NCBI GenBank assembly: GCA_963843015.1
Contig: CAWJIR010000012.1
Coordinates: 133,422-197,421 of the forward strand
Reading direction: 5' to 3'
DNA: 64,000 nt
From: an uncultured Chloroflexia bacterium
Lineage (GTDB): Bacteria; Chloroflexota; Limnocylindria; QHBO01
This document shows, in pieces, positions 1 through 64,000 of the stretch. The first letter of the stretch is position 1. Each line of letters starts with the position of its first letter. The translations under genes were made by a program, and so were the position numbers. The notes under the pieces are model-generated. The model did no database searches, was not told where the DNA came from, and saw only the letters and a list, made by a program, of their open reading frames with translations.

Positions 1-185
1 TCGAGCCCGTTCGAGAAGCTGAAGAGCAGGTTCTTGCCCTGCGTCTCGATGGCCGTCACCGTCGCCCCCACCAGCCGCTCGGCCTGCGGCCCTGGCTGCC
101 GGGCGCGGGCGGCGGTCACCTCCCGACCGACCAGGTACGGGCGGAGACCGTTCGCGAATTTGACGAGTGAGTCGCCCTCAGGCAC
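1..185 (-). CDS. nei: Fpg/Nei-family DNA glycosylase, N-terminal fragment (gene runs off the left edge)
   Basis: GTG at 185. Translation is MPEGDSLVKFANGLRPYLVGREVTAARA...IETQGKNLLFSFSNGL, the catalytic N-terminus (Pro2/Glu3) and first beta-sandwich strands of Fpg/Nei. It overlaps the DUF1697 stop by 8 nt and is the last gene of the lhr operon. Confidence 0.7.
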   Translation of the reverse strand, partial: MPEGDSLVKFANGLRPYLVGREVTAARARQPGPQAERLVGATVTAIETQGKNLLFSFSNGL

Positions 186-735
186 CGGCAGCTCGGTTCA
201 GCCGATCCATAAGGGTCGTTGTCGTGGTCCAGCTGCGAATGGTCATCGACTTGTAGGCCGTCGTGCCCACGATCTTGTTCAGGCGGCTCTTCGTCCGTTG
301 CGCACTAAGGCGCTGGGAGTAGATCACGCCCTTGCCCGGCCGGATCGTGTCGACGCCGGGTCGGGGGTCGAACACGGCCATCGCGCTGGCCGAGTCGATG
401 CCGATCAGGAAGACGGCATCGCTGTGGTACTTCGTCGGATGCTCACCGAAGCCCTGCGGCTTGCCATCGATGACGGCCTTCAGCTGCCCACGGGTGAGCA
501 CCAGGACCGCGATGAGCTCGCTGTGCAGCTTGAAGGTCTTGGGCAGGGCTTCCTCGATCTGCGCCTTGATCTTCGCGGCTGTCATGCTGGAGCTCAGGAT
601 CACGTTGCCACTGGCGATGTAGGTCGAGACATCGGTGTAGCCCAACTCCTCGAGGAGCTGCCGCAAGCCCGCCATGGGCACGAGATTCTTACCGCCGACG
701 TTGATCCCGCGCAGCAACACGAGATAGGTCGTCAA
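178..735 (-). CDS. DUF1697 domain protein
   Basis: Intact 185-aa ORF. The N-terminus MTTYLVLLRGINVGGKNLVPMAGLRQLLEELGY is the DUF1697 signature. The TTG start overlaps the upstream stop (TTGA). Confidence 0.85.
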   Translation of the reverse strand: MTTYLVLLRGINVGGKNLVPMAGLRQLLEELGYTDVSTYIASGNVILSSSMTAAKIKAQIEEALPKTFKLHSELIAVLVLTRGQLKAVIDGKPQGFGEHPTKYHSDAVFLIGIDSASAMAVFDPRPGVDTIRPGKGVIYSQRLSAQRTKSRLNKIVGTTAYKSMTIRSWTTTTTLMDRLNRAAGA

Positions 736-1298
736 TGACGGACCAGGCGTAGGCGAGGTAGACGGCGCCTGAGGCGAACCGATGGGTATCGGTCAGCTCC
801 AGGCGCAGCGGCTGATCCAACGGCGGGAGGTATCGGGGTCCCGGCTCCGAGGATGACCGGGTGGACGACGACCCGGAACTCGTCGACAAGTCCCCGTCGG
901 ATGAACGATGCGGCCAGGGTGGCGCTGCCGACGTTGAGGTCGCCGTCGAATTCGGATCGAATGCGCGCCAGCTCCTCGGTCACGTCGCCGCGCACCAATC
1001 GGCTGTTCGGCCCGACCGACTCGAGGGTCGACGAGAAGACCACGATCGGCTTGGCCTTCCAGATCCGGCCGAACTCGCGCATCGGCTCGGTGGCCGATGG
1101 GTCGGTCTCGGAGGTCGGCCAGTACGCCGCCATGCCCTCGTACAGCCGCCGCCCATAGAGCGAGGCGTCGAACGACCGTTCCTGCTCGCCGAACCAGGTG
1201 TGCGTCTCGTCGTCAACGATGGCCCAGTCGAGCGAATGGTCGGGCGTCTCGATGTACCCATCGAGCGAGACGTTCAGGAGGTAGACCAGCTTGCCCAT
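732..1298 (-). CDS. RibD C-terminal domain / dihydrofolate-reductase-like protein (frameshifted as assembled)
   Basis: MGKLVYLLNVSLDGYIETPD...DLNVGSATLAASFIRRGLVDEFRVVVHPVILGAG fits the RibD_C family. The family-like C-terminus LRLELTDTHRFASGAVYLAYAW lies in the frame of ORF 689..889, so there is at least one indel near 840-870. Confidence 0.75.
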   Translation of the reverse strand: MGKLVYLLNVSLDGYIETPDHSLDWAIVDDETHTWFGEQERSFDASLYGRRLYEGMAAYWPTSETDPSATEPMREFGRIWKAKPIVVFSSTLESVGPNSRLVRGDVTEELARIRSEFDGDLNVGSATLAASFIRRGLVDEFRVVVHPVILGAGTPIPPAVGSAAAPGADRYPSVRLRRRLPRLRLVRH

Positions 1299-1304
1299 CG
1301 GCGG

Positions 1305-4300
1305 TCAGGTCCGGCGCAGGACGAGGCCGCGGTAGCCGGGCTCGAAGCCGGCGTCGAGGAGATCCTGGCGACGGGCAGCGGAGGCCACCGGCTCCCCGTC
1401 CACGCGCTTGATGACGAGCTCGCGGACACGGCCGTCGGCGACGAGGGTGCGCAGGGCCGGCACGGCGAGCCGGAGGGCGTCGAGGTCGTCGGCCGCGGGG
1501 AAGAGCTGGAGCGAGGCACCGCCGCGATCGAGGTACGCGACCGCGGTGCCGTCGACGAGCACGACGTACGCGCCCGCCGCCCGCTGGAACGGCCGCCGGT
1601 CGTCCTCGCCGCGCCGCGGCCAGGCGAGCGCGGCGCCGTACGGCTGGGCCGGGTCGGTGGCGGCGAGGAGCTGGACGACCGGTGCGCGTGGCATCGGCCT
1701 CGCGCACGGTGCGCAACCGCTCGAGGGCGCCGGCCAGCGCGAACTGGGCCGCGCCGAGACCCTCGACGAAGTAGCCGCGGCGGATCCGCCCCGCCTCCTC
1801 CATCGCGCGCAGGACCGGGTACGCGGCGGCGAAGCCGCCCTCGATGCCCTCGGAGATGACCGCCTCGCGGGTCACGACCCCGTGCCGCTCGAGCAGCGCG
1901 GTCGCCAGGGCGTGGGCACGCTCGGTGGCGGTCTGGCCCGTGCGCCTCGGACGCGCGGCTCGACGAGCGACCACCGCCCGGCCGCCTCGGGCGGGCCGAG
2001 GCTCGTCAGCCGCCCGGGCCGGCGCCGCGCGTCACGCCCGGGTCGCTTCCAGCGCAGCGCGCGGAGCGGCGCAAAGGTGTCGTTCGTGACCTCGCCCGAC
2101 CAGACCAGGTCCCAGAGCGCGTCGAGGACCTCCCGGTCGGTGCCGCCTCCGGCGGCCGCGTAGACCTCGCGGTAGAACGAGGCGCCGCGGCGGAACAGGT
2201 GCTCGCGGATCCGCTCGTGCCGGTCGCTCGACGGGCCGATCCGAATCGGCAACGGCCGCAGCGCCAGCGTTCGGCGCCACTCCCCGCCCGGGGCGGTGGA
2301 GCACGATCCGGCCGTCGTCGCGGCCGAGGCTCCCCCTGCCCGACCCACGCGACCTCGCCCATCGCGCCGAGCTCGTCGAGGAGCGTCGGCTGGTAGCCGG
2401 CGATGCGGGCCGGGAGGACGTCGCGCTCGAGGACACTGGCCGGGATCGGGACGCCGGCGAGCTGGTCGACGACCTCGGCCAGCCGCTCGAGGGCCGCGGA
2501 ATGGGACAGGGCCGGCGGAGCCTGACCGATGGGCGCAATCCCGTGCCACGCCGGCAGGAACCGGGCGAGGGCGGTCTGCTCGACCGGCTCCACTTCCCGG
2601 CGGAGGCGGGCCAGCGACCGCCGCCGCACGAGGCGCAGGACGTCCGGGTCGCACCACTCGCGCTCCGCCCCGCCCGGACGGAACTCGCCCGCGCAGGACG
2701 GTGCCCGGCGGCGTGCAACCGCTCCAACGCATCCTCGACCGGGGCGACCGGCATGCCCCAGCGCGCCGCCGGGGCCGGGGTCAGGAACGGTCCATGGGTC
2801 CGGGCCCAGCGGGCGAGGAGCCCATCGAGGGCCTGGACGACCGGACCCAGGAAGGCATCCGGGACGCCGAGCGGCGGCTGGACGCCGAGCCCATCGCGGT
2901 AGCGGGCCGCATCCTCGATCGCGATCCACCGCTCCTCGCCCGGCGATCCGGACCTGCACCGCCCGCCGCGAGTCGGCGAGCGACTTGCAGCCAACCTTCG
3001 GCGGCGGCAGCCGCGCCGCCTCGGCGCCGCCCTCGACGCGGGCCGCGGCTTCATCGGTCGAGAGGTCGCCCAGCCGGCGCAGGAGGTCATGGAGGCCATC
3101 GGCGCTCGTGGCCTTGCGCTCATCGGTCAGGGCCTGGAGGGAGAGCTCGAGGTCCGCCAGCGCCCCGGGATCGATGAGCTCGCGCAGCTCCTCCTGGCCG
3201 AGCAGCTCGCGGAGGAGGTCGCGGTCCAGGGTCAGCGCCTGGGCCCGCCGCTCGGCGAGCGGCGCGTCGCCCTCGTACATGTAGATCGCGACGTAGTCGA
3301 ACAGGAGCGAGCTCGCGAACGGCGAGGCCTTCACGGTCTCGACCGAATGGACCGATATCTCCCGGCGCTGGACACCGGCCAGGACCTCCCGCAGGGCCGG
3401 CAGGTCGAAGACGTCCGAGAGGCACTCGCGGTAGGTCTCGACCAGGATCGGGAAGCTCCCGTAGCGCGACGCGACGGCCAGCAGGTCCGCCGCGCGCTGC
3501 CGTTGCTGCCACAACGGGGTCCGGGTTCCGGGACGACGGCGCGGCAGCAGGAGCGCCCGGGTCGCGTTCTCCCGGAAGCGGGAGCGCGAACAGCGACGAG
3601 TTCGCGACCTGGGCGACGACCAGGTCCTCGATCTCCTCCGGATCGGGGAAGAGGGCGTCCTCGAGGCCGTCGACCGATGGCCTCGGCCTCCGGCAGGCGG
3701 ATCGCGATCCCGTCGTCGGACCAGATGGTCTGGATCTCGGTCCCGAGCCGCTCCCCGAGCCGGGCCTCGATCGCCAGCGACCAGGCGGCGTGGATCCGGC
3801 CGCCGAACGGCGAGAGCAGGACGAGCCGCCAGTCCCCCAGCTCGTCGCGGAAGCGCTCGACCGTGATCCGCTGGTCGGTGGGCAGGGCGCCCGCCACCTG
3901 GCGCTCCTCCTCGAGGTAGGCGACGAGGTTCTCGGCGGCCAGGGCATCGAGGTCGTTCCGCTCGCGCAGGCGGGCCAGCGCCGCCCGGCGTCCGGCGGCG
4001 CCGCGGGCGAGATCGGTCTCCAGCTCCCGGGTCAGGGCACCCACCGCCCGGCCGACCTCGATCGGCCGGCCGACGGCGTCCCCCTTCCAGAACGGCAGCT
4101 TGCCGGGCTCGCCGGGAGCCGGGCTGACGAGCACCTGGTTCGGCTCGATGGCCTCCACCCGCCAGGACGTCGCGCCCAGGGTGACGACCTCGCCGGTCCG
4201 CGTCTCGTACACCATCTCCTCGTCCAGCTCGCCGACCCGGCGGCCGGGCGTGCCGGGCTCCCCCACCAGCATCACCGGGAAGAGGCCGCGATCCGGGATC

Positions 4301-5866
4301 GTGCCGCCGCTGGTGACCGCCACCACCCGGGCGTCACGCCGGCCCTCGACGATATCGGTCACCCGGTCCCAGGTGATCCGCGGCCGGAGCTCGGCGAACT
4401 CGTCGGACGGATAGGCGCCGGCCAGCATCCCGAGCACGCCCTCGAGGACCTCGCGGGACAGCGTCTCGAACGGCGCGGCGCGGGTCACCAGGCCATGCAG
4501 CTCGTCCACCGTGTATCGGTCCATGACGGTCATGGCGACCAGCTGCTGGGCGAGGACGTCGAGCGGGTTGCGGGGCAGGCGGGTCTCCTCGATGGCGCCG
4601 GCGTGCATCCGCTCGGTGACCACCGCGCACTCGAGGAGGTCGCCGCGGTACTTCGGGAAGATGACGCCCTTCGACGGCGCCCCCACCTGGTGCCCGGCCC
4701 GACCGATCCGCTGGAGGCCGCGCGAGACCGATGTCGGCGACTCGACCTGGACGACGAGGTCGACCGCCCCCATGTCGATCCCGAGCTCGAGCGAGCTCGT
4801 CGCCACCAGCGCCGGCAGGTGGCCGTTCTTCAGCTCCTCCTCGATCTGGAGGCGCTGCTCGCGGGCGATCGAGCCGTGGTGGGCCCGGACGAGGTCCTCG
4901 CCGGCCAGCTCGTTCAGGCGCTGGGAGAGCCGCTCGGCGAGGCGCCGGCTGTTGGTGAAGACGATCGTGGACCGATGCTCGCGGATGAGCTCGAGGATCC
5001 GGGGGTGGATCGAGGGCCAGATGCTCGTCCGCGCCTCCGGGTTCGTGGCCGGGCCGCCGGGCTGCTCCTCGAGGGGCAGGACCTCGCCCAGGCGGGCCAT
5101 GTCCTCGACCGGCACGACGACCTGGAGGTCGAGCGCTTTGCGGGTGCCGGCGTCGACGATCGTGACCTCGCGGTCCGGGCCGGCGCCGCCGAGGAATCGG
5201 GCGATCGTCTCGAGGGGCTTCTGGGTGGCGGACAGACCGATGCGCTGCGCGGGCGCAGCGCCTTCCGGGCGGAGCTGCTCGAGGCGCTCGAGGCTGAGCG
5301 CCAGGTGCGCGCCGCGCTTCGTGCCGGCGATGGCGTGGACCTCGTCGACGATGACGTGCTCGACGCCGCGCAGGATCTCGCGGGCCTGGCTGGTCAGGAG
5401 CAGGTAGAGGCTCTCCGGGGTCGTGACCAGGATGTCGGGCGGGTGCCGGGTGAGCTGGCGCCGGTCCTCCTGGGGCGTGTCCCCGGTCCGCGTGGCGAGG
5501 GTGATCTCCGGCCTCGGCTCGCCCAGCCGTTCCGCCGCCAGCGCGATGCCGGCCAGCGGTGCGCGGAGGTTCCGCTCGATGTCGTAGGCGAGGGCCTTCA
5601 GCGGGGAGATGTAGAGGACCCGGACGGTCCCCGGCTGTGCGTCACGCGGCCGGGGGTCGCGGGCCAGCCGGTCCAGCATCCAGAGGAAGGCCGCCAGGGT
5701 CTTGCCGCTCCCGGTCGGGGCGTGGATGAGCGTGTGCTGGCCCTGGGAGATCGCGGCCCAGCCCTCGGTCTGGGCCTGCGGTCGGCGCCTCGAACGTCGC
5801 CGCGAACCACTCCCGGACAGCCGGACTGAAGGGCGCGAGAGGATCGACGGCGGGCGGCGCGACCAC
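1305..5866 (-). CDS. lhr: Lhr-type large ATP-dependent DNA helicase (about 1500 aa, heavily frameshifted as assembled)
   Basis: Helicase motifs are present: HAPTGSGKT (just upstream of the M of ORF 3331..5679), VIVDEVHAI, LSATQ, HHGSIAREQR, QRIGRAGH. Lhr-specific downstream regions continue in ORFs 3120..3947, 2006..3514, 2032..3123, 1872..2732, 1213..1974 and 1305..1694. The N-terminus LAPFSPAVREWFAATFEAPT is in ORF 5642..5866 (GTG start). At least ten frame changes are needed. Confidence 0.85.
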
Positions 5867-5876
5867 GGGGACGGCG

Positions 5877-5914
5877 AGTATAGAACCGACGCTGGATTTA
5901 GACCAAACGTTCTA
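5877..5914 (-). promoter_or_regulatory. Putative lhr promoter (-10 TATACT, leaderless-type) with an overlapping SOS-box-like palindrome TAGAAC-N4-GGTCTA
   Basis: Minus strand reads TAGAACGTTTGGTCTAAATCCAGCGTCGGTTCTATACTCGCCGTCCCCGTG. TATACT ends 10 nt before the GTG start and no Shine-Dalgarno is present. The 16-bp near-palindrome (5899-5914) sits over the -35 position, and a further GTTCTA half-site abuts the -10. Confidence 0.4.
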
Positions 5915-6161
5915 GCGGATCGGCGTCCCGACGTCGCGTAGGTCCCTGAGCTCCTGCGGCAGTAGGGCTTCCCGCTTTCGCCGGAGATCTTTGTTCGACC
6001 GATCCGAAGCCGCAGCCCGGGCTGGCTAGATCCGTTCTGCGATGGGACGAGCTAGCCTCAAGGCATCATCTTCTGAGCCAAGGCCCGTGGCCTTCAATGA
6101 GGTCGGACCTAATCGCGCGGAAGTCCCGCCAGTGACCTATCTCAGCTTCCGCTCGATCAGC

Positions 6162-7026
6162 TCAAGTGACGTGTGACCAAGGCCCTCGGATGCCGTCGGG
6201 CCTGCCGCGTACCCGTTGGGCTTGTCGGGAACCTTCCCGTTCCGGCGGCATCCTCGAAGTCTCCAGCACGTCAGCCGCCCCATTGCTTCGCCGGACCGAG
6301 TCAGCGTCGCCGCAGACAACAAGCCGGAACGCCGGCAAGTTGCGCGACTCGGGAATGCGTTCTTCGAAGATCCGAGGAGCTCGTCCGAAGTACCAGGCCT
6401 GGTCTTCCTTTCCAGCGTGGAACCGGTCCCACAGCGTCTCCCCCCGCGGCCAGTCGACGGCCATGGACCGCGCGTTGTGGAGCTTGTCGGCGAGCGAGAT
6501 GCGCAGGACTGATTCGGGTTCCGTCTCGAGGCGTTCGAGGTAGCGCTCCTTCCGCGGCCGCCAGGCCTCCTTCTCTTCGTCCCCGGAGGTCATCGAGTCG
6601 CTCAGGCCCTCCACCATCCCGGCGACCTCGTCGCCGAATCGTCGGCGGATCTCGGCCAGCACAGGCTCCCCGCCTTGGTCCTCCGGCCCGTCGTGCAGGA
6701 GCGCGGCGATCGCCTCGTCCTCGGTCCCGCCGTCCTCGAGCACCAGGCTGCAGACGGCGAACAGATGCGTGACGTACGGAATCGCCGTGCCCTTCCGGGC
6801 CTGGTTGCGGTGGAGCTCCACGCATTTCGTCGAAGAACGACTCATCGAAGACGGGCCAGCTTTCCCAGTGCTCCCGGCAATAGGAGGCTGGGCAGTTCGG
6901 GCACCAGAACGGCACCATCTCATCATCGATCCGGTACAGCTCCCGCGCGTCCCCTTCGCCAATGGCCTTCATTACCCGCGGCACGTTGAACTCATGCCAT
7001 GCCAGCTCGACGAACCAGCAGCGCAT
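6162..7026 (-). CDS. HD-domain (RelA/SpoT-hydrolase-like) phosphohydrolase, possibly with a Cys-rich N-terminal extension (frameshifted near 6835-6850)
   Basis: HRNQARKGTAIPYVTHLFAVCSLVLEDGGTEDEAIAALLHDGPED shows the H..HD..D pattern. The family-typical N-terminal helix (PVFDESFFDE) is in the adjacent frame, which continues upstream as MRCWFVELAWHEFNVPRVMKAIGEGDARELYRIDDEMVPFWCPNCPASYCREHW. The start and the 3' end (6137 vs 6162) are uncertain. Confidence 0.6.
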
Positions 7027-7199
7027 GATCAGGCGGGCCGACTCGGCGTCCTGGTTCCTGGACAATGGATGGTGAGTTCGGGCACTGGGTCGCGCGGGTC
7101 CGGAGAAACGACCTCGCCCGGCGCGTACAGGATCATCCGTCCAGCCTCGTTGCCGCATGCCTGACAGACGAAGACGTGCTCGAATCACCGCTATGAAGC

Positions 7200-7661
7200 C
7201 TACTCCTCGCCGATGTCCTCGTTCCAGATCTCCGGATGGGCGGCGATGAACTCGTTCATGAGCTCGACGCATTCCGCGGAGTCGAGGTTGACGACCTCCA
7301 CTCCCCGCGCCCGCAGGTAGTCCTCGCCACCCACGAACGTGCGGTTCTCGCCCATCACCACCCGTGGGATGCCGTACAGGAGGATGGCGCCGGTGCACAT
7401 GTCGCACGGCGACAGGGTGGTGTACATGGTGGCCTGCCGGTAGACCGCCGCCGGCAGCCGGCCGGTGTTCTCGAGGGCATCGGTCTCGCCATGGCGGATG
7501 GCGCTGTTCTGCTGAACCCTCCGGTTGTGGCCGACGCCCAGGACGGTGCCGTCATCGGCAACCAGCGCGCCGCCGATGGGCACGCCGCCCTCGTCGCGGC
7601 CGATCCGGGCCTGGGCGATGGCGAGGGCCAGGAACTCGTGGTCGCGGTCGCGGATGGTCAT
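7200..7661 (-). CDS. Cytosine deaminase, yeast Fcy1-like (CMP/dCMP-type zinc deaminase fold)
   Basis: Intact 153 aa. HGETDALEN...TLSPCDMCTGAILLYGIPRVVMGEN...WNEDIGEE aligns by eye along its whole length with S. cerevisiae Fcy1 (HGE...PCDMC zinc ligands and the C-terminal WFEDIGE tail). Confidence 0.85.
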   Translation of the reverse strand: MTIRDRDHEFLALAIAQARIGRDEGGVPIGGALVADDGTVLGVGHNRRVQQNSAIRHGETDALENTGRLPAAVYRQATMYTTLSPCDMCTGAILLYGIPRVVMGENRTFVGGEDYLRARGVEVVNLDSAECVELMNEFIAAHPEIWNEDIGEE

Positions 7662-7700
7662 CGGTCTGTCGGTCCTCCGTGCGGGCTCGTGGGTTGAGAA

Positions 7701-8615
7701 TCAGCTGCGGCGGTACGGCTTGAGGTAGGCGCCAGGGTAGGCAACGTTGCGGCCGGAGATGGCCAGCGCGGCGATGACCACCAGGTAGGGCAGGGCCAGC
7801 AGCACCTCGAACGGCAGGTCGCCGAAGCCGGGCAGGATCCGGAGCCGGAACTGGAGCGAGAAGATCAGCGAGAAGATCAGCGCGCCCAGCACACCGCGCC
7901 CGATCCGCCAGCGACCGAAGATGACGAGCGCCACGCACACCCAGCCGCGGCCGGCGATGATGTCCAGGGTGAAGCTGCCCAGCAGGGCGAGGGTGATGAA
8001 GGCGCCGCCGACGGCCATCAGCGCGCCGCCGATCATCAGCGCCAGGTAGCGGGTGCGGGCCACGTTCACCCCGGCGGCATCGGCGGCCTCGGGGTTCTCG
8101 CCCACCGCGCGCACCTCCAGGCCGAAGCTCGAGCGCTGGAGGATGTACCACGCCACCGGCACGACGATCAGGAAGGCGATCCAGGTCAGGAGGTACTGGT
8201 CGAAGATGGCGCCGATCTCGCCCAGGCCGTCGAAGGGGTTGACGATCGGCATGGGCTCGATCTGCTGCAGCTCGCCGCCCTGGAAGAGGAGCCGATTGGT
8301 GAACTCCGACAGGCCGATCAGCGTGATGGTCAGACCGATGCCCGAGACGTGCTGGTTGGCGCCGAGGGTCACCGTCAGGAGGGCCATGATGGCCCCCGCC
8401 CCGAGGCCCACCACGATGGCGGCCGCCAGGCCGAGCAGCGGCGAGCCGGTGGCCCAGGCGGTGGCGAAGCCGGCGAAGGCGCCGGCGTACATGGTGCCCT
8501 CGATGCCCAGGTTCAGGACCCCGCTGCGCTCGGCGTACGTCTCGCCGACCGTGCCGTAGACGAGGGGCGTGGCGTTCCGCAGGGTGGCGGCCAGCAGGTC
8601 GACGAGGAATGTCAT
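7701..8615 (-). CDS. ABC transporter permease (BMP/nucleoside-type, YufQ/NupQ-like)
   Basis: Intact 304-aa polytopic ORF. LVYGTVGETYAERSGVLNLGIEGTMYAGAF is typical of BMP-family uptake permeases. Confidence 0.85.
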   Translation of the reverse strand: MTFLVDLLAATLRNATPLVYGTVGETYAERSGVLNLGIEGTMYAGAFAGFATAWATGSPLLGLAAAIVVGLGAGAIMALLTVTLGANQHVSGIGLTITLIGLSEFTNRLLFQGGELQQIEPMPIVNPFDGLGEIGAIFDQYLLTWIAFLIVVPVAWYILQRSSFGLEVRAVGENPEAADAAGVNVARTRYLALMIGGALMAVGGAFITLALLGSFTLDIIAGRGWVCVALVIFGRWRIGRGVLGALIFSLIFSLQFRLRILPGFGDLPFEVLLALPYLVVIAALAISGRNVAYPGAYLKPYRRS

Positions 8616-8655
8616 CCGGGTTGGGCCTCCGCCGCGACGCGCTCAGCCCGCGACG

Positions 8656-9729
8656 TCAGCCGGGCCCTCCGAGCGCGCCCTCCTCCGGGCGGGTTGGCCG
8701 GAACCGATAGCGCCTGAGCGCCAGGAGGGCGACCGTGGTCAGGAGGAGCACGCCCTGGAACACCGCACCGAGCTGGGACGGGATGCCCAGCGAGCGGGAG
8801 GCCGTGCTGGCCCCGACGGCGAGGTCGCCCAGGAACAGGGCCGCGAGGGCCACCCCGGGCATGGTCAGCGTCCCCAGGGTGGCGACCACGATCCCGGTGT
8901 AGCCGTAGCCCGGCGATAAGCCGCTGGTGAGCCGGTGCTGGATGCCGGCCACCTCGCTCACTCCGGCCAGCCCGGCGATGGCGCCGCTGACGAGGGCCGC
9001 CGCGAGCAGCGTCCGGCCGACGTTGATCCCGGCGAAGCGCGCCCCGTGGGGGCTCAGGCCGACGGCCCGCAGCCGCAGCCCGGCCGGGGTGCGGGCCAGG
9101 ACGTACCAGGCGATGACGATGACGGCCATCGCCAGCAGGAAGCCGAGGTGCAGCCGGGAGCGCTCGAGGAGCTGCGGGAACTCGGCCACCGCCGCGATGC
9201 GCGGCGACTCGGGGAAGCCGGTGACCGGGTCGCGCCACGGGCCGTGGAGCAGGCCGTTCACCAGCAGCAGCGCCACCGGGTTGAGGAGGAGGGTGGTGAC
9301 CACCTCGTCGATCCCGAACCGGATGCGGAGGAGGGCGGGCACCAGGACCCAGGCCGCGCCGGCCAGCGCCCCGGCGACGATCATGGCCGTCAGGGCCGCG
9401 ATGGGCGGCCACCCGCCGACCACCTGGCCCACCCCGGCGGCGGCGATGGCGCCCAGCAGGAGCTGGCCCTCGGCACCGATGTTCCAGAAGCCGGCCCGGA
9501 AGGCGATGGCCACCGCCGCCCCGGTGAGGAGGATGGGAGTGGCGGTGACGAGAACCTCGATCGCCGTGAAGCTGCTCGTGAGTGGGCCGATCACGAACTG
9601 GTAGTACGCCTCGATGGGGTTCGCGCCGGCCAGCAGGATGGGTACGGCGGTGATGGCGAACGTGATCAGGATGGCCTCCAGCACCAGGACCGGCGTGGAC
9701 CAGCGGGAGAGGTGGAATCGGCTCCGCAT
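8656..9729 (-). CDS. ABC transporter permease (BMP/nucleoside-type, YufP/NupP-like)
   Basis: Intact 357-aa polytopic ORF. It carries the motif AFRAGFWNIGAEGQLLLGAI. Confidence 0.85.
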   Translation of the reverse strand: MRSRFHLSRWSTPVLVLEAILITFAITAVPILLAGANPIEAYYQFVIGPLTSSFTAIEVLVTATPILLTGAAVAIAFRAGFWNIGAEGQLLLGAIAAAGVGQVVGGWPPIAALTAMIVAGALAGAAWVLVPALLRIRFGIDEVVTTLLLNPVALLLVNGLLHGPWRDPVTGFPESPRIAAVAEFPQLLERSRLHLGFLLAMAVIVIAWYVLARTPAGLRLRAVGLSPHGARFAGINVGRTLLAAALVSGAIAGLAGVSEVAGIQHRLTSGLSPGYGYTGIVVATLGTLTMPGVALAALFLGDLAVGASTASRSLGIPSQLGAVFQGVLLLTTVALLALRRYRFRPTRPEEGALGGPG

Positions 9730-9747
9730 CCGCAGCGCGCTCGCGCA

Positions 9748-11293
9748 TCAGGCGGCCTCCCCGCGCCCGGCCATGAGCATGCCCAGGTGCTCGACGTCCG
9801 CGTCGGCTGCGGTCATCTGGCCCACGATCGCGCCCCTCGTAGAGGACCACCAGCCGATCCGCGAGCGCCAGCAGCTCGTCGAGGTCCTCCGACACGAGCA
9901 GCACCGCTGCGCCGCGCTGGCGGGCGGCCAGGAGCTGCGAACGGACGTACTCGGTGGCCCCCACGTCCAGGCCGCGCGTCGGCTGCGAGACCACGAGCAG
10001 GCGCGGGTCGCGCGACAGGACGCGGGCCAGGAGGACCTTCTGGATGTTGCCGCCCGACAGGGTCACCACCGGGTCGTCGGGCCGGGCCCGGATGTCGAAG
10101 CGCTCGATCAGCGCTTCGGCGTGGGCGAGCACCGCCGCCTCGTCGATCCGCCCCGCGCGGCGGAACTCGTCGAGCCGCTCGAGGACGAGGTTGTAGGCCA
10201 CCGACAGGTCGCCGACCAGGCTGGCGTGACGGTCCTCGGGGATCCGCCCCACGCCGGCGGCCATGACGGCCGTGGGGTCGGCTTCCGTGACCTCGGTGTC
10301 GCCGACGGTGATCGACCCGCCGGTCGGGCGCCGCATCCCGGAGAGGACCTCCACCAGTTCGGTCTGGCCATTGCCCGACACCCCGGCCACGCCCACGATC
10401 TCGCCCGCGGCGACGTCCAGCGAGACATCGGTCAGCGCCGGCAGCCCCTGGGTGCCGGTGGCGTGGAGGTCGCGGATGCGGAGAATCGGCTCTTGGGCAG
10501 CCCGGCCGGCATCGGCTGGTCGTTCGACGCCGAAGCTCGGGCGGCCGACCATCATCCGCGCCAGCTCCCGCTCATCGGTCTGGCCGTCCACCGTCCCCAC
10601 CAGCGCACCGCGACGCAGCACGGTGATCCGGTGGCTGATGGCCCGCACCTCGGCCAGCTTGTGGCTGATGAACACGACCGCCATGCCCTCGCCGACGAGC
10701 AGGCGCAGGGTGGCGAACAGGGCCTGGACCTCGTCGGGGACGAGGACCGCGGTGGGCTCGTCGAGGATCAGGATGCGGCACTCGCGGGAGAGGGCCTTGA
10801 GGATCTCGACCCGCTGCTGCTCCCCGACCGACAGGTCCGCGACCCGGGCCGCGGGGTCGACCCGGATGCCGAAGCGGGTGGACGCCTCTTCGGCCTGGCG
10901 CCGGGCCGCGTTGAGGTCGAGCCGCAGCGTGCTGGCCCGGCCGAGGACCAGGTTCTCGGCCACGGTCATGGGCCGCACCAGGGCGAAGTGCTGGGTCACC
11001 ATGCCCACGCCCGCCTCGATCGCGTCGCGGGGCGAGCGGATGGCCCGGACCTCGTCCCCCACCAGGATCTGGCCCGAGTCGGGATGGGTCAGCCCGTACG
11101 CGATCCGCATGGCGGTCGTCTTCCCGGCCCCGTTCTCGCCGAGCAGGGCATGGACCTCCCCGGCCCGGACGTCGAAATCGATCCGGTCGTTGGCGAGGAG
11201 GTCGCCGAAGCGCTTGGTGATGCCGCGCAGCGCGAGCGCCGGCGCGCCGGGGGAAACGGGTGGCGCGCCGTCGGGCGCGCCACCAACGCTCAT
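9748..11293 (-). CDS. ABC transporter ATP-binding protein, duplicated ATPase (one frameshift near the 3' end)
   Basis: Two Walker A sites (GENGAGKTT, GVSGNGQTE) and two signature motifs (LSVGEQQR, LSGGNIQK). After ...VVLYEG the true C-terminus IVGQMTAADADVEHLGMLMAGRGEAA* is in the next frame (stop 9748-9750). The 893-aa ORF 8612..11293 is an off-frame read-through over the permease. Confidence 0.85.
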
Positions 11294-11314
11294 CTTCGAA
11301 CCGCTAGCGGACCG

Positions 11315-12372
11315 TTAGCTGGGCGGCACCACCGAGCCCGGCGGCGTGGCCTCGTTGATGTCGACTCGGAAGGTCCCGGCCTTGATCTGGCCCTCCCGCT
11401 CCGTGACCTGGGCGGCCAGGTTATCCGGCACCCCGCCGGGGATATCGGTGTTGATCGGTGCCAATGCGGCGCCACCCTTGGCCACCATCGAGAAGTCCTT
11501 GAGGTCCTGGGCGGTGTACGAGCCGGCCAGCACCTGGTCGATGACGTACGCCACGGTGGGCGTCATGTTCCAGGTGACGCTGGTCACCACGTTCCCCGGC
11601 GCCAGCTCTTGCTGGTCACTCATGTTGCCCACGGCGACCAGGTCGTTTTCCTGCGCCGCCTCGATGACCCCGAAGCGCTCCGCGAACAGAACGTCGGCGT
11701 CGGCACCAACCTGCGCCAGGGCCGCTTCCTTGGCCGCGGCCGGATCGAACCAGCTGTTGAGGAACGTGACCTTGACCTCGACATCCGGGTTCGTCTCCTG
11801 GGCGCCAGCGATGAAGGCGTTGACGATGCGGTTCACCTCCGGCACGGGATAGCCGCCCACGACGCCCACGACGTTGGTCTGGGTCACGCCGCCGGCGATC
11901 ATGCCGGCCAGGTAGGCGGGCTCATGGATCCAGTTGTCGAAGACGGAGAAGTTCGGTTCGGCCGGCCCGCCGCCAGAGCCGAACACGAAGGCGATTTCGG
12001 GGTAGTCGGCCGCCACCGCGCGGACGGCATCCTCGTTGCCGAAGGCGTCGCCGAAGATGATGTCCGGCGCGTCCTGCTCCGCCGTCTCGCGGAGGACCCG
12101 CTCCATGTCACCGGCGTAGCCGATGTCATCGGCGAAGGTGTACTCGATGCGGCCGTCATCGGCCTCCGCCTGCAGGGCGGCGTGGATCACCCCGTCCCAT
12201 GGCTCCTCGATCTGGGTGGCGTATGCGCCGAAGACCTTGGGTGTTCCCGAGCTCTCGTCTTGTGAGCCGGAGAGCCGGTGCAGGCGCCGAGCACGAGCAG
12301 CGCGCTGAAGGCGATGGCCAGCGGGCGCCATGCAGCTCCGCGGCGATTGACAACTGGAATGCGTGCGTCCAT
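11315..12372 (-). CDS. BMP-family ABC substrate-binding lipoprotein (frameshift near 12270)
   Basis: ORF 11315..12331 reads YATQIEEPWDGVIHAAL...VGGYPVPEVNRIVNAFIAGA...FLNSWFDPAAAKEAA. The lipoprotein signal MDARIPVVNRRGAAWRPLAIAFSALLVLGAC is in ORF 12187..12372. Confidence 0.8.
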
Positions 12373-12494
12373 CGACAGGAACCTCCTCCGAGCGACCCCC
12401 GGGGCACGAGGATCAGGCGGTCTAGCCTATGCCTCTCGCGTCGGCTCCGCACGCCTTGTTCGCGCGTCTGGCCGCGGCCGCGGCGACCCTCGAG

Positions 12495-13682
12495 TTAGAG
12501 CCAGCCGCGGCGGCGGAAAACGACGAACAGCAGGACACTGACGCCGAGCATGAGCCCCACCGACAGGGCGAAGCCCCACGGCTCGCCCAGGCCGGGCATG
12601 TTGGAGAAGTTCATGCCGTAGACGGTCCCGATCAGGGTCGGCGCGAACAGGATGGCGGCCCAGGCGGAGATGCGCTTGACCTGCTCGTTCTGGTCGTAGG
12701 TCGACTCCGACAGGGCCTTGATCTCCTCGTTCTGGGCCTGGTTCACGAGGGTGGCGTTGACGGTCAGGATGTCGGACAGCATCTGGCGGAAGCCGTCCAC
12801 CCGCTCGGCCACGATGGTCCCGTGGTCGGCCACGTCGCGCAGGTAGCGGCGCAGCTCCTCATCGGTCCCGTACTTGTCGAACCCGGCCTGGAGTCCGTTG
12901 AGCATGGCCAGCAGCGGCCGGACCGAGCGCTGGAAGTCGATCACCTCGCGCGACAGCTCGTAGATCCGCCGGCTGACGGCCGGGTCGCCGCGGAAGACCT
13001 CGGTCTCGATCTCGTCGATGTCCTTCTGCAGCCCGGCCACCACCGGCGCGTAGCCGTCGACCACGCTGTCCACGATGGCGTACAGGACCGCCTCCGTGCC
13101 CCGGGTCAGGAGCTCGGGGTCGGCCTCCATCCGGCGCCGGACGGCGCCGAGGTCCGGGGTCTGGCTGTGGCGGACGGTGACGACGAAGCTGGGACCCACG
13201 AAGACGTGGATCTCCCCGAACTCCACCTCCTCCACCTCGTCGAGGTAGGTGGCCGCGCGGAGGACCACGAACAGGGTCTCGTCGTAGCGCTCGAGCTTGG
13301 GCCGCTGGTGGGCGACGATGGCATCCTCCACCGCCACCTCGTGCAGGCCGAACTCCTCGGCCACGCCCAGCAGCTGGCTCTCGTCAGGCCGATACAGACC
13401 GATCCACGCCATGGCCCCCGGCTGCTCCCGCAGCCGCCTGGCGGCCTCCCCCACCGTCTGCGGGCTCTCGATCCGCTTGCCGTCCCGATACAGCGCGGCG
13501 TCGACCACGCTCTGCTCCACCGGGGCGTGCTCCGCCGGCGTGAGATCGGCTTCCATCGTCTGTTCCGGCGCGGGCTGCTCGGCCTCGGCCATGCCCCGCC
13601 GCCGTGCCGGGCGGGGAAGCTGGATGCGCGGTCGCCGCTCGGTCTTGGCCTCGATCTGCCGATCGGTCGGCTGGTCCGTCAT
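12495..13682 (-). CDS. corA: CorA magnesium/cobalt transporter
   Basis: ATG at 13682 (MTDQPTD...). It has the YGMNF (GMN) motif, two C-terminal TM helices and an acidic cytoplasmic domain. It is intact; the upstream part of ORF 12495..14123 is off-frame over the cupin gene. Confidence 0.9.
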   Translation of the reverse strand: MTDQPTDRQIEAKTERRPRIQLPRPARRRGMAEAEQPAPEQTMEADLTPAEHAPVEQSVVDAALYRDGKRIESPQTVGEAARRLREQPGAMAWIGLYRPDESQLLGVAEEFGLHEVAVEDAIVAHQRPKLERYDETLFVVLRAATYLDEVEEVEFGEIHVFVGPSFVVTVRHSQTPDLGAVRRRMEADPELLTRGTEAVLYAIVDSVVDGYAPVVAGLQKDIDEIETEVFRGDPAVSRRIYELSREVIDFQRSVRPLLAMLNGLQAGFDKYGTDEELRRYLRDVADHGTIVAERVDGFRQMLSDILTVNATLVNQAQNEEIKALSESTYDQNEQVKRISAWAAILFAPTLIGTVYGMNFSNMPGLGEPWGFALSVGLMLGVSVLLFVVFRRRGWL

Positions 13683-13686
13683 CGGT

Positions 13687-14181
13687 CTACACGTCCAGTC
13701 CATGCTCCGCCGCGAGGCGGGGAATGCTGGCGGGGTCGGTCTCGAGTCCGTAGCGCCCGCGGACCTCGGCGAGGACTTCGGGAGGCGGGCGACCGGGCTT
13801 GAACAGCTCGACCATCTCCTCGAAGTACTTCTCGAACCCTGCCGGCGAGATGATCTCGAGGACCCGGGCATCGGTGTCGCCGGCATTCCAGAAGGTATGC
13901 CACTGGTCGCGTGGCTTGAAGATGAGATCCCCCGCCTCGCCGAACATGATCTCGTCGCCGAGCAGCGCTCCCACCCGCCCCTCGAGGATGAAGCTGTATT
14001 CGTCCTCGCGGCTGTGCCGATGCAACGGAGCCGCCAGGGAGCGCGGCGGCATCGGGTGCTCGACCAGCGCGAAGCCGCCGCCGGACTCATCCCCACCGAT
14101 GAGGAATCGCACCCCCATGCCACCGAGCCGGCCAGCTCGTCCGTCGTCGGGTTTCAGGACCTTGGCGGGTTGGGTATCCAC
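13687..14181 (-). CDS. Cupin-domain protein
   Basis: GTG at 14181 is preceded by GGAGG. APLHRHSREDEYSFILEGRVGALLGDE...GDLIFKPRDQWHTFWN gives cupin motifs 1 and 2. Confidence 0.75.
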   Translation of the reverse strand: MDTQPAKVLKPDDGRAGRLGGMGVRFLIGGDESGGGFALVEHPMPPRSLAAPLHRHSREDEYSFILEGRVGALLGDEIMFGEAGDLIFKPRDQWHTFWNAGDTDARVLEIISPAGFEKYFEEMVELFKPGRPPPEVLAEVRGRYGLETDPASIPRLAAEHGLDV

Positions 14182-14221
14182 TCGATCCTCCAATCGGCGT
14201 TCGGTGCCGACGATACGCCCG

Positions 14222-14928
14222 TCAGGGAGCGGGGATCGCCTCGATGTGGTCCGCAAAGATGATCTGGCCCGGGCCACAAACGCCCGTGCCGCGCACGCTC
14301 GCCACCTGACCTGCGAACGTATCCGGATCACCTCGCGGCCCGAAAGCGCGCAGGCCCGTGCCCTCGGCCATACCAGGATCAGGTCGACGCGGACTACCTC
14401 GTCGTCAGTCACTCCGGCCGCGCAATCGGCCTGTCCGTGGAGGCGGCCTGGATATCCACGTCAGATTCGGGCCGACAGGAATCGGCCACCGAAGTTCCCG
14501 CCACTGTCGATGACCTCGAGGGAAACGGCTTCCTGCCCACCGACCTCGGCGAATGTGATCCGCCACTCAGGAGCCCGGACGCTCGTCCCCCCCACGGCAG
14601 ATCGGCCCATGAGCCGCGCAACGTGAAGTCGGATTGGAGAGTGGCCGAAGAACGAATTCGTCCAGGCCGACGTCCCTCGCCGCCGGGCGAGCCAGTGTCG
14701 GCGCTCATACCCATGAACCAGACGCACGAGCCGCGACTGCGCGCAGGTAGTACGTCCCGCTATCGGGATCGCCAGAGACCGGTGCCGCGTCGACGTGCCG
14801 TCACCGTCGGGCACGACCGGCGGAATTGCCTCCGCCGAGGCAGAGCTGTCGAGCGCGCTTTGGCTGGCGCTCGCGCAGCCAGGACGACGGCCATGCAGAG
14901 GACGGCCGCGACGATTCGAGGCGGGCAT
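14222..14928 (-). CDS. Putative secreted protein of unknown function (multiple frameshifts, reconstruction tentative)
   Basis: ATG at 14928 is followed, one frame over, by a signal-peptide-like RIVAAVLCMAVVLAARAPAKA. Protein-like segments are scattered over three frames (…VRAPEWRITFAEVGGQEAVSLEVIDSGGNF…; MAEGTGLRAFGPRGDPDTFAGQVASVRGTGVCGPGQIIFADHIEAIPAP* ending at 14222). No family recognised. Confidence 0.3.
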
Positions 14929-14982
14929 GTCGCAGGAAGTGGCGAGCTCGCGTTAAGCCGATGTCCGATGCCTGTCCTGGCA

Positions 14983-15066
14983 TCTGTCCCCTGTGTCGCA
15001 CCCATTCGTGGTACCGCGGTAACGAGCGTGTTTGAGCGCGTTACCACGAATGCTGGCGAGGAAGAA
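14983..15066. repeat. Conserved palindromic element, copy A (candidate cis-regulatory RNA or operator)
   Basis: Core 15003-15061 is CATTCGTGGTACCGCGGTAACGAGCGTGTTTGAGCGCGTTACCACGAATGCTGGCGAGG. By hand count 45 of 59 positions are identical, ungapped, to 35492-35550. The 16-nt arms are reverse complements with 1 mismatch. It lies in a 215-nt divergent intergenic region. Confidence 0.6.
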
Positions 15067-15142
15067 GGCCCCCCTGGATCCGCCGGCGACCGCCCGGACC
15101 GGCGACAGCCTAGGTGTCGCGAAGGCGTCCCACGATCGGGTC

Positions 15143-15384
15143 ATGACGGTCGACTACCACGAGTTCATCAACCGCGACCTGCCGCCGCGGGAGCGGGGCT
15201 GCACCTCGAAGGCCATGTTCCTGAGCCGCCGCGAGCGCGCTCCATCAGCCGCCAGCCCTGGGCCTCCAGCGGGCTCAAGCCATACCGATGCCGCTGGTGC
15301 GACGGGTGGCATCTCGGCCACCGCCGGCGCCGCGTCTGCACCCGAACATGCTGCTCAGCCCGGGGGGGACGGGCGCTAGAGTAA
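15143..15384 (+). CDS. Small zinc-ribbon-like protein (one frameshift near 15235)
   Basis: MTVDYHEFINRDLPPRERGCTSKAMFLSRRE in one frame continues as ...SISRQPWASSGLKPYRCRWCDGWHLGHRRRR in the next. The C..K..F.S...A......Y.C..C..WHL pattern recurs in small actinobacterial proteins I cannot name. Confidence 0.45.
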
Positions 15385-15388
15385 GTGC

Positions 15389-16589
15389 GTGGCGGACTAC
15401 AGCCGAACCGAAGCAGCCGAGCGGGCCGGGATCAGCGAAGCGGAGCTGACTCGCCTGGTCGAGCTGGGGATCCTCCACCCCGCCGAAGGCGATCGGTTCA
15501 GCAGCGGCGGAGATCCGGAAGGCGGCCCTGATCCACAGCTTGACCGAGGCGGGGCTGCCGCTCGAGGGGCTCGCCGCGATCGTCGCCAGCGGCGTCGCTC
15601 TCGCTCGACTTCATGGACACCCCCTCGTACGAGCGATTCACGCACCTCACCGACGAAACCTTCGCGCAGGCCAGCGAGCGGACCGGGGTGCCGATCGAGT
15701 TGCTGATGCTCGTCCGCGAGGCGGTGGGCGGGGCGATGCCCGAGCCCCGAAGACCGGATCCGCGAGGGCGAGCTGCCGACCATCGACTTCGTCCAGCGCA
15801 GCTGCGCGAAGGCTTCCGGCCGCCGGCCATCGAGCGCCTGCTCCGGGCGGAGGGCGAGAACCTCCGACGCGTCGCCGAGTCGGAGGCCGCATGGTGGCGG
15901 TCGGAAATCATCATGCCCGCTCTCGCGGCCGGGCAAGACGGCCGAGGAGCTGGCGAGCTCCGAGCTGTCGGACCGCATGTCCCCGTTGGCCGAGGCGTCG
16001 GTCCTGTCCATCTACCGCGCCCACCAGGTGCGGGAGTGGACGACGAACATCATCGACGGATTCGAGATCGTCATGGCCCAGGCCGGCATCGCGGGCCGGG
16101 TCGACAAGCCGCCGGCGATGTGCTTCCTCGACATCACCGGCTATACCCGCCTGACCGATGAACGCGGGCGACGAGGCGGCCGCGGCCCTGGCCGACCAGC
16201 TGGGCAAGCTGGTCCAGCGCTCATCGGTCCAGCACGGCGGGAAGGCGGTGAAGTGGCTGGGCGACGGGGTCATGTTCTGGTTCCGCGATCCCGGACCGGG
16301 GGTCGTCTCCGCCCTGGACATGGCCGAAGGGGTGGTGAAGGCCGGGCTGCCGCCCGCCCACGTCGGCCTCCACGCCGGACCCGTCGTCCAGCAGGGCGGC
16401 GACTACTACGGGCAGACGGTGAACATCGCGTCCCGCATCGCGGAGTACGCCCGCCCTGGGGAGGTACTCGTCAGCGAGGCCGTGGTCGAGGCCTGCGAGC
16501 ACGTGTCGGTCGACTTCACCGATCTCGGCGCGGTCGACCTCAAGGGCGTGGGCGGACCCGTCCACCTCCACGCCGCGCGCCGCAGCTGA
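15389..16589 (+). CDS. Class III adenylate/guanylate cyclase with N-terminal MerR-like HTH (at least 6 frameshifts)
   Basis: The N-terminus YSRTEAAERAGISEAELTRLVELGILHPAEGDRFS is a MerR-type HTH. The C-terminal catalytic domain reads PAMCFLDITGYTRLTDERG...KAVKWLGDGVMFWF...VGLHAGPVVQQGGDYYGQTVNIASRIAEYARPGEVLVS. Pieces are in ORFs 15389.., 15540.., 15613.., 15977.. and 16158..16589. Confidence 0.75.
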
Positions 16590-16601
16590 GACCGAGCTGC
16601 C

Positions 16602-17412
16602 GTGACCAGCCGCCCACCGGTGATCCCGTCGGTCGATCCCGAGGTGCAGCGGAAGTGGGAGAAGTACCTGGAGAGCCCGGACACGATGCAAAGCGTGGGT
16701 CGCCGGTTCTTCAGTCGGATTCCCGCGAGCCCACGATGTCAGATGTGCGCCTCCCCGTTCCACGGACCGGGCCGACACGTCATGCGGCTGGTCGGCAAGA
16801 AGCAATCCGCGATCAACCCGAACCTGTGCAACTGCGTGCGAGAAGTACATGCAGAAGTACCGCGGCGGCGCTGAGATCACCGGGACGATGCTGTTCGCGG
16901 ACATCCGGGGGTCGACGACGCTGGCAGAGACCATGACCCCGACGGAGTTCAAAGCGACCCTCGCCCGTTTCTACACCGTGGCGGCCGACGCGGTGTTCGC
17001 CAATGGCGGAATCGTGGACAAGTTCGTCGGCGATGAGCTGGTGGCCGCGTTTCCGCCATTCCTCGGGGCTGACACCTCATCCCGCGCCGTGAAGACCGCC
17101 GAGGACCTGCTTCGAGCGACCGGGCATGCCGATCCCGAGGGACCGTGGGTCCCGGTGGGGGCGGGGGTGAACACGGGACGGGTGTGGTTCGGGGCGATCG
17201 GCGAAGGGCAGCACGTCGAGGTCACGTTCGTCGGCGACGGCGTCAACGTGGCGGCCCGATTGGCGGGGGCGGCCGGCCCGGGTGAGATCCTCGTGACCAC
17301 CGCCGCGGCCGAGGCGGCCGGCCTTGACCCGGCACTCGAGCGCCGGAGCCTGGAGCTCAAGGGCAAGCAGGAAGCGACCGAAGTCGTCAGCCTCCGCATC
17401 GGTCCGCCCTAG
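16602..17412 (+). CDS. Class III adenylate/guanylate cyclase with N-terminal CxxC...CxxC zinc ribbon (one frameshift near 16845)
   Basis: PRCQMCASPFHGPG...NPNLCNC (ORF 16602..16874) is followed by GTMLFADIRGSTTLAE...DKFVGDELVAAF...VGAGVNTGRVWFGAIG...FVGDGVNVAARLAGAAGPGEILVT (ORF 16849..17412). Confidence 0.8.
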
Positions 17413-17446
17413 CCTGCTCATTGGCGGACCTCTTGGTGGACTATCG

Positions 17447-18193
17447 GTGAGGCTGTTCGGACCGCCGAGTGTCAGGAAGCTCGAGGCCGAGCGCGACGTC
17501 TCGGGTCTGATCGAGGCGCTCCAGTCCGAGAAGACCGAGCGCCGACTCGAGGCGAGCGAAGCGCTGGGCCGGCTGGGCGATCCGTCGGCGGGGCCCGCCC
17601 TCGTCGAAGCCCTGCAGGATCCAGCGGTCCGGGACACGGCGGCGGCCTCGCTGCTGGTGATGGCACCGGAGGTCATGGACGTCCTGGTCATGACCCTTCG
17701 CCAGGCGAATCCGCTCACCCGAGAGGCCGCCGCGGACCCTGCGGTCCGAACAGTCATCGCACAGATCCTTGGCTACGCGGGTGATGAGCGGGCGGTCGAG
17801 CCGCTCATCGGTGCGCTGGACGATGTCGACGACGTCGGGCGCGCCGCCATCCAGGCCCTGGTCAACCTGAAGGATCCGCGGGCCGTCACGCCGCTGGGCG
17901 ACCGGACCGTGCGGTACGGGGTCGAGGCCATTCAGGCCCTGGGCGACATCGGCGACCAGGGCGGGTTGGCGGCCGTCGTCGAATGGGTCATGCCTCAGAG
18001 CCATGTCCGAACCTCGGCCGATGACGCGGCAGTCGCCATCCGGGCCCTGGGCAAGATCGGTCCGCCGGAGATGGTCGTCCCGTTCATCCGCCGCATCCGG
18101 AACCACTTTCCGGGCGCCGGGACGCCGAACGGCGACATCATCCAGGCAGCTGTCCTCGATGCCGAAGCGTCCCTGGGCGAATCGGTTACGTGA
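17447..18193 (+). CDS. HEAT-repeat (PBS-lyase-type) protein
   Basis: GTG at 17447. It has repeated units of the form A..ALG.LGD..A...L..AL.D (EALGRLGDPSAGPALVEALQD; ILGYAGDERAVEPLIGALDD; ALVNLKDPRAVTPL; ALGDIGDQGG). Intact. Confidence 0.7.
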   Translation: MRLFGPPSVRKLEAERDVSGLIEALQSEKTERRLEASEALGRLGDPSAGPALVEALQDPAVRDTAAASLLVMAPEVMDVLVMTLRQANPLTREAAADPAVRTVIAQILGYAGDERAVEPLIGALDDVDDVGRAAIQALVNLKDPRAVTPLGDRTVRYGVEAIQALGDIGDQGGLAAVVEWVMPQSHVRTSADDAAVAIRALGKIGPPEMVVPFIRRIRNHFPGAGTPNGDIIQAAVLDAEASLGESVT

Positions 18194-18206
18194 GAATCGG
18201 TCAGAC

Positions 18207-19070
18207 ATGGAGTCCGAGTTCGTCGAGGCCAACGGGATCCGCTTCCATTGCCTGACCGATGGCAGCGGTCCGCTGGTGCTCCTGCTCCACGGCTTCCCGC
18301 AGTTCTCGTACGAGTACCGGCACCTCGTCCCGGCCCTGGCGAAGGCGGGATACCGGGCGGTCGCGCCGGACCTCCGCGGCTACGGCGACACGAGCCGGCC
18401 GGGGCGGATCGAGGACTACCAGCTCCGGATCCTTGGGGATGACATCGCCGCCCTGGTCGAGGCGCTCGGCGAGCGGAAGGCCCACGTCCTGGGCCACGAC
18501 TGGGGCGGGATCGTGGCCTCGGAGGCGGCGGTGTCGCACCCGGACCGGGTGGATCGGCTCATCCTGGTGAACGGTCCACCAGCGCGGGTGATCGGGCGAG
18601 GGGTCAACCACGACTGGGGGCAGCGCCTGCGCAGCCTGTACGTCGCGATCTTCCGGATCCCGCGCCTGCCGGAGTGGTGGATCACCTGGGGCCACGGTCG
18701 TGCGATGAAGTACCTGCTGAGTGACGGCAACTTCACGAAGGAGGAGGTGGACGTCTACCGCGACGCCATCTGCCGCCCGGGTGCCGCGTGGGCCGGGTTC
18801 GCCTACTACCGCTCCATCACCCGCACCATTCGCGACGACGGCCGACGGCTGCGCGGCAAGACGATCTCCGCCCCCACCCTGGTCCTGTGGGGCGAGCGCG
18901 ATCGGGCGCTCGGCCGGAAGCTCGCCCAGTACATGGACAAGGAATTCAGCGGACCGATCCGAAAGGTGTTCTTCCCCGACGTCGCCCACTGGCTCATCGA
19001 GGACCGCCCCGAGGAGGTCGCCCGCCTGGTGATCGACTTCCTGGACGAGGGCCGTCAGCCCGCCGCCTAG
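18207..19070 (+). CDS. Alpha/beta hydrolase (epoxide-hydrolase/haloalkane-dehalogenase-like)
   Basis: Intact. LVLLLHGFPQFSYEYRHLVPALAKAGYRAVAPDLRGYGDT, nucleophile elbow GHDWGG, C-terminal HW. Confidence 0.85.
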   Translation: MESEFVEANGIRFHCLTDGSGPLVLLLHGFPQFSYEYRHLVPALAKAGYRAVAPDLRGYGDTSRPGRIEDYQLRILGDDIAALVEALGERKAHVLGHDWGGIVASEAAVSHPDRVDRLILVNGPPARVIGRGVNHDWGQRLRSLYVAIFRIPRLPEWWITWGHGRAMKYLLSDGNFTKEEVDVYRDAICRPGAAWAGFAYYRSITRTIRDDGRRLRGKTISAPTLVLWGERDRALGRKLAQYMDKEFSGPIRKVFFPDVAHWLIEDRPEEVARLVIDFLDEGRQPAA

Positions 19071-19100
19071 GGCTCCCGTGCGGCTCCTGTGTGCTGCTCA

Positions 19101-19135
19101 CATGCTTTCGTGATAGGCGCTTATCACGAAGCAAT
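19101..19135. repeat. Strong hairpin between convergent genes, related to the palindromic element arms
   Basis: TTCGTGATA (19107-19115) and TATCACGAA (19122-19130) are perfect 9-bp arms with a 6-nt loop, extendable with bulges to about 14 bp. The arms differ from TTCGTGGTA/TACCACGAA of copies A and B by a G>A change and the complementary C>T change. Confidence 0.5.
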
Positions 19136-19180
19136 GTGACACGAGCACCGGCACGGGAACGAGCTCCCCGAGCCATCGAT

Positions 19181-19844
19181 TCACGGAGCCTCAGCGGCCA
19201 TCTGCTCCACGCCATCGAGGATCAGGTCCAGGCCGAACTCGAAGTCGCCCTCGTCCAGGGAGCCCTTTTCCAGGTGCTGGACCACGTGCTCGGCGAGGTA
19301 CGGATACTCGTCGACCGGGAGTGACTCGAGAAACGCCGTCCCGGCATCGGCCAGGTCGGCATCCTCGAGCGGGAAGGCCTGCGCCTGCAGCGTGTAGCCG
19401 AAGATGTGGTTCTCCACCGCGTGGTAGACGCGCTCGGTGATCTCCGGCGACAGGCCGCCATCCCGGAACGTCTGCAGCGCCGAGTCCATGTAGCGCATCC
19501 GCCCCGGGCCCACCCCGGCCTGGATCCATCGTGTGCCGGCCCACGGATGGCGGAGCAGGACCTCGCGGGTGGCGATCGCTCGCCGGCGCGTCGTGCTCTT
19601 CCAGTCGTCCCCCTCGGGTGGGAGCTCGACCTCGCCGGCCAGCAGGTCGATCATGCCGTCGAGCATCTCGTCCTTGTTCGCCACGTAGTGGTACAGGGTC
19701 ATGGCCTCGACCCCGAGCTCCTGCGCCAGGCGGCGCATCGTCAGCGCGCCGATCCCCTCTCGGTCGGCCAGGCCGATGGCCGTGCGCAACACCCGATCCC
19801 GGCTCATGGGGCTCTCGCCGGTGCGTCGGGTCTGGCTGAGCCAT
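19181..19844 (-). CDS. TetR/AcrR-family transcriptional regulator (probable frameshift near 19825)
   Basis: RVLRTAIGLADREGIGALTMRRLAQELGVEAMTLYHYVANKDEML is a TetR HTH. The ATG at 19844 has a strong GGAAGGAGG Shine-Dalgarno but is one frame off the body. The in-frame ATG at 19807 has none. Confidence 0.8.
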
Positions 19845-19884
19845 GAGCTGACCTCCTTCCGCGCGCGGGTCCACGCTACCGGGC

Positions 19885-19927
19885 TTGACAATCTTACAGC
19901 GTAAGAGCAATCTTACAACGTAAGAGC
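19885..19927 (+). promoter_or_regulatory. Promoter (-35 TTGACA) with two tandem palindromic operators CTTAC-N3-GTAAG
   Basis: TTGACAATCTTACAGCGTAAGAGCAATCTTACAACGTAAGAGC: the 19-bp unit AATCTTAC(A/-)NCGTAAGAGC is directly repeated. The first copy fills the 17-nt spacer after TTGACA and the second covers the -10/TSS. It lies between the divergent TetR gene and the oxidoreductase operon. Confidence 0.65.
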
Positions 19928-19962
19928 AGCCAGCCAGCCCGGACTGGCACGAGGAGAGGACA

Positions 19963-20980
19963 ATGACGACCAACGCCCTGATCCATGAGACCACCGCGAT
20001 CGCGGAGAAGACGATGAAAGCCGTCGCCCAGCATCGGTATGGCTCCCCCGACGTCCTGGAGCTGACCGATATCCCCAAGCCGGAGATCGGCGAGGACGGG
20101 ATCCTCGTCCGGGTCCGGGCGGCATCGGTCAATGCGCTGGACTGGCACTTCATGCGCGGCGAGCCGTACGTCATGCGCATGGGGTTCGGGATCCGTCGGC
20201 CGAAGGGACCGATTCGAGGGGTGGACCTGGCCGGGGTGGTGGAGGCGGTCGGATCGGAGGTGACCGAGTTCAAGCCGGGGGACGAGGTGTTCGGCACGCG
20301 CCTGGCGGCCTGGTCCGAGTACGTGTCCGGCCGCGAGCTCGACTTCGCCATGAAGCCGGCGAGCCTCAGCTTCGAGGAGGCCGCCGCCCTCCCGACCGCG
20401 GGGGTGACCGCGCTGCAGGGGCTGCGGGACCATGGTCAGCTGACGCGCCGGGCAGCACGTCCTCGTGTTCGGCGCGGGTGGTGGTGTCGGGACGTTCGCG
20501 GTGCAGATCGCCAAGGCGTTCGGAGCGACGGTGACCGCCGTCACGCGGACCGAGAGCGTGGAGATGGTGCGCTCGCTCGGCGCCGATCGGGTCATCGACT
20601 ACACGCGGGAGGACTTCGCCCGAGACCCGGATCGATACGACCTCGTGTTCGACGTTGGGGCCAAGCGCTCCATCTCCGACCTGCAGCGGGTCCTCCGTCC
20701 CGGAGGGACGCTGGTGCTCTGCGGCGGAGCGCCCGGCCGGTGGATCGGTCCCCTGCTCCGCCCGGCGGTGGGCATGCTCCGCGCGAAGGTGCGGGGGCAG
20801 CGGGTGCGGGTGTACATCGCGAAGGACACCAAGGAGGACTTCCTGGCGCTGAAGGAGCTCATCGAGGCCGGCAAGCTCCGGCCGGTCGTGGGCCAGACCT
20901 ACCCGCTGGCGGAGGCCGCCGAGGCCATGCGGCAGGTCGAATCCGGGCGGGCCCAGGGCAAGGTGGTCATCACCGTCTGA
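19963..20980 (+). CDS. Zinc-type/MDR NAD(P)H-dependent oxidoreductase (quinone-oxidoreductase-like; frameshift near 20450)
   Basis: MKAVAQHRYGSPDVLELTDIPKPEIGEDGILVRVRAASVNALDWH... (ORF 19963..) continues as ...VFGAGGGVGTFAVQIAKAFGATVTAV...GKVVITV (ORF 20465..20980). The alternative start at 20014 (MKAV) also has a good Shine-Dalgarno. Confidence 0.8.
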
Positions 20981-21063
20981 ATGTTGGTTCTCGGGGGCGA
21001 CCCGGACGCGCCTGCGGCGTTACGCTACCCCTCCCGTCCCCCAACACTGAAGAGGAGAACCCC

Positions 21064-21453
21064 ATGGACGAGCATCCGAACGTGGCCCTGGTGCGCAAAT
21101 ACATCGAGACCTTCACCAGCGACGACCCAGAGGCGGCCGGAAACTTCCTGGCCGATGACGTCGAATGGCACGAGATCGGCCGGGCCGAGCCCATCCACGG
21201 CAAGGCCGCGCTGCGCGACCGGATGATGGGTGCCGGCAAGCCCGAGTGGAACATCACCGGCGGCGAGGTCCATGACGTCCTCGGCGACGACGAACACACC
21301 GTGGCCCTGCTCACGGCCCACGCGGAGTGGGGCGAGAAGTCGCTCGACTACAAGGTCGCCGAGCTCTATCACATCCGCGACGGCAAGATCACCGCTCGCT
21401 GGGCGATGTCCGACGACACCGAGGCGATCAACAACTTCTTCAAGGGCACCTGA
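21064..21453 (+). CDS. SnoaL/NTF2-like protein (paralog 1)
   Basis: MDEHPNVALVRKYIETFTSDDPEAAGNFLADDVEWHEIG...KITARWAMSDDTEAINNFFKGT. Intact, in the same frame as the off-frame tail of ORF 19963..21453. Confidence 0.75.
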   Translation: MDEHPNVALVRKYIETFTSDDPEAAGNFLADDVEWHEIGRAEPIHGKAALRDRMMGAGKPEWNITGGEVHDVLGDDEHTVALLTAHAEWGEKSLDYKVAELYHIRDGKITARWAMSDDTEAINNFFKGT

Positions 21454-21515
21454 CCGGCCCCGGCGGCAAGCGCCGGGCGTAGGATGGGTCCCTTCCTTCG
21501 AAGAGGTACCCATCC

Positions 21516-21920
21516 ATGACAGCAGAGACTTTCAAGCGCTCGTCCGACGCGTCGGTGGCCGTTGTCCGCCAGCTCATGGACGCGTTCAACGGCGGCGATC
21601 CTGAGGTCATTTCGGCCTTGCTCGCGGATGACATCGAGTGGCACGAGATTGGTCGAACCGACCCAATCCGCGGCAAGGCGGCCCTGGCGGAGCGATTCAT
21701 GGGCGGCCTCCCCCAATGGCAAATCACCGTGACATCCCACGACGTGCTGGCCAACGATGAGCACGCGGTCGCCCTGGTCACTGCCACGGCGAACATGGGA
21801 GGCAAGTCGCTGACCTACAAGACGGCCGAGATCTACCACGTCCGCGATGGCAAGGTCACGGCCCGATGGGCCCTGTCCGACGACACCGCCGCCATCAACG
21901 AGTTCTTCGCCGGGACCTGA
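21516..21920 (+). CDS. SnoaL/NTF2-like protein (paralog 2, tandem duplicate)
   Basis: LLADDIEWHEIGRTDPIRGKAALAERFMG...KVTARWALSDDTAAINEFFAGT is clearly paralogous to 21064..21453. Intact. Confidence 0.75.
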   Translation: MTAETFKRSSDASVAVVRQLMDAFNGGDPEVISALLADDIEWHEIGRTDPIRGKAALAERFMGGLPQWQITVTSHDVLANDEHAVALVTATANMGGKSLTYKTAEIYHVRDGKVTARWALSDDTAAINEFFAGT

Positions 21921-21922
21921 GC

Positions 21923-22195
21923 CTAGAGCTTCGCCCCTGAGGTATCGGGGGGTTCGGGCCGGTCCAGCGCCTCCGTCGGCAGGTTGTCGACGGTGAGGCC
22001 GTTGGTGGTCACCCGCGCGCCGCGCGCCTCTTCCTCGACCACGACCACGGCCGGCGGACGGTTGTGGAGGATCTTCTGCTCCAGGCCGGCCATGAACTGG
22101 CCGATGGACAGGTTCACGTCGGTGAACGAGGGAAGCCGACCGCGAGCCTCGGGGTGATCCGGCTCGGCGTCCTCCGGCGACGGAGCATCCTCCAC
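21923..22195 (-). CDS. Hypothetical acidic protein
   Basis: 90-aa ORF with protein-like composition (SFTDVNLSIGQFMAGLEQKILHNRPPAVVVVEEE). It may extend to the ATG at 22232 through a frameshift. No family recognised. Confidence 0.35.
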   Translation of the reverse strand: MEDAPSPEDAEPDHPEARGRLPSFTDVNLSIGQFMAGLEQKILHNRPPAVVVVEEEARGARVTTNGLTVDNLPTEALDRPEPPDTSGAKL

Positions 22196-22261
22196 CGCCT
22201 CGGCCTCCGGTTCGTCCTTCGCGGTCGACCATCGGCCGATCCTACTCGAGGACCGCTCGGA

Positions 22262-22831
22262 CTAGGTCAGCCGGCGGGTCCGGAGAGATGCGACGGCCAG
22301 CGCGAGGAGCGCGGCGCCGAGAATGGCCACGGCGAGGGTCGTTCCCCCACTCGATGCCGGGCCGGCCGGGATCATGGCCGCGTTCGGCAGCGCCTCGGGC
22401 GTGGGCGTCGCCACTGCGGCGGCTACCACTGTGATGGTCACCGTGTCGCTGCAGACGTCGCTATCCGCCGCGGTGAGGGTCCAATTGCCCACCTGCGATG
22501 GGTCAAAGGAGCCCTGGAGGATGAAGGAACCCGCGCCGTCGGTCGTCTGGGGGAAGGTGGCCTGGGGTACGCCATTCAGGACGACCGTGATGTCGAGGGT
22601 CGCGTTCGGGGTGAACCCGGTGCCGTTGACCTGCGCCGCCTCCCCGACGATGACGGTCGCCGATTCCGCCGGCACCGGCGACGAGGTGGAGCTGATCAGG
22701 ATCGAGCACGCGACCGGTTGGCCTGCGCGGACCGATGGCGCGGCGGCGGCCGCGAGCGTCAGGGCGGCGGCCAGGAAGGTCGCGATCAGGACGACGGGAA
22801 GCAGCCGAGGGCGAATGAGAAAGGTGGTCAT
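22262..22831 (-). CDS. Secreted Ig-like protein with C-terminal Gly-Gly/TM/basic anchor
   Basis: Signal peptide MTTFLIRPRLLPVVLIATFLAAALTLAAAAAPS, a beta-rich middle, and the tail PAGPASSGGTTLAVAILGAALLALAVASLRTRRLT. It lies immediately downstream of the histidine kinase on the same strand. Confidence 0.6.
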   Translation of the reverse strand: MTTFLIRPRLLPVVLIATFLAAALTLAAAAAPSVRAGQPVACSILISSTSSPVPAESATVIVGEAAQVNGTGFTPNATLDITVVLNGVPQATFPQTTDGAGSFILQGSFDPSQVGNWTLTAADSDVCSDTVTITVVAAAVATPTPEALPNAAMIPAGPASSGGTTLAVAILGAALLALAVASLRTRRLT

Positions 22832-22937
22832 GGAGACTCCTGCAGGAGGCGATTGGGCCGGAAGAGTCGCCGCTCGACATCCATGGGGCAATAGGAGTTC
22901 TGGTACCCATCGGTACGGTCCGGTGGAGTCGACCCTT

Positions 22938-24289
22938 CTAGCCGGGGGCGAGGTCGATCAGGAGGGTCGTGCCGTCGGAGCCGGTGCGCTCGACCGAGAT
23001 GACGCCGCCGCTGGGCGCCAGCAGCTCGCGGGCGATGGTCAGACCGATGCCGGCGCCCGCGGTCGGACGCCGCCGGGTGCGGGCCGGGTCGGATCGGTAG
23101 AAGCGCTCGAAGATGTGGGGGAGGTCTTCGGCCGGGATGCCCGGGCCCTGGTCGGTGACCCGGATCTGGACGCGGTGGCGGAGCGGTCGGACCCAGCGTC
23201 GGTCGCCGATCGCAGATGACCCGAACGGTCTTGCCGCTCGGCGTGTGCTGAGCCGCGTTGGTCATGACGTTTCGCAGGGCGCGACCGAGGTGCGCGGGGT
23301 CGGCCCACGCCGCGAGGTCGGGCGAAATCGGTTCAATCTCGAGCGTCACATCCCGCTCGCGGTAGAGGCCGTCGAGCGCGGAGGCCGCCTCGGCCACGAT
23401 GCCGGACACGTCGACGCGCTTCGGGCGCGCCTGGAGGGGCGCGGCTTCGGCGCTCGCCAGCTCCCCCATCTGCACGATCACGCTGCCCAAGGCCGCCGCG
23501 GACGCCGCCGCCGCCTCGAGGTTGGGCTTCGACTTGGGGACGACCCCGTCGATCATGGCCTGGAGCTGCCCCTGCAGCACGGTGGCCGGCGTGGCAAGGT
23601 CATGGGCCATGTCCGTTGCCGCGCGGCGGCGGAGCATCTCGGACGACTCCAGCCGCCCAGCCATGGTGTTGAAGGCGCCGGCCAGCTCCTGCGACTCGCG
23701 GTCGCCGCCGCCGGTGGCCCGCGCCGAAAGGTCCCCGGCCCCCAGCCGGTTCGCGGCTGCGGCCACGTCCTGCAACGGCCGCGTCTGGCGCCGCGCCAGC
23801 CAGACCGATACGCCGGCGATAACCGCCACCGACGCCAGCCCGGCCACCAGCAGCGCGACGTTGAACAGGCGCAGGAACGGCCGATCCGACTGCGCCACCG
23901 GCAGCCGGAACTGTGGCCACGATCAGCGCCACCTCCTGGTCGCCAATGATCACCGAGGCACTGATGTCCTGCGTTGGTGTGCCCGGTGGCAACGGGCGCC
24001 CGTATCGGTTCAGCGGGTTGCCTCCCGGGCCGAGCACCACGACCGGGGCGTTCAGGCTGCGCGCCAGCCGGTCCAGGACGCGGTCGGCCTGCCCGAGGTC
24101 GGCCGCCGCCGATCCCCACCAGCTCGCTCACCGCATCGGCCGCGGCCTCGACCTGCTCGACTCTGCTGGGCGCTCACGACATCTTCGAAGGATTGGCTTA
24201 CCACCCGGTTCACCACGGCTCCCGCGAGCAGCAACACGACGAGGACGGCGGCCGACAGGATCAGGCGCCAGGCGCATGGCGAGCGGCAT
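22938..24289 (-). CDS. Sensor histidine kinase (HAMP-HisKA-HATPase; at least 4 frameshifts)
   Basis: TM1 ILSAAVLVVLLLAG, TM2 LFNVALLVAGLASVAVIAGV, HAMP RPLQDVAAAANRLGAGDLSARA, H-box DMAHDLATPATVLQ. The ATP-lid C-terminus RVTDQGPGIPAEDLPHIFERFYRSD...GAGIGLTIARELL...* was read by hand in a third frame and ends at 22938. Confidence 0.8.
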
Positions 24290-24359
24290 GCCGCGGCTGC
24301 GGCGGGTGCGGCCGCGGTGATGGGTGGCTGCGCTTTCGTGGGAGGCTCGGCCGTCTCGG

Positions 24360-25130
24360 TCACGGCTCGTCGCGCTCCGCGACCAGCCGGTAGCCGGCCT
24401 GCGGGACGGTCTCGATCAGCCACGGATCGGCGGCCGAGTCGCCGAGCTTCCGGCGGAGGTTCGCGACGTGGACGTCCACGACCCGTTCGAAGACGTCGTC
24501 GGGCCGCCGCGCCACGGCGTCGAGCAGCTGCTCGCGGGTCATGACCATCCCCGGTCGCCTGGCGAGCGCCAGCAGCAGCCTCGCTTCGCCGGGCGTGAGT
24601 CGGCCGGTCCGGCCTGCGCCGCCGTCCCCTGCCGCGAGGGTGTATCGGCGGGTTGCGGGGTCCAGCCGAAGCCGCCCACCGCCCAGCGACAGCGCGGGCG
24701 CATCGGTCAGGTCCACGCCCCGACCGCGCCATTCCCGACCGATTGACCGGTGCGGCGAAGGATGGCGGCCACCCGTGCGGTGACCTCGTGCGGGTTGAAC
24801 GGCTTGCCGAGGTAGTCGTCCGCCCCGAGGCGGAGGCCGGCGATGCGGTCGGCATCGGTCCGCTTGGCGGAGGTGATGAGGACCGGCACCGTGCCGCGGT
24901 CGCGGAGCTCCTCGAGGACCGTCTCGCCCTGCATCCGGGGCAGCATGAGGTCGAGGATCACGAGGTCCGGCGGCTCCGCGTCGTACGCGGCCAGGGCCGC
25001 GGCGCCGTCACCGGCCTCGATGACCGCGTACCCGTCGCGCTCCAGGTAGAGGCGGAGCAGGGCGCGGAGCTGCGGCTCGTCCTCGACGACGAGGATCCGC
25101 GGCTTCGCCGTTGCCGTTGGTTCGGGCCAT
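24360..25130 (-). CDS. OmpR-family response regulator (at least 2 frameshifts)
   Basis: Receiver: KPRILVVEDEPQL...DLVILDLMLPRMQGETVLEELR...VLITSAKRTDADRIAGLRLGADDYLGKPFNPHEV. Winged helix: LTPGEARLLLALARRPGMVMTREQLLD...VDVHVANLRRKLG...IETVPQAGYRL. Confidence 0.85.
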
Positions 25131-25164
25131 CCGGCCAGATGCTATCGGTCTGCCCATTCAGGAG

Positions 25165-25476
25165 TTATGAAGGACCGATTGCGACGCGGGCCCGGACAGC
25201 AGAACGCCCGGTCGCGATGACCGGGCGTCCCGTGAATGTGCGACCTGACGGTCGCGGTGAAAACCAGCCTAGCGCGGCGGTGGTCACCTTGACGGCGCGG
25301 GGCCCCTTGGGGCTCGACTCCACGTCGAACGAAACGGTTTCGCCGCCGACGAGGCGGTCGAAGTCGAGGGACTCGGCAAGCTCGTTGCGATGGAAGAAGT
25401 ATTCCTTCCCATCCTCGCCGCCGATAAACCCGAAGCCGCGGTCAGAGATGACGCGCTTGATTGTTCCTGTGGCCAA
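25165..25476 (-). CDS. Cold-shock protein (CspA family); the 3' extension is probably artefactual
   Basis: TTG start follows GAGG. ATGTIKRVISDRGFGFIGGEDGKEYFFHRNEL...GETVSFDVESSPKGPRAVKV carries the RNP1 (RGFGFI) and RNP2 (FFH) motifs. The ORF runs about 35 codons past the usual Csp end, so a missed stop or indel near 25270 is likely. Confidence 0.8.
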   Translation of the reverse strand: MATGTIKRVISDRGFGFIGGEDGKEYFFHRNELAESLDFDRLVGGETVSFDVESSPKGPRAVKVTTAALGWFSPRPSGRTFTGRPVIATGRSAVRARVAIGPS

Positions 25477-25621
25477 AACGTTGGACCTCAATTTCCTCGA
25501 ACACAGTTGCCTCACACAGCCGGTTCGAAGACGAACGACCAGCGCGCGGTCCATCAGTACGGCCCGATGGAGGCTTCCAAAATACCCCTTATCGGGCGTT
25601 TCCGCCAGACGTACAGACGTC

Positions 25622-25978
25622 CTATTCGGACGGGTATCGGTGCCTCGTGGTCTCGAGCGCGGCGAGCACGTCCTTGCGCGCGAGCTCCAGCTGGACGCCC
25701 ATTCGCTTGGCGTGAACGTGGTCGCCGTCCTCCATCGCGAGCTCCGCGTTGACCGAGGCGCGGGCCCGGTGGTAGGCCTGGATCGCATCGTTGGCCGTGC
25801 GCGTGATCTGGTTCGTGGCCTCGCGCAGCATCCGCATTCGCTCGGCAGGGCGCTGCTCGCTGGCCAGGCGCTGGTCCAGCGTCCGCGTGAAATCCGCGAT
25901 CGTGTCCGGCGCCTGCTGGATCAGCAGGAGGTCCGGCTCGCGCCGGCCGAGGCGGGTGTTGGGCGGCCGAATCGGCAC
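25622..25978 (-). CDS. Hypothetical helical protein
   Basis: Intact 118-aa ORF with coiled-coil-like composition (RMRMLREATNQITRTANDAIQAYHRARASVNAELAMED). No family recognised. Confidence 0.4.
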   Translation of the reverse strand: MPIRPPNTRLGRREPDLLLIQQAPDTIADFTRTLDQRLASEQRPAERMRMLREATNQITRTANDAIQAYHRARASVNAELAMEDGDHVHAKRMGVQLELARKDVLAALETTRHRYPSE

Positions 25979-26097
25979 AGTCTCGATTCCCTTGACGCGC
26001 TGGTGTCACGCGCGGCCGTCATCGGTCATGCGCCAGGCCAGTTGAGCGGTCCTCCAAAGATACCACCGAGGCGCCGTCCCCGAGGCGTCCGATCGGG

Positions 26098-26924
26098 TCA
26101 GTGCTGGACGTCGATCACCAGGCGGGCCGGATCGGCCAGGTAGAAGGCGCGGAGGCAGGTGCTGCCGTTCACGCCCAGGTACCAGTTGTGGGTGGCCTCG
26201 AAGTCGCCGGACTCCACGAACTGCGCGATCTGCTCGATAGCCGGGCTGGAAGTCGGTCGATCCGGTGTACGGCTGCTCGCCGCTCTCCATGTCGAACTTC
26301 GTGGCTCCGGTCATGGTGACCTCGTAGACCGGTGAGCCGGCCACGTCCAGCGGCAGGCCGCTCGGATTCTTCATGAACGGGGGCTCGGCGACGTCCACGG
26401 TGAGGCTCGGGCGTGCCGTCGAGGACGTACTCGAACACGATCCGGTCATACCCGGCGTGGGTCCCGACCCGGATGTCGGCCACGACCAGCGGGTGGAAGT
26501 CGGAGCCCACGGCGGGGAGCTGGATGGGGAGGTCGCAGGTGAAGGCCGGCTCCGGGCCCGACGGCGCGGCCGATTCCTCGGCCGGGGCTGTCGGAGACGG
26601 GGAGGGCGCGGGCGATTCGCTTGGCTCGGCCGACTCGCTGGGCGACGCGGACGCGGACGGTCCCGAGCCGACGAGCGGGCCGGACCCGAGCTGCAGGCCG
26701 ACGATCACGGCGACGACCACGACCGCCGCCACGGCGGCGGCAAAGACAGAACGAGTCACGAATGATGTCCTCCATGGGCCGATAAAGGTTCGCTGGTTGG
26801 TGTGGTCGATCTCTGCCCGCACCTCGTCGTAGACCTCGTCGGGCAGATCGGTCTGGCCCTCGGCCAGGAACGCGTCGATGAGCCGGTCGGGATCGTTGGG
26901 GCTGGGGTTGCGCGGCGGCGTCAT
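26098..26924 (-). CDS. ECF-sigma-associated single-pass membrane protein with extracytoplasmic AMIN-like domain (putative anti-sigma; at least 2 frameshifts)
   Basis: Start overlaps the sigma stop. N-terminal cytoplasmic segment, TM SVFAAAVAAVVVVAVIVGL, then a Pro/Ser linker. The domain reads ADIRVGTHAGYDRIVFEYVLDG...YTGSTDFQPG...GDFEATHNWYLGVNGSTCLRAFYLADPARLVIDVQH* (hand translation, stop at 26098). Confidence 0.65.
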
Positions 26925-27482
26925 GCGGATCGCTCCTGTGAAGGCACCCGGGCATCGGCTTCAACGCTGGCCCGGAGCGCGGTGGTGGCGTGGTGGATGC
27001 GGGACTTCGCGGTCCCGAGCGGAATACCGAGGCGGTCGGCGACTTCCGGGACCGGAAGACCGATGTAGTGGTGGAGGACCATGACCGCCCGCTGCTCGAC
27101 GGTGAGGCGGCGGAAGGCCCGCTCCAGCTGGTCACGGTCGTGGACGGTGAGGATGTCGTTCGAGCTCGAGGCCAGGTCCACGGGGAGCATCCGGATGGAC
27201 TGACGACCACCGCCGACGGCGCTTGGCCTCGGCGTAGCAGGCGTTGACCAGGATCCGATGGAGCCACGGCTCGAACCGATCCGGGTCGCGGAGGGACCGG
27301 AGGTCGCGCCACGCGGTGATCAGCGCGGCCTGGACGGCGTCCTGGGCGACATCGGTGTCGCGCAGGATGCGGGTGGCAATCGCCATGCATCGGTCTCCGG
27401 CCGTGCGGGCCAGGGCATCGAAGGCGTCACGATCCCCCTCCTGTGCGCGCTCGACGAGTGCGACCCGCGGTACGGCCTGCAT
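26921..27482 (-). CDS. ECF-type RNA polymerase sigma-70 factor (frameshift near 27210)
   Basis: Region 2: DAFDALARTAGDRCMAIATRILRDTDVAQDAVQAALITAWRDLRSLRDPDRFEPWLHRILVNACY. Region 4: LTVEQRAVMVLHHYIGLPVPEVADRLGIPLGTAKSRIHHA. Confidence 0.85.
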
Positions 27483-27593
27483 CTGTTCCTCAACGTCTGA
27501 TCCGATCTGGACTCGGTCCAAGTGGAGCCGGGGAGTCACCTCTACTGTTCAATCTGTGCAGTGCCAATCGTTCGACCTAGACTACTGGCGCCG

Positions 27594-28113
27594 ATGGAGA
27601 CGTGGGACGCGATCAACTCGGTCCGGGTGATCCGGAAGTTCACCGATCAGCCGCTCGCCGCCGAGCACCTGGAGCGGATCCTGAACGCCGGCCGGCGGGC
27701 GGCGAGCAGCAAGAACGAGCAGACCTGGGCGTTCATCGTGGTCACCGACCGGAAGCTGCTGCAGCGAGCTGACCGCGGTCGGTCGCTACGCGGACCACCT
27801 GGCCGGCGCGGCGGCCGCGATGGCGCTGGTCACGCCGGAGGAGAGCGGTCCGCACGTCCGAACCACGATGTGGGACATGGGCCGCGCGGCCCAGAACATG
27901 GTGCTCGCCGCCTGGGAGCTGGGCATCGGCAGCGTGCCGGCCACCGCGCACAACCACAAGGTCGCAGGCCGGCTGCTCGGCCTGCCTGAGGACCGACGCT
28001 GCGACTTCCTGCTCTCGTTCGGCTATCCCGCGGACCCGTCCAAGCTCACCGCCCCGAACAAGCCCGGCGGCCGCAAGTCACTCGAGGAGATCGTCCGCCG
28101 CGACCGCTGGTAG
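27594..28113 (+). CDS. Nitroreductase-family protein (frameshift near 27760)
   Basis: METWDAINSVRVIRKFTDQPLAAEHLERILNAGRRAASSKNEQTWAFIVVTD continues as ...MWDMGRAAQNMVLAAWELGIGSVPA...FGYPAD. Confidence 0.8.
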
Positions 28114-28182
28114 GCCCGGCAAGGGATGCGCCCGGCGACGGATCGCCGGGCGCCATTGAGTGCTGCTGACCGCACGGGACGA

Positions 28183-29081
28183 TCAGGGATTCGCGCTGGC
28201 CTGGACCGACTCGACGACCGTCCGCTGCGCCGCAAGGTCCTCCTCGGATGTGTCCGGGTAATGGAGGCGTCGATCACGAGGCGCTCGCCGTCGACGTCGA
28301 GGATGTAGAGGTCGAAGGTCTGCCCTGGGGCCCCGCCCCAGATCTGTCCTCCTCGGTGTCAACGAAGAGGTAGAACTCCTCCGCCCCCGTCAACGGTGCG
28401 TCCAATGGAATGGTGAGTTGGACGAGCTGTCCCGGATGGCCGCCAATCTCGATGTCGGTGGGTGCGGTCGCCGTCCAGGCAGGATGGGCGACGATGGCCT
28501 GGGCGAGATCATCAACCGTCGGCCCCACACCGGCGGATCGAGTTGGCCCTCGGCGACCGAGAGCGGATTCACGTAGAGATTGAGCTCACCCGAATAGAAC
28601 CGGATGGCCATGCCGTCGGGCAGGTTGGTTTCCGCGTGGGCCGATCACCACCCAGTCGCCACTCGCGGACCAGCCGGATGGAACGGCGACGGTGACATTG
28701 ATGCCGGGCCGGCATTCGCCAGGTAACGACCCGGCTCGAGGGGATCCTGGTCGTCGAGGCGGAGCACCGGCGAGGCGCTGGGTGCCGACGTCACCGTCGG
28801 CTCGGGCGTCGAGCTGGGCTCGCCGCCGGGTGCCGGGGAGCCCGGCAGCAGGTTGTAAGCGATCACCGCAATGATCGCGACCGCGGCGGCCACCAGGCCG
28901 ACGCGGACGACGTTGTTATCCATGAATGGATCCCTCCACGCCGACCACGGAGTGGATCGGCGCTGTGGGGTCGTGTCGAGCTCGTCCAGCACGGTCGTCC
29001 AGGACGCGGTCCGCGTCCTCGTGCCGGTCTTCGCTTCAGCCACGACCGGACGATGCGGGTGACGTCGCGTTCGGTGCTCAT
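28183..29081 (-). CDS. ECF-sigma-associated single-pass membrane protein with extracytoplasmic domain (putative anti-sigma; at least 4 frameshifts)
   Basis: MSTERDVTRIVRSWL starts in an ATGA overlap with the sigma gene. TM VVRVGLVAAAVAIIAVIAY, a Pro/Ser/Thr linker, then a beta-rich domain read across ORFs 28645.., 28390.. and 28274.. (…GPTVDDLAQAIVAHPAWTATAPTDIEIGGHPGQLVQLTIP…FDLYILDVDGERLVIDAS…QASANP*). Confidence 0.55.
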
Positions 29082-29642
29082 TGAGCGGCCTCCCGTGACG
29101 TCGAGCGAGCGTCGGCGTCGAGCGCCGATGCGCATCGCGCGCATCGCGTAATGCAGTCGAGAAGAAACCGTCCCGACGGGGACGCCGAGCACGTCGGCGA
29201 CCTCGTCGAGCGGCAGGTCCAGGTAGTGGTGCAGGACCACCACCGATCGATGTTTCAGGGACAGTCGCCGGAAGCCACGCTCCAGCTGGTCGCGATCGAC
29301 GACCGAGCCGGTGCTGTCCGCCGCCATCGGTTCGTCAACCTGGAGGAGGCGGAGGTTTGGCGCCCAGCGGCGGGATTTCCGGCCCTCGGCGTAGCAGGCG
29401 CGCACGAGGAGCCGATACGACCAGGCCTCGAAGCGGGCCGGGTCGCGGAGCTGCGGGAGGTCCTGCCAGACGCTCAGCAGCGCCTGCTGCGTTGCGTCCT
29501 CGGCGAGGTCGATGTCGCTCAGGATCCGGTGCGACGTCGCCAGGAACCGATCCGCAATCGTGGCGGCCAGATCGGCAAATGCCTCCTGGTCTCCACCCTG
29601 TGCCCGTTTCACGAGATCGGTATCCATGCCCTCTTCCGCCAA
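29079..29642 (-). CDS. ECF-type RNA polymerase sigma-70 factor (frameshift near 29135)
   Basis: QEAFADLAATIADRFLATSHRILSDIDLAEDATQQALLSVWQDLPQLRDPARFEAWSYRLLVRACY, and LSLKHRSVVVLHHYLDLPLDEVADVLGVPVGTVSSRLHYA. The true end ...ALDADARSTSREAAQ* is in the next frame. Start is TTG at 29642 or ATG at 29627. Confidence 0.85.
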
Positions 29643-29820
29643 TGGCGTCAGTTCAGACCGACGCTACAACTGGTATGGGTGCCCGACGGCGCCAGAAACT
29701 TCATTTGGCGTCGTGCGCGGCGTTCTTGATGCGTTCTTCACCGCGCGTCCGGAGGATGCGAGGCAACCGGGAGGGCACAACTGACGACCGCAAGCCCACA
29801 GACGAGGTAGCCACGGAACG

Positions 29821-30598
29821 ATGTCCCAGCCACTGAAACTCCTGGGCGGCGCCGCTGCCCTCATCACCGCCGCCCTGGTGGGCGGAACACTGATCGGATC
29901 GGTCCTGGCCGCTCCCGCGGGGAGTGGCGCGACCGGCACCAACGCACTCTTCGGGGGCGACGAGACGACCGACGAGGCCGGCGCGTACTGCCAGACCTTC
30001 CTCGACACCTTCGCCTCGGAGCTCGGGGTCTCGACCGATGAGCTGGCCCCGGCCGCGAAGGCCGCCGCCATTGCCGCCATCAACGCCGCGGTCGAGGCCG
30101 GCGATCTGCACCCAGGACGTCGCCGATCGGATGATCGAGAAGATCAACGCGTGGGACGGCGACGGGTGCCGCTGGATCGGCTTCAAGCTCGGGCATTGGG
30201 CCCACCACGCGGCGCGAGTCGAGTTCATGTGCGGCATGTGGGAGGCCGCAGCCGGGGCCCTGGGGATGGAAACGAGCGAGCTCCGCGAGGCGCTGGTCGA
30301 CTCCACGCTCGAAGAGGTCGCCGAGGCCGAAGGCGTCGACTACGCCGATGTGGTCGCGGCCGCCCTCGCCTCGGCCAAGACCGATCTCGACGCCGCGGTC
30401 GCAGCCGGCACCATCACCCAGGAGAAGGCCGATGAGATCTACGCCCGCCTCGAGACCTGGCTGAACGAAGGCGGGATCGGAAACTTGGGGGAGGGGCCGG
30501 GCCGGCCGTTCCACGGACCGTTCTTCGCGCCTCCGGACGACAGCTCGTCCGACACGCCGTCGAGTGACGGCACCGATGCGGAGGGCACGTCGGCGTAG
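29821..30598 (+). CDS. Secreted helical protein of unknown function (frameshift near 30105)
   Basis: Signal peptide MSQPLKLLGGAAALITAALVGGTLIGSVLAAPAG, then helical repeats (…AIAAINAAVEAGDL | QDVADRMIEKINAWDGDGC…TITQEKADEIYARLETWLNEGG…) and an acidic Ser/Asp tail. Confidence 0.5.
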
Positions 30599-30657
30599 GG
30601 TGTCGCCGCGAATCGCGGTGAGGAACCACGGCGGGAGATCCGCCGTCTAGTAAGCGA

Positions 30658-30690
30658 AAGGGCCGCCCTGGCTGTGGGGCGGTCCTTTTC
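30658..30690 (+). terminator. Rho-independent terminator candidate
   Basis: AAGGGCCGCCCTGGCTGTGGGGCGGTCCTTTTC: a GC-rich stem (GGCCGCCC / GGGCGGTCC with one bulge) followed by a T4 run, 60 nt after the stop at 30598. Confidence 0.6.
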
Positions 30691-30774
30691 GCGTGGCCGC
30701 GAGCGGCGCTGTCGCGACCGGCGGGTACCTTTGGGGGATTCGGGCTCGGCGTGGGGCCGACCTAGGATCGGTCC

Positions 30775-31392
30775 ATGGCCGTCAGCCTCACCGGGAGGTC
30801 CGCCACCGCGACGCGGGTCGAGGAGCGGACGCTCCCCGCCCGCACCGATACGCAGCGGCTCCTCCGCCGATTCCTTGCGCGCCCGGTGATCGGTGTCTTC
30901 CTCGTGGCACCGTTGCTGGGCGCCATCCTGGGCGTGGGCACGCCGTCCTGGCTGCTGACCCTGAGCGGCGCCGCGGCGATCTATCTGGCCGTGGACCTCT
31001 TCCTGACCAGCATCCAGCGACCGGTGCCCGCCGAGCTGGCGGCGTACGTGAACCTCATCGCGTGGACCGCGGGGATGGCGGTGCTCGGGGCGGCGGGCTG
31101 GACAAGCACCGCGTGGCTATACCACGGTGAGGTAGTCGCATTGGTGGGCATGGCAACTGGTTTCGCCGTCGGCCTCGGCAGCCCACGGAGGGTGGCCATC
31201 CTGTGGACCGTGGCGGCGAGCGCGGCCGTAGCCCTGGGAGCGTCTCTCGTCGGGCCTCTCACCGCGGAACCGGCGATGGCCATCTCGGCCATCGCCATCG
31301 GGACCTGGTTCGGGGCGGTGGTGAGCCTGATCGTGGAGCGGCTCGTGCCCCCGCGATCGCCGGCCCGGCCGATATTCGACCCGCCAGCCTAA
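30775..31392 (+). CDS. Polytopic membrane protein, unknown function
   Basis: Intact 205-aa ORF with about 5 predicted TM helices (VIGVFLVAPLLGAILGV; LLTLSGAAAIYLAVDLFL; etc.). Confidence 0.5.
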   Translation: MAVSLTGRSATATRVEERTLPARTDTQRLLRRFLARPVIGVFLVAPLLGAILGVGTPSWLLTLSGAAAIYLAVDLFLTSIQRPVPAELAAYVNLIAWTAGMAVLGAAGWTSTAWLYHGEVVALVGMATGFAVGLGSPRRVAILWTVAASAAVALGASLVGPLTAEPAMAISAIAIGTWFGAVVSLIVERLVPPRSPARPIFDPPA

Positions 31393-31447
31393 GTCGGGCG
31401 AAAACGGGCTGGACCAGCCCCCGGGTCTCGCGCACGATGCGCGGAAC

Positions 31448-33108
31448 GTGGATGCGAGGTCGTCGGCCCGACTGCTGACCATCGGCTGGGTGGCCAGCTT
31501 TGCGCTGTGCGTGGCCGCCAGCTCGCTCAGCGCAGCGAACGGGCGTCCGCCCGAGATCTTCCTTCCGCTCGGTGTCAGCGGGGCGATCTACGTCACTTCC
31601 GGCTGGCTGATGGCGCGACGTCGACCGGACAACCGCATCGGCTACCTGCTGATGCTGATCGGGGTCGTCTATGCCGGGACTGGTGGTCCTCCGCTACCTG
31701 TCCTACGAGATGGAAGTGCTGAACGTGGCGCTTTCCTCGATTCCCGCGATCCTGCTCGCCTATGTCCTCCTGGCCTATCCGTCGGGGACCCTCGCCGGAC
31801 GGGCTGAGCGGGTCACCATCGTGGCCATTGCCGCGGTGTTCGTGGTCCTTGCCGTGGCGACCATCCTGACCGTGGAACCGGCACTCCACGGCACCAGTCG
31901 GTGCCCGCCGTGTGCGCCGAATCCGTTCCGCATCACCGACACGTCGGTGTTCCCAATGGTGAACACCCTGAGCGGACTGGTACAGGTGGCGTCCGCCGCG
32001 GTCGTGGCGGTCCTGGCCATCCGACGCTGGGTGCGGGCGCGTGGCACGGCGCGGAGAGTTCTTACGCCGGTCCTGTTCGGTGGGCTCGTCACCGCGGCTG
32101 GCCTCATCGTCACCAGTCTGATCTTCCTCACCGGCGGTGAGTTCGACCTCGCCGGCCAGCTCATCCTGGTGCTCCAGGTTCTGGTCCCGGTCGGTCTGGC
32201 GGTGACGTTCGTCCGGGTCTACGCCGCTCGCGGTGCAGTCGCCCGGGGCGTGATCCAGCTCGGGGCCAGCCCGAGCACGGAAGCGCTCGAGGACGCCCTC
32301 AGGAAGGCGCTCCACGACCCGAGCCTCATCGTCGCCCGCTGGTCTGGCTGCAGCCAGCGCCTATCTCGACCGGGAAGGTCGTCACGTCGAGCTGGACGAG
32401 CTCGACGTGGATCGCTCCGCCGTGCGGCTCGAACGCGACGGTCAGCCGCTGGCGGCGATCCTCCACGACGCCGCCCTGGATGTGGACCCCGGGCTGGTGG
32501 GCACCGTGGTCGATGCCGTCCGCTTTTCGGTGGAGGCGACTGACCTGCGCGACGACCTGCGGGCCCGCGGCGGCGACGTGGCTGGGCTGCCCCGAGGCGA
32601 GGTCACGTTCCTGTTCGGCGACCTCGAGGGCTCAACCGAGCTCCTGACCAAGCTGGGTGATGCCTACGTCGACGTTCTGGTCGAGTTGCGCCGCATCGTG
32701 CGGGAGGTCGCCGAGCGGAACCATGGCCGGGTGGTGGACGCGCGCGCCGACGAGTGCTTCCTGGTCTTCGCCGAGCCCCTCCACGCGCTCGAAGCGGCGG
32801 TTGACCTTCAGCGGCGCCTCAACGGGGCGACGTGGCCGAGTGGGGTCGAGCCGCGCATGCGGATCGGTCTCCACCTCGGGACCCCCGAGCTCACGGCCGA
32901 TGGGTACGTGGGCCTCGACGTGCACCGCGCGGCCCGGGTCATGGGCACCGCGCACGGCGGTCAAGTTGTCGCGTCCGCGTCCCTCGCCGTCGCACTCACC
33001 GGTCACCTGCCTGATGGACTGACGCTGTCACCACTCGGCTACCAGACGCTCAAGGGAATCCCGGAGCCCGAGTTCCTGTACCGGGTGGCGACAAGCGGCC
33101 TGGGCTAG
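31448..33108 (+). CDS. Membrane-anchored class III adenylate/guanylate cyclase with multi-TM sensor module (2 frameshifts, near 31680 and 32340)
   Basis: Six or more TM helices (ORFs 31448.. and 31671..). A juxtamembrane block reads AYLDREGRHVELDELDVDRSAVRLERDGQPLAAILHDAALDVDPGLVGTVVDAVRFSVEATDLRDDLRA. The cyclase domain reads EVTFLFGDLEGSTELL...RVVDARADECFLVF...RIGLHLGTPELTADGYVGLDVHRAARVMGTAHGGQVVAS. Confidence 0.8.
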
Positions 33109-33144
33109 CCGGGAATCCTGCCGCTCAGCTCCCAGGCCGTCCGG

Positions 33145-33838
33145 TCAAGCGGCCGCCAGAACGTCCCGGTGTTGCCGCAGGTGGAACGCGACGTCCAGCA
33201 CCGTCTTGCCGACCACGAGGACCAGCAGGGAGCCGACCGGCGTACCGATCCAGATGCTGACGAACGCCCCGAGGACGATGGTCAGGTGCATGATCACCAG
33301 CCGCCCGTAGGGCTGGGTCATGACATCGGCCGGCGAGAGGGTCCGGTACTCGCCGCGGCCGATGTAGTTCATCCAGAACGACACCCCATGGCTGATGGCC
33401 AGCCCGACCACCGCGAACGCGAACGCCGGGACGTCCACCTCGGGAAATCCGAAGAATCCGCCGCCCGGTGCCCCGCTCTCCTGAGAGCTCAGGCCGGTCA
33501 TGGCCGGAATGAAGGTGAACACGAAGATGCCGTGCACCACCCAGAACAGTCCGTAGTGCACGGTGAAGAACCCGGCCGTGCCGAGCCGGCTGAGCGAGGT
33601 GGCTGGCCGGCCGTTGACTGACCAGCGCATGGTCCGCGGGCTCGAGGTCGTTCCCTCGGCGGTGAGGATCTTCAGAACGTTGATCACGCCCACGACCCCG
33701 TTCTCGGCCCAGTACAGGGCCAGGATCAGGAGGAGGTCCCAGCCGAACCACAGGACACCAGCCAGCGGAATCAGGTTGGTGATGATGAGCAGCGCGACCG
33801 CGATGGCCGACGAGTTGACGCGATAGGCGCTCGTCAGG
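33145..33838 (-). CDS. Polytopic membrane protein (DUF6498-like)
   Basis: NLIPLAGVLWFGWDLLLILALYWAENGVVGVINVLKIL and five further TM segments. The start codon is uncertain; only CTG is available just after the upstream stop at 33834. Confidence 0.55.
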
Positions 33839-34268
33839 CGACCGACAACTCCCCGCGGGGGAAGCTCAGCCACCCCAGGTCGGCGGGCGGGTGTGCATCG
33901 GCTCGGTGCGCATTCCAGGTGTCCCATTCCTCGACCACGAGCCCGTCCTCGTTGAAGCGGAGCAGGGAGATGCCGGCCAGGGTCATCGGCTTGTCGTCCT
34001 CGATCTGGGTTGCCCACCACGGCACGGCGGCTCGGTCGCCGTCCACCACCGGTTCCCCGAACCAGGCGGTGACGGTGTGCTCCGAGGCGAACGACTGAGT
34101 CACGTACTCGCGTGCGCCGGCCAACCCGCGATATGGCTCGCGGAATGGCTCGGTCCAGTACTCGATCTCCGGGGCGTAGAGGGTGAGCACCCGCTCCACG
34201 TCCCGTGCCTCCCAGGCCGCCTGCCAGGTCCGCGCCCAGTTCTGGGCTGCGGCTCGGGTATCGGTCAT
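33834..34268 (-). CDS. SnoaL/NTF2-like domain protein
   Basis: Intact 144 aa. AQNWARTWQAAWEARDVERVLTLYAPEIEYW...AGISLLRFNEDGLVVEEWDTWN. Confidence 0.7.
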   Translation of the reverse strand: MTDTRAAAQNWARTWQAAWEARDVERVLTLYAPEIEYWTEPFREPYRGLAGAREYVTQSFASEHTVTAWFGEPVVDGDRAAVPWWATQIEDDKPMTLAGISLLRFNEDGLVVEEWDTWNAHRADAHPPADLGWLSFPRGELSVA

Positions 34269-34298
34269 GGCGCTGGCCTCCGTCTCCCGTAGCCGCTC

Positions 34299-35405
34299 TC
34301 AGCCGCCGATGCGGGACATGTTCCGCGGCGGGGGCCGGAAGCCCGGGTCGCCGATGTGGTGCTTCAGCTCCTTGTTCCAGGCTGCCTCGCGGATGAGCTC
34401 AGCCAGATCGGCGTCCGACGCGCCGGCGCGCATCGGTCCACGAAGGTCCGTCTCGTCGATGCTGAACAGGCACGTCCGCAGCGTCCCCTCGGCCGTCAGC
34501 CGCAGCCGGTCGCAGGCGTCGCAGAACGGCTCGCTGACCGGGTTGATGAAGCCGATCTCCCCCACCCCATCGGCGAACCGATACACGCGGGAGGTCTGGG
34601 CGGGGTCCGCCATCGGGATCGGCTCCAGCGGAAGCCAGGCCGATGGGACCGATGCCTCCAGCGCCGCCTTCAGCTCGGCGCCGGTCAGGACCTCGTCCGC
34701 CGTCCAGCGACCGCCGCCGTCGAGCGGCATGAACTCGATGAAGCGCACGACGTAGCCGCGCTGGCGGGCCAGGTCGGCGAAGGCGCGGATCTCGCGGTCG
34801 GTGATGTCGCGCAGGGCGACGGCGTTGACCTTGATCGGGCGCAGCTGCGGGTAGGCCTCCGCGGCCTTGAGGCCGTCCAGGACCTGGTTCGAGCGCGTCG
34901 CGGCGGGTGATGTCGCGGAACGTCTCGGCCACGAGGGAGTCGACGCTCACGTTCAGGCGCTGGAGGCCCGCGGCGGCCAGGGCGGGCAGGTGGCGCTCGA
35001 GAAGGAAGCCGTTGGTCGTGAGGGACAGGTCGGTCAGGCCGTCGGGTTCCATGGCCGCCAGGCGCGCGACGATCTCGGGCAGCTCGCGACGGACGAGCGG
35101 CTCGCCCCCGGTGAGGCGGACGTTGGTGATGCCCATGCCCACCAGCAGGCCGACCAGCCGCTCGATCTCGTCGGGGGTGAGCAGCTCCCCGTGGGGCAGG
35201 AACGTCATGTCCTCCGAGGGCATGCAGTACAGGCAGCGGAACTGGCAGGCATCGGTGACCGAGACACGCAGGGCGCGCAGCGTGCGTCCGAACCCGTCGA
35301 CCAGCGGCCCCTCCCCGTGCAGGTGTGCCGGCCCGGCACCGTTCGCCCGGGACGTGCCGCGGCAGCTCGGTGATCTGGGTCAGCACCTGCGCCATCGGTA
35401 CAGCA
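34299..35405 (-). CDS. moaA: GTP 3',8-cyclase MoaA (radical SAM; at least 3 frameshifts)
   Basis: LRVSVTDACQFRCLYCMPSEDMTFLPHGELLTPDEIERLV...VRLTGGEPLVRRELPEIV (CxxxCxxC cluster), MRFIEFMPLDGGGRW, and the C-terminal cluster SEPFCDACDRLRLTAEGTLRTCLF. The ATG at 35405 (MAQVLTQITE...) is in a different frame from the body. Confidence 0.85.
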
Positions 35406-35469
35406 TCCCAGAGGTCGTTGCTCGCTGCACGACCCGCCCTCTGCTGTTTGGCTCGCGGCCGACTCCCCG

Positions 35470-35556
35470 TTGCCTCGCGTGCATTCGTGGTATCGCGGTA
35501 ACAAGCTCGACCGTGCTCGCTACCACGAATCGTGGCGACGCAGAAGCGTGGTGGCC
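35470..35556. repeat. Conserved palindromic element, copy B (in the moaA 5' region)
   Basis: Core 35492-35550 is CATTCGTGGTATCGCGGTAACAAGCTCGACCGTGCTCGCTACCACGAATCGTGGCGACG, with shared flanks (CTCCCC..TCGC upstream, GCAGAAG downstream). It lies between the GNAT stop (35586) and the moaA start (35405). Confidence 0.6.
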
Positions 35557-35585
35557 TCAATACACCCGGGCAGCCATCAAGGGCG

Positions 35586-36435
35586 GAAGTCGATCCGCAA
35601 CGCGTCGGTAACCGGCCGGTAACCGATGGCCTGGTAGATCTTGTTCGACGTCGGGTTGGCGAGATCGGTGTACAGGAAGCAGAACCGCCGGCCCGCGTCG
35701 AGCTGTGCCTGGCTGACCGCGGCGACCAGCGCCGATGCGTAGCCCTGCCCGCGGTCGGACGGGCGGGGTGTAGACCGGACCGATGCGGATGCCGTTCGGC
35801 GTCTCGCCGCCGACGCCGGTCAGGGACCTCGGTCCGTTGTCGTCCCACAGCCACAGCCGACGCCCCTTCCCGGCCAGCCAGTCGTCGACCGATGCCATCG
35901 CCCGGGACGCGTCATCGTCGCCGAGCGCCTCGCGCCCGAACTCCGCGATCCAGTCGACGAGGAGCAGCCGGTCGTCGGGCGTCGCGCGCTCGCATGCCAC
36001 CGCTCACCGGGCGCGGCGGTATGACGGCCGTGAGCTCGAATACCCGCTCCTCCATACCGATCTCCCACCGGCCGCCGTGGGCTGCCACCCATCGGTCCGC
36101 AAATCCGGTGGCCACGTCCGGCGCCCCGACCACTCCGGGAACGATCCTCGCGTTCCAGATCGGCCACGAGCATGTCCAGCGCCGATTGCGTCGTCGACCT
36201 CGGAGAGGACGAGGTTCGACGGGGGCGTTCGGAGTGCCGCTGCGACCAGCGCCCCGTCTTCGGTGACCACTGCCAGGTACGGCGGCCCGGCGTAGATCTC
36301 GGGATGGTCGCTGAGGGTCGACGCAATGCCCAGGATCAAGTTGTGCTCCGCCTCCCGTCGCCCGAGCCACGCGCCGGCGGCAGCCAGGAAGTCCGGCGCG
36401 TGTTCGAATCGGTCCAGTCGCAGGGGTCCGCCCAT
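35586..36435 (-). CDS. GNAT-family N-acetyltransferase (at least 4 frameshifts)
   Basis: MGGPLRLDRFEHAPDFLAAAGAWLGRREAEHNLILGIA...PPYLAVVTEDGALVAAALRTPPSNLVLS (tail of ORF 36004..37569); ...RLLLVDWIAEFGREALGDD...RLWLWDDNGPRSLTG...IRIGPVYTPP (ORF 35557..36000). The acetyl-CoA motif RGQGYASALVAAVSQ...FLYTDLANPTSNKIYQAIGYRP...* was read by hand and ends at 35586. Confidence 0.7.
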
Positions 36436-36459
36436 CGGTCCAGAGGGTAGGCTACGAAG

Positions 36460-37449
36460 GTGACGAAGATCGGCTACGCGGCCATGCTCGAGCAGTTCCA
36501 TCCGACCGATCTGCTGGGCTGGGCCGAGGAGGCCGAGGCGGCCGGGTTCTCGGCCGGGTTCATGGTCAGCGAGCACTTCCATCCGTGGACCCCCGACCAG
36601 GGCCAGTCCGCGTTCGCGTGGGCCTTCATGGGGGCGCTGGGCCAGCGGACCACCCTCCCGTTCGGGACAGCGGTCACGACGCCCGGCTTCCGCTACCACC
36701 CCGCGGTCATCGCCCACGCGGCCGCCACGCTGGGCGCCATGTACCCCGGCCGCTTCTGGCTGGGCCTGGGCGCCGGGGAGGCGCTGAACGAGCACGTCAT
36801 CGGCGGGGAGTGGCCGGAGATCGGCGTCCGGAGCAGCATGCTGTTCGAGGCCATCGAGGTCATCTCGAAGCTGTTCACCGGGGACGTGGTCAAGCACGAC
36901 GGCGAGTACTTCACGCTCGAGTCCGCCCGGCTCTACACGCGCCCGGACAAGCCCGTTCCCATCTACGTCGCCACGTCCGGGCCGTACAACGCCAAGCGCA
37001 CCGGCCGATGGGCGGACGGGATGATCACCGTCGGCGCCGCCGACGAGAAGCTCGAGATGCTGTGGGGCAAGTTCGCGGAAGGCGCGCGCGAGCAGGACAA
37101 GGACCCCGACACCATGCCCAAGCTGCTCCAGATCCACGTCTCGTGGGCGGAGACCCAGGAGGCCGCAGAGACCCAGGCCGTGAAGGAGTGGCCGAACGGC
37201 GGAATGCCCTTCCCCAAGCAGGACATCCGCAACCCCGAGGACTTCGCGAACATGGCCAAGCTGGTGCGGATCGAGAACTACGCCAACCGGATGCTGATCA
37301 GCGCCGACCTCGACGAGCACGCGGCCCACATCCAGCAGTTCGTGGACATGGGCTTCTGGGAGGTCCACGTCCACAACGTCGGGCGCAACCAGTCGGAGTT
37401 CATCCGCGCCTACGGCGAGCGGGTCCTGCCCCAGCTGAAGCTCGGCTGA
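36460..37449 (+). CDS. LLM-class F420-dependent oxidoreductase, G6PDH family (TIGR03557-like)
   Basis: Intact 329 aa, GTG start. KIGYAAMLEQFHPTDLL..AEEAEAAGF...VSEHFHPW...QSAFAWAFMGALGQRT...GTAVTTPGFRYHPAVIAHAAATLGAMYPGRFWLGLGAGEALNEH matches the family along its whole length. Confidence 0.85.
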   Translation: MTKIGYAAMLEQFHPTDLLGWAEEAEAAGFSAGFMVSEHFHPWTPDQGQSAFAWAFMGALGQRTTLPFGTAVTTPGFRYHPAVIAHAAATLGAMYPGRFWLGLGAGEALNEHVIGGEWPEIGVRSSMLFEAIEVISKLFTGDVVKHDGEYFTLESARLYTRPDKPVPIYVATSGPYNAKRTGRWADGMITVGAADEKLEMLWGKFAEGAREQDKDPDTMPKLLQIHVSWAETQEAAETQAVKEWPNGGMPFPKQDIRNPEDFANMAKLVRIENYANRMLISADLDEHAAHIQQFVDMGFWEVHVHNVGRNQSEFIRAYGERVLPQLKLG

Positions 37450-38348
37450 TGAGCTCCACGGTGGCCTCCGCATCGATTCGCACCCGCGACGGCCGGAGCC
37501 TGGACGTCTACCGCGGCGGGGCCGATGCCGGCGCGCGCGGCACGGTGCTCTACCTCCACGGCAGCCCAAGCGCCGGGATCCAGGGGCCGGGCATGGCGGC
37601 CGCCTGCGCGGCGCAGGGGATGCAGCTGATCAGCTTCAGCCGGGCGGGGTACGGGAGCAGCAGCCGGCGACCGGGGCGATCGGTAGCCGACGTGGTCGAT
37701 GACGCTGCCGACGTGCTGGACGCATTGGACGTCGAGCGGGCCTGGGTGCTCGGGTGGTCCGGCGGTGGACCGCACGCCCTGGCCTGCGTGGCCATTGCGC
37801 CGGATCGATTCCGCGCGGCCGCCCTGATCGGCGGCGTGGCGCCGTAGCCAGCCGAGGGGCTCGACTGGTTCGAGGGGATGGGGCCCGAGAACGTCGAGGA
37901 GTTCCAGGCGACCCTCGCCGACCCCGAGAACAGCATCCGCTCCGCCGAGCGGGACTGGCCGAAGTATCGCGATGTCACCGGACCCGAGGTCGCCGAGGCG
38001 CTCGGCGGGCTGATCGACGACGTCGACCGTGGATCGCTGACCGGGGAGTTCGCCGAGTTCCTGGCAGCCGGCAGCCGGGAGGGGCTCCGCGAGGGGTACT
38101 GGGGCTGGGTCGACGATGACTGGGCCTTCACCAAGGCGTGGGGCTTCGACCTCGGCGCCATCAAGGCGCCCGTCCACGTCTGGCAGGGCGGCCACGACAA
38201 GATGGTGCCCTTCGGGCACGGGGCGTGGCTGTGCGATCACATTCCGTCCGCCTGCCCCCACCTGCTTCCCGAGCACGGCCACCTGACCCTGGCCGTGGAC
38301 TCGATCGGACTCATCATCGACGAGCTCGTCTCCCCGCTCGGCACCTGA
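37449..38348 (+). pseudogene. Alpha/beta hydrolase interrupted by an in-frame TAG at 37845-37847
   Basis: ATGA overlap with the F420 gene. ...VLYLHGSPSAG...[55 protein letters not shown]...VWQGGHDKMVP...LPEHGHL. Both halves are in the same frame. Confidence 0.7.
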
Positions 38349-38351
38349 CCG

Positions 38352-39525
38352 ATGAGCCGGATCGGCCAGCTGGTCAGACCGATGACCGGGCGGTCGCCCG
38401 AGGAGGCGCATCGGGTCGCGACTCCGCTCGAGCTGTTCTTCGACCTCGTGTTCGTGGTGGCCGTGGCCCAGGTCAGCAGCGAGCTCCACCACGGGCTGTT
38501 CGTGGGCGACGTCGGCCAGACGGTCTTCCAGTACGTCTTCGTGTTCGGCGCGATCTGGTGGGCGTGGATCGGCTTCACCTGGTTCGCATCGGCGTACGAC
38601 ATCGATGACGTCGCGTATCGGCTCACGGTCTTCGTCCAGCTGGCCGGTGCCCTGGTCCTGGCCGCCGGGGTCCCGCGCGCCTTCGAACAGTCGGACTGGC
38701 GGATCGTCCTCGCCGGCTACGTGATCATGCGCATCGCCTCGGTGACCCAGTGGCTGCGCGTGGCCCGTGACGACCCGGCGGGACGGCCCACCGCGATGCG
38801 ATATGCCGTCGGCATTGCCGTGGTCCAGGTGGCCTGGGTCCTGTTCGTCCTGTCTGGCGCCCGAGCTGGTTCGTGCTCGGGTTCATGGGTCTGTTCGCGA
38901 TCGAGCTGGCGATCCCGATCTGGGCCGAGCGCGCCGGCCGGTCCCCGTGGCACCCCGAGCACATCACCGAGCGATACGGCCTGTTCACGATCATCGTCCT
39001 GGGCGAGTCCATCTTCTCCGCCTCGCTGGCGGTCACGTCGCTGACGGTGGCCGGCCTGACGATCGAGCTGCTGGGCATCCTGTTCGGCGGCCTGGTCATC
39101 GTGTTCGTGATGTGGTGGCTCTACTTCGAACGCCCCGTGCGGGAGCGAACGACGATGCGGGAGGGGTTCACCTGGGGCTACGGCCACCTGCCGATCTGGG
39201 CCGCCGCCGCCGCGGTGGGAGCCGGACTGGCGGTGGCGATCGAGCAGGCGACCGGGCAGGGCGCGCTCGACGCCGTCAGCGCGGGGTATGCGGTCACGAT
39301 CCCGGTGGCGATCTACCTGGCCGGGATTTGGTTCATCCACGAGCTCGCGCAGGTCGAGACCTGGCGCGACGCGGTCCCGGCACTGGTGACGATCGGGGCC
39401 CTGCTGGTCGTGCCGCTCACCGGGTGGGGCGTGCTCCTGGGCGGCGTCGTCGTCTCGGCACTGCTGGCCTACAAGCTGGTCACCGGCCGCATCCCGTCGG
39501 CCGCGTCGAGGAGCACCGGCCGCCT
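38352..39525 (+). CDS. ltrA: Low-temperature-requirement protein A (LtrA) family membrane protein (frameshift near 38860; 3' end uncertain)
   Basis: RVATPLELFFDLVFVVAVAQVS...WWAWIGFTWFASAYD (ORF 38352..) continues as HPEHITERYGLFTIIVLGESI... (ORF 38873..). That ORF then reads on antisense through the SIMPL gene, so the real stop (for example TGA at 39523 in another frame) is probably displaced by an indel. Confidence 0.75.
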
Positions 39526-39531
39526 GAGCGA

Positions 39532-40170
39532 CTACTCGATCGCGAACCAGGCGCGGACCCGTCGGGTCACGGTGAGGTCGCCGGTGGCGACCTCGGTGGG
39601 GGTTCCGACGCCCTCGGCCATGGCGGCCATCGCGCGCATCCTGGGAAGCGGGCCCACGCCCGCGCCCGCTTCTTCTTCGATGCGGGCCACGGCCCCCAAC
39701 GTGACGCCGGCCGCGGTGGCCAGCGCCTCGGCCTTGGCCCGCGCCGCCGTGAAGGCCGCCACCAGGGCCTGGTGCTCCGCGGCCGAGGGATCCGACGCGC
39801 TCATCTCCGCCCCGCGGACCTCGTTCGCGCCCGCTGCCACCACGCCGTCGAGCACCTCCCCCAGGCGGTTCAGGTCGCGCACCTTGACCGTCATCTGGCG
39901 CGTCACGCGGTAGCCGATCAGCTTCTGTCCCTTGCGGTAGTCGTACTCCGGGCTGATTGACACGTCCGGCGCGTGGAGGTCTGCCTCCGCGACGCCCAGC
40001 TCGCGCAACGTGGCCAGCACGACGGACGAGCGGACGGCCACGTCGTCACGGGTCGGACCCAGGTCCTTTCCCTGGCCGCTCACGGCAAAGACGACCAGCG
40101 CCAGGTCCGGGGCCACGGTCGCCTCGCCCTCCGCGGTCACCGAGATGGCCCGCCGCATCTGCTCCTTCAT
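39532..40170 (-). CDS. SIMPL/DUF541 domain protein
   Basis: ATG at 40170 follows AAGGAGG. AISVTAEGEATVAPDLALVVFAV...DVSISPEYDY...LIGYRVTRQMTVKVRDLNRLGEVLD...GANEV. Intact. Confidence 0.8.
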   Translation of the reverse strand: MKEQMRRAISVTAEGEATVAPDLALVVFAVSGQGKDLGPTRDDVAVRSSVVLATLRELGVAEADLHAPDVSISPEYDYRKGQKLIGYRVTRQMTVKVRDLNRLGEVLDGVVAAGANEVRGAEMSASDPSAAEHQALVAAFTAARAKAEALATAAGVTLGAVARIEEEAGAGVGPLPRMRAMAAMAEGVGTPTEVATGDLTVTRRVRAWFAIE

Positions 40171-40181
40171 CTCGCCCTCCT

Positions 40182-41416
<1,235 letters not shown>

Positions 41417-41494
41417 TCGAACAGTATGCCGCGCTCCATGCTCGGCGACCCGAACGGCGGGCTAGCATCGGGCCGTGAGCGAGATCCCGTGACG

Positions 41495-42958
41495 ATGGAC
41501 CGACCCTGGCCGCTGCCGCGGCCGGGGATCCGGCGCGCGTGGTGGCTGCGCGAGGCGCTGGCCACCGAGCAGGTGACGGGCGGGACGCTGCCCGCACCGC
41601 CGTTGCGTGGGCGCGAGATAGCGGACGTGGCGATCGTCGGTGGCGGGTACACCGGGATGTGGACCGCCTACTTCCTGACCGAGCGGGATCCGGGGATGCG
41701 GATCGTGATCCTGGAGCAGGACATCTGCGGCGGCGGCCCGTCGGGCCGGAATGGTGGCTTCGTCCACGGCTGGTGGGAGCAGCTCCCCTACCTCGCCAAG
41801 AAATACGGGCCGGCGGCCGCGCTCGAGATTGCGCGCGGCCGCGGACGAGGTGGTGGACGGGATCGGGGCGTGGTGCGACGAGCACGGGGTCGACGCGTGG
41901 TATCGGAAGGCGGGATACCTGGCGGCCCACGCCTTTCCCGGCGTGGAGAGCGGCTTCGAACGCTCCTCGCGCGGCCGTGGCGCAGCTCGGGGGTCACGGA
42001 CAGCTCGTCACCTGGGACCCGGCCCGCGTCCAGGCCGTGTGCGCGTCCCCGGCGTTCCGCGATGGCCACTGGATGCCGAGCGCGGCCTCGATCCAGCCGG
42101 CCCGCCTGGCGCGTGGCCTGCGCCGCGTCCTCCTCGAGCGGGGCGTGGTGATCCACGAGAACACCCACGTCCGCCGGCTGGATCCCGAGTCCGGCAGCGG
42201 TGGCCCGGGCCAGCCGAGCGTGGGCCTCATCACGGACCACGGATCGGTCCTCGCCCACGAAGCGGTCCTCGCCGTCAACGCCTGGGCCGCGGGCTGGCCG
42301 GGGCATCGGCTCCGCCTCCTCGGCGTGGGGCAGCTACATGGTCGTGACCGAGCCGATCCCGGATCGGCTGGCCGCCCTGGGCTGGACCGGTGGCGAGCTC
42401 CTCAGTGACACCCGCTTCACGATCAGCTACTTCCGGACGACCCGTGACGGCCGCATCGCGTTCGGAGCAGGGGTCGGCGCGGCGGGGTTCGACGGGCGCA
42501 TCGGCGCGACGTTCAGCGCGGATCGACGGGCCGTGGCGCGGGTGGTGGCCAACTTCGACCACCTCTTCCCGATGCTGCGGGACGTGCGGTTCGAGGATGC
42601 CTGGGGTGGACCGATCGACATCAGCGCCGACCGCTTCCCGGAGATCGGCTCGCGGCACCGCGGTCGCGTCCATTACGCCCACGGCTTCGCCGGCAACGGG
42701 GCGGGTCCGGCGCGGCTGGCGGGCCGCATCCTGGCCGCACTGGTCGACGATCCCAACGACCCGCTGGCGCGGCTCCCGCTCGTCGGCCGCCGGCAGCGGA
42801 TCCTCCCGCCCGAGCCGTTCCGCTTCATCGGGGCGCGGCTCATCCGCGAAGCGCTGATCCGCCGCGATGACGCCCTGGACGCCGGCCGCACCCCGGGCCT
42901 CGCGGTCCGCACCATGGCCCGCGTTCCGGGCCTCCTCGGATATCGGTTCGAGCACTAG
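41495..42958 (+). CDS. FAD-dependent oxidoreductase (DAO family, gamma-glutamylputrescine-oxidase-like; at least 3 frameshifts)
   Basis: DVAIVGGGYTGMWTAYFL (GxGxxG), GGGPSGRNGGF, ...SYMVVTEPIP...TRDGRIAFGAG...HYAHGFAGNGAGPARLAG. Pieces are in ORFs 40946.., 41751.., 41539.. and 42200..42958. Confidence 0.75.
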
Positions 42959-43022
42959 GCACCGGGTGTAGCATCGGCCGAACGACCGCGAGATCTCCTC
43001 GCCGGCCGGATGAGGAGGAGGT

Positions 43023-44110
43023 TTGGCCGTGCTCGCCCGCACCCATCGGTCCCGCGCCCGCTGCCGCTCGCCGTCGCATGGTCGTCGCCACGGTGGTCCT
43101 GCTGAGCGCGTGCAACATGCTCGGCGGGCGAGCCGCAGGAGCTGCTGGTCCTCGAGTGGTCCGGCTACGAGGCGCCTGACTTCTGGACCGACTTCGCGGA
43201 GGCCAACCCGGAGGCGTCCGTCGACTTCGAGTTCGGCGCGACCGACGCCGACATCCTGGGCCTGATGCAGGCCGGCAGCCAGGCCGACGTCTTCCACTTC
43301 TACACCGGCTGGCAGCAGTTCTACGTCGACGAGGGGCTGGTCCAGGAGATCGACACCAGCAAGCTCACGAACTGGGACGCGGTGCCCGACGACATGCAAG
43401 GCGCTCGGCCAGATCGACGGGAAGCAGTACTACATCCCGTGGGACTGGGGCTTCACCTCGATCCTGTACAACACCGAGCAGGTCCCCGAGGTGACGAGCT
43501 GGGACGTCCTGTTCAACGAGGACTACGCCGGGCACATCTCGATGTGGGATGACGGCCCGGGCGCGGTGACCGTGTCGTCCTACATCCACGGCTACGACGA
43601 GACGGCGATCACCGACGAGCAGCTGGCCGCACATCGAAGCGGAGTGGACCGCCCAGAAGCCGCTGAACCTGCACTACTGGGACTCGGAGTACGACAACCT
43701 GTGCCCCGAGGTCATCAGCGGCGAGATCTGGGTCGCCTACGCCTGGCAGGGCTGCTACTCGACCGCGCTCGGCGAGGGCGCCCCGGTGGCGTACGCCAAC
43801 CCGGACGGAAGGCCGGAACTCGTGGGTCGGGCTGTACGGCATCAGCGCCGAGACCGACAGCCCCGAGCTCGCGCTCGCAGTTCCTCGACCAGAAGCTCGC
43901 CGAGCTGACCTGCAGCAACGCGGTCACGCTCTTCTACTACGGCTGCGCGCAACGCCGACGTGATGGAGGGCATCGAGGACCCGTTCATCATCGAGGTCTT
44001 CGGCACTCGACGACCCGTCGATCCTGGAGAACACGAACTTCACGCCGCACGTCACCGCGGAGCAGCGCGACGCGTGGACCGCGATGTGGACGCGCGTCAA
44101 GGCCGAGTAG
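43023..44110 (+). CDS. Polyamine-type (PotD/PotF-like) ABC substrate-binding lipoprotein (at least 5 frameshifts)
   Basis: GGAGGAGG Shine-Dalgarno before TTG 43023/GTG 43029. Lipobox MVVATVVLLSAC. LLVLEWSGYEAPDFWTDFAEANPEASVDFEF...DADILGLMQAGSQADVFH, QIDGKQYYIPWDWGFTSILYN, GEIWVAYAWQG, ending ...EQRDAWTAMWTRVKAE*. Confidence 0.7.
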
Positions 44111-44150
44111 GCCAGCGCTGTCGAGATCGGCTAGCCCGCCCGCTAGACCG

Positions 44151-45022
44151 ATGCTGGGGCGGCGAGGGGCGCTTCGCTTCCTCGCCGTTCCTCCATACCT
44201 CTGGCTGGGGCTGTTCTTCGTCCTGCCCCTCGTCCTGATCATCGCCATCTCCTTCCGGCCCGAGTCCGGGCCGATCGATTTCGACGATCCGTGGAACCTG
44301 ACGACTGGTCCAGTACCAGCACGTCTTCGCGACGCCCGGCCTACCTGCGGCTGCTGGGCGTCTCGGTCCTCATGGCGCTCGGCGGTCGCCGGCGACCGCC
44401 ACGCGTGCTCGCCTACCCGATCGCCTACTTCCTGACCTTCCGCGCCCGCGCAGCGGGCGACCGTCTACCTCGTCCTGCTCCTCATCCCGTTCGCGACCAG
44501 CTACCTGCTGCGGGTCATGGCCTGGCGGCTGATGCTCGGCCAGGAGGGGGCGATCAACTCGTTCCTCGAGTCCACCGGCCTGATCGACGAGCCGCTCGAC
44601 CTGCTCCTGTACTCGCGGGCGGCGGTGATGATCACCCTGATCTACGTCTGGATCCCGTTCGCAGCGCTGCCGATCTATGCCGCCATGCAGCGGATCGACC
44701 GCGGCCACCTGGAGGCCGCTGCCGACCTGGGCGCCGGCCCGTGGAGCCGGTTCCGCCGGATCACGATTCCGCTCAGCCTGCCCGGGGCGCTGGCCGCGTT
44801 CTTCATGGTCTTCATCCCGACCGTGGGCGAGTACGTGACGCCCGTCCCTGGTCGGGGGGACCGAGGGGATCATGTACGGCAACCTCATCCAGGACTTCTT
44901 CACGCAGCGCCGGCGCAACTGGGCCATCGGCTCGGCCCTGTCGGTGATCATGCTGGTCGTCACCGTTGCTCCTGGTCGTCGTCGCGCTGCGGGTGGTTGA
45001 CCTGCGACGGGTGGCCGCGTGA
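44151..45022 (+). CDS. ABC transporter permease (PotB-like; at least 3 frameshifts)
   Basis: LAVPPYLWLGLFFVLPLVLIIAISF; EAA-loop region RIDRGHLEAAADLGAGPWSRFRRITIPLSLPG; the end LLLVVVALRVVDLRRVAA* overlaps the next start (GTGA). Confidence 0.75.
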
Positions 45023-45835
45023 CCGCGAGCGTCGCCGCGGAGCGGGTCGGGGTCGGTCGGACGCGGGTGCCGCTGCGGGCGACCTACTTCGTGATGCTGT
45101 TCCTCCTGTACCTGCCCATCGTTCTGCTGTTCATGTTCTCGTTCAGCGAGAACACCGTCCTGATCTTCCCGCTCAAGGGCTTCACCCTCGATTGGTACCG
45201 CGAGGCGTCTCGACCGACGGGTCGCTGCTCGAGTCGGCGCGGAACTCGCTGATCGTCGGGCGTCGCTGGCCGCGACCGTGGCCACCGCCCTCGGGTTCGC
45301 GGTCAGCGTGGCCGTCGTCCGGTTCCGGTTCCGCGGCCGGGTCGGCTTCGTCGGGCTTGCCGGGCTGCCGCTGATCGTGCCGTTCATCGTCCTGGGCGTG
45401 TCGCTCTTCCTGCTGTTCATCTTCGTCGACGTCCCGCGCTCGCTGCTCACGATCGCCATCGGCCACACCGTCGTGGCCGCTGCCGTTCGCCACTGCTCAT
45501 CCTGCTGGCCCGGATGGTCGGGCATGGACCCGAACCTCGAGGACGCGGCCATGGACCTCGGGGCGATCTACCGGACGACGCTGCGCCGGGTCGTCATCCC
45601 GCTCATGGGCCCGTCGCTCCTGTCGGCGTGGCTGACGTGCTTCATCGTCTCGTTCGACGAGGTGGCCATCGCCCTGTTCCTGGCCGGCGGCGATCCGACC
45701 TTCCCGATCTTCCTCTACGGCCAGCTCCGGTTCGCCCAGCGCCTGCCGGTGCTGATCGCGATGGCCGTCCTGCTCATGATCGGGACCGTCACCCTGACCC
45801 TGGTCGCGTTCCGCCTCGGCCGCCGCAACGCCTGA
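45019..45835 (+). CDS. ABC transporter permease (PotC-like; at least 2 frameshifts)
   Basis: YFVMLFLLYLPIVLLFMFSFSENTVLIFPLKGFTLDWY; DPNLEDAAMDLGAIYRTTLRRVVIPLMGPSLL; C-terminus ...TLTLVAFRLGRRNA*. Confidence 0.75.
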
Positions 45836-46066
45836 GCGGTCGTCGGAGTGGCGGTGGGCGGCGGGGTGGGTCGAGGCGACGTGGTCGAGGAGGTGACGTG
45901 AGGCGAGGGCGACTTCCAGCACCGCCTCGTTGAAGGCGGCCTCGTTCGCGGCGGACGGCTTGCGGTAGCCGCTCACCTTGCGGACGTACTGGAGTGCGGC
46001 GGCGGTGATGTCATCGTCGGGCGCGACCTCGGCGCCGTCGCGCAGGACATGGATGGATCGACACAT
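45786..46066 (-). CDS. DUF2277 domain protein (3' end uncertain)
   Basis: MCRSIHVLRDGAEVAPDDDITAAALQYVRKVSGYRKPSAANEAAFNEAVLEVALASRHLL matches the DUF2277 N-terminal signature. ORF 45497..46066 continues antisense over potC with no family resemblance, so a displaced stop is likely. Confidence 0.6.
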
Positions 46067-46105
46067 GGCCCAAGGGTAGCGCGCACGGCGGCGACGGTCC
46101 CGTGG

Positions 46106-46756
46106 TCAGAACTCGGGAGCAGCTCCTCGAGCGAATCAATGATCCGGTCGGCGGCGGCGACATCGGTCTCGGCGTACTGCGGGCACCGCGATGCAGGCCA
46201 GCCCCGCCGCCTTGGCGGAGGCCACCCCGGCCGACGAGTCCTCGAGGGCCAGGACGTGCTCCGGCGCCACGCCCAGGAGCTCGCAGACGCGGAGGTAGAT
46301 GTCCGGCGCCGGCTTCGAGCGGGCGACGTCGTCCGAGGTCACGATCGCGTCGAAGACATCGGTCAGGCGCGCCGTGCCCAGGGCGGCGTCCACCAGCCGC
46401 CGCGGCGAGTTGGAGGCGAGCCCCAGCGGAAGCCGGCCCCGGAGCCGGGCCACCAGCTCCAGGGCGCCCGGCCGTCCGGCCACGTCCTCCTGGAGCAGGC
46501 CGTACATCGACATCACCATCTCCTCGACGAGCGCCGGGCCCTCGTCCGGCGGCCGGCCCAACCGTTGGGCGAAGTAGCGCGCGGTCACGTCGAAGTCGGT
46601 GCCGATCACCGCCAGCTTGTCCTCGCGGGTGAACACCTCGCCGTGGGCGGCGAACAGCTGCTCCTCGGCCCCCTGCCAGACGACCTCGGTGTCGAGCAGC
46701 AGGCCGTCCATGTCGAAGACGACCGCCTGGTACCGATGCGGAGGCTGGGCGCTCAC
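46106..46756 (-). CDS. HAD-superfamily hydrolase (beta-phosphoglucomutase-like; 2 frameshifts near the 3' end)
   Basis: GTG at 46756. AVVFDMDGLLLDTE (DxDxT), LGLASNSPR, SKPAPDIYL, ALEDSSAGVASAKAAG. The likely end ...DRIIDSLEELLPEF* at 46106 requires one extra C in a C-run. Confidence 0.8.
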
Positions 46757-46769
46757 GGGCCTCCGGCCC

Positions 46770-47980
46770 TCAGACCGCGTCGCCGAAGAACGAGCCCGTG
46801 GCTCGACGCCAGGGCACGGAGGAGCGGCACCACCGCATACCGGGCGTCGGGAGCGGTTCCCGCCAGCTCGTCCAGGATGGCCACGGCGCGTTCGAGGCCT
46901 CGCTCCTCGCCCCAGGCCAGCGGACCCTTGGGCCAGTTGGTCCCGAGCCGCATGGCGGTGTCGATGGCCTCCGGCTGAGCGGTCCCATCCTCGACCGCGG
47001 ATGCCGCCTCGTTCACGATGGCGGCCAGCACCCGGTCCGTGATCCTCCGGCGCCGATGGCCTCGGTCGCGGTGGGGCCGGAGGCGGCAGCCAGGCCCGAC
47101 CACGGGGCGCCGCGCTCGCCATCGGCACCGTAGTCGTAGAAGCCCGCGTTCGTCTTCCGCCCCAGCCGCCCGGCCTGGACGAGCACCCGCTGCAGCGCAT
47201 GCGGCAGGTACCTCGGGGAGCGGCCGAACCCCTCCCACACCGTCTCGCTGACCGCGAGGTTGACGTCCAGCCCGATGGTGTCGATGAGCTCGAAGGGCCC
47301 CATCCGGAAGCCGGCCTCGCGGAGCGCGGCGTCGATGGCTGGGCGCGTCGGCCGCGCCCTCGCCCAGGATCCGGAGCGCCTCGAGGTAGAACGGCCGCGC
47401 CACCCGGTTCACGATGAACCCCGGCGTGTCGGCGGCCTCGACCGCGGTCTTGCCCAGCCGCTCGGCCAGGGCGGTCGTTGCCGCGACCACGGTCGGATCG
47501 GTCCGCGGCGTGGCGACGACCTCGACCAGGGCCATCAGCGGGACCGGGTTGAAGAAGTGCATGCCGACCACCCGCTCCGGGCCGAGACGCCGCGACGGCA
47601 ATGGCCGTCACCGAGAGGGACGACGTATTGGTGGCCAGGATCGTCCCCGCGTCCGCCGCCGCGTCCAGGCGCCGGAACGCGTCGCGCTTGAGGTCCAGGT
47701 CTTCCGGGATGGCCTCGATCACGAACCCGGTGGCCGCCAGGTCGGCCACCGATCCCGACTCGGTGATCCGGGCCAGCGCGGCATCGGCCAGCCCGGCGTG
47801 GAGCTGGCCCTTCGCCACCTTGCGCTCGAGAAAGCCACCGATCCGGTCCCGGGCCCGGTCGTACGCCCCGGAAACCGGATCGAGCAGCGCGACGTCCAGC
47901 CCGGCCTCGGCCGCGACCTGGGCAATCCCCGCTCCCATCGTCCCGGCGCCCAGGACGCCGATCCGCGTGATCTCGGTCAA
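46770..47980 (-). CDS. 3-hydroxyacyl-CoA dehydrogenase (at least 3 frameshifts)
   Basis: TTG at 47980 in a TTGA overlap. TEITRIGVLGAGTMGAGIAQVAA (Rossmann fold), TNTSSLSVT, ERVVGMHFFNPVPLMALVEVV, GFIVNRVARPFYLEALR, MGPFELIDTIGLDV. Confidence 0.8.
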
Positions 47981-48775
47981 CGGCTCGGCTGAACCGCGGA
48001 TCCCGCTTCTCGGCGAACGCGGCGAGGCCCTCGGCGTGGTCATCGGTCCGCCCGGCCGCGTCCTGGAGCGCGGCCTCGTACGCCATGCTGGCGGCCAGAT
48101 CGGCCTCCTCGGCCTGGTTGATGGATCGCTTGGCCAGGCCGATGGCCGCCGTTGGCGCCGCTGCGAGGCGACGGGCGACCTCCCGCACGCCGTCCGCAAA
48201 CTCGGTCGCGCCGAATACCCGGTTGACGAGCCCGCCGTTGCCGCCTCGGCGGCCGACATCGGTTCACCGAAGAACATCAGCTCTGCCGCGCGGTGCCGGC
48301 CGAGGGTCCGGACCAGGGTCCGCGTCGACCCCGAGTCCGGGACGAGGCCGATCTTCACGAACGCCAGGATGAAGCGGGCATCCTCGCTGGCGTAGACCAG
48401 GTCGCACGCGAGCGCGAGGCTCACCCCGGCTCCGGCGGCGACCCCGTTCACGGCCGCCACCACCGGCTTCGGCAGGTCGCGGAGTGCGGCCACGAGCGGG
48501 TTGTACTCATCGGTCAATACGCGGCGGAACTGGCGTTCCCCTTCGCCGCCACGGAGGTCCGCCCCGGAGCAGAAGCCACGGCCCTCGCCGGTCAGGACGA
48601 CGCAGCGGACGGCTCCATCGCGGCTCGCTGCCTTGATCGCGGCCAGCAGCTCGCGGCGCATGGTCCCGTTCAGGGCGTTCAGCGACTCGGGCCGGTTGAG
48701 GGTGATGGTGCCGACGCCATCGGCGACGGTCCAGCGAATCGTTTCGTAGGCGGGAGGAGCGGGAGCCTCGGGCAT
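47977..48775 (-). CDS. Enoyl-CoA hydratase/isomerase (at least 2 frameshifts)
   Basis: ITLNRPESLNALN, VVLTGEGRGFCSGADL, KPVVAAVNGVAAGAGVSLALACDL, ...HAEGLAAFAEKRDPRF. ORF 46136..48778 (880 aa) is a read-through chimera of this gene, the HADH gene and the HAD gene. Confidence 0.8.
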
Positions 48776-48803
48776 CACGCCCGATTCTAGTCAGCCCGGT
48801 CGG

Positions 48804-49425
48804 TCAGCCTTCGCCGAGCTGGGCACGCCGCGTCCGAAACGCGCGGCCCTTCATCCGGTTGCCGCAGACCGCCATCGTGCACCACGCCCCCGAGCGGTTG
48901 CGGGAGTGGTCGTAGTAGGCCCACTGGCATTCGTCGTTGCTGCAGATCTTCAGCCGCTCCCACGTCCCGACGGTCATGGCGTGGTAGATCGTCGCCGAGC
49001 AGGCCGAGCGATGGCCGGGGTCACGCCCCGTCCGCGACTCGGCTCGAGACGGACCTCCCCGTTGATCCGCATCCTGAGCGGGTAGTGGGACGCCAGATGG
49101 TCCAGGTTGCGACGCGCGGCCCGTTGATCACCATGGCCTGCGTTGGCCGCCAGCACGTCGCGCAGCGCGTCGCGGAAGGTCGAGCGCGGTCTGCAGGTCG
49201 CGATCGGTCAGCCGTCGATCGGCGGCGAGCAGTCCCCGCTCGCCGAGCCACGTCGCCAGCGCCGCGGGGCTCGTCAACTCGCTCCCAGCCGACTCGTACG
49301 TCGTAGGTGTTCACGAACTGCCGGATGAGCTCCAGCTCCTCGGGCGCGGGTTGCCGCCGGTACGCGTCCTCGGCCACGGGGACGGTCAGATGTGTCGCCA
49401 AGTTGCCTCTCCAGACGTCGCCCAA
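48804..49425 (-). CDS. CGNR zinc-finger (ABATE-domain) putative regulator (at least 3 frameshifts)
   Basis: The N-terminus has ELELIRQFVNTYDV. The C-terminus, read by hand, is ERLKICSNDECQWAYYDHSRNRSGAWCTMAVCGNRMKGRAFRTRRAQLGEG* (C..C..W.F.D.S....WC.M..CGNR). TTG start at 49425. Confidence 0.75.
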
Positions 49426-49441
49426 TCACCACCAATATCGA

Positions 49442-49490
49442 TTGACAGGTTAGTGCTAACTGTCATACACTATATGCAGGTTAGCACAAT
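49442..49490 (+). promoter_or_regulatory. AT-rich divergent promoter region with repeated CAGGTTAG motif
   Basis: TTGACAGGTTAGTGCTAACTGTCATACACTATATGCAGGTTAGCACAATC: -35 TTGACA (49442-49447), about 18 nt, then TACACT. CAGGTTAG occurs twice, and GTTAG-TG-CTAAC is a small palindrome. This is the only clearly AT-rich patch in the neighbourhood. Confidence 0.5.
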
Positions 49491-49518
49491 CGTCAACGCG
49501 ACAGCGAGGCACACGGCA

Positions 49519-49739
49519 ATGTTCCAGATCGAGCACCCCGACGACTACCTGAACCGGATCGATCACGAGCGGAGCCGCATCGAGCGGCGGAACCGGCTCC
49601 TCCGAGCCCTCCGCGGATCGGCTCCCCCGTTCGGTCGACGCAACCGAGGCCAGCTGCGCAGCGTCATGCGCGAGCAGCTCGAGAGCCCAGACCGAGCAGC
49701 GGCCGCTAGGCCGCGTGCGACGCAGGAGACGGACCGATG
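49519..49739 (+). CDS. Hypothetical small basic protein (boundaries unclear)
   Basis: MFQIEHPDDYLNRIDHERSRIERRNRLLRALRGS... lies downstream of the promoter above. There is no stop before the SnoaL gene in this frame, so it is either a real small ORF with a displaced stop or a leader. Confidence 0.25.
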
Positions 49740-50133
49740 GACCGAGCCGACGTCGAGCGATGGATCCAGGACTACCGCCAGGCGTGGACCACCGACGACC
49801 CTGACGCAGATCGCGGCGCTGTTCACCGAGGACGCGGTCTACTCACCGTATCCGTGGCCCCGGAACGAACGCTTCTGGCGCGGACGGGACACGATCGTCG
49901 AGAAGTGGATCGGGCACGGCGACTCCAAGATCGGGTGGCGGTTCGAGCACGAGATCCTCGCGGTCGACGGCGACACGGCGGTGATCGAGGGCTGGACCGA
50001 TTACGACCGCGGCGAGGGTGAGCCATGGGGCGAGCAGTTCGCCAACATCTGCGTCGTCAACTTCGCCGACGACGGACGCGCCCGCTCGTTCCGCGAATGG
50101 TGGGTCCAGCGCCCGCCGGCGGAGGACGAGTAG
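49737..50133 (+). CDS. SnoaL/NTF2-like protein (frameshift near 49800)
   Basis: MDRADVERWIQDYRQAWTTDDP (ORF 49737..) continues as IAALFTEDAVYSPYPW...GDTAVIEGWTDY...FANICVVNFADDGRARSFREWW (ORF 49351..50133). Confidence 0.7.
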
Positions 50134-50139
50134 CGGCGG

Positions 50140-51167
50140 ATGGCTTCGTCTGCGTCGAGCCGCCCGGCGCCGACGACCGTCGGCCTGGCGCTGACGACGG
50201 TTACCTGGTCTGGGGATCCACGTATCTCGCCCTGGCCGTCATGATCGAGACGCTGCCGTCCTTCCTGGCGGCAGGGACGCGGTACCTTGCCGCCGGAGCG
50301 TTGCTGCTTGGCGGGTTGGCGATCTGGAACCGCGCGCGTGACCGGCTTCGACCCGCGCTCCGCCGACGCGAGCTGGGCTGGGCCGCGGTAACCGCCGTCC
50401 TGCTGCCGGTGCTCGGCAACGGGGGCGTGGTCCTGTCCCTGGAGCGGATCCCGACCGGCGTCGCGGCTCTGGTCATCGCGACCGAGCCTGTCCTCATCGC
50501 CCTGATGATTGCCGCCATCGACCGCCGGCCGCCGACCCGCGGCGTCCTGTTCGGCGTTGCCGCCGGCGTGGCGGGGATCTTCGTCCTGGTCGCCCCCTGG
50601 AACGGCGTCGAGGCCGTCGATCCGGTGGGCCTCGCGCTCTGCGCGGCGGCCGCGGTGGGATGGTCGGCCGGCTCGGTGCTCACCGCCCGGGTCGAGTGGG
50701 GGGTCCCGGCGCCGGTCGTCGGTGGGTGGCAGATGTTGATGGGCGGGGTCATGCTCCTGGCTCTCGGGGTGGTCGGCGGAGAGCTGGGGGCTGCCGTGGC
50801 GGGAACGGCATCCGCCGCATCGGTCCTGGCCCTTGGCTACCTCATCGTGTTCGGGTCGATCCTCGCCTACAGCGCCTTCACCTGGCTGCTCAGCCACGCG
50901 TCGACGAGCCTGGTGTCGACATTCGCGTTCGTTAATCCCCTCGTCGCGGTGGGGCTGGGAGCCGTGGTGCTGGGGGAGTCGGTCGGGCCACAGACGGCGG
51001 TGGCGGCCGGCCTGATCGTGTTGGCGGTCGTCGCCATCATCGCGAGCGAAGCCCGTGGTGCCGACTCGCGGCGGCCGGCGAAGTCCGGCTCTCGCCTGTC
51101 CAGGGACGCGGCCATCCCCCGACCGGATGGCCATGCGACAGAATGGGTCAATGGACATGAAGCTTGA
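50140..51167 (+). CDS. EamA/DMT-family transporter (frameshift near 50200)
   Basis: ATG at 50140 is followed after the shift by YLVWGSTYLALAVMIETLPSFLAAGTRYLAAG. Ten TM segments, and the second EamA repeat LIVFGSILAYSAFTWLL. Confidence 0.8.
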
Positions 51168-51528
51168 ACTCGTTGCGGTGCCCGTCTCGGACGTGGACCG
51201 CGCAAAGGCGTTCTACGTCGACCAGGTCGGATTCAACGCAGACCATGATCACCGGGTCACCGACGACCTCCGGTTCGTGCAGCTCACGCCGCCCGGATCG
51301 GCCTGCTCGATCGTCATCGGGACCGGGATCACGGACATGACTCCGGGATCGCAGACGGGCCTGCAGGTCGTCGTGGACTCGGTCGAGGATGTCCGCCGGG
51401 AGCTGGGCAGTCGTGGCGTCGAGACAACCGAAATCGACAGGCAACCCTGGGGATGGTTCACGACGTTCACCGACCCTGACGGCAACGTGTGGGCCTGCCA
51501 GGAGATGGTTTCGCCGGAATCGGCCTGA
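51151..51528 (+). CDS. Glyoxalase/bleomycin-resistance/VOC-family protein
   Basis: Intact. MKLELVAVPVSDVDRAKAFYVDQVGFNADHDH...FTDPDGNVWACQE. Confidence 0.8.
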   Translation: MDMKLELVAVPVSDVDRAKAFYVDQVGFNADHDHRVTDDLRFVQLTPPGSACSIVIGTGITDMTPGSQTGLQVVVDSVEDVRRELGSRGVETTEIDRQPWGWFTTFTDPDGNVWACQEMVSPESA

Positions 51529-51547
51529 CGCCGAGACGGCTACCGGA

Positions 51548-52364
51548 TCAGCGTCCCGTGAAGTCGGGCTCCCGCTTCTCGAGGAAGGCGGCCATGCCCT
51601 CCTTCTGGTCCTCGGAGCTGAACAGGAGGTAGAACAGGCGCCGTTCGTGGGCGAGCCCATCGGTCAGGCTCATCTCGTAGGCGGCATTGACCGATTCCTT
51701 CGCCAGCCGAACCGCTAGCGGGGCGCGCTTCGCGATCTCGGCCGCGAGGTGCCAGCGCGTCCTCCACCAGGACCTCGTCGGGGACCACGCGTGAGACGAG
51801 ACCGATGCGCTCGGCCTCGGCGGCGGTGATCGGCTCGCCGAGCAGGATCATCTCCATCGCCTTCGACTTGCCGATGGCCCGCGGCAGCCGCTGGCTGCCG
51901 CCGGCACCGGGCATGACCCCGATCTTGATCTCCGGTTGGCCGAACTCGCGCGCTCTCCGAGGCGATGATCATGTCGAGCGCCATCGCCAGCTCGCAGCCG
52001 CCACCCAGGCACCAGCCGGCGACGGCGGCGATGACCGGCTTGCGTGATCCGGCGGACGCGGTCCCACTGCGCGATCCGGTTGGTGCGGAGCATGTCCATG
52101 GGGCCGGCGCCGGCCATCTCGCTGATGTCCGCGCCCGCGGCGAAGGCCCGGTCGCTGCCCGTCACCACGATGGCCCGGATCCCCTCGTCGCGGTCCAGCG
52201 CCTCGAGCGCCTCGCACAGCGCATCCATGGTCGGGCCGTTCAGCGCGTTCAGCTGCTTCGGCCGGTTGAGCCGAACGAGCGCCACGCGGCGCGCCTCGTC
52301 GCGCTCGACCAGGACCAGGGATTCAGCCTGGGCTCGGTCGCCGCCTCGTCAGGCACGCAAGCAT
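51548..52364 (-). CDS. Enoyl-CoA hydratase (crotonase; at least 4 frameshifts)
   Basis: [80 protein letters not shown], ending ...[16 protein letters not shown]. Confidence 0.8.
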
Positions 52365-52366
52365 CC

Positions 52367-53331
52367 TCAGGGGATGGACTCGAAGACCGTGGGCAGCTGC
52401 GCCGCGCAGGCGGGGCAGTACTCGGCGTACGCGGAGATGCCCGCCTGCCCGCAGTCAGGGCAGATCCGTCCGGCCCCGGCCTGCAGGGCGCGGAGCTCCT
52501 CGTAGCGCGGCGCGCGCTTCTCGTGGAAGGCGGCCACCGCCTCGCGAGTCTCATCGGCGGTGGAGTGGACGGCCAGCCAGTCCCGGGCATGGGGCACGGT
52601 CTGGGCCCAGACCAGGTCCCGCCACCAGTTCAGCTGGGTCTTGGTGTACCGGATCGCCTCGGGCAGCTTGCGGCGCAGGTTCGCGGCCAGGTCGGCGACC
52701 GTGGCGTCCAGCTCGGCGCGGGGCACGACCCGGGAGACGAGGCCCCATTCCAGAGCCTGCGCGGCGGGAATCGGCTCGCACAGCATCAGGATCTCGCGCG
52801 CCCGCCGGTCGCCCACGATCAGCGGCAGCCACTGGGTCGCGCCGCCGGCGGGCACCGACCCGTGCTCCGGGCCGACGTGCCGGATGTAGGTGTCGTCGGC
52901 CATGACCGCCAGGTCGCACGCCATCTGGAGCTCGTTGCCGCCGCCGACACACGCCCCGTTGATTCGGGCGATGACCGGCTTGCCGATGCTTCCGCAGCCG
53001 GTCGTGCATCTCGATGAAGGCGCCCATCCAGCGCCAGTACTGGCCGCTGGTCGAGCCCATCGCCGCCTGCTCGTCGAGGTCGGCGCCGGTGCAGAACGCC
53101 CGATCCCCCGCTCCGGTCACGACGACGCATGAGACGGCGTCGTCCCAGGACGCCTGCTCCCACGCGGCACCCAGCTCGCGCAGGGTCCGGAAGTCGAACG
53201 CGTTCATCACCTGCGGCCGATCGATGGTGACCGTCGCTACCCCGCGGGCGGCATCGCGCTCGTAGTGGATGCGCTCGAATCCCGAGCGTGGCGGGGTCGG
53301 CAGCCGCGACCGGGGCGTCCGGCTCGCTCAT
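52367..53331 (-). CDS. Crotonase-fold enzyme (hydratase/lyase-like) with C-terminal double CxxC zinc ribbon (at least 2 frameshifts)
   Basis: VTIDRPQVMNAFD, VVVTGAGDRAFCTGADL, KPVIARINGACVGGGNELQMACDLAV, TKTQLNWWRDLVW, ...AAFHEKRAPRYEELRALQAGAGRICPDCGQAGISAYAEYCPACAAQLPTVFESIP*. Confidence 0.75.
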
Positions 53332-53334
53332 CGG

Positions 53335-53646
53335 TCAGAACCCTGCGGCATCGTCGACGATCAGCATGGTCACGCCGGCGCCGGCGAAGTTGCGCAGGTC
53401 ACGCCCGCTCTCGACTCCCGGTTCGGAGGCCAGGGCGGCGTCCAGATCGGCGCGGCTGGCGAAGCTCATCTCGGCGATCAGGTAGAACGCCGGATCGCGA
53501 TCCGCCACCCCGTCGGCCCGGGTCAGGCGCAGGTCGAGGAGACCCGGGTAGCGGTTGACGATGGGCGCGTGGACCTGGTGGTAGTGGGCATCGAATGCGG
53601 CCGGGTCCTCGGGCGTCGCGTAGAGGGCGATCAGGCGAGCGGCCAC
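53335..53646 (-). CDS. EthD-family protein
   Basis: GTG at 53646. ARLIALYATPEDPAAFDAHYHQVHAPIVNRYPGLLDLRLTR...AEMSFASRADLDAALAS. Intact. Confidence 0.75.
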   Translation of the reverse strand: MAARLIALYATPEDPAAFDAHYHQVHAPIVNRYPGLLDLRLTRADGVADRDPAFYLIAEMSFASRADLDAALASEPGVESGRDLRNFAGAGVTMLIVDDAAGF

Positions 53647-53659
53647 GCGTGGCGATCGG

Positions 53660-53926
53660 CTACGGCTTGGCGGTGAAGTAGTCGGCGTTGATCTGGATGT
53701 AGTTCGTCCACTGCTCGGGCGTCGCGTCCTCGGCAAAAATCGCGGTCACCGGGCATTCGGGCTCGCATGCGCCGCAGTCGATGCACTCGTCCGGATCGAT
53801 GAAGAACATCGTGTCGTCATCGGTGGCATGGATGCAGTCGACCGGGCAGACATCCACGCACGAGGCGTCCTTGACGCCGATGCACGGCTCGGTAATGACG
53901 TACGTCACGGCTGGCCGATGGTACAC
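53660..53926 (-). CDS. Ferredoxin (FdxA-like, 3Fe-4S/4Fe-4S type)
   Basis: TYVITEPCIGVKDASCVDVCPVDCIH...IDPDECIDCGACEPECPVTAI. The real start may be the internal GTG (VTYVI). Confidence 0.85.
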   Translation of the reverse strand: MYHRPAVTYVITEPCIGVKDASCVDVCPVDCIHATDDDTMFFIDPDECIDCGACEPECPVTAIFAEDATPEQWTNYIQINADYFTAKP

Positions 53927-53990
53927 CGATGCCGGAGAGCCCTTCGGTGGCCGCCCGTGCGGAGGCGCCGATCAGGGTAGAGTCGCGGGC

Positions 53991-54881
53991 ATGGCGCTCC
54001 CCTGGTCGTTCGGCCATCCACCGCTCATCGTCGCGGCCGCCACGCCCATGCGTGATGGCGGGCGAGCGCTGGACGAGGACGCCATCGGACCGATGGTGGC
54101 CTTCCTCGAGGGACACGGCGCCGATGGCGTGTTCTGCTGCGGTACCACCGGCGAGGGCATCCTGCTCGAGACCGATGAACGGCGCGCGGCGACCCGCGCC
54201 TTCCGCGCCGCCACCCGCGGGCAGCTCCTGGTCCACGCCGGGGCCCAGACCACCGCCGAGACAGTCCACCCTGGCGGCCGACGCGGCCGAAGCCGGCGCC
54301 GATGGGGTCGCGGTCATCCCGCCGCCCTACTTCCCGCTCGATCCCGCCGCCCTGGCCGATCACCTGGTCGCCGCGGCATCGGCCTGCGCCCCGCTGCCGT
54401 TCTTCATCTACGTCTTCACGCGCCGCAGCGGGTACCCCTTGCCGGTCGGAGGTCATCACCGCGGTCGCCGAGCGCGCCCCGAACCTGGTCGGCCTCAAGG
54501 TCTCCGAATCGCCGATGGCGGACGTGGCGCCGTACCTCGAGCTGGGCCTCCCGGTCCTGGTGGGCTCCGAACCGCTCATCGTCCCCGCCCTCGCCGCCGG
54601 GGCGGTGGGGACGGTCAGCGGCCTGGCGGCTGCGTTCCCCGACGAGGTCCGTGCCGTCCTCGACAGTCCCGGGCCGGATGGGGAAGCCCGTCTCGAGGCC
54701 CTCCGCCGGGCGATGGAGACGCAGCCCTTCGTGGCATCGGTCAAGCACGTCCTCGGCCGACGCGCGGTGCCCGTCCTGCCCGATGTTCGACGCGCCGCTC
54801 CGTCCGCTGACCTCGGCCGAAATCGGGATCCTCGACGCCGCGCTCGAGGCCCTCGGCGCGCTGGAGCCGTCAGCCGTCTGA
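53991..54881 (+). CDS. Dihydrodipicolinate-synthase/N-acetylneuraminate-lyase family protein (at least 3 frameshifts)
   Basis: ATPMRDGGRALDEDAIGPMVAFLEGHGADGVFCCGTTGEGILLETDERR, GADGVAVIPPPYF, VGLKVSES, GAVGTVSGLAAAFP. Confidence 0.75.
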   Translation: MALPWSFGHPPLIVAAATPMRDGGRALDEDAIGPMVAFLEGHGADGVFCCGTTGEGILLETDERRAATRAFRAATRGQLLVHAGAQTTAETVHPGGRRGRSRRRWGRGHPAALLPARSRRPGRSPGRRGIGLRPAAVLHLRLHAPQRVPLAGRRSSPRSPSAPRTWSASRSPNRRWRTWRRTSSWASRSWWAPNRSSSPPSPPGRWGRSAAWRLRSPTRSVPSSTVPGRMGKPVSRPSAGRWRRSPSWHRSSTSSADARCPSCPMFDAPLRPLTSAEIGILDAALEALGALEPSAV

Positions 54882-54891
54882 GGCGAAACCC

Positions 54892-55993
54892 CTACCCGGT
54901 CACCATCTCTGCGGCGGCCGCTTCCGCCCGGAGCCGCGCGAAACCGGGCTTGATCTGCTCGTTGATGATCCGGATCCGCCCGTCGAAGGGCAGAAACGCG
55001 CTCTTGATCCCGTTCAGGGTCAGCCACTCCATGTCATCCAGGCCGATCCCGAACGACCGCGACATGGCGGCGAACTCATCGGTCAGGCTGATGCCGCTCA
55101 TGAGGCGGTTGTCGGTGTTGACGGTGACCCGGAACCGGAGGCGGCGGAGCTGGTCGATTGGATGCTCCGCGAACGAGCGGACGGCGCCGGTGTGGACGTT
55201 CGATGTCGGGCACATCTCGAGCGGGACGCGCGTGTCACGGATGTAGGCCGACAGCCGACCGAGCTTCACGTGGCCGTCGGGCTGGACGGTGATGTCGTCC
55301 ACGATCCGCACCCCGTGGCCCAGGCGCTCGGCACCGCACCACTGGAGGGCCTCCCAGATCGACGGGAGCCCGAACGCCTCGCCGGCATGGAGGGTGATGT
55401 GGAAGTTCTCGTGCGCGATGAGCTGGAACGCGTCCAGGAAGCGCGTCGGCGGGTAGCCGGCTTCCGGCCCGGCCATGTCGAAGCCGAGCACACCCTCGTC
55501 GCGATGGCGGATGGCCAGCTCGGCGATCTCGACCGCGTGAGACTCCGCCTGGCGGATGGCGCTCAGCAGCAGGCCCATCGTGATGCCTCGCCCTTCGGCG
55601 CCGCGCCGGAATCCCGCCAGCACCGAGGCGACGACCTCGTCATGGGTCATCCCCTTCTGGAGGTGGAGCTCGGGCGCGAAGCGGATCTCGGCGTAGACGA
55701 CGCCGTCGGCCGCGAGGTCCTCCACGCACTCCATCGCCACCCGCTCGAGGGCCTCGGGCGTCTGCATCACGCCGACCGTGTGCGCGAACGCCTCGAGGTA
55801 GAGCTCGAGCGACGAATCCGGCTTGCCCTGGAAGAACCACGCCTCGAGTGCGTCGGGATCGGTGGTGGGCAGGTCGCGATATCCGGTTTCAGCCGCCAGC
55901 TCGATGACCGTCCGGGGGCGCAGGCCCCCGTCGAGATGGTCGTGGAGCAGGACCTTGGGCGCGGCCCGGATGGTCGGCGACGTCCAGGCTCAT
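54892..55993 (-). CDS. add: Adenosine deaminase (at least 1 frameshift near the 5' end)
   Basis: [15 protein letters not shown] (hand-read), [58 protein letters not shown]. Confidence 0.85.
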
Positions 55994-56367
55994 GTCCCCG
56001 TGGCCGCCGCGTCGCGGGCATCGCACCAGTCGCGGACGATCGACCGCAGCTCGTCCGCGGTGGCCTCCGCCTCGTCCAGGTCGGCGATCCGCATGTAGCG
56101 GGCGTGGTCGCCTCCGCCCTCCAGGTGCGGGTGGTCGCCGGGAATCGACGCGCCCTCGTGGAACAGCAGGCTGGCGAAGCGGGTGGCCCGCGGCTGGAAG
56201 CTCATCAGGTTGCCGCGATACACGAACGTGGGCGTGCTCCACTTGATCGTCTCGGTGATCCGCGGATCCGCGTCGAGGACGATCTCGCGGATGCGTGCCA
56301 CGACTTCCTTCATCGGGTTGGTGTAGGCCGCCATCCAGGATTCGACCGCCGGATCGCTGTTCGTCAT
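55990..56367 (-). CDS. DUF1801 (YdhG-like) domain protein
   Basis: Intact 125 aa. MKEVVARIREIVLDADPRITETIKWSTPTFVYRGNL. Confidence 0.7.
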   Translation of the reverse strand: MTNSDPAVESWMAAYTNPMKEVVARIREIVLDADPRITETIKWSTPTFVYRGNLMSFQPRATRFASLLFHEGASIPGDHPHLEGGGDHARYMRIADLDEAEATADELRSIVRDWCDARDAAATGT

Positions 56368-56930
56368 GGGAGCACCTCCGCCGTGGCCGCCTCGTTCATC
56401 TCGAACCGCGACGGCGGAGCGGCGGCCGCCAGGCGGGCGATCTCGGCATCGGTCAGGTCGTACCCGTAGCGGATGGCGGCCACGTTCTCGTCCTGGTAAC
56501 GGTTCGGTAATGAGCCGCGGATGGCCTCCTCGTTGTAGTCGATGCCGGCCAGCTTCAGGAGGCGACCCAGCGCGATCATGTTGCCGAACAGCTCCTTGCC
56601 GAAGTGCTCGGAGCCAAGCGAGGCGAACGGGATCTGCTCGTCCCCGGGCAGGCCCAGGCCCAGGTCGGTCACGACCTTGCGACCGCTGATCCGGAGATGG
56701 CCCCGGTCCGCCAGACGGAGGAGGATGTCCGCCTCCTCGACGACCGGGTTTTCGATCGGGACGTCGTCGAAGATGACGAACGCGTCGGACATCGAGCCGC
56801 GCACCGAGGAGTCGTAGTCGAGCAGGACGGTGACCTGCTTCCCCATCCGGGCCAGCAGGCTGCCGAGGATGCCCGCGATGAGCCGCACGCCCTGTCCCCC
56901 GACCCCGTCGAGCGCGATGCGGGTTGCCAT
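56364..56930 (-). CDS. 2-oxoacid:ferredoxin oxidoreductase, gamma subunit
   Basis: Intact 188 aa. RIALDGVGGQGVRLIAGILG...DYDSSVRGSMS... is typical of the POR/KOR/VOR gamma subunit. Confidence 0.8.
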   Translation of the reverse strand: MATRIALDGVGGQGVRLIAGILGSLLARMGKQVTVLLDYDSSVRGSMSDAFVIFDDVPIENPVVEEADILLRLADRGHLRISGRKVVTDLGLGLPGDEQIPFASLGSEHFGKELFGNMIALGRLLKLAGIDYNEEAIRGSLPNRYQDENVAAIRYGYDLTDAEIARLAAAAPPSRFEMNEAATAEVLP

Positions 56931-56947
56931 GCAGGCCCGTGCGGTCC

Positions 56948-58015
56948 CTAGGACTCGAGCTCGGCCGGGTCGATCCCGGCCTCGCGCAGGGCGTCGGCGA
57001 GCGTCAGCTCGCCCTTCGCGACCGCAGCTTGACCGTCGGGCTCGAGGCGCTGCATGAGCGCCAGCTTCTTCTGGGCCTCGGCGCGCTTGCGCGCCTTCTC
57101 GTCATCGGAGACCGTTGGCCGATCCGCCCGCGGTTCGACCGACCGGGGGCGTTGTCGCGGCCGGCCGCAGCCCCGCCGGCGCCGTTCGTCGGCGCCGGCC
57201 CATCGGTCTGGCCGGTCGAATCCGCCTGGGCGCCATTGGTCCGCTCGGCGTGGCCTTCGGGGTAGAGGATCCCGAGCTCGATTTGGACCAAGCGACTCCG
57301 CGCCCTTCGGCGCGCGCTTGTAGGTCTTCCGGTAGAAGGTGAGCATGTCGTTGGCGTTCGCGAAGCCGATCCGCCGCCCGTTGTTCTCGATGCACTGCGA
57401 GGTGATGTCCACGAACGAGAACCCGTCGTGCTCGATCGCCTCGCGGATCGCGGTCCGCATCTGGGGCTGGTGGTAGACCGTCGTCCGCGCGTACAGCGCG
57501 TGCGGGGAGCTGCGGACGATGCCCTGCAGGTTGATCGGCGTGTTCGGGTTGCCGGCTGGCGACGAGAGCGTCTTCGTCCCGCTCGGCGTGGTGGGCCCGG
57601 TCTGGCCGCCGGTCAGTCCGTAGATCTCGTTGTTGTTGCACAGGACCGTGACCCGGGCGTTGCGCCGGATGGCGTGGATGAGGTGGTTGCCGCCGATCGA
57701 GGCGGTGTCCCCGTCCCCGGCGACCACGATCACGTTCAGCTCCGGACGGACGGTCTTGATGGCCTCCGCCACGGGCAGGGTCCGGCCGTGGAGGGTGTAG
57801 ACCGCGTCGTACTTCATGTAGCTGCCCATCCGCCCGGTGCAGCCGATCCCGGTCACGATCACCGTGTTCGTCTGGTCCAGGCCCAGCTCGTCGAGGACCA
57901 TGGCCAGCTCGATCATGATCGTCCCGATCCCGCAGCCCGGGCACCAGATGGTCGGGAACAGGTCCATCTTCAGCTTGGACTTGAAGTCGAGCTCGGCGAA
58001 GGCGGCCTCGGGCAT
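56948..58015 (-). CDS. 2-oxoacid:ferredoxin oxidoreductase, beta (TPP-binding) subunit with long C-terminal extension (2 frameshifts in the extension)
   Basis: WCPGCGIGTIM, VTGIGCTGRM, VVAGDGDTASIGGNHLIHAIRRN, NNEIYGLTGGQ. After ...FYRKTYKRAPKG there is a Gly/Ala-rich then Lys/Glu-rich tail of about 110 aa ending ...LADALREAGIDPAELES*. Confidence 0.85.
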   Translation of the reverse strand: MPEAAFAELDFKSKLKMDLFPTIWCPGCGIGTIMIELAMVLDELGLDQTNTVIVTGIGCTGRMGSYMKYDAVYTLHGRTLPVAEAIKTVRPELNVIVVAGDGDTASIGGNHLIHAIRRNARVTVLCNNNEIYGLTGGQTGPTTPSGTKTLSSPAGNPNTPINLQGIVRSSPHALYARTTVYHQPQMRTAIREAIEHDGFSFVDITSQCIENNGRRIGFANANDMLTFYRKTYKRAPKGAESLGPNRARDPLPRRPRRADQWRPGGFDRPDRWAGADERRRRGCGRPRQRPRSVEPRADRPTVSDDEKARKRAEAQKKLALMQRLEPDGQAAVAKGELTLADALREAGIDPAELES

Positions 58016-58018
58016 GGC

Positions 58019-59153
58019 TCAGCCGATCCCCAGCGGGGCGCGGTCGGCCCGCTCGGCGGGTGCCGGCGGGACGGGCGGCTCGTCCGGGCCGTCGCCCAGG
58101 ACGCGGGCCAGGCCGGCGTTCACCGCCTCGACGCTGATCCGGCCGCCGAGCAGCGGGACGCGCTTCACCTCGCGCCGCAGGGCGAGCTCGGCCATGTCGG
58201 CGTACTGCCCGTCGTTGGCCTCCACGGCCACGATCGTGTCGTAGCGGTCGGCGATGGCGCGCAGCTCATCGGTCAGCATGGGGTGGATGCGGATCGGCCG
58301 GAACAGGGCGTAGTCCGCCGCCAGGGGCGCGGCCACGCGGGACACGATGCCGTAGCCGATGATCAGCGTCTTCGCGTCGGTGTTCCAGCCGTGCTGGTAC
58401 AGGGCGTACCGGTCGGCAACCTCCCGGTGGCGGTGCTTGGCGGCGTAGTACTGGCGCAGGTACTCGTCCGCGTCAGCGGTGGCGGGCTCGCCGGCATTCG
58501 GCCCGTGCTCGTACATGAGGACGCCGGCGAAGAACCGGGGTTCTGCGACCTCGGTTGCCAATGGCGCCAGGTCGCGGGGAACAGCGCTGACCCCGGCTTC
58601 CAGCTCGTCGAGGTCGACGACCTCGTTCAGGTGCGCGACGAAGGTGTCCGAGAGCAGGACGACCGGTGAGCGGGACTCCTCCGCCGCGTTGAAGGCGGCC
58701 ACGGCCAGGGAGAAGGCCTCCGGCACCGAGTTCGGGTAGAACGCGATGGGCGTGTAGTCGCCGCTGCTCCCGTACCGCACCTGGAGGATGTCGCCCTGCC
58801 CGGGCATGGTGGGCATGCCGGTGGCGGGGCCGACGCGCTGAACGTCGACGAAGACGCTCGGGCACCCCGACCTTCTGCGCGTAGCCGATGGCTTCCTGCA
58901 TGAGGCTGAACCCCGGGCCGCTGGTGGCGGTGAAGGCCTTGGCCCCGGCCAGCGAGGCCCCGATGACCGCGTTCGCGCTGGCGATCTCGTCCTCGGCCTG
59001 GAGGAAGCCGAACTCCGGGTGCTCGGCCGCCCAGCCCGAGGCGATGTTCAGGATCTCGGTGGACGGGCTGATGGGGTAGCCGGCGTAGTACGAGGCCCCG
59101 GCGGCAATCGCCCCCCGGAAGACCGCCTCGTTTCCCTGGACCAGGCGGCGCAT
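58019..59153 (-). CDS. 2-oxoacid:ferredoxin oxidoreductase, alpha subunit (frameshift near 58860)
   Basis: MRRLVQGNEAVFRGAIAAGASYYAGYPISPSTEI...FLQAEDEIASANAVIGASLAGAKAFTATSGPGFSLMQE (ORF 58473..59153) continues as MPTMPGQGD...PVVLLSDTFVAH (ORF 58019..58816). Confidence 0.85.
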
Positions 59154-59157
59154 CGGT

Positions 59158-59499
59158 CTAGCCCTCGTCTCCCGGCCCAGTGGCGGATTCGCCGACCGCG
59201 GCCGCCGTGTCGCCCTTCGCCGCGTACGCGGCGATGGCCGCCGGAATCATCTCGATCGCCAGGTCGGGGCAGTAGCGCTCACACAGGCCACAAAGGATGC
59301 AGTTCTCCTCCTCGAGGATGGCGTCGTCGCGCAGGACGAGCGTCCCCTTGGGGCAGATATCGACGCAGATATCGCACCGCTTGCAGAAGACCGGGTTCCA
59401 GCTGATGTTCTGGTAGTCGATCCAGCGCACGCCGTCCTGGTGGCCGGCGGAGGTGCCGGTCCCGAAATCGAGGGCGGTGGACACCCGGTCGGTGCTCAT
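59158..59499 (-). CDS. 2-oxoacid:ferredoxin oxidoreductase, delta (2x[4Fe-4S] ferredoxin) subunit
   Basis: ATG at 59499. CKRCDICVDICP...CILCGLCERYCP. Intact. Confidence 0.8.
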   Translation of the reverse strand: MSTDRVSTALDFGTGTSAGHQDGVRWIDYQNISWNPVFCKRCDICVDICPKGTLVLRDDAILEEENCILCGLCERYCPDLAIEMIPAAIAAYAAKGDTAAAVGESATGPGDEG

Positions 59500-59587
59500 G
59501 GGGGGACCGATGATAGTCGCGCGGCGATCCGCTCGGACAGAAACGAGCCCCGGCCTTCCGGCCGGGGCTCGTTGGACGGCGCGAGTC

Positions 59588-60123
59588 CTAGTCCGGGACC
59601 GGGCCTCGGATCTCGCCCCCGGGGAAGTCACCGGGGCCGGTGTTCGGTGGTGCCACTCCGTCGTCGGTGTGGACGTTGACGTAGGCGTTGTTGGCCTCGA
59701 TTTCGGCGATCAGCGCCGACATCGGCTGACCGGCAAGGGGGCCGATGAAGTCGGCCGCGGTGAAGGACCCCGTCGACGAGAACGCCATCCTGCGCTCCGC
59801 CTCCGGCGGCACAGGTCCGAAGAGGAACACGGTGACGGGCCCGTTCACGCCAGGCGGACCGATATGGATGTGGGCCTGACGGACGTTGTCGATGTTGGAG
59901 GCGATGAGGATGTACGACATCGTCAACCCGTCTGGGCTGAGCTGGAGCTTGGCCAGGCCGCGGGCGTTGGTGTCGCTGGCTGGGAACCTCGTTGGCAGCC
60001 GACAGTGGGACGGTGAAGTTCCTCGGCGGACCGATGGCAACCGCCGTCGAGGCGGCACAGCAGCAAGAGGCCGGCAGTCGCCATGACGATCGTGGCGCGC
60101 CGGCTGACCGGGAACTTGGGCAT
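59588..60123 (-). CDS. Secreted CHRD-domain protein (at least 2 frameshifts near the 5' end)
   Basis: ATG at 60123 follows GGAGGG. Signal MPKFPVSRRATIVMATAGLLLLC. The CHRD signature is QAHIHIGPPGVNGPVTVFL...AYVNVHTDDGVAPPNTGPGDFPGGEIRG. Confidence 0.75.
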
Positions 60124-60236
60124 GCGGAACCCTCCGTTGATCGGGTATAGATGGCTACTCCGGTTGGCTCCGAAGGGTTCACCGATCGGGCCAGCTGGTT
60201 CCGGTGCACCGTGCGCACCGGCGCTGACCGGTCGGA

Positions 60237-61161
60237 TCAGGCCGGCTTGGCTTCCGGCTCCACCGATGGCTCGGGCTCGGACGCGGCCCGCGGACGGCCG
60301 GTGACCATGGCCACCACCGCGCCGATGATGACCACCGCCGCGAGCCAGGTCCGCGGTGCCATGGACTCGTTCAGGATCACGACCCCGAGGGCGACCGCGA
60401 CGATGGGGTTCACGTAGGCCGTCGTCGACACCACGCGTGATGGCGGCGTGGTTCAGGAGCCAGATATAGGCCGTGAACGCCACCAGCGACCCGAAGACGA
60501 TCAGGTAGAGGAGCGCCAAGAGCGAATCGGTTGAGAACGCGGCCGGATTCACGGCGGCGAGCTCGCCGCGCACGATCCCGACCAGGAGCATGACGAGGCC
60601 GCCGGCCAGCATCTGCAGCCCGGCACCGGTGAACGGAGACGCGGGTCGTGGCGCGCGCTTCGAGTACACCGAGCCGATGGACCACGAGATGGCCGCACCG
60701 GCGACCAGCGCCAGCCCGAGTGGGTCAATCGGCGGACTGCCCTCGAGCGGAACGACCAGGATCGCCACCCCGGTCGTGCCGGCAACGAGGCCCGCGATGG
60801 TCAGGAGGCTCGGCCGCTCGCGCGCGACGATGGCCTCGAACAGGGCCATCCAGATCGGGGAGGTGGCGACGACGAGGGCCGCAATCCCGGTCGCGATCAG
60901 CTGCTCGCCGAGCACCACCCCGCCGTTCCCGCCGAGCAGGAGGAGGCTGCCGATGACGATGGCCGCTCCCCATTGCGCCCGGCTGGGGCGCTCGAACGGA
61001 CGACCGCGCAGGCGGTGCCACACGACGAGTGCGGCGAGGAGGATGACGCCGGCCAGGGAGTAGCGCACGCCCGCCGCGACGAGCGGGGGCAGGGTCTGAA
61101 CCATGACCGCGATGCCGAGGTAGGTCGACCCCCAGATGACGTAGACGATCCCCAGCGCCAA
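60237..61161 (-). CDS. EamA/DMT-family transporter (frameshift near 60430), paralog of 50140..51167
   Basis: VYVIWGSTYLGIAVMVQTLPPLVAAGVRYSLAG, LIVFGSLVAFTAYIWLL. The C-terminal piece STTAYVNPIVAVALGVVIL is in ORF 60237..60434. Confidence 0.8.
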
Positions 61162-61244
61162 CGGCCACCTTCCATCGGTCGGGCGAATCGGTCGTCAAGG
61201 CCATCGGCGCATTGTGCCGGGGATTCGGCGCTACCATCGGAACC

Positions 61245-61911
61245 GTGAATCCTCGCTCTTCGCATCGGCCTGGGCGTCCTCGCCGTGGTGGCGCTCGTCT
61301 GGTCGTGCTCGCTCGTCCTTCGCGTCGGCCCGTTCGCAGGCGACGATCCCGAGCGCGTCCGCCTCGGCCCAGTGCGTCGGCCGAACCCACGCGCGTCCGC
61401 CGAGCCGTCTGCGACCGGAGAGCGCCGGCGAAACCGTCAGCGCGACCAGCTCGCCGACACCCCCGCCCGACGCCTGGATCTGCGGTGAGCCGCTGACGCT
61501 CGAGGCCAGCGGCAGCGACATCGTCCATACCGCCGACGTCCGGGTTGGCACGCACCCCGGCTTCGACCGGATCACCTTCGAGTACATCGAGGACGACTCG
61601 CCCGGCGTTCGAGATCCGCCCGACTGGTCCGCCGTTCACACAGGATGGGAGCGGGCAGCCGATGACGGTGAACGGGACGAGCTTCATGCAGCTCACCCTG
61701 ACCGCGGCGACCAAGCTGGCGGACGATGGCAGCCTGACGTACACCGGCCCGACGAACTTCGAACCGGGGTTCCCGCAGCTCGTCCAGCTCATCGAGCGGG
61801 GTGATTTCGAGGCGGTGAACTCGTGGTATCTCGGGCTCAACGGAGGCGACTGCATCACGGGCCGCCGTCCTGACGGATCCGAGCCGGATCGTGATCGATG
61901 TCCAGCACTGA
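61245..61911 (+). CDS. AMIN-like-domain lipoprotein (at least 3 frameshifts), paralog of the C-terminal domain of 26098..26924
   Basis: GTG at 61245. Signal/lipobox-like ...LAVVALVWSCS in one frame. ADVRVGTHPGFDRITFEYIEDDSP, YTGPTNFEPGFPQLVQLIERGDFEAVNSWYLGLNGGDCI, and the hand-read end TAAVLTDPSRIVIDVQH*. Confidence 0.65.
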
Positions 61912-63436
61912 GCTCCTGAAGGAGGGGGTCGCCCCCGCCCCACGGGTCGTCGACCCTGCTCTCGCCCGACGAGCAGCCGCGATCCTGGCGGTGGCCGCCG
62001 CGATTCGGCCTGCTCGTCCAGCTCCTGTTCGTCGAAGCGCTGTTGGGCGTCAACTTCCCGATCACGATTGCCGTCCTGCTCGCCGCCGGCTGGTGGGCGC
62101 GGGACCCGGCCGCCCGCGGTCTGGATCGCGCGGACCTGTGGATCGCGCCGGCTGCGGTGCTCCTTGCCGCGTTCGTCGCGATCCGCGGCGACTCCGCGCT
62201 CGTCGCGCTGGATGTGCTGGGGTCGATTGGGCTGGCGGGCCTCGCGCTGGCCAGCTTCGGCGGATTCGCGGTCGTGCGTCGGCCGTTCGAACGCATCCTG
62301 CAGCTGGGAGGCGTCATCGCCGGGTGGGGCATCTTCGGAGGCGCGACCACCATCTCCGACGCGCAGGCCGCGGCGCCGGGTCAGGCCCGTGCGGCCATGT
62401 CGCGCGGGGCTCCGCTGCTGCGCGGCCTCCTCATTGCCGTCCCGCTGGTTCTCATCTTTGCGTTCCTCTTCTCCGCGGCCGACGCCGTGTTCGCCGAGAT
62501 GGCCGGGAACCTGTTCGACTGGGATCTCGATGCCTCGGAGCTCGTGGCGCGCACCGTGACGGCGGTCATCGCGGCGTGGGCGGTCGCCGGGCTGCTGGGC
62601 CTGGTGGCCCTCCGCGATCGGAGCAATGACCCGCCCGGCGACGCCCATGGAGCGGACGCGGCCGCGGATCGGCACGACGGAGTGCCTCGTCGTCCTCGTT
62701 GCCCTGGACGTGCTGTTTGCCGCCTTCGTCGTCATCCAGGCGGCGTACCTGTTCGGCGGGCTGGACACCCTGGCCACGACCGGCATGACCTATGCCGAGT
62801 ACGCGCGTCGCGGATTCTTCGAGCTGCTGGCGGTCGCATTCCTGGTCGCGGGGCTCGTCCTCGGCCTCGAGGCGCGTCGTGACCCGCCGGTCGCGCGCCT
62901 ACGTCATCGCCGCCATCGTCCTGGTGGGTTTGACGATCGTCGTGCTCGGGTCGTCACTGCTGCGGCTGCGGCTGTACCAGGATGCGTACGGCTGGACGGA
63001 GCTGCGCTTCTACGTGCTCGCCGCCATCGGCTGGCTGGCGATCGGTGCGGTCGCGACCATCGTCGCGCTGGCCACGCAGCGAACCCGGTGGCTGCTGCAT
63101 TTCATGGTGATGCTCTCCGTGGCGTTCGGCATCGCCTTCAACCTCATCGGTCCGGTCCACTTCATCGCCGAGCAGAATGTCGCGCGCGCCGTGGATCCCT
63201 CGCTCGTGCCGCCCGGTGGCGAGACCGGACTTGACGTGTACTACCTCTCATCGCTGGGCACCGATGCCGACATCGTGATGGCCGAGGCGCTGCCGGAGCT
63301 CCCCGAGCCGGCACGCTCCGAGGTGGAAGGCGCCCTGTCGCTCACGGCGTCCTCCCTCGCGAACGAGCCGTACGCCGACGCGTGGCAGGGATGGAACTAC
63401 TCCCGCGAGAAGGCCCGCGCCCTGCTGGTCGAGTAG
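61898..63436 (+). CDS. Large polytopic membrane protein (DUF4153/DUF4173-like; at least 3 frameshifts)
   Basis: Pieces are in ORFs 61898.., 62043.., 62626.. and 62792..63436: LGVNFPITIAVLLAAGWW, LLRGLLIAVPLVLIFAFLFSAADAVF, TYAEYARRGFFELLAVAFL, LRLRLYQDAYGWTELRFYVLAAIGW, WQGWNYSREKA. Confidence 0.6.
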
Positions 63437-63474
63437 CATCCCGGGGCACCCGATCCACGACGAGGTATCGCCCC

Positions 63475-63985
63475 ATGCCCCCCACGCCGCCCACTGGTGA
63501 TCTCGACCTCTCACAGTCCTACTCGGCGCGCTTCGTCACCGAGCGCGGCACGTTCGACGTCGAGCTGTTCGCGGCCGATGCGCCGCTGACCGTCGAGAAC
63601 TTCGTGAACCTGGCGCGGGCCGGGTTCTATGACGGCACCACGTTCCATCGGGTCATCCCCGGCTTCATGGCCCAGGGCTGGCGACCCGACCGGAACCGGA
63701 CGCGGCGGGCCGGGCTACCAGTTCGGCGACGAGTTCGGTTCCGCCCGGCGGCACGATGGCGCGGGCGTCCTCTCAATGGCCAATGCCGGCCCCAATACGA
63801 ATGGCAGCCAGTTCTTCATCACCTTCGGACCGACGCCCCATCTCGATGGGAAGCACACGGTCTTCGGCCGGGTCACCGACGGCATGGACGTCGTGACGTC
63901 CATCCGCGAACGGGACCCGTCGCGCGACGCCAATCCCGGAGACCGCATCGAGCGGATCGAGATCACCGCCGCGCCCCGAGGCTGA
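63475..63985 (+). CDS. Peptidyl-prolyl cis-trans isomerase, cyclophilin type (frameshift near 63675)
   Basis: [42 protein letters not shown] continues as [19 protein letters not shown]...[19 protein letters not shown]...[11 protein letters not shown]. Confidence 0.85.
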
Positions 63986-64000
63986 GGGTCAGGCCGCCTC

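Follow-up and report, generated by a model that had tools for sequence, protein, structure and literature searches.

Inverted TTCGTG-N-TA boxes in intergenic DNA: a candidate REP- or MITE-like palindromic repeat of an uncultured Solirubrobacterales-like actinobacterial lineage

The stretch of DNA analysed here, referred to as the window, is 64 kb long and has a G+C content of 70%. The proteins that match its MoaA best (85-95% identity) come from soil metagenomes, and the named matches standing lower in the list belong to Solirubrobacterales or Solirubrobacteraceae. The moaA gene (GTP 3',8-cyclase; 34299-35395, minus strand; 95% identity to P0001) is preceded on the same strand by a GNAT/FR47 acetyltransferase gene (35577-36000, minus strand; one frameshift near 35770). 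The spacer from the GNAT stop (~35577) to the moaA ATG (35395) measures 178 nt and holds a palindromic element, copy B (35475-35546, plus strand), with GNAT upstream and moaA downstream of it. Another copy of this element, copy A (14996-15067, plus strand), lies in a divergent spacer of 214 nt. To its right is the gene of a small conserved CxxC protein of about 65-75 aa (15143-15384, plus strand; frameshift near 15230; 97% identity to P0121), which starts 82 nt from the copy; to its left, at 75 nt, starts the gene of a conserved hypothetical protein (14461-14928, minus strand). The ATG at 14928 does begin a real gene, but a frameshifted one, since a 263-aa homologue (P0263) matches two reading frames of the region, and the gene probably extends to ~14138.

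Broken reading frames are frequent in the window. They affect moaA (two frameshifts), the GNAT gene, the small CxxC gene, the gene starting at 14928 (at least two) and a MerR-like/cyclase gene, and the frameshift-dense regions lie at 34299-35395, 35577-36000, 15143-15384, 14138-14928, 15389-16589 and ~12400, the last being the N-terminus of a BMP lipoprotein gene. Such density reflects either an unpolished, noisy long-read assembly or real gene decay and pseudogenes.

Copies A and B share a span of 72 nt in blastn (14996-15067 against 35475-35546) at 76% identity and E=3e-12. They also align in reverse orientation, at 69% identity, because the element is nearly palindromic. The exact arms ATTCGTGGTA and TACCACGAAT, separated by a 28-nt spacer, occur twice in the window and in none of 100 shuffles, and the TCGC/GCGA flanks of the two copies are complementary too. 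Given the blastn span, the identical arms, the shuffles and the pairing flanks, the similarity between A and B is therefore real and beyond chance. The initial annotation had reported this sequence as shared, in the same orientation, by two intergenic stretches, and both 59-mers that it quoted are present: that of copy A at 15003-15061, as given there, and that of copy B at 35482-35540, 10 nt to the left of the 35492-35550 assigned to it. The moaA ATG had been displaced by the same +10 slip (35405 for the true 35395), so the distance of 87 nt between copy B and the start codon is unaffected. The high identity also stands, with 46 of 59 positions on recount instead of 45.

Both copies are built alike. 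Copy A has an outer helix TCGC/GCGA (14996-14999 with 15056-15059), an unpaired bubble of 3 nt, a box helix cATTCGTGGTA/TACCACGAATg (15003-15013 with 15042-15052) and an interior of 28 nt, CCGCGGTAACGAGCGTGTTTGAGCGCGT. Copy B has the outer helix TCGC/GCGA (35475-35478 with 35535-35538), a bubble of 4 nt, the box helix ATTCGTGGTA/TACCACGAAT (35483-35492 with 35521-35530) and an interior of 28 nt, TCGCGGTAACAAGCTCGACCGTGCTCGC. Adjoining copy B is a putative degenerate third box, CGTGGTGGC (35547-35555, plus strand), a weak match that is 89% complementary to the right arm GCTACCACG (inverted repeat I3); judged by its sequence, it possibly makes an alternating L-R-L' cluster together with copy B.

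Nothing else in the window had been thought to resemble the two copies, but a third, more diverged member exists. Copy C (19098-19139, plus strand; TCACATGCTTTCGTGATAggcgctTATCACGAAGCAATGTGA) was detected by nhmmer with E=3e-4 and 1.6e-3 and corresponds to inverted repeat I5. It lies between convergent gene ends, the stop of an alpha/beta hydrolase gene at 19070 (plus strand) and that of a TetR gene at 19181 (19181-19807, minus strand), the product of the latter being 100% identical to P0141, which is encoded on a 214-kb NCBI/ENA contig, probably the one from which the window was taken. Its layout is TCACATGC-TTTCGTGATA-ggcgct-TATCACGAA-GCAATGTGA, with a loop of 6 nt, and it follows the same two-helix plan as A and B, with the outer helix TCACAT/ATGTGA and the box helix TTCGTGATA/TATCACGAA. 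The middle box base forms an A:T pair in copy C, where A and B have G:C.

The conserved unit of these elements is a 9-nt box, TTCGTG-N-TA, which occurs as inverted pairs. Six boxes were found in the window against about 0.14 expected under a first-order Markov model, and 300 first-order simulations never gave more than two. All six fall in the three inverted pairs that form hairpins A, B and C, all of them intergenic, and when the inverted repeats of the entire window are ranked by strength, all three hairpins come within the first five. Another strong hairpin, outside the box family, is located at 61968-62018 (GACGAGCAGCCGCGATCCTGGCGG/CCGCCGCGATTCGGCCTGCTCGTC; arms of 24 nt, loop of 3 nt). 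An nhmmer profile made from 13 half-sites recovers every known copy and gives no other match in the window. Each copy occupies a different class of spacer: A stands between divergent gene starts, B between genes of one direction and C between convergent stops. The density amounts to three copies in 64 kb, or about one per 21 kb; in L082, one of the loci from related genomes, it is two in 20 kb.

Around the box, a half-site of about 25 nt can be recognised, consisting of YGTC-R-CA(C), 2-4 unpaired nucleotides and (A/T)TTCGTG-N-TA. Two inverted half-sites make a hairpin of two helices, interrupted by an internal bubble and closed by a loop of variable size. The half-sites are arranged L-to-R in the window and in the related locus L027, and R-to-L in L082 (two pairs) and L081. 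The four L-to-R copies (A, B, C and L027) have a common plan, in which the outer helix is followed by 2-4 unpaired nucleotides per side, the box helix and an interior of 6, 28, 28 or 36 nt. The outer helix is TCGC/GCGA in A and B and GTCACA/TGTGAC in C and L027. The arms are 21-25 nt long and 76-83% complementary, and the elements span 42-95 nt and have no coding capacity.

Pairing is maintained through sequence change. Across the four L-to-R copies, 90.6% of the stem cells are paired, compared with 17-50% in slid controls, and four pairs have changed on both sides, the middle box base being G:C, A:T or C:G and the outer helix changing from G:C to A:T. The internal bubble is unpaired in all four. 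Folded as single-stranded DNA, copy A reaches -21 kcal/mol (z=-5.45), and the z-scores of C and B are -3.47 and -1.8. The left interior YCGCGGTA(A/G)C is common to A, B and L027, so that the element has an orientation. The strong conservation of the box helix at the sequence level suggests that a protein reads the box.

The element was described in the initial annotation as conserved, and this does not hold at the moaA locus of relatives. It was found upstream of moaA in none of four relatives whose MoaA proteins are 89-95% identical. In L078 (MoaA 95% identity) and L026 (92%), the spacer between GNAT and moaA is only 22 and 27 nt, respectively, which leaves no room for the element; it measures 85 nt in L028 (91%), while in L027 (89%) a spacer of about 100 nt separates an LLM gene from moaA. 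Only the last ~25-45 nt before the ATG can be aligned across these loci, and the extra DNA of the window relative to L028 is a close match in extent to the 72-nt element plus some upstream sequence. Directly upstream of the moaA start, at 35396-35416 (minus strand), lies the motif TCTGG(C/G)A(C/T)GCTGTACCG, which is kept with few substitutions in the window, L026, L027, L028 and L078, whatever lies upstream.

Other sites show the same patchwork of filled and empty positions. A homologue of the element is present in L027 between SnoaL and DUF6498 genes of the same operon; it matches the left half of copy A at 27 of 38 positions and keeps the two-helix plan. This site is filled only in L027, the empty sites compared being those of the window, which has a short spacer without the element, and of L079. 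The position of copy A, upstream of the small CxxC gene, was searched for the element without success in L080 (small protein 97% identical) and L081 (89%). The site is filled in the window and in L082 (78%), where a box pair of the opposite inverted arrangement stands about 100 nt upstream of the small gene and TTTCGTGCTAACGCAGTAACG matches the core of A and B at 17 of 21 positions. A second R-to-L pair of L082 is placed downstream of a DUF2283 gene, and L081 has an R-to-L pair at the orthologous site with a different spacing, as well as a weak third box that makes an alternating cluster. The spacers between boxes range from ~0 nt (L081) to 104 nt (L082). No boxes were found in L083, L084 and L089 (about 48 kb in all), which represent more remote relatives or different loci. 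Filled and empty sites, compared between the window and L078, L026 and L028 and between L027 and the window and L079, align too poorly for their edges, and with them a target-site duplication, to be delimited.

Searches of sequence collections added no member to the family. The pattern ATTCGTGGTA-N15-45-TACCACGAAT, run against 185,579 species genomes and 241 million metagenome records, returned 25 genome loci and 49 metagenome loci, none of which shares flanks or interior with the element; as this pattern fixed the middle arm base, members with variant arms could not be found by it. Viral contigs, examined with pattern scans and an nhmmer filter, gave only low-GC chance matches, blastn against plasmid and phage collections gave no match, and a full-text literature search for the arm sequences led only to unrelated eukaryotic and viral studies. 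The hairpins downstream of TetR in L089 and at the empty site of L080 are no better than shuffles (z of about +0.6). The genome scan also brought up unrelated repeats. Palindromes of ~82 nt (CGTGCGATTCGTGTTATTCGTGGTAA...TTACCACGAATCACACGAATCGAACG) form a family in a planctomycete MAG (Planctomycetaceae; L008, L011, L020 and L025) and recur every 137 nt in L025. Similar hairpins composed of tandem ATTCGTG heptads occur on Cloacimonadota and Flavobacteriales contigs; L003, L013, L015, L016 and L031 are also among the loci of this observation.

The combination of a short non-coding palindrome, strictly intergenic copies in all spacer classes, both kinds of dimer, maintained complementarity and polymorphic occupancy is the signature of REP/BIME/REPIN or MITE elements. 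The best explanation, to which a probability of roughly 60% is given, is a lineage-restricted REP/REPIN- or MITE-like palindromic repeat family of an uncultured, high-GC, Solirubrobacterales-like actinobacterial lineage, a family known here from 64 kb and the loci of relatives, in which three copies could also be a low-copy feature. The REP-like element was one of the candidates offered in the initial annotation. It is favoured by the position of copy C at convergent ends, the empty moaA site of relatives, the shifted site of L027 and the varied arrangement of the boxes. By the reasoning of that same annotation, copies at 3' ends and a want of conservation in relatives point to a generic repeat, and both were found. 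Intergenic scatter and absence from the moaA site of close relatives likewise suggest an element of the REP/MITE type more than a molybdenum-cofactor switch.

Under the repeat-family reading, copies would be gained and lost between close relatives and would land in any class of intergenic spacer. Of the loci compared, only the window has a filled site upstream of moaA, and copy B would represent an insertion, or a lineage-specific retention, within a GNAT-moaA pair that is tightly spaced in the two closest GNAT-carrying relatives. The hairpin would form in single-stranded DNA or in a transcript, and a transposase or recombinase acting in trans could read the box helix and thereby spread or maintain the copies. 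Secondarily, the hairpin between GNAT and moaA may terminate transcripts in part or stabilise their 3' ends, and a stable hairpin at this position may uncouple genes that are 22-27 nt apart in those two relatives. The family adds a REP/MITE-like candidate for an uncultured soil actinobacterial lineage; it could be used as a marker of strain-level variation and rearrangement hot spots, and offers a starting point in the search for the box-reading protein.

A more specific proposal, tentative and on balance doubtful, is that the box hairpins are the substrate of an undescribed hairpin-reading transposase or recombinase of Thermoleophilia-like Actinomycetota, in a REPIN-type system. Such an enzyme might also drive rearrangements of gene blocks around copies A and C. 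No transposase or integrase was recognised by Pfam in ~35 ORFs of the window, which are ordinary chromosomal genes, and no transposase was seen in the gene tables of the relatives' loci. If true, this would be a REPIN-type system new to a phylum for which the REP literature compared here has none, and its site would be distinctive, with an outer helix, a fixed unpaired bubble, a box helix conserved in sequence and a free loop.

Vertically inherited, non-mobile RNA hairpins would be an unlikely alternative to the dispersed repeat. In this reading, 'I-shaped' terminators lacking a U-tract, or stabilisers of 3' ends, would resemble each other through common descent or convergence. Copies C and B, the L027 copy, the second pair of L082 (L082b) and the L081 pair all lie shortly downstream of stop codons, the stems are stable and their complementarity is maintained. 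However, copy A and the first pair of L082 (L082a) stand between divergent gene starts, where there is nothing to terminate, and consensus scans for a hairpin followed by a T-run found none at copies A, B and C. A site may be filled in one genome while 95%-identical relatives have it empty, and the conservation of the 9-nt box exceeds what a terminator needs.

Unlikely as well is the reading of the box pairs as binding sites of a sequence-specific DNA-binding protein, whether a transcription factor or a protein of the nucleoid or partition type, with TTCGTG-N-TA as half-site and a regulon that includes moaA and the small CxxC gene. The box sequence is conserved in A, B, C and relatives beyond what pairing alone requires, A and B are 75-87 nt upstream of start codons, and both the window and L082 carry a box pair ~100 nt before the small CxxC gene, which could reflect a function at the promoter. 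Yet half-site spacing varies from ~0 to 104 nt in both inverted arrangements, copy C lies between convergent 3' ends, and the closest relatives lack the pairs at their orthologous promoters. The arms covary at their middle base, and the flanks pair; a dimeric protein reading duplex DNA needs neither. Consensus scans detected no sigma-70-like promoter at copies A, B and C, and to our knowledge none of the operator motifs of ModE, CIRCE, DasR/GntR, parS or LexA fits the sequence or the spacing. The small gene has a conserved promoter-proximal palindrome of a different kind, CGACAG-N5-CTGTCG (GGCGACAGGCTAGCTGTCRCG), 20-40 nt upstream of it in the window (15107-15125) and in three relatives (L080, ~412-430; L081, ~1848-1866; L082, ~9962-9980), and this palindrome is probably the true promoter or operator of the gene. 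The long operator for one shared regulator that the initial annotation had offered is unlikely, with the convergent-gene copy C and the variable geometry standing against it.

The surroundings of copies A and C bring in a further alternative, and a very unlikely one, in which the elements would be folded single-strand recombination sites of an attC/Xer-like kind at the borders of exchangeable gene blocks. Between A and C lies a block of about 4 kb (15062-19097) whose genes, encoding the small CxxC protein, a MerR-like/cyclase protein, a cyclase, a HEAT-repeat protein and a hydrolase, are all on the plus strand, opposite to the genes of both flanks, which are on the minus strand. Synteny with relatives ends at or near copy A (against L080) and near copy C (against L089), and the block is compatible with inversion or block exchange at the repeats. 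In relatives, the small CxxC and TetR genes are surrounded by packed toxin-antitoxin modules (PIN/MazE, HicAB, DUF2283/DUF2442, RHH), as in L084 (8076-13859), L082 (6934-12858), L089 (3584-6242) and L081; this neighbourhood is a plasticity zone with widely variable gene content. All four L-to-R copies consist of two helices with a conserved bubble that stays unpaired and a loop that varies, a build that would also suit a recombination site. Nevertheless, the RYYYAAC/GTTRRRY core sites are absent, as read from the sequence of the outer helix, neither an integrase nor a recombinase occurs among the ORFs scanned, there is no tandem cassette array, and copy B sits within a conserved operon without any exchange of genes.

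Least probable of all is a cis-regulatory leader RNA, a riboswitch or attenuator with mutually exclusive helices in the minus-strand transcripts of moaA and of the gene starting at 14928, which was another suggestion of the initial annotation. A and B are alike in orientation and in distance to the minus-strand ATGs, the minus-strand fold of B has z=-3.1, and the alternative pairing of the right arm with an internal GGTAAC does exist in both copies, B needing for it G-U pairs that are possible only in minus-strand RNA. However, Rfam gave no hit over the whole window at the gathering score and none at E<=10 over 35380-35620 around copy B, the Moco riboswitch (RF01055) included; near copy A, the only hit at E<=10 was chrB-a, with 13 bits against a cut-off of 43.9 bits and outside the element. 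The element is not conserved at orthologous 5' regions, being absent upstream of moaA in the four close relatives, and copy C is upstream of no gene. In L027, the arms have changed to C:G without a matching change in the internal GGTA repeats, so the alternative helix is lost there, and copy C, without an interior, does not keep it either. The idea of a moaA leader or riboswitch is essentially excluded, and with it goes a false lead, as the sequence contains no new regulatory RNA for moaA or Moco. Two further candidates were rejected: attL/attR sites of a 20-kb island between A and B, because the copies are 76% identical with no identical core, no integrase is present and synteny crosses B; and a DNA-uptake sequence, because the boxes, roughly tenfold too rare, never occur within genes and have a variable middle base.

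Among known systems, the closest likeness is with REP, BIME and REPIN elements, which occur in Proteobacteria (E. coli, Pseudomonas) and are mobilised by RAYT transposases. Like them, the repeat described here is a short, extragenic, imperfect palindrome whose inverted units make a longer hairpin, and it shows both inverted arrangements, small alternating clusters, patchy occupancy in close relatives and maintained complementarity of the stems. REPs form inverted head-to-head and tail-to-tail dimers in families of fewer than 20 to thousands of members, with a patchy distribution among species (PMC3733652, PMC3116915, PMC5581495). A survey detected tagged REPs in eight phyla, and its main text makes no mention of Actinobacteria (PMC3733652). 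The unpaired GTAG head, a criterion taken from the same source (PMC3733652), is lacking in the element, and its hairpin differs in that a conserved bubble divides it into two helices. High copy number defines REP and MITE families, and RAYT-associated REPs reach tens to hundreds of copies per genome and have a cognate RAYT (Y1/HUH transposase) gene with repeats on its flanks; here, the ~35 ORFs scanned in the window and the relatives' gene tables show no RAYT gene, and the host is actinobacterial.

The outer ends of the half-sites recall a second group. The CGTC-tagged REP superfamily has the tag variants CGTC, TGTC and CCTC, no dedicated transposase, stems of 8-9 bp and loops of 4-5 nt (Di Nocera et al. 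2013, PMC3733652). In seven of the eight half-sites of the L-to-R copies, the outer end is CGTC, TGTC or CCTC. However, the 'tag' of the element is base-paired with its partner instead of being unpaired, the sizes of stem and loop differ, and there is no CCA tail, so the resemblance may be a coincidence.

Bacterial MITEs such as Correia, ERIC/IRU, RUP and Nezha resemble the element in being small, non-coding and intergenic, in having inverted-repeat ends and in the polymorphism of their insertions between relatives. MITEs can sit inside operons and alter transcription. The element, of about 45-95 nt, is shorter than these, and neither a target-site duplication nor a parent insertion sequence with matching ends was found. 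With the attC sites of integrons, it shares a folded form of two helices, an unpaired spacer and a loop of very variable length, as well as a location at the edges of variable gene blocks, but not the core, the integrase or the cassette array. The likeness to the Moco riboswitch is confined to the position upstream of moaA, whereas size and architecture are unlike, the covariance model does not match and the element is not conserved at orthologous moaA genes. It is not yet to be filed as REP or REPIN, because the GTAG tag is absent, the YGTC/CCTC ends are paired and copy number and transposase are known only for 64 kb. In form and distribution, however, the element is REP/REPIN-like, and as a palindromic repeat of intergenic DNA specific to one lineage it belongs to an ordinary class of objects.
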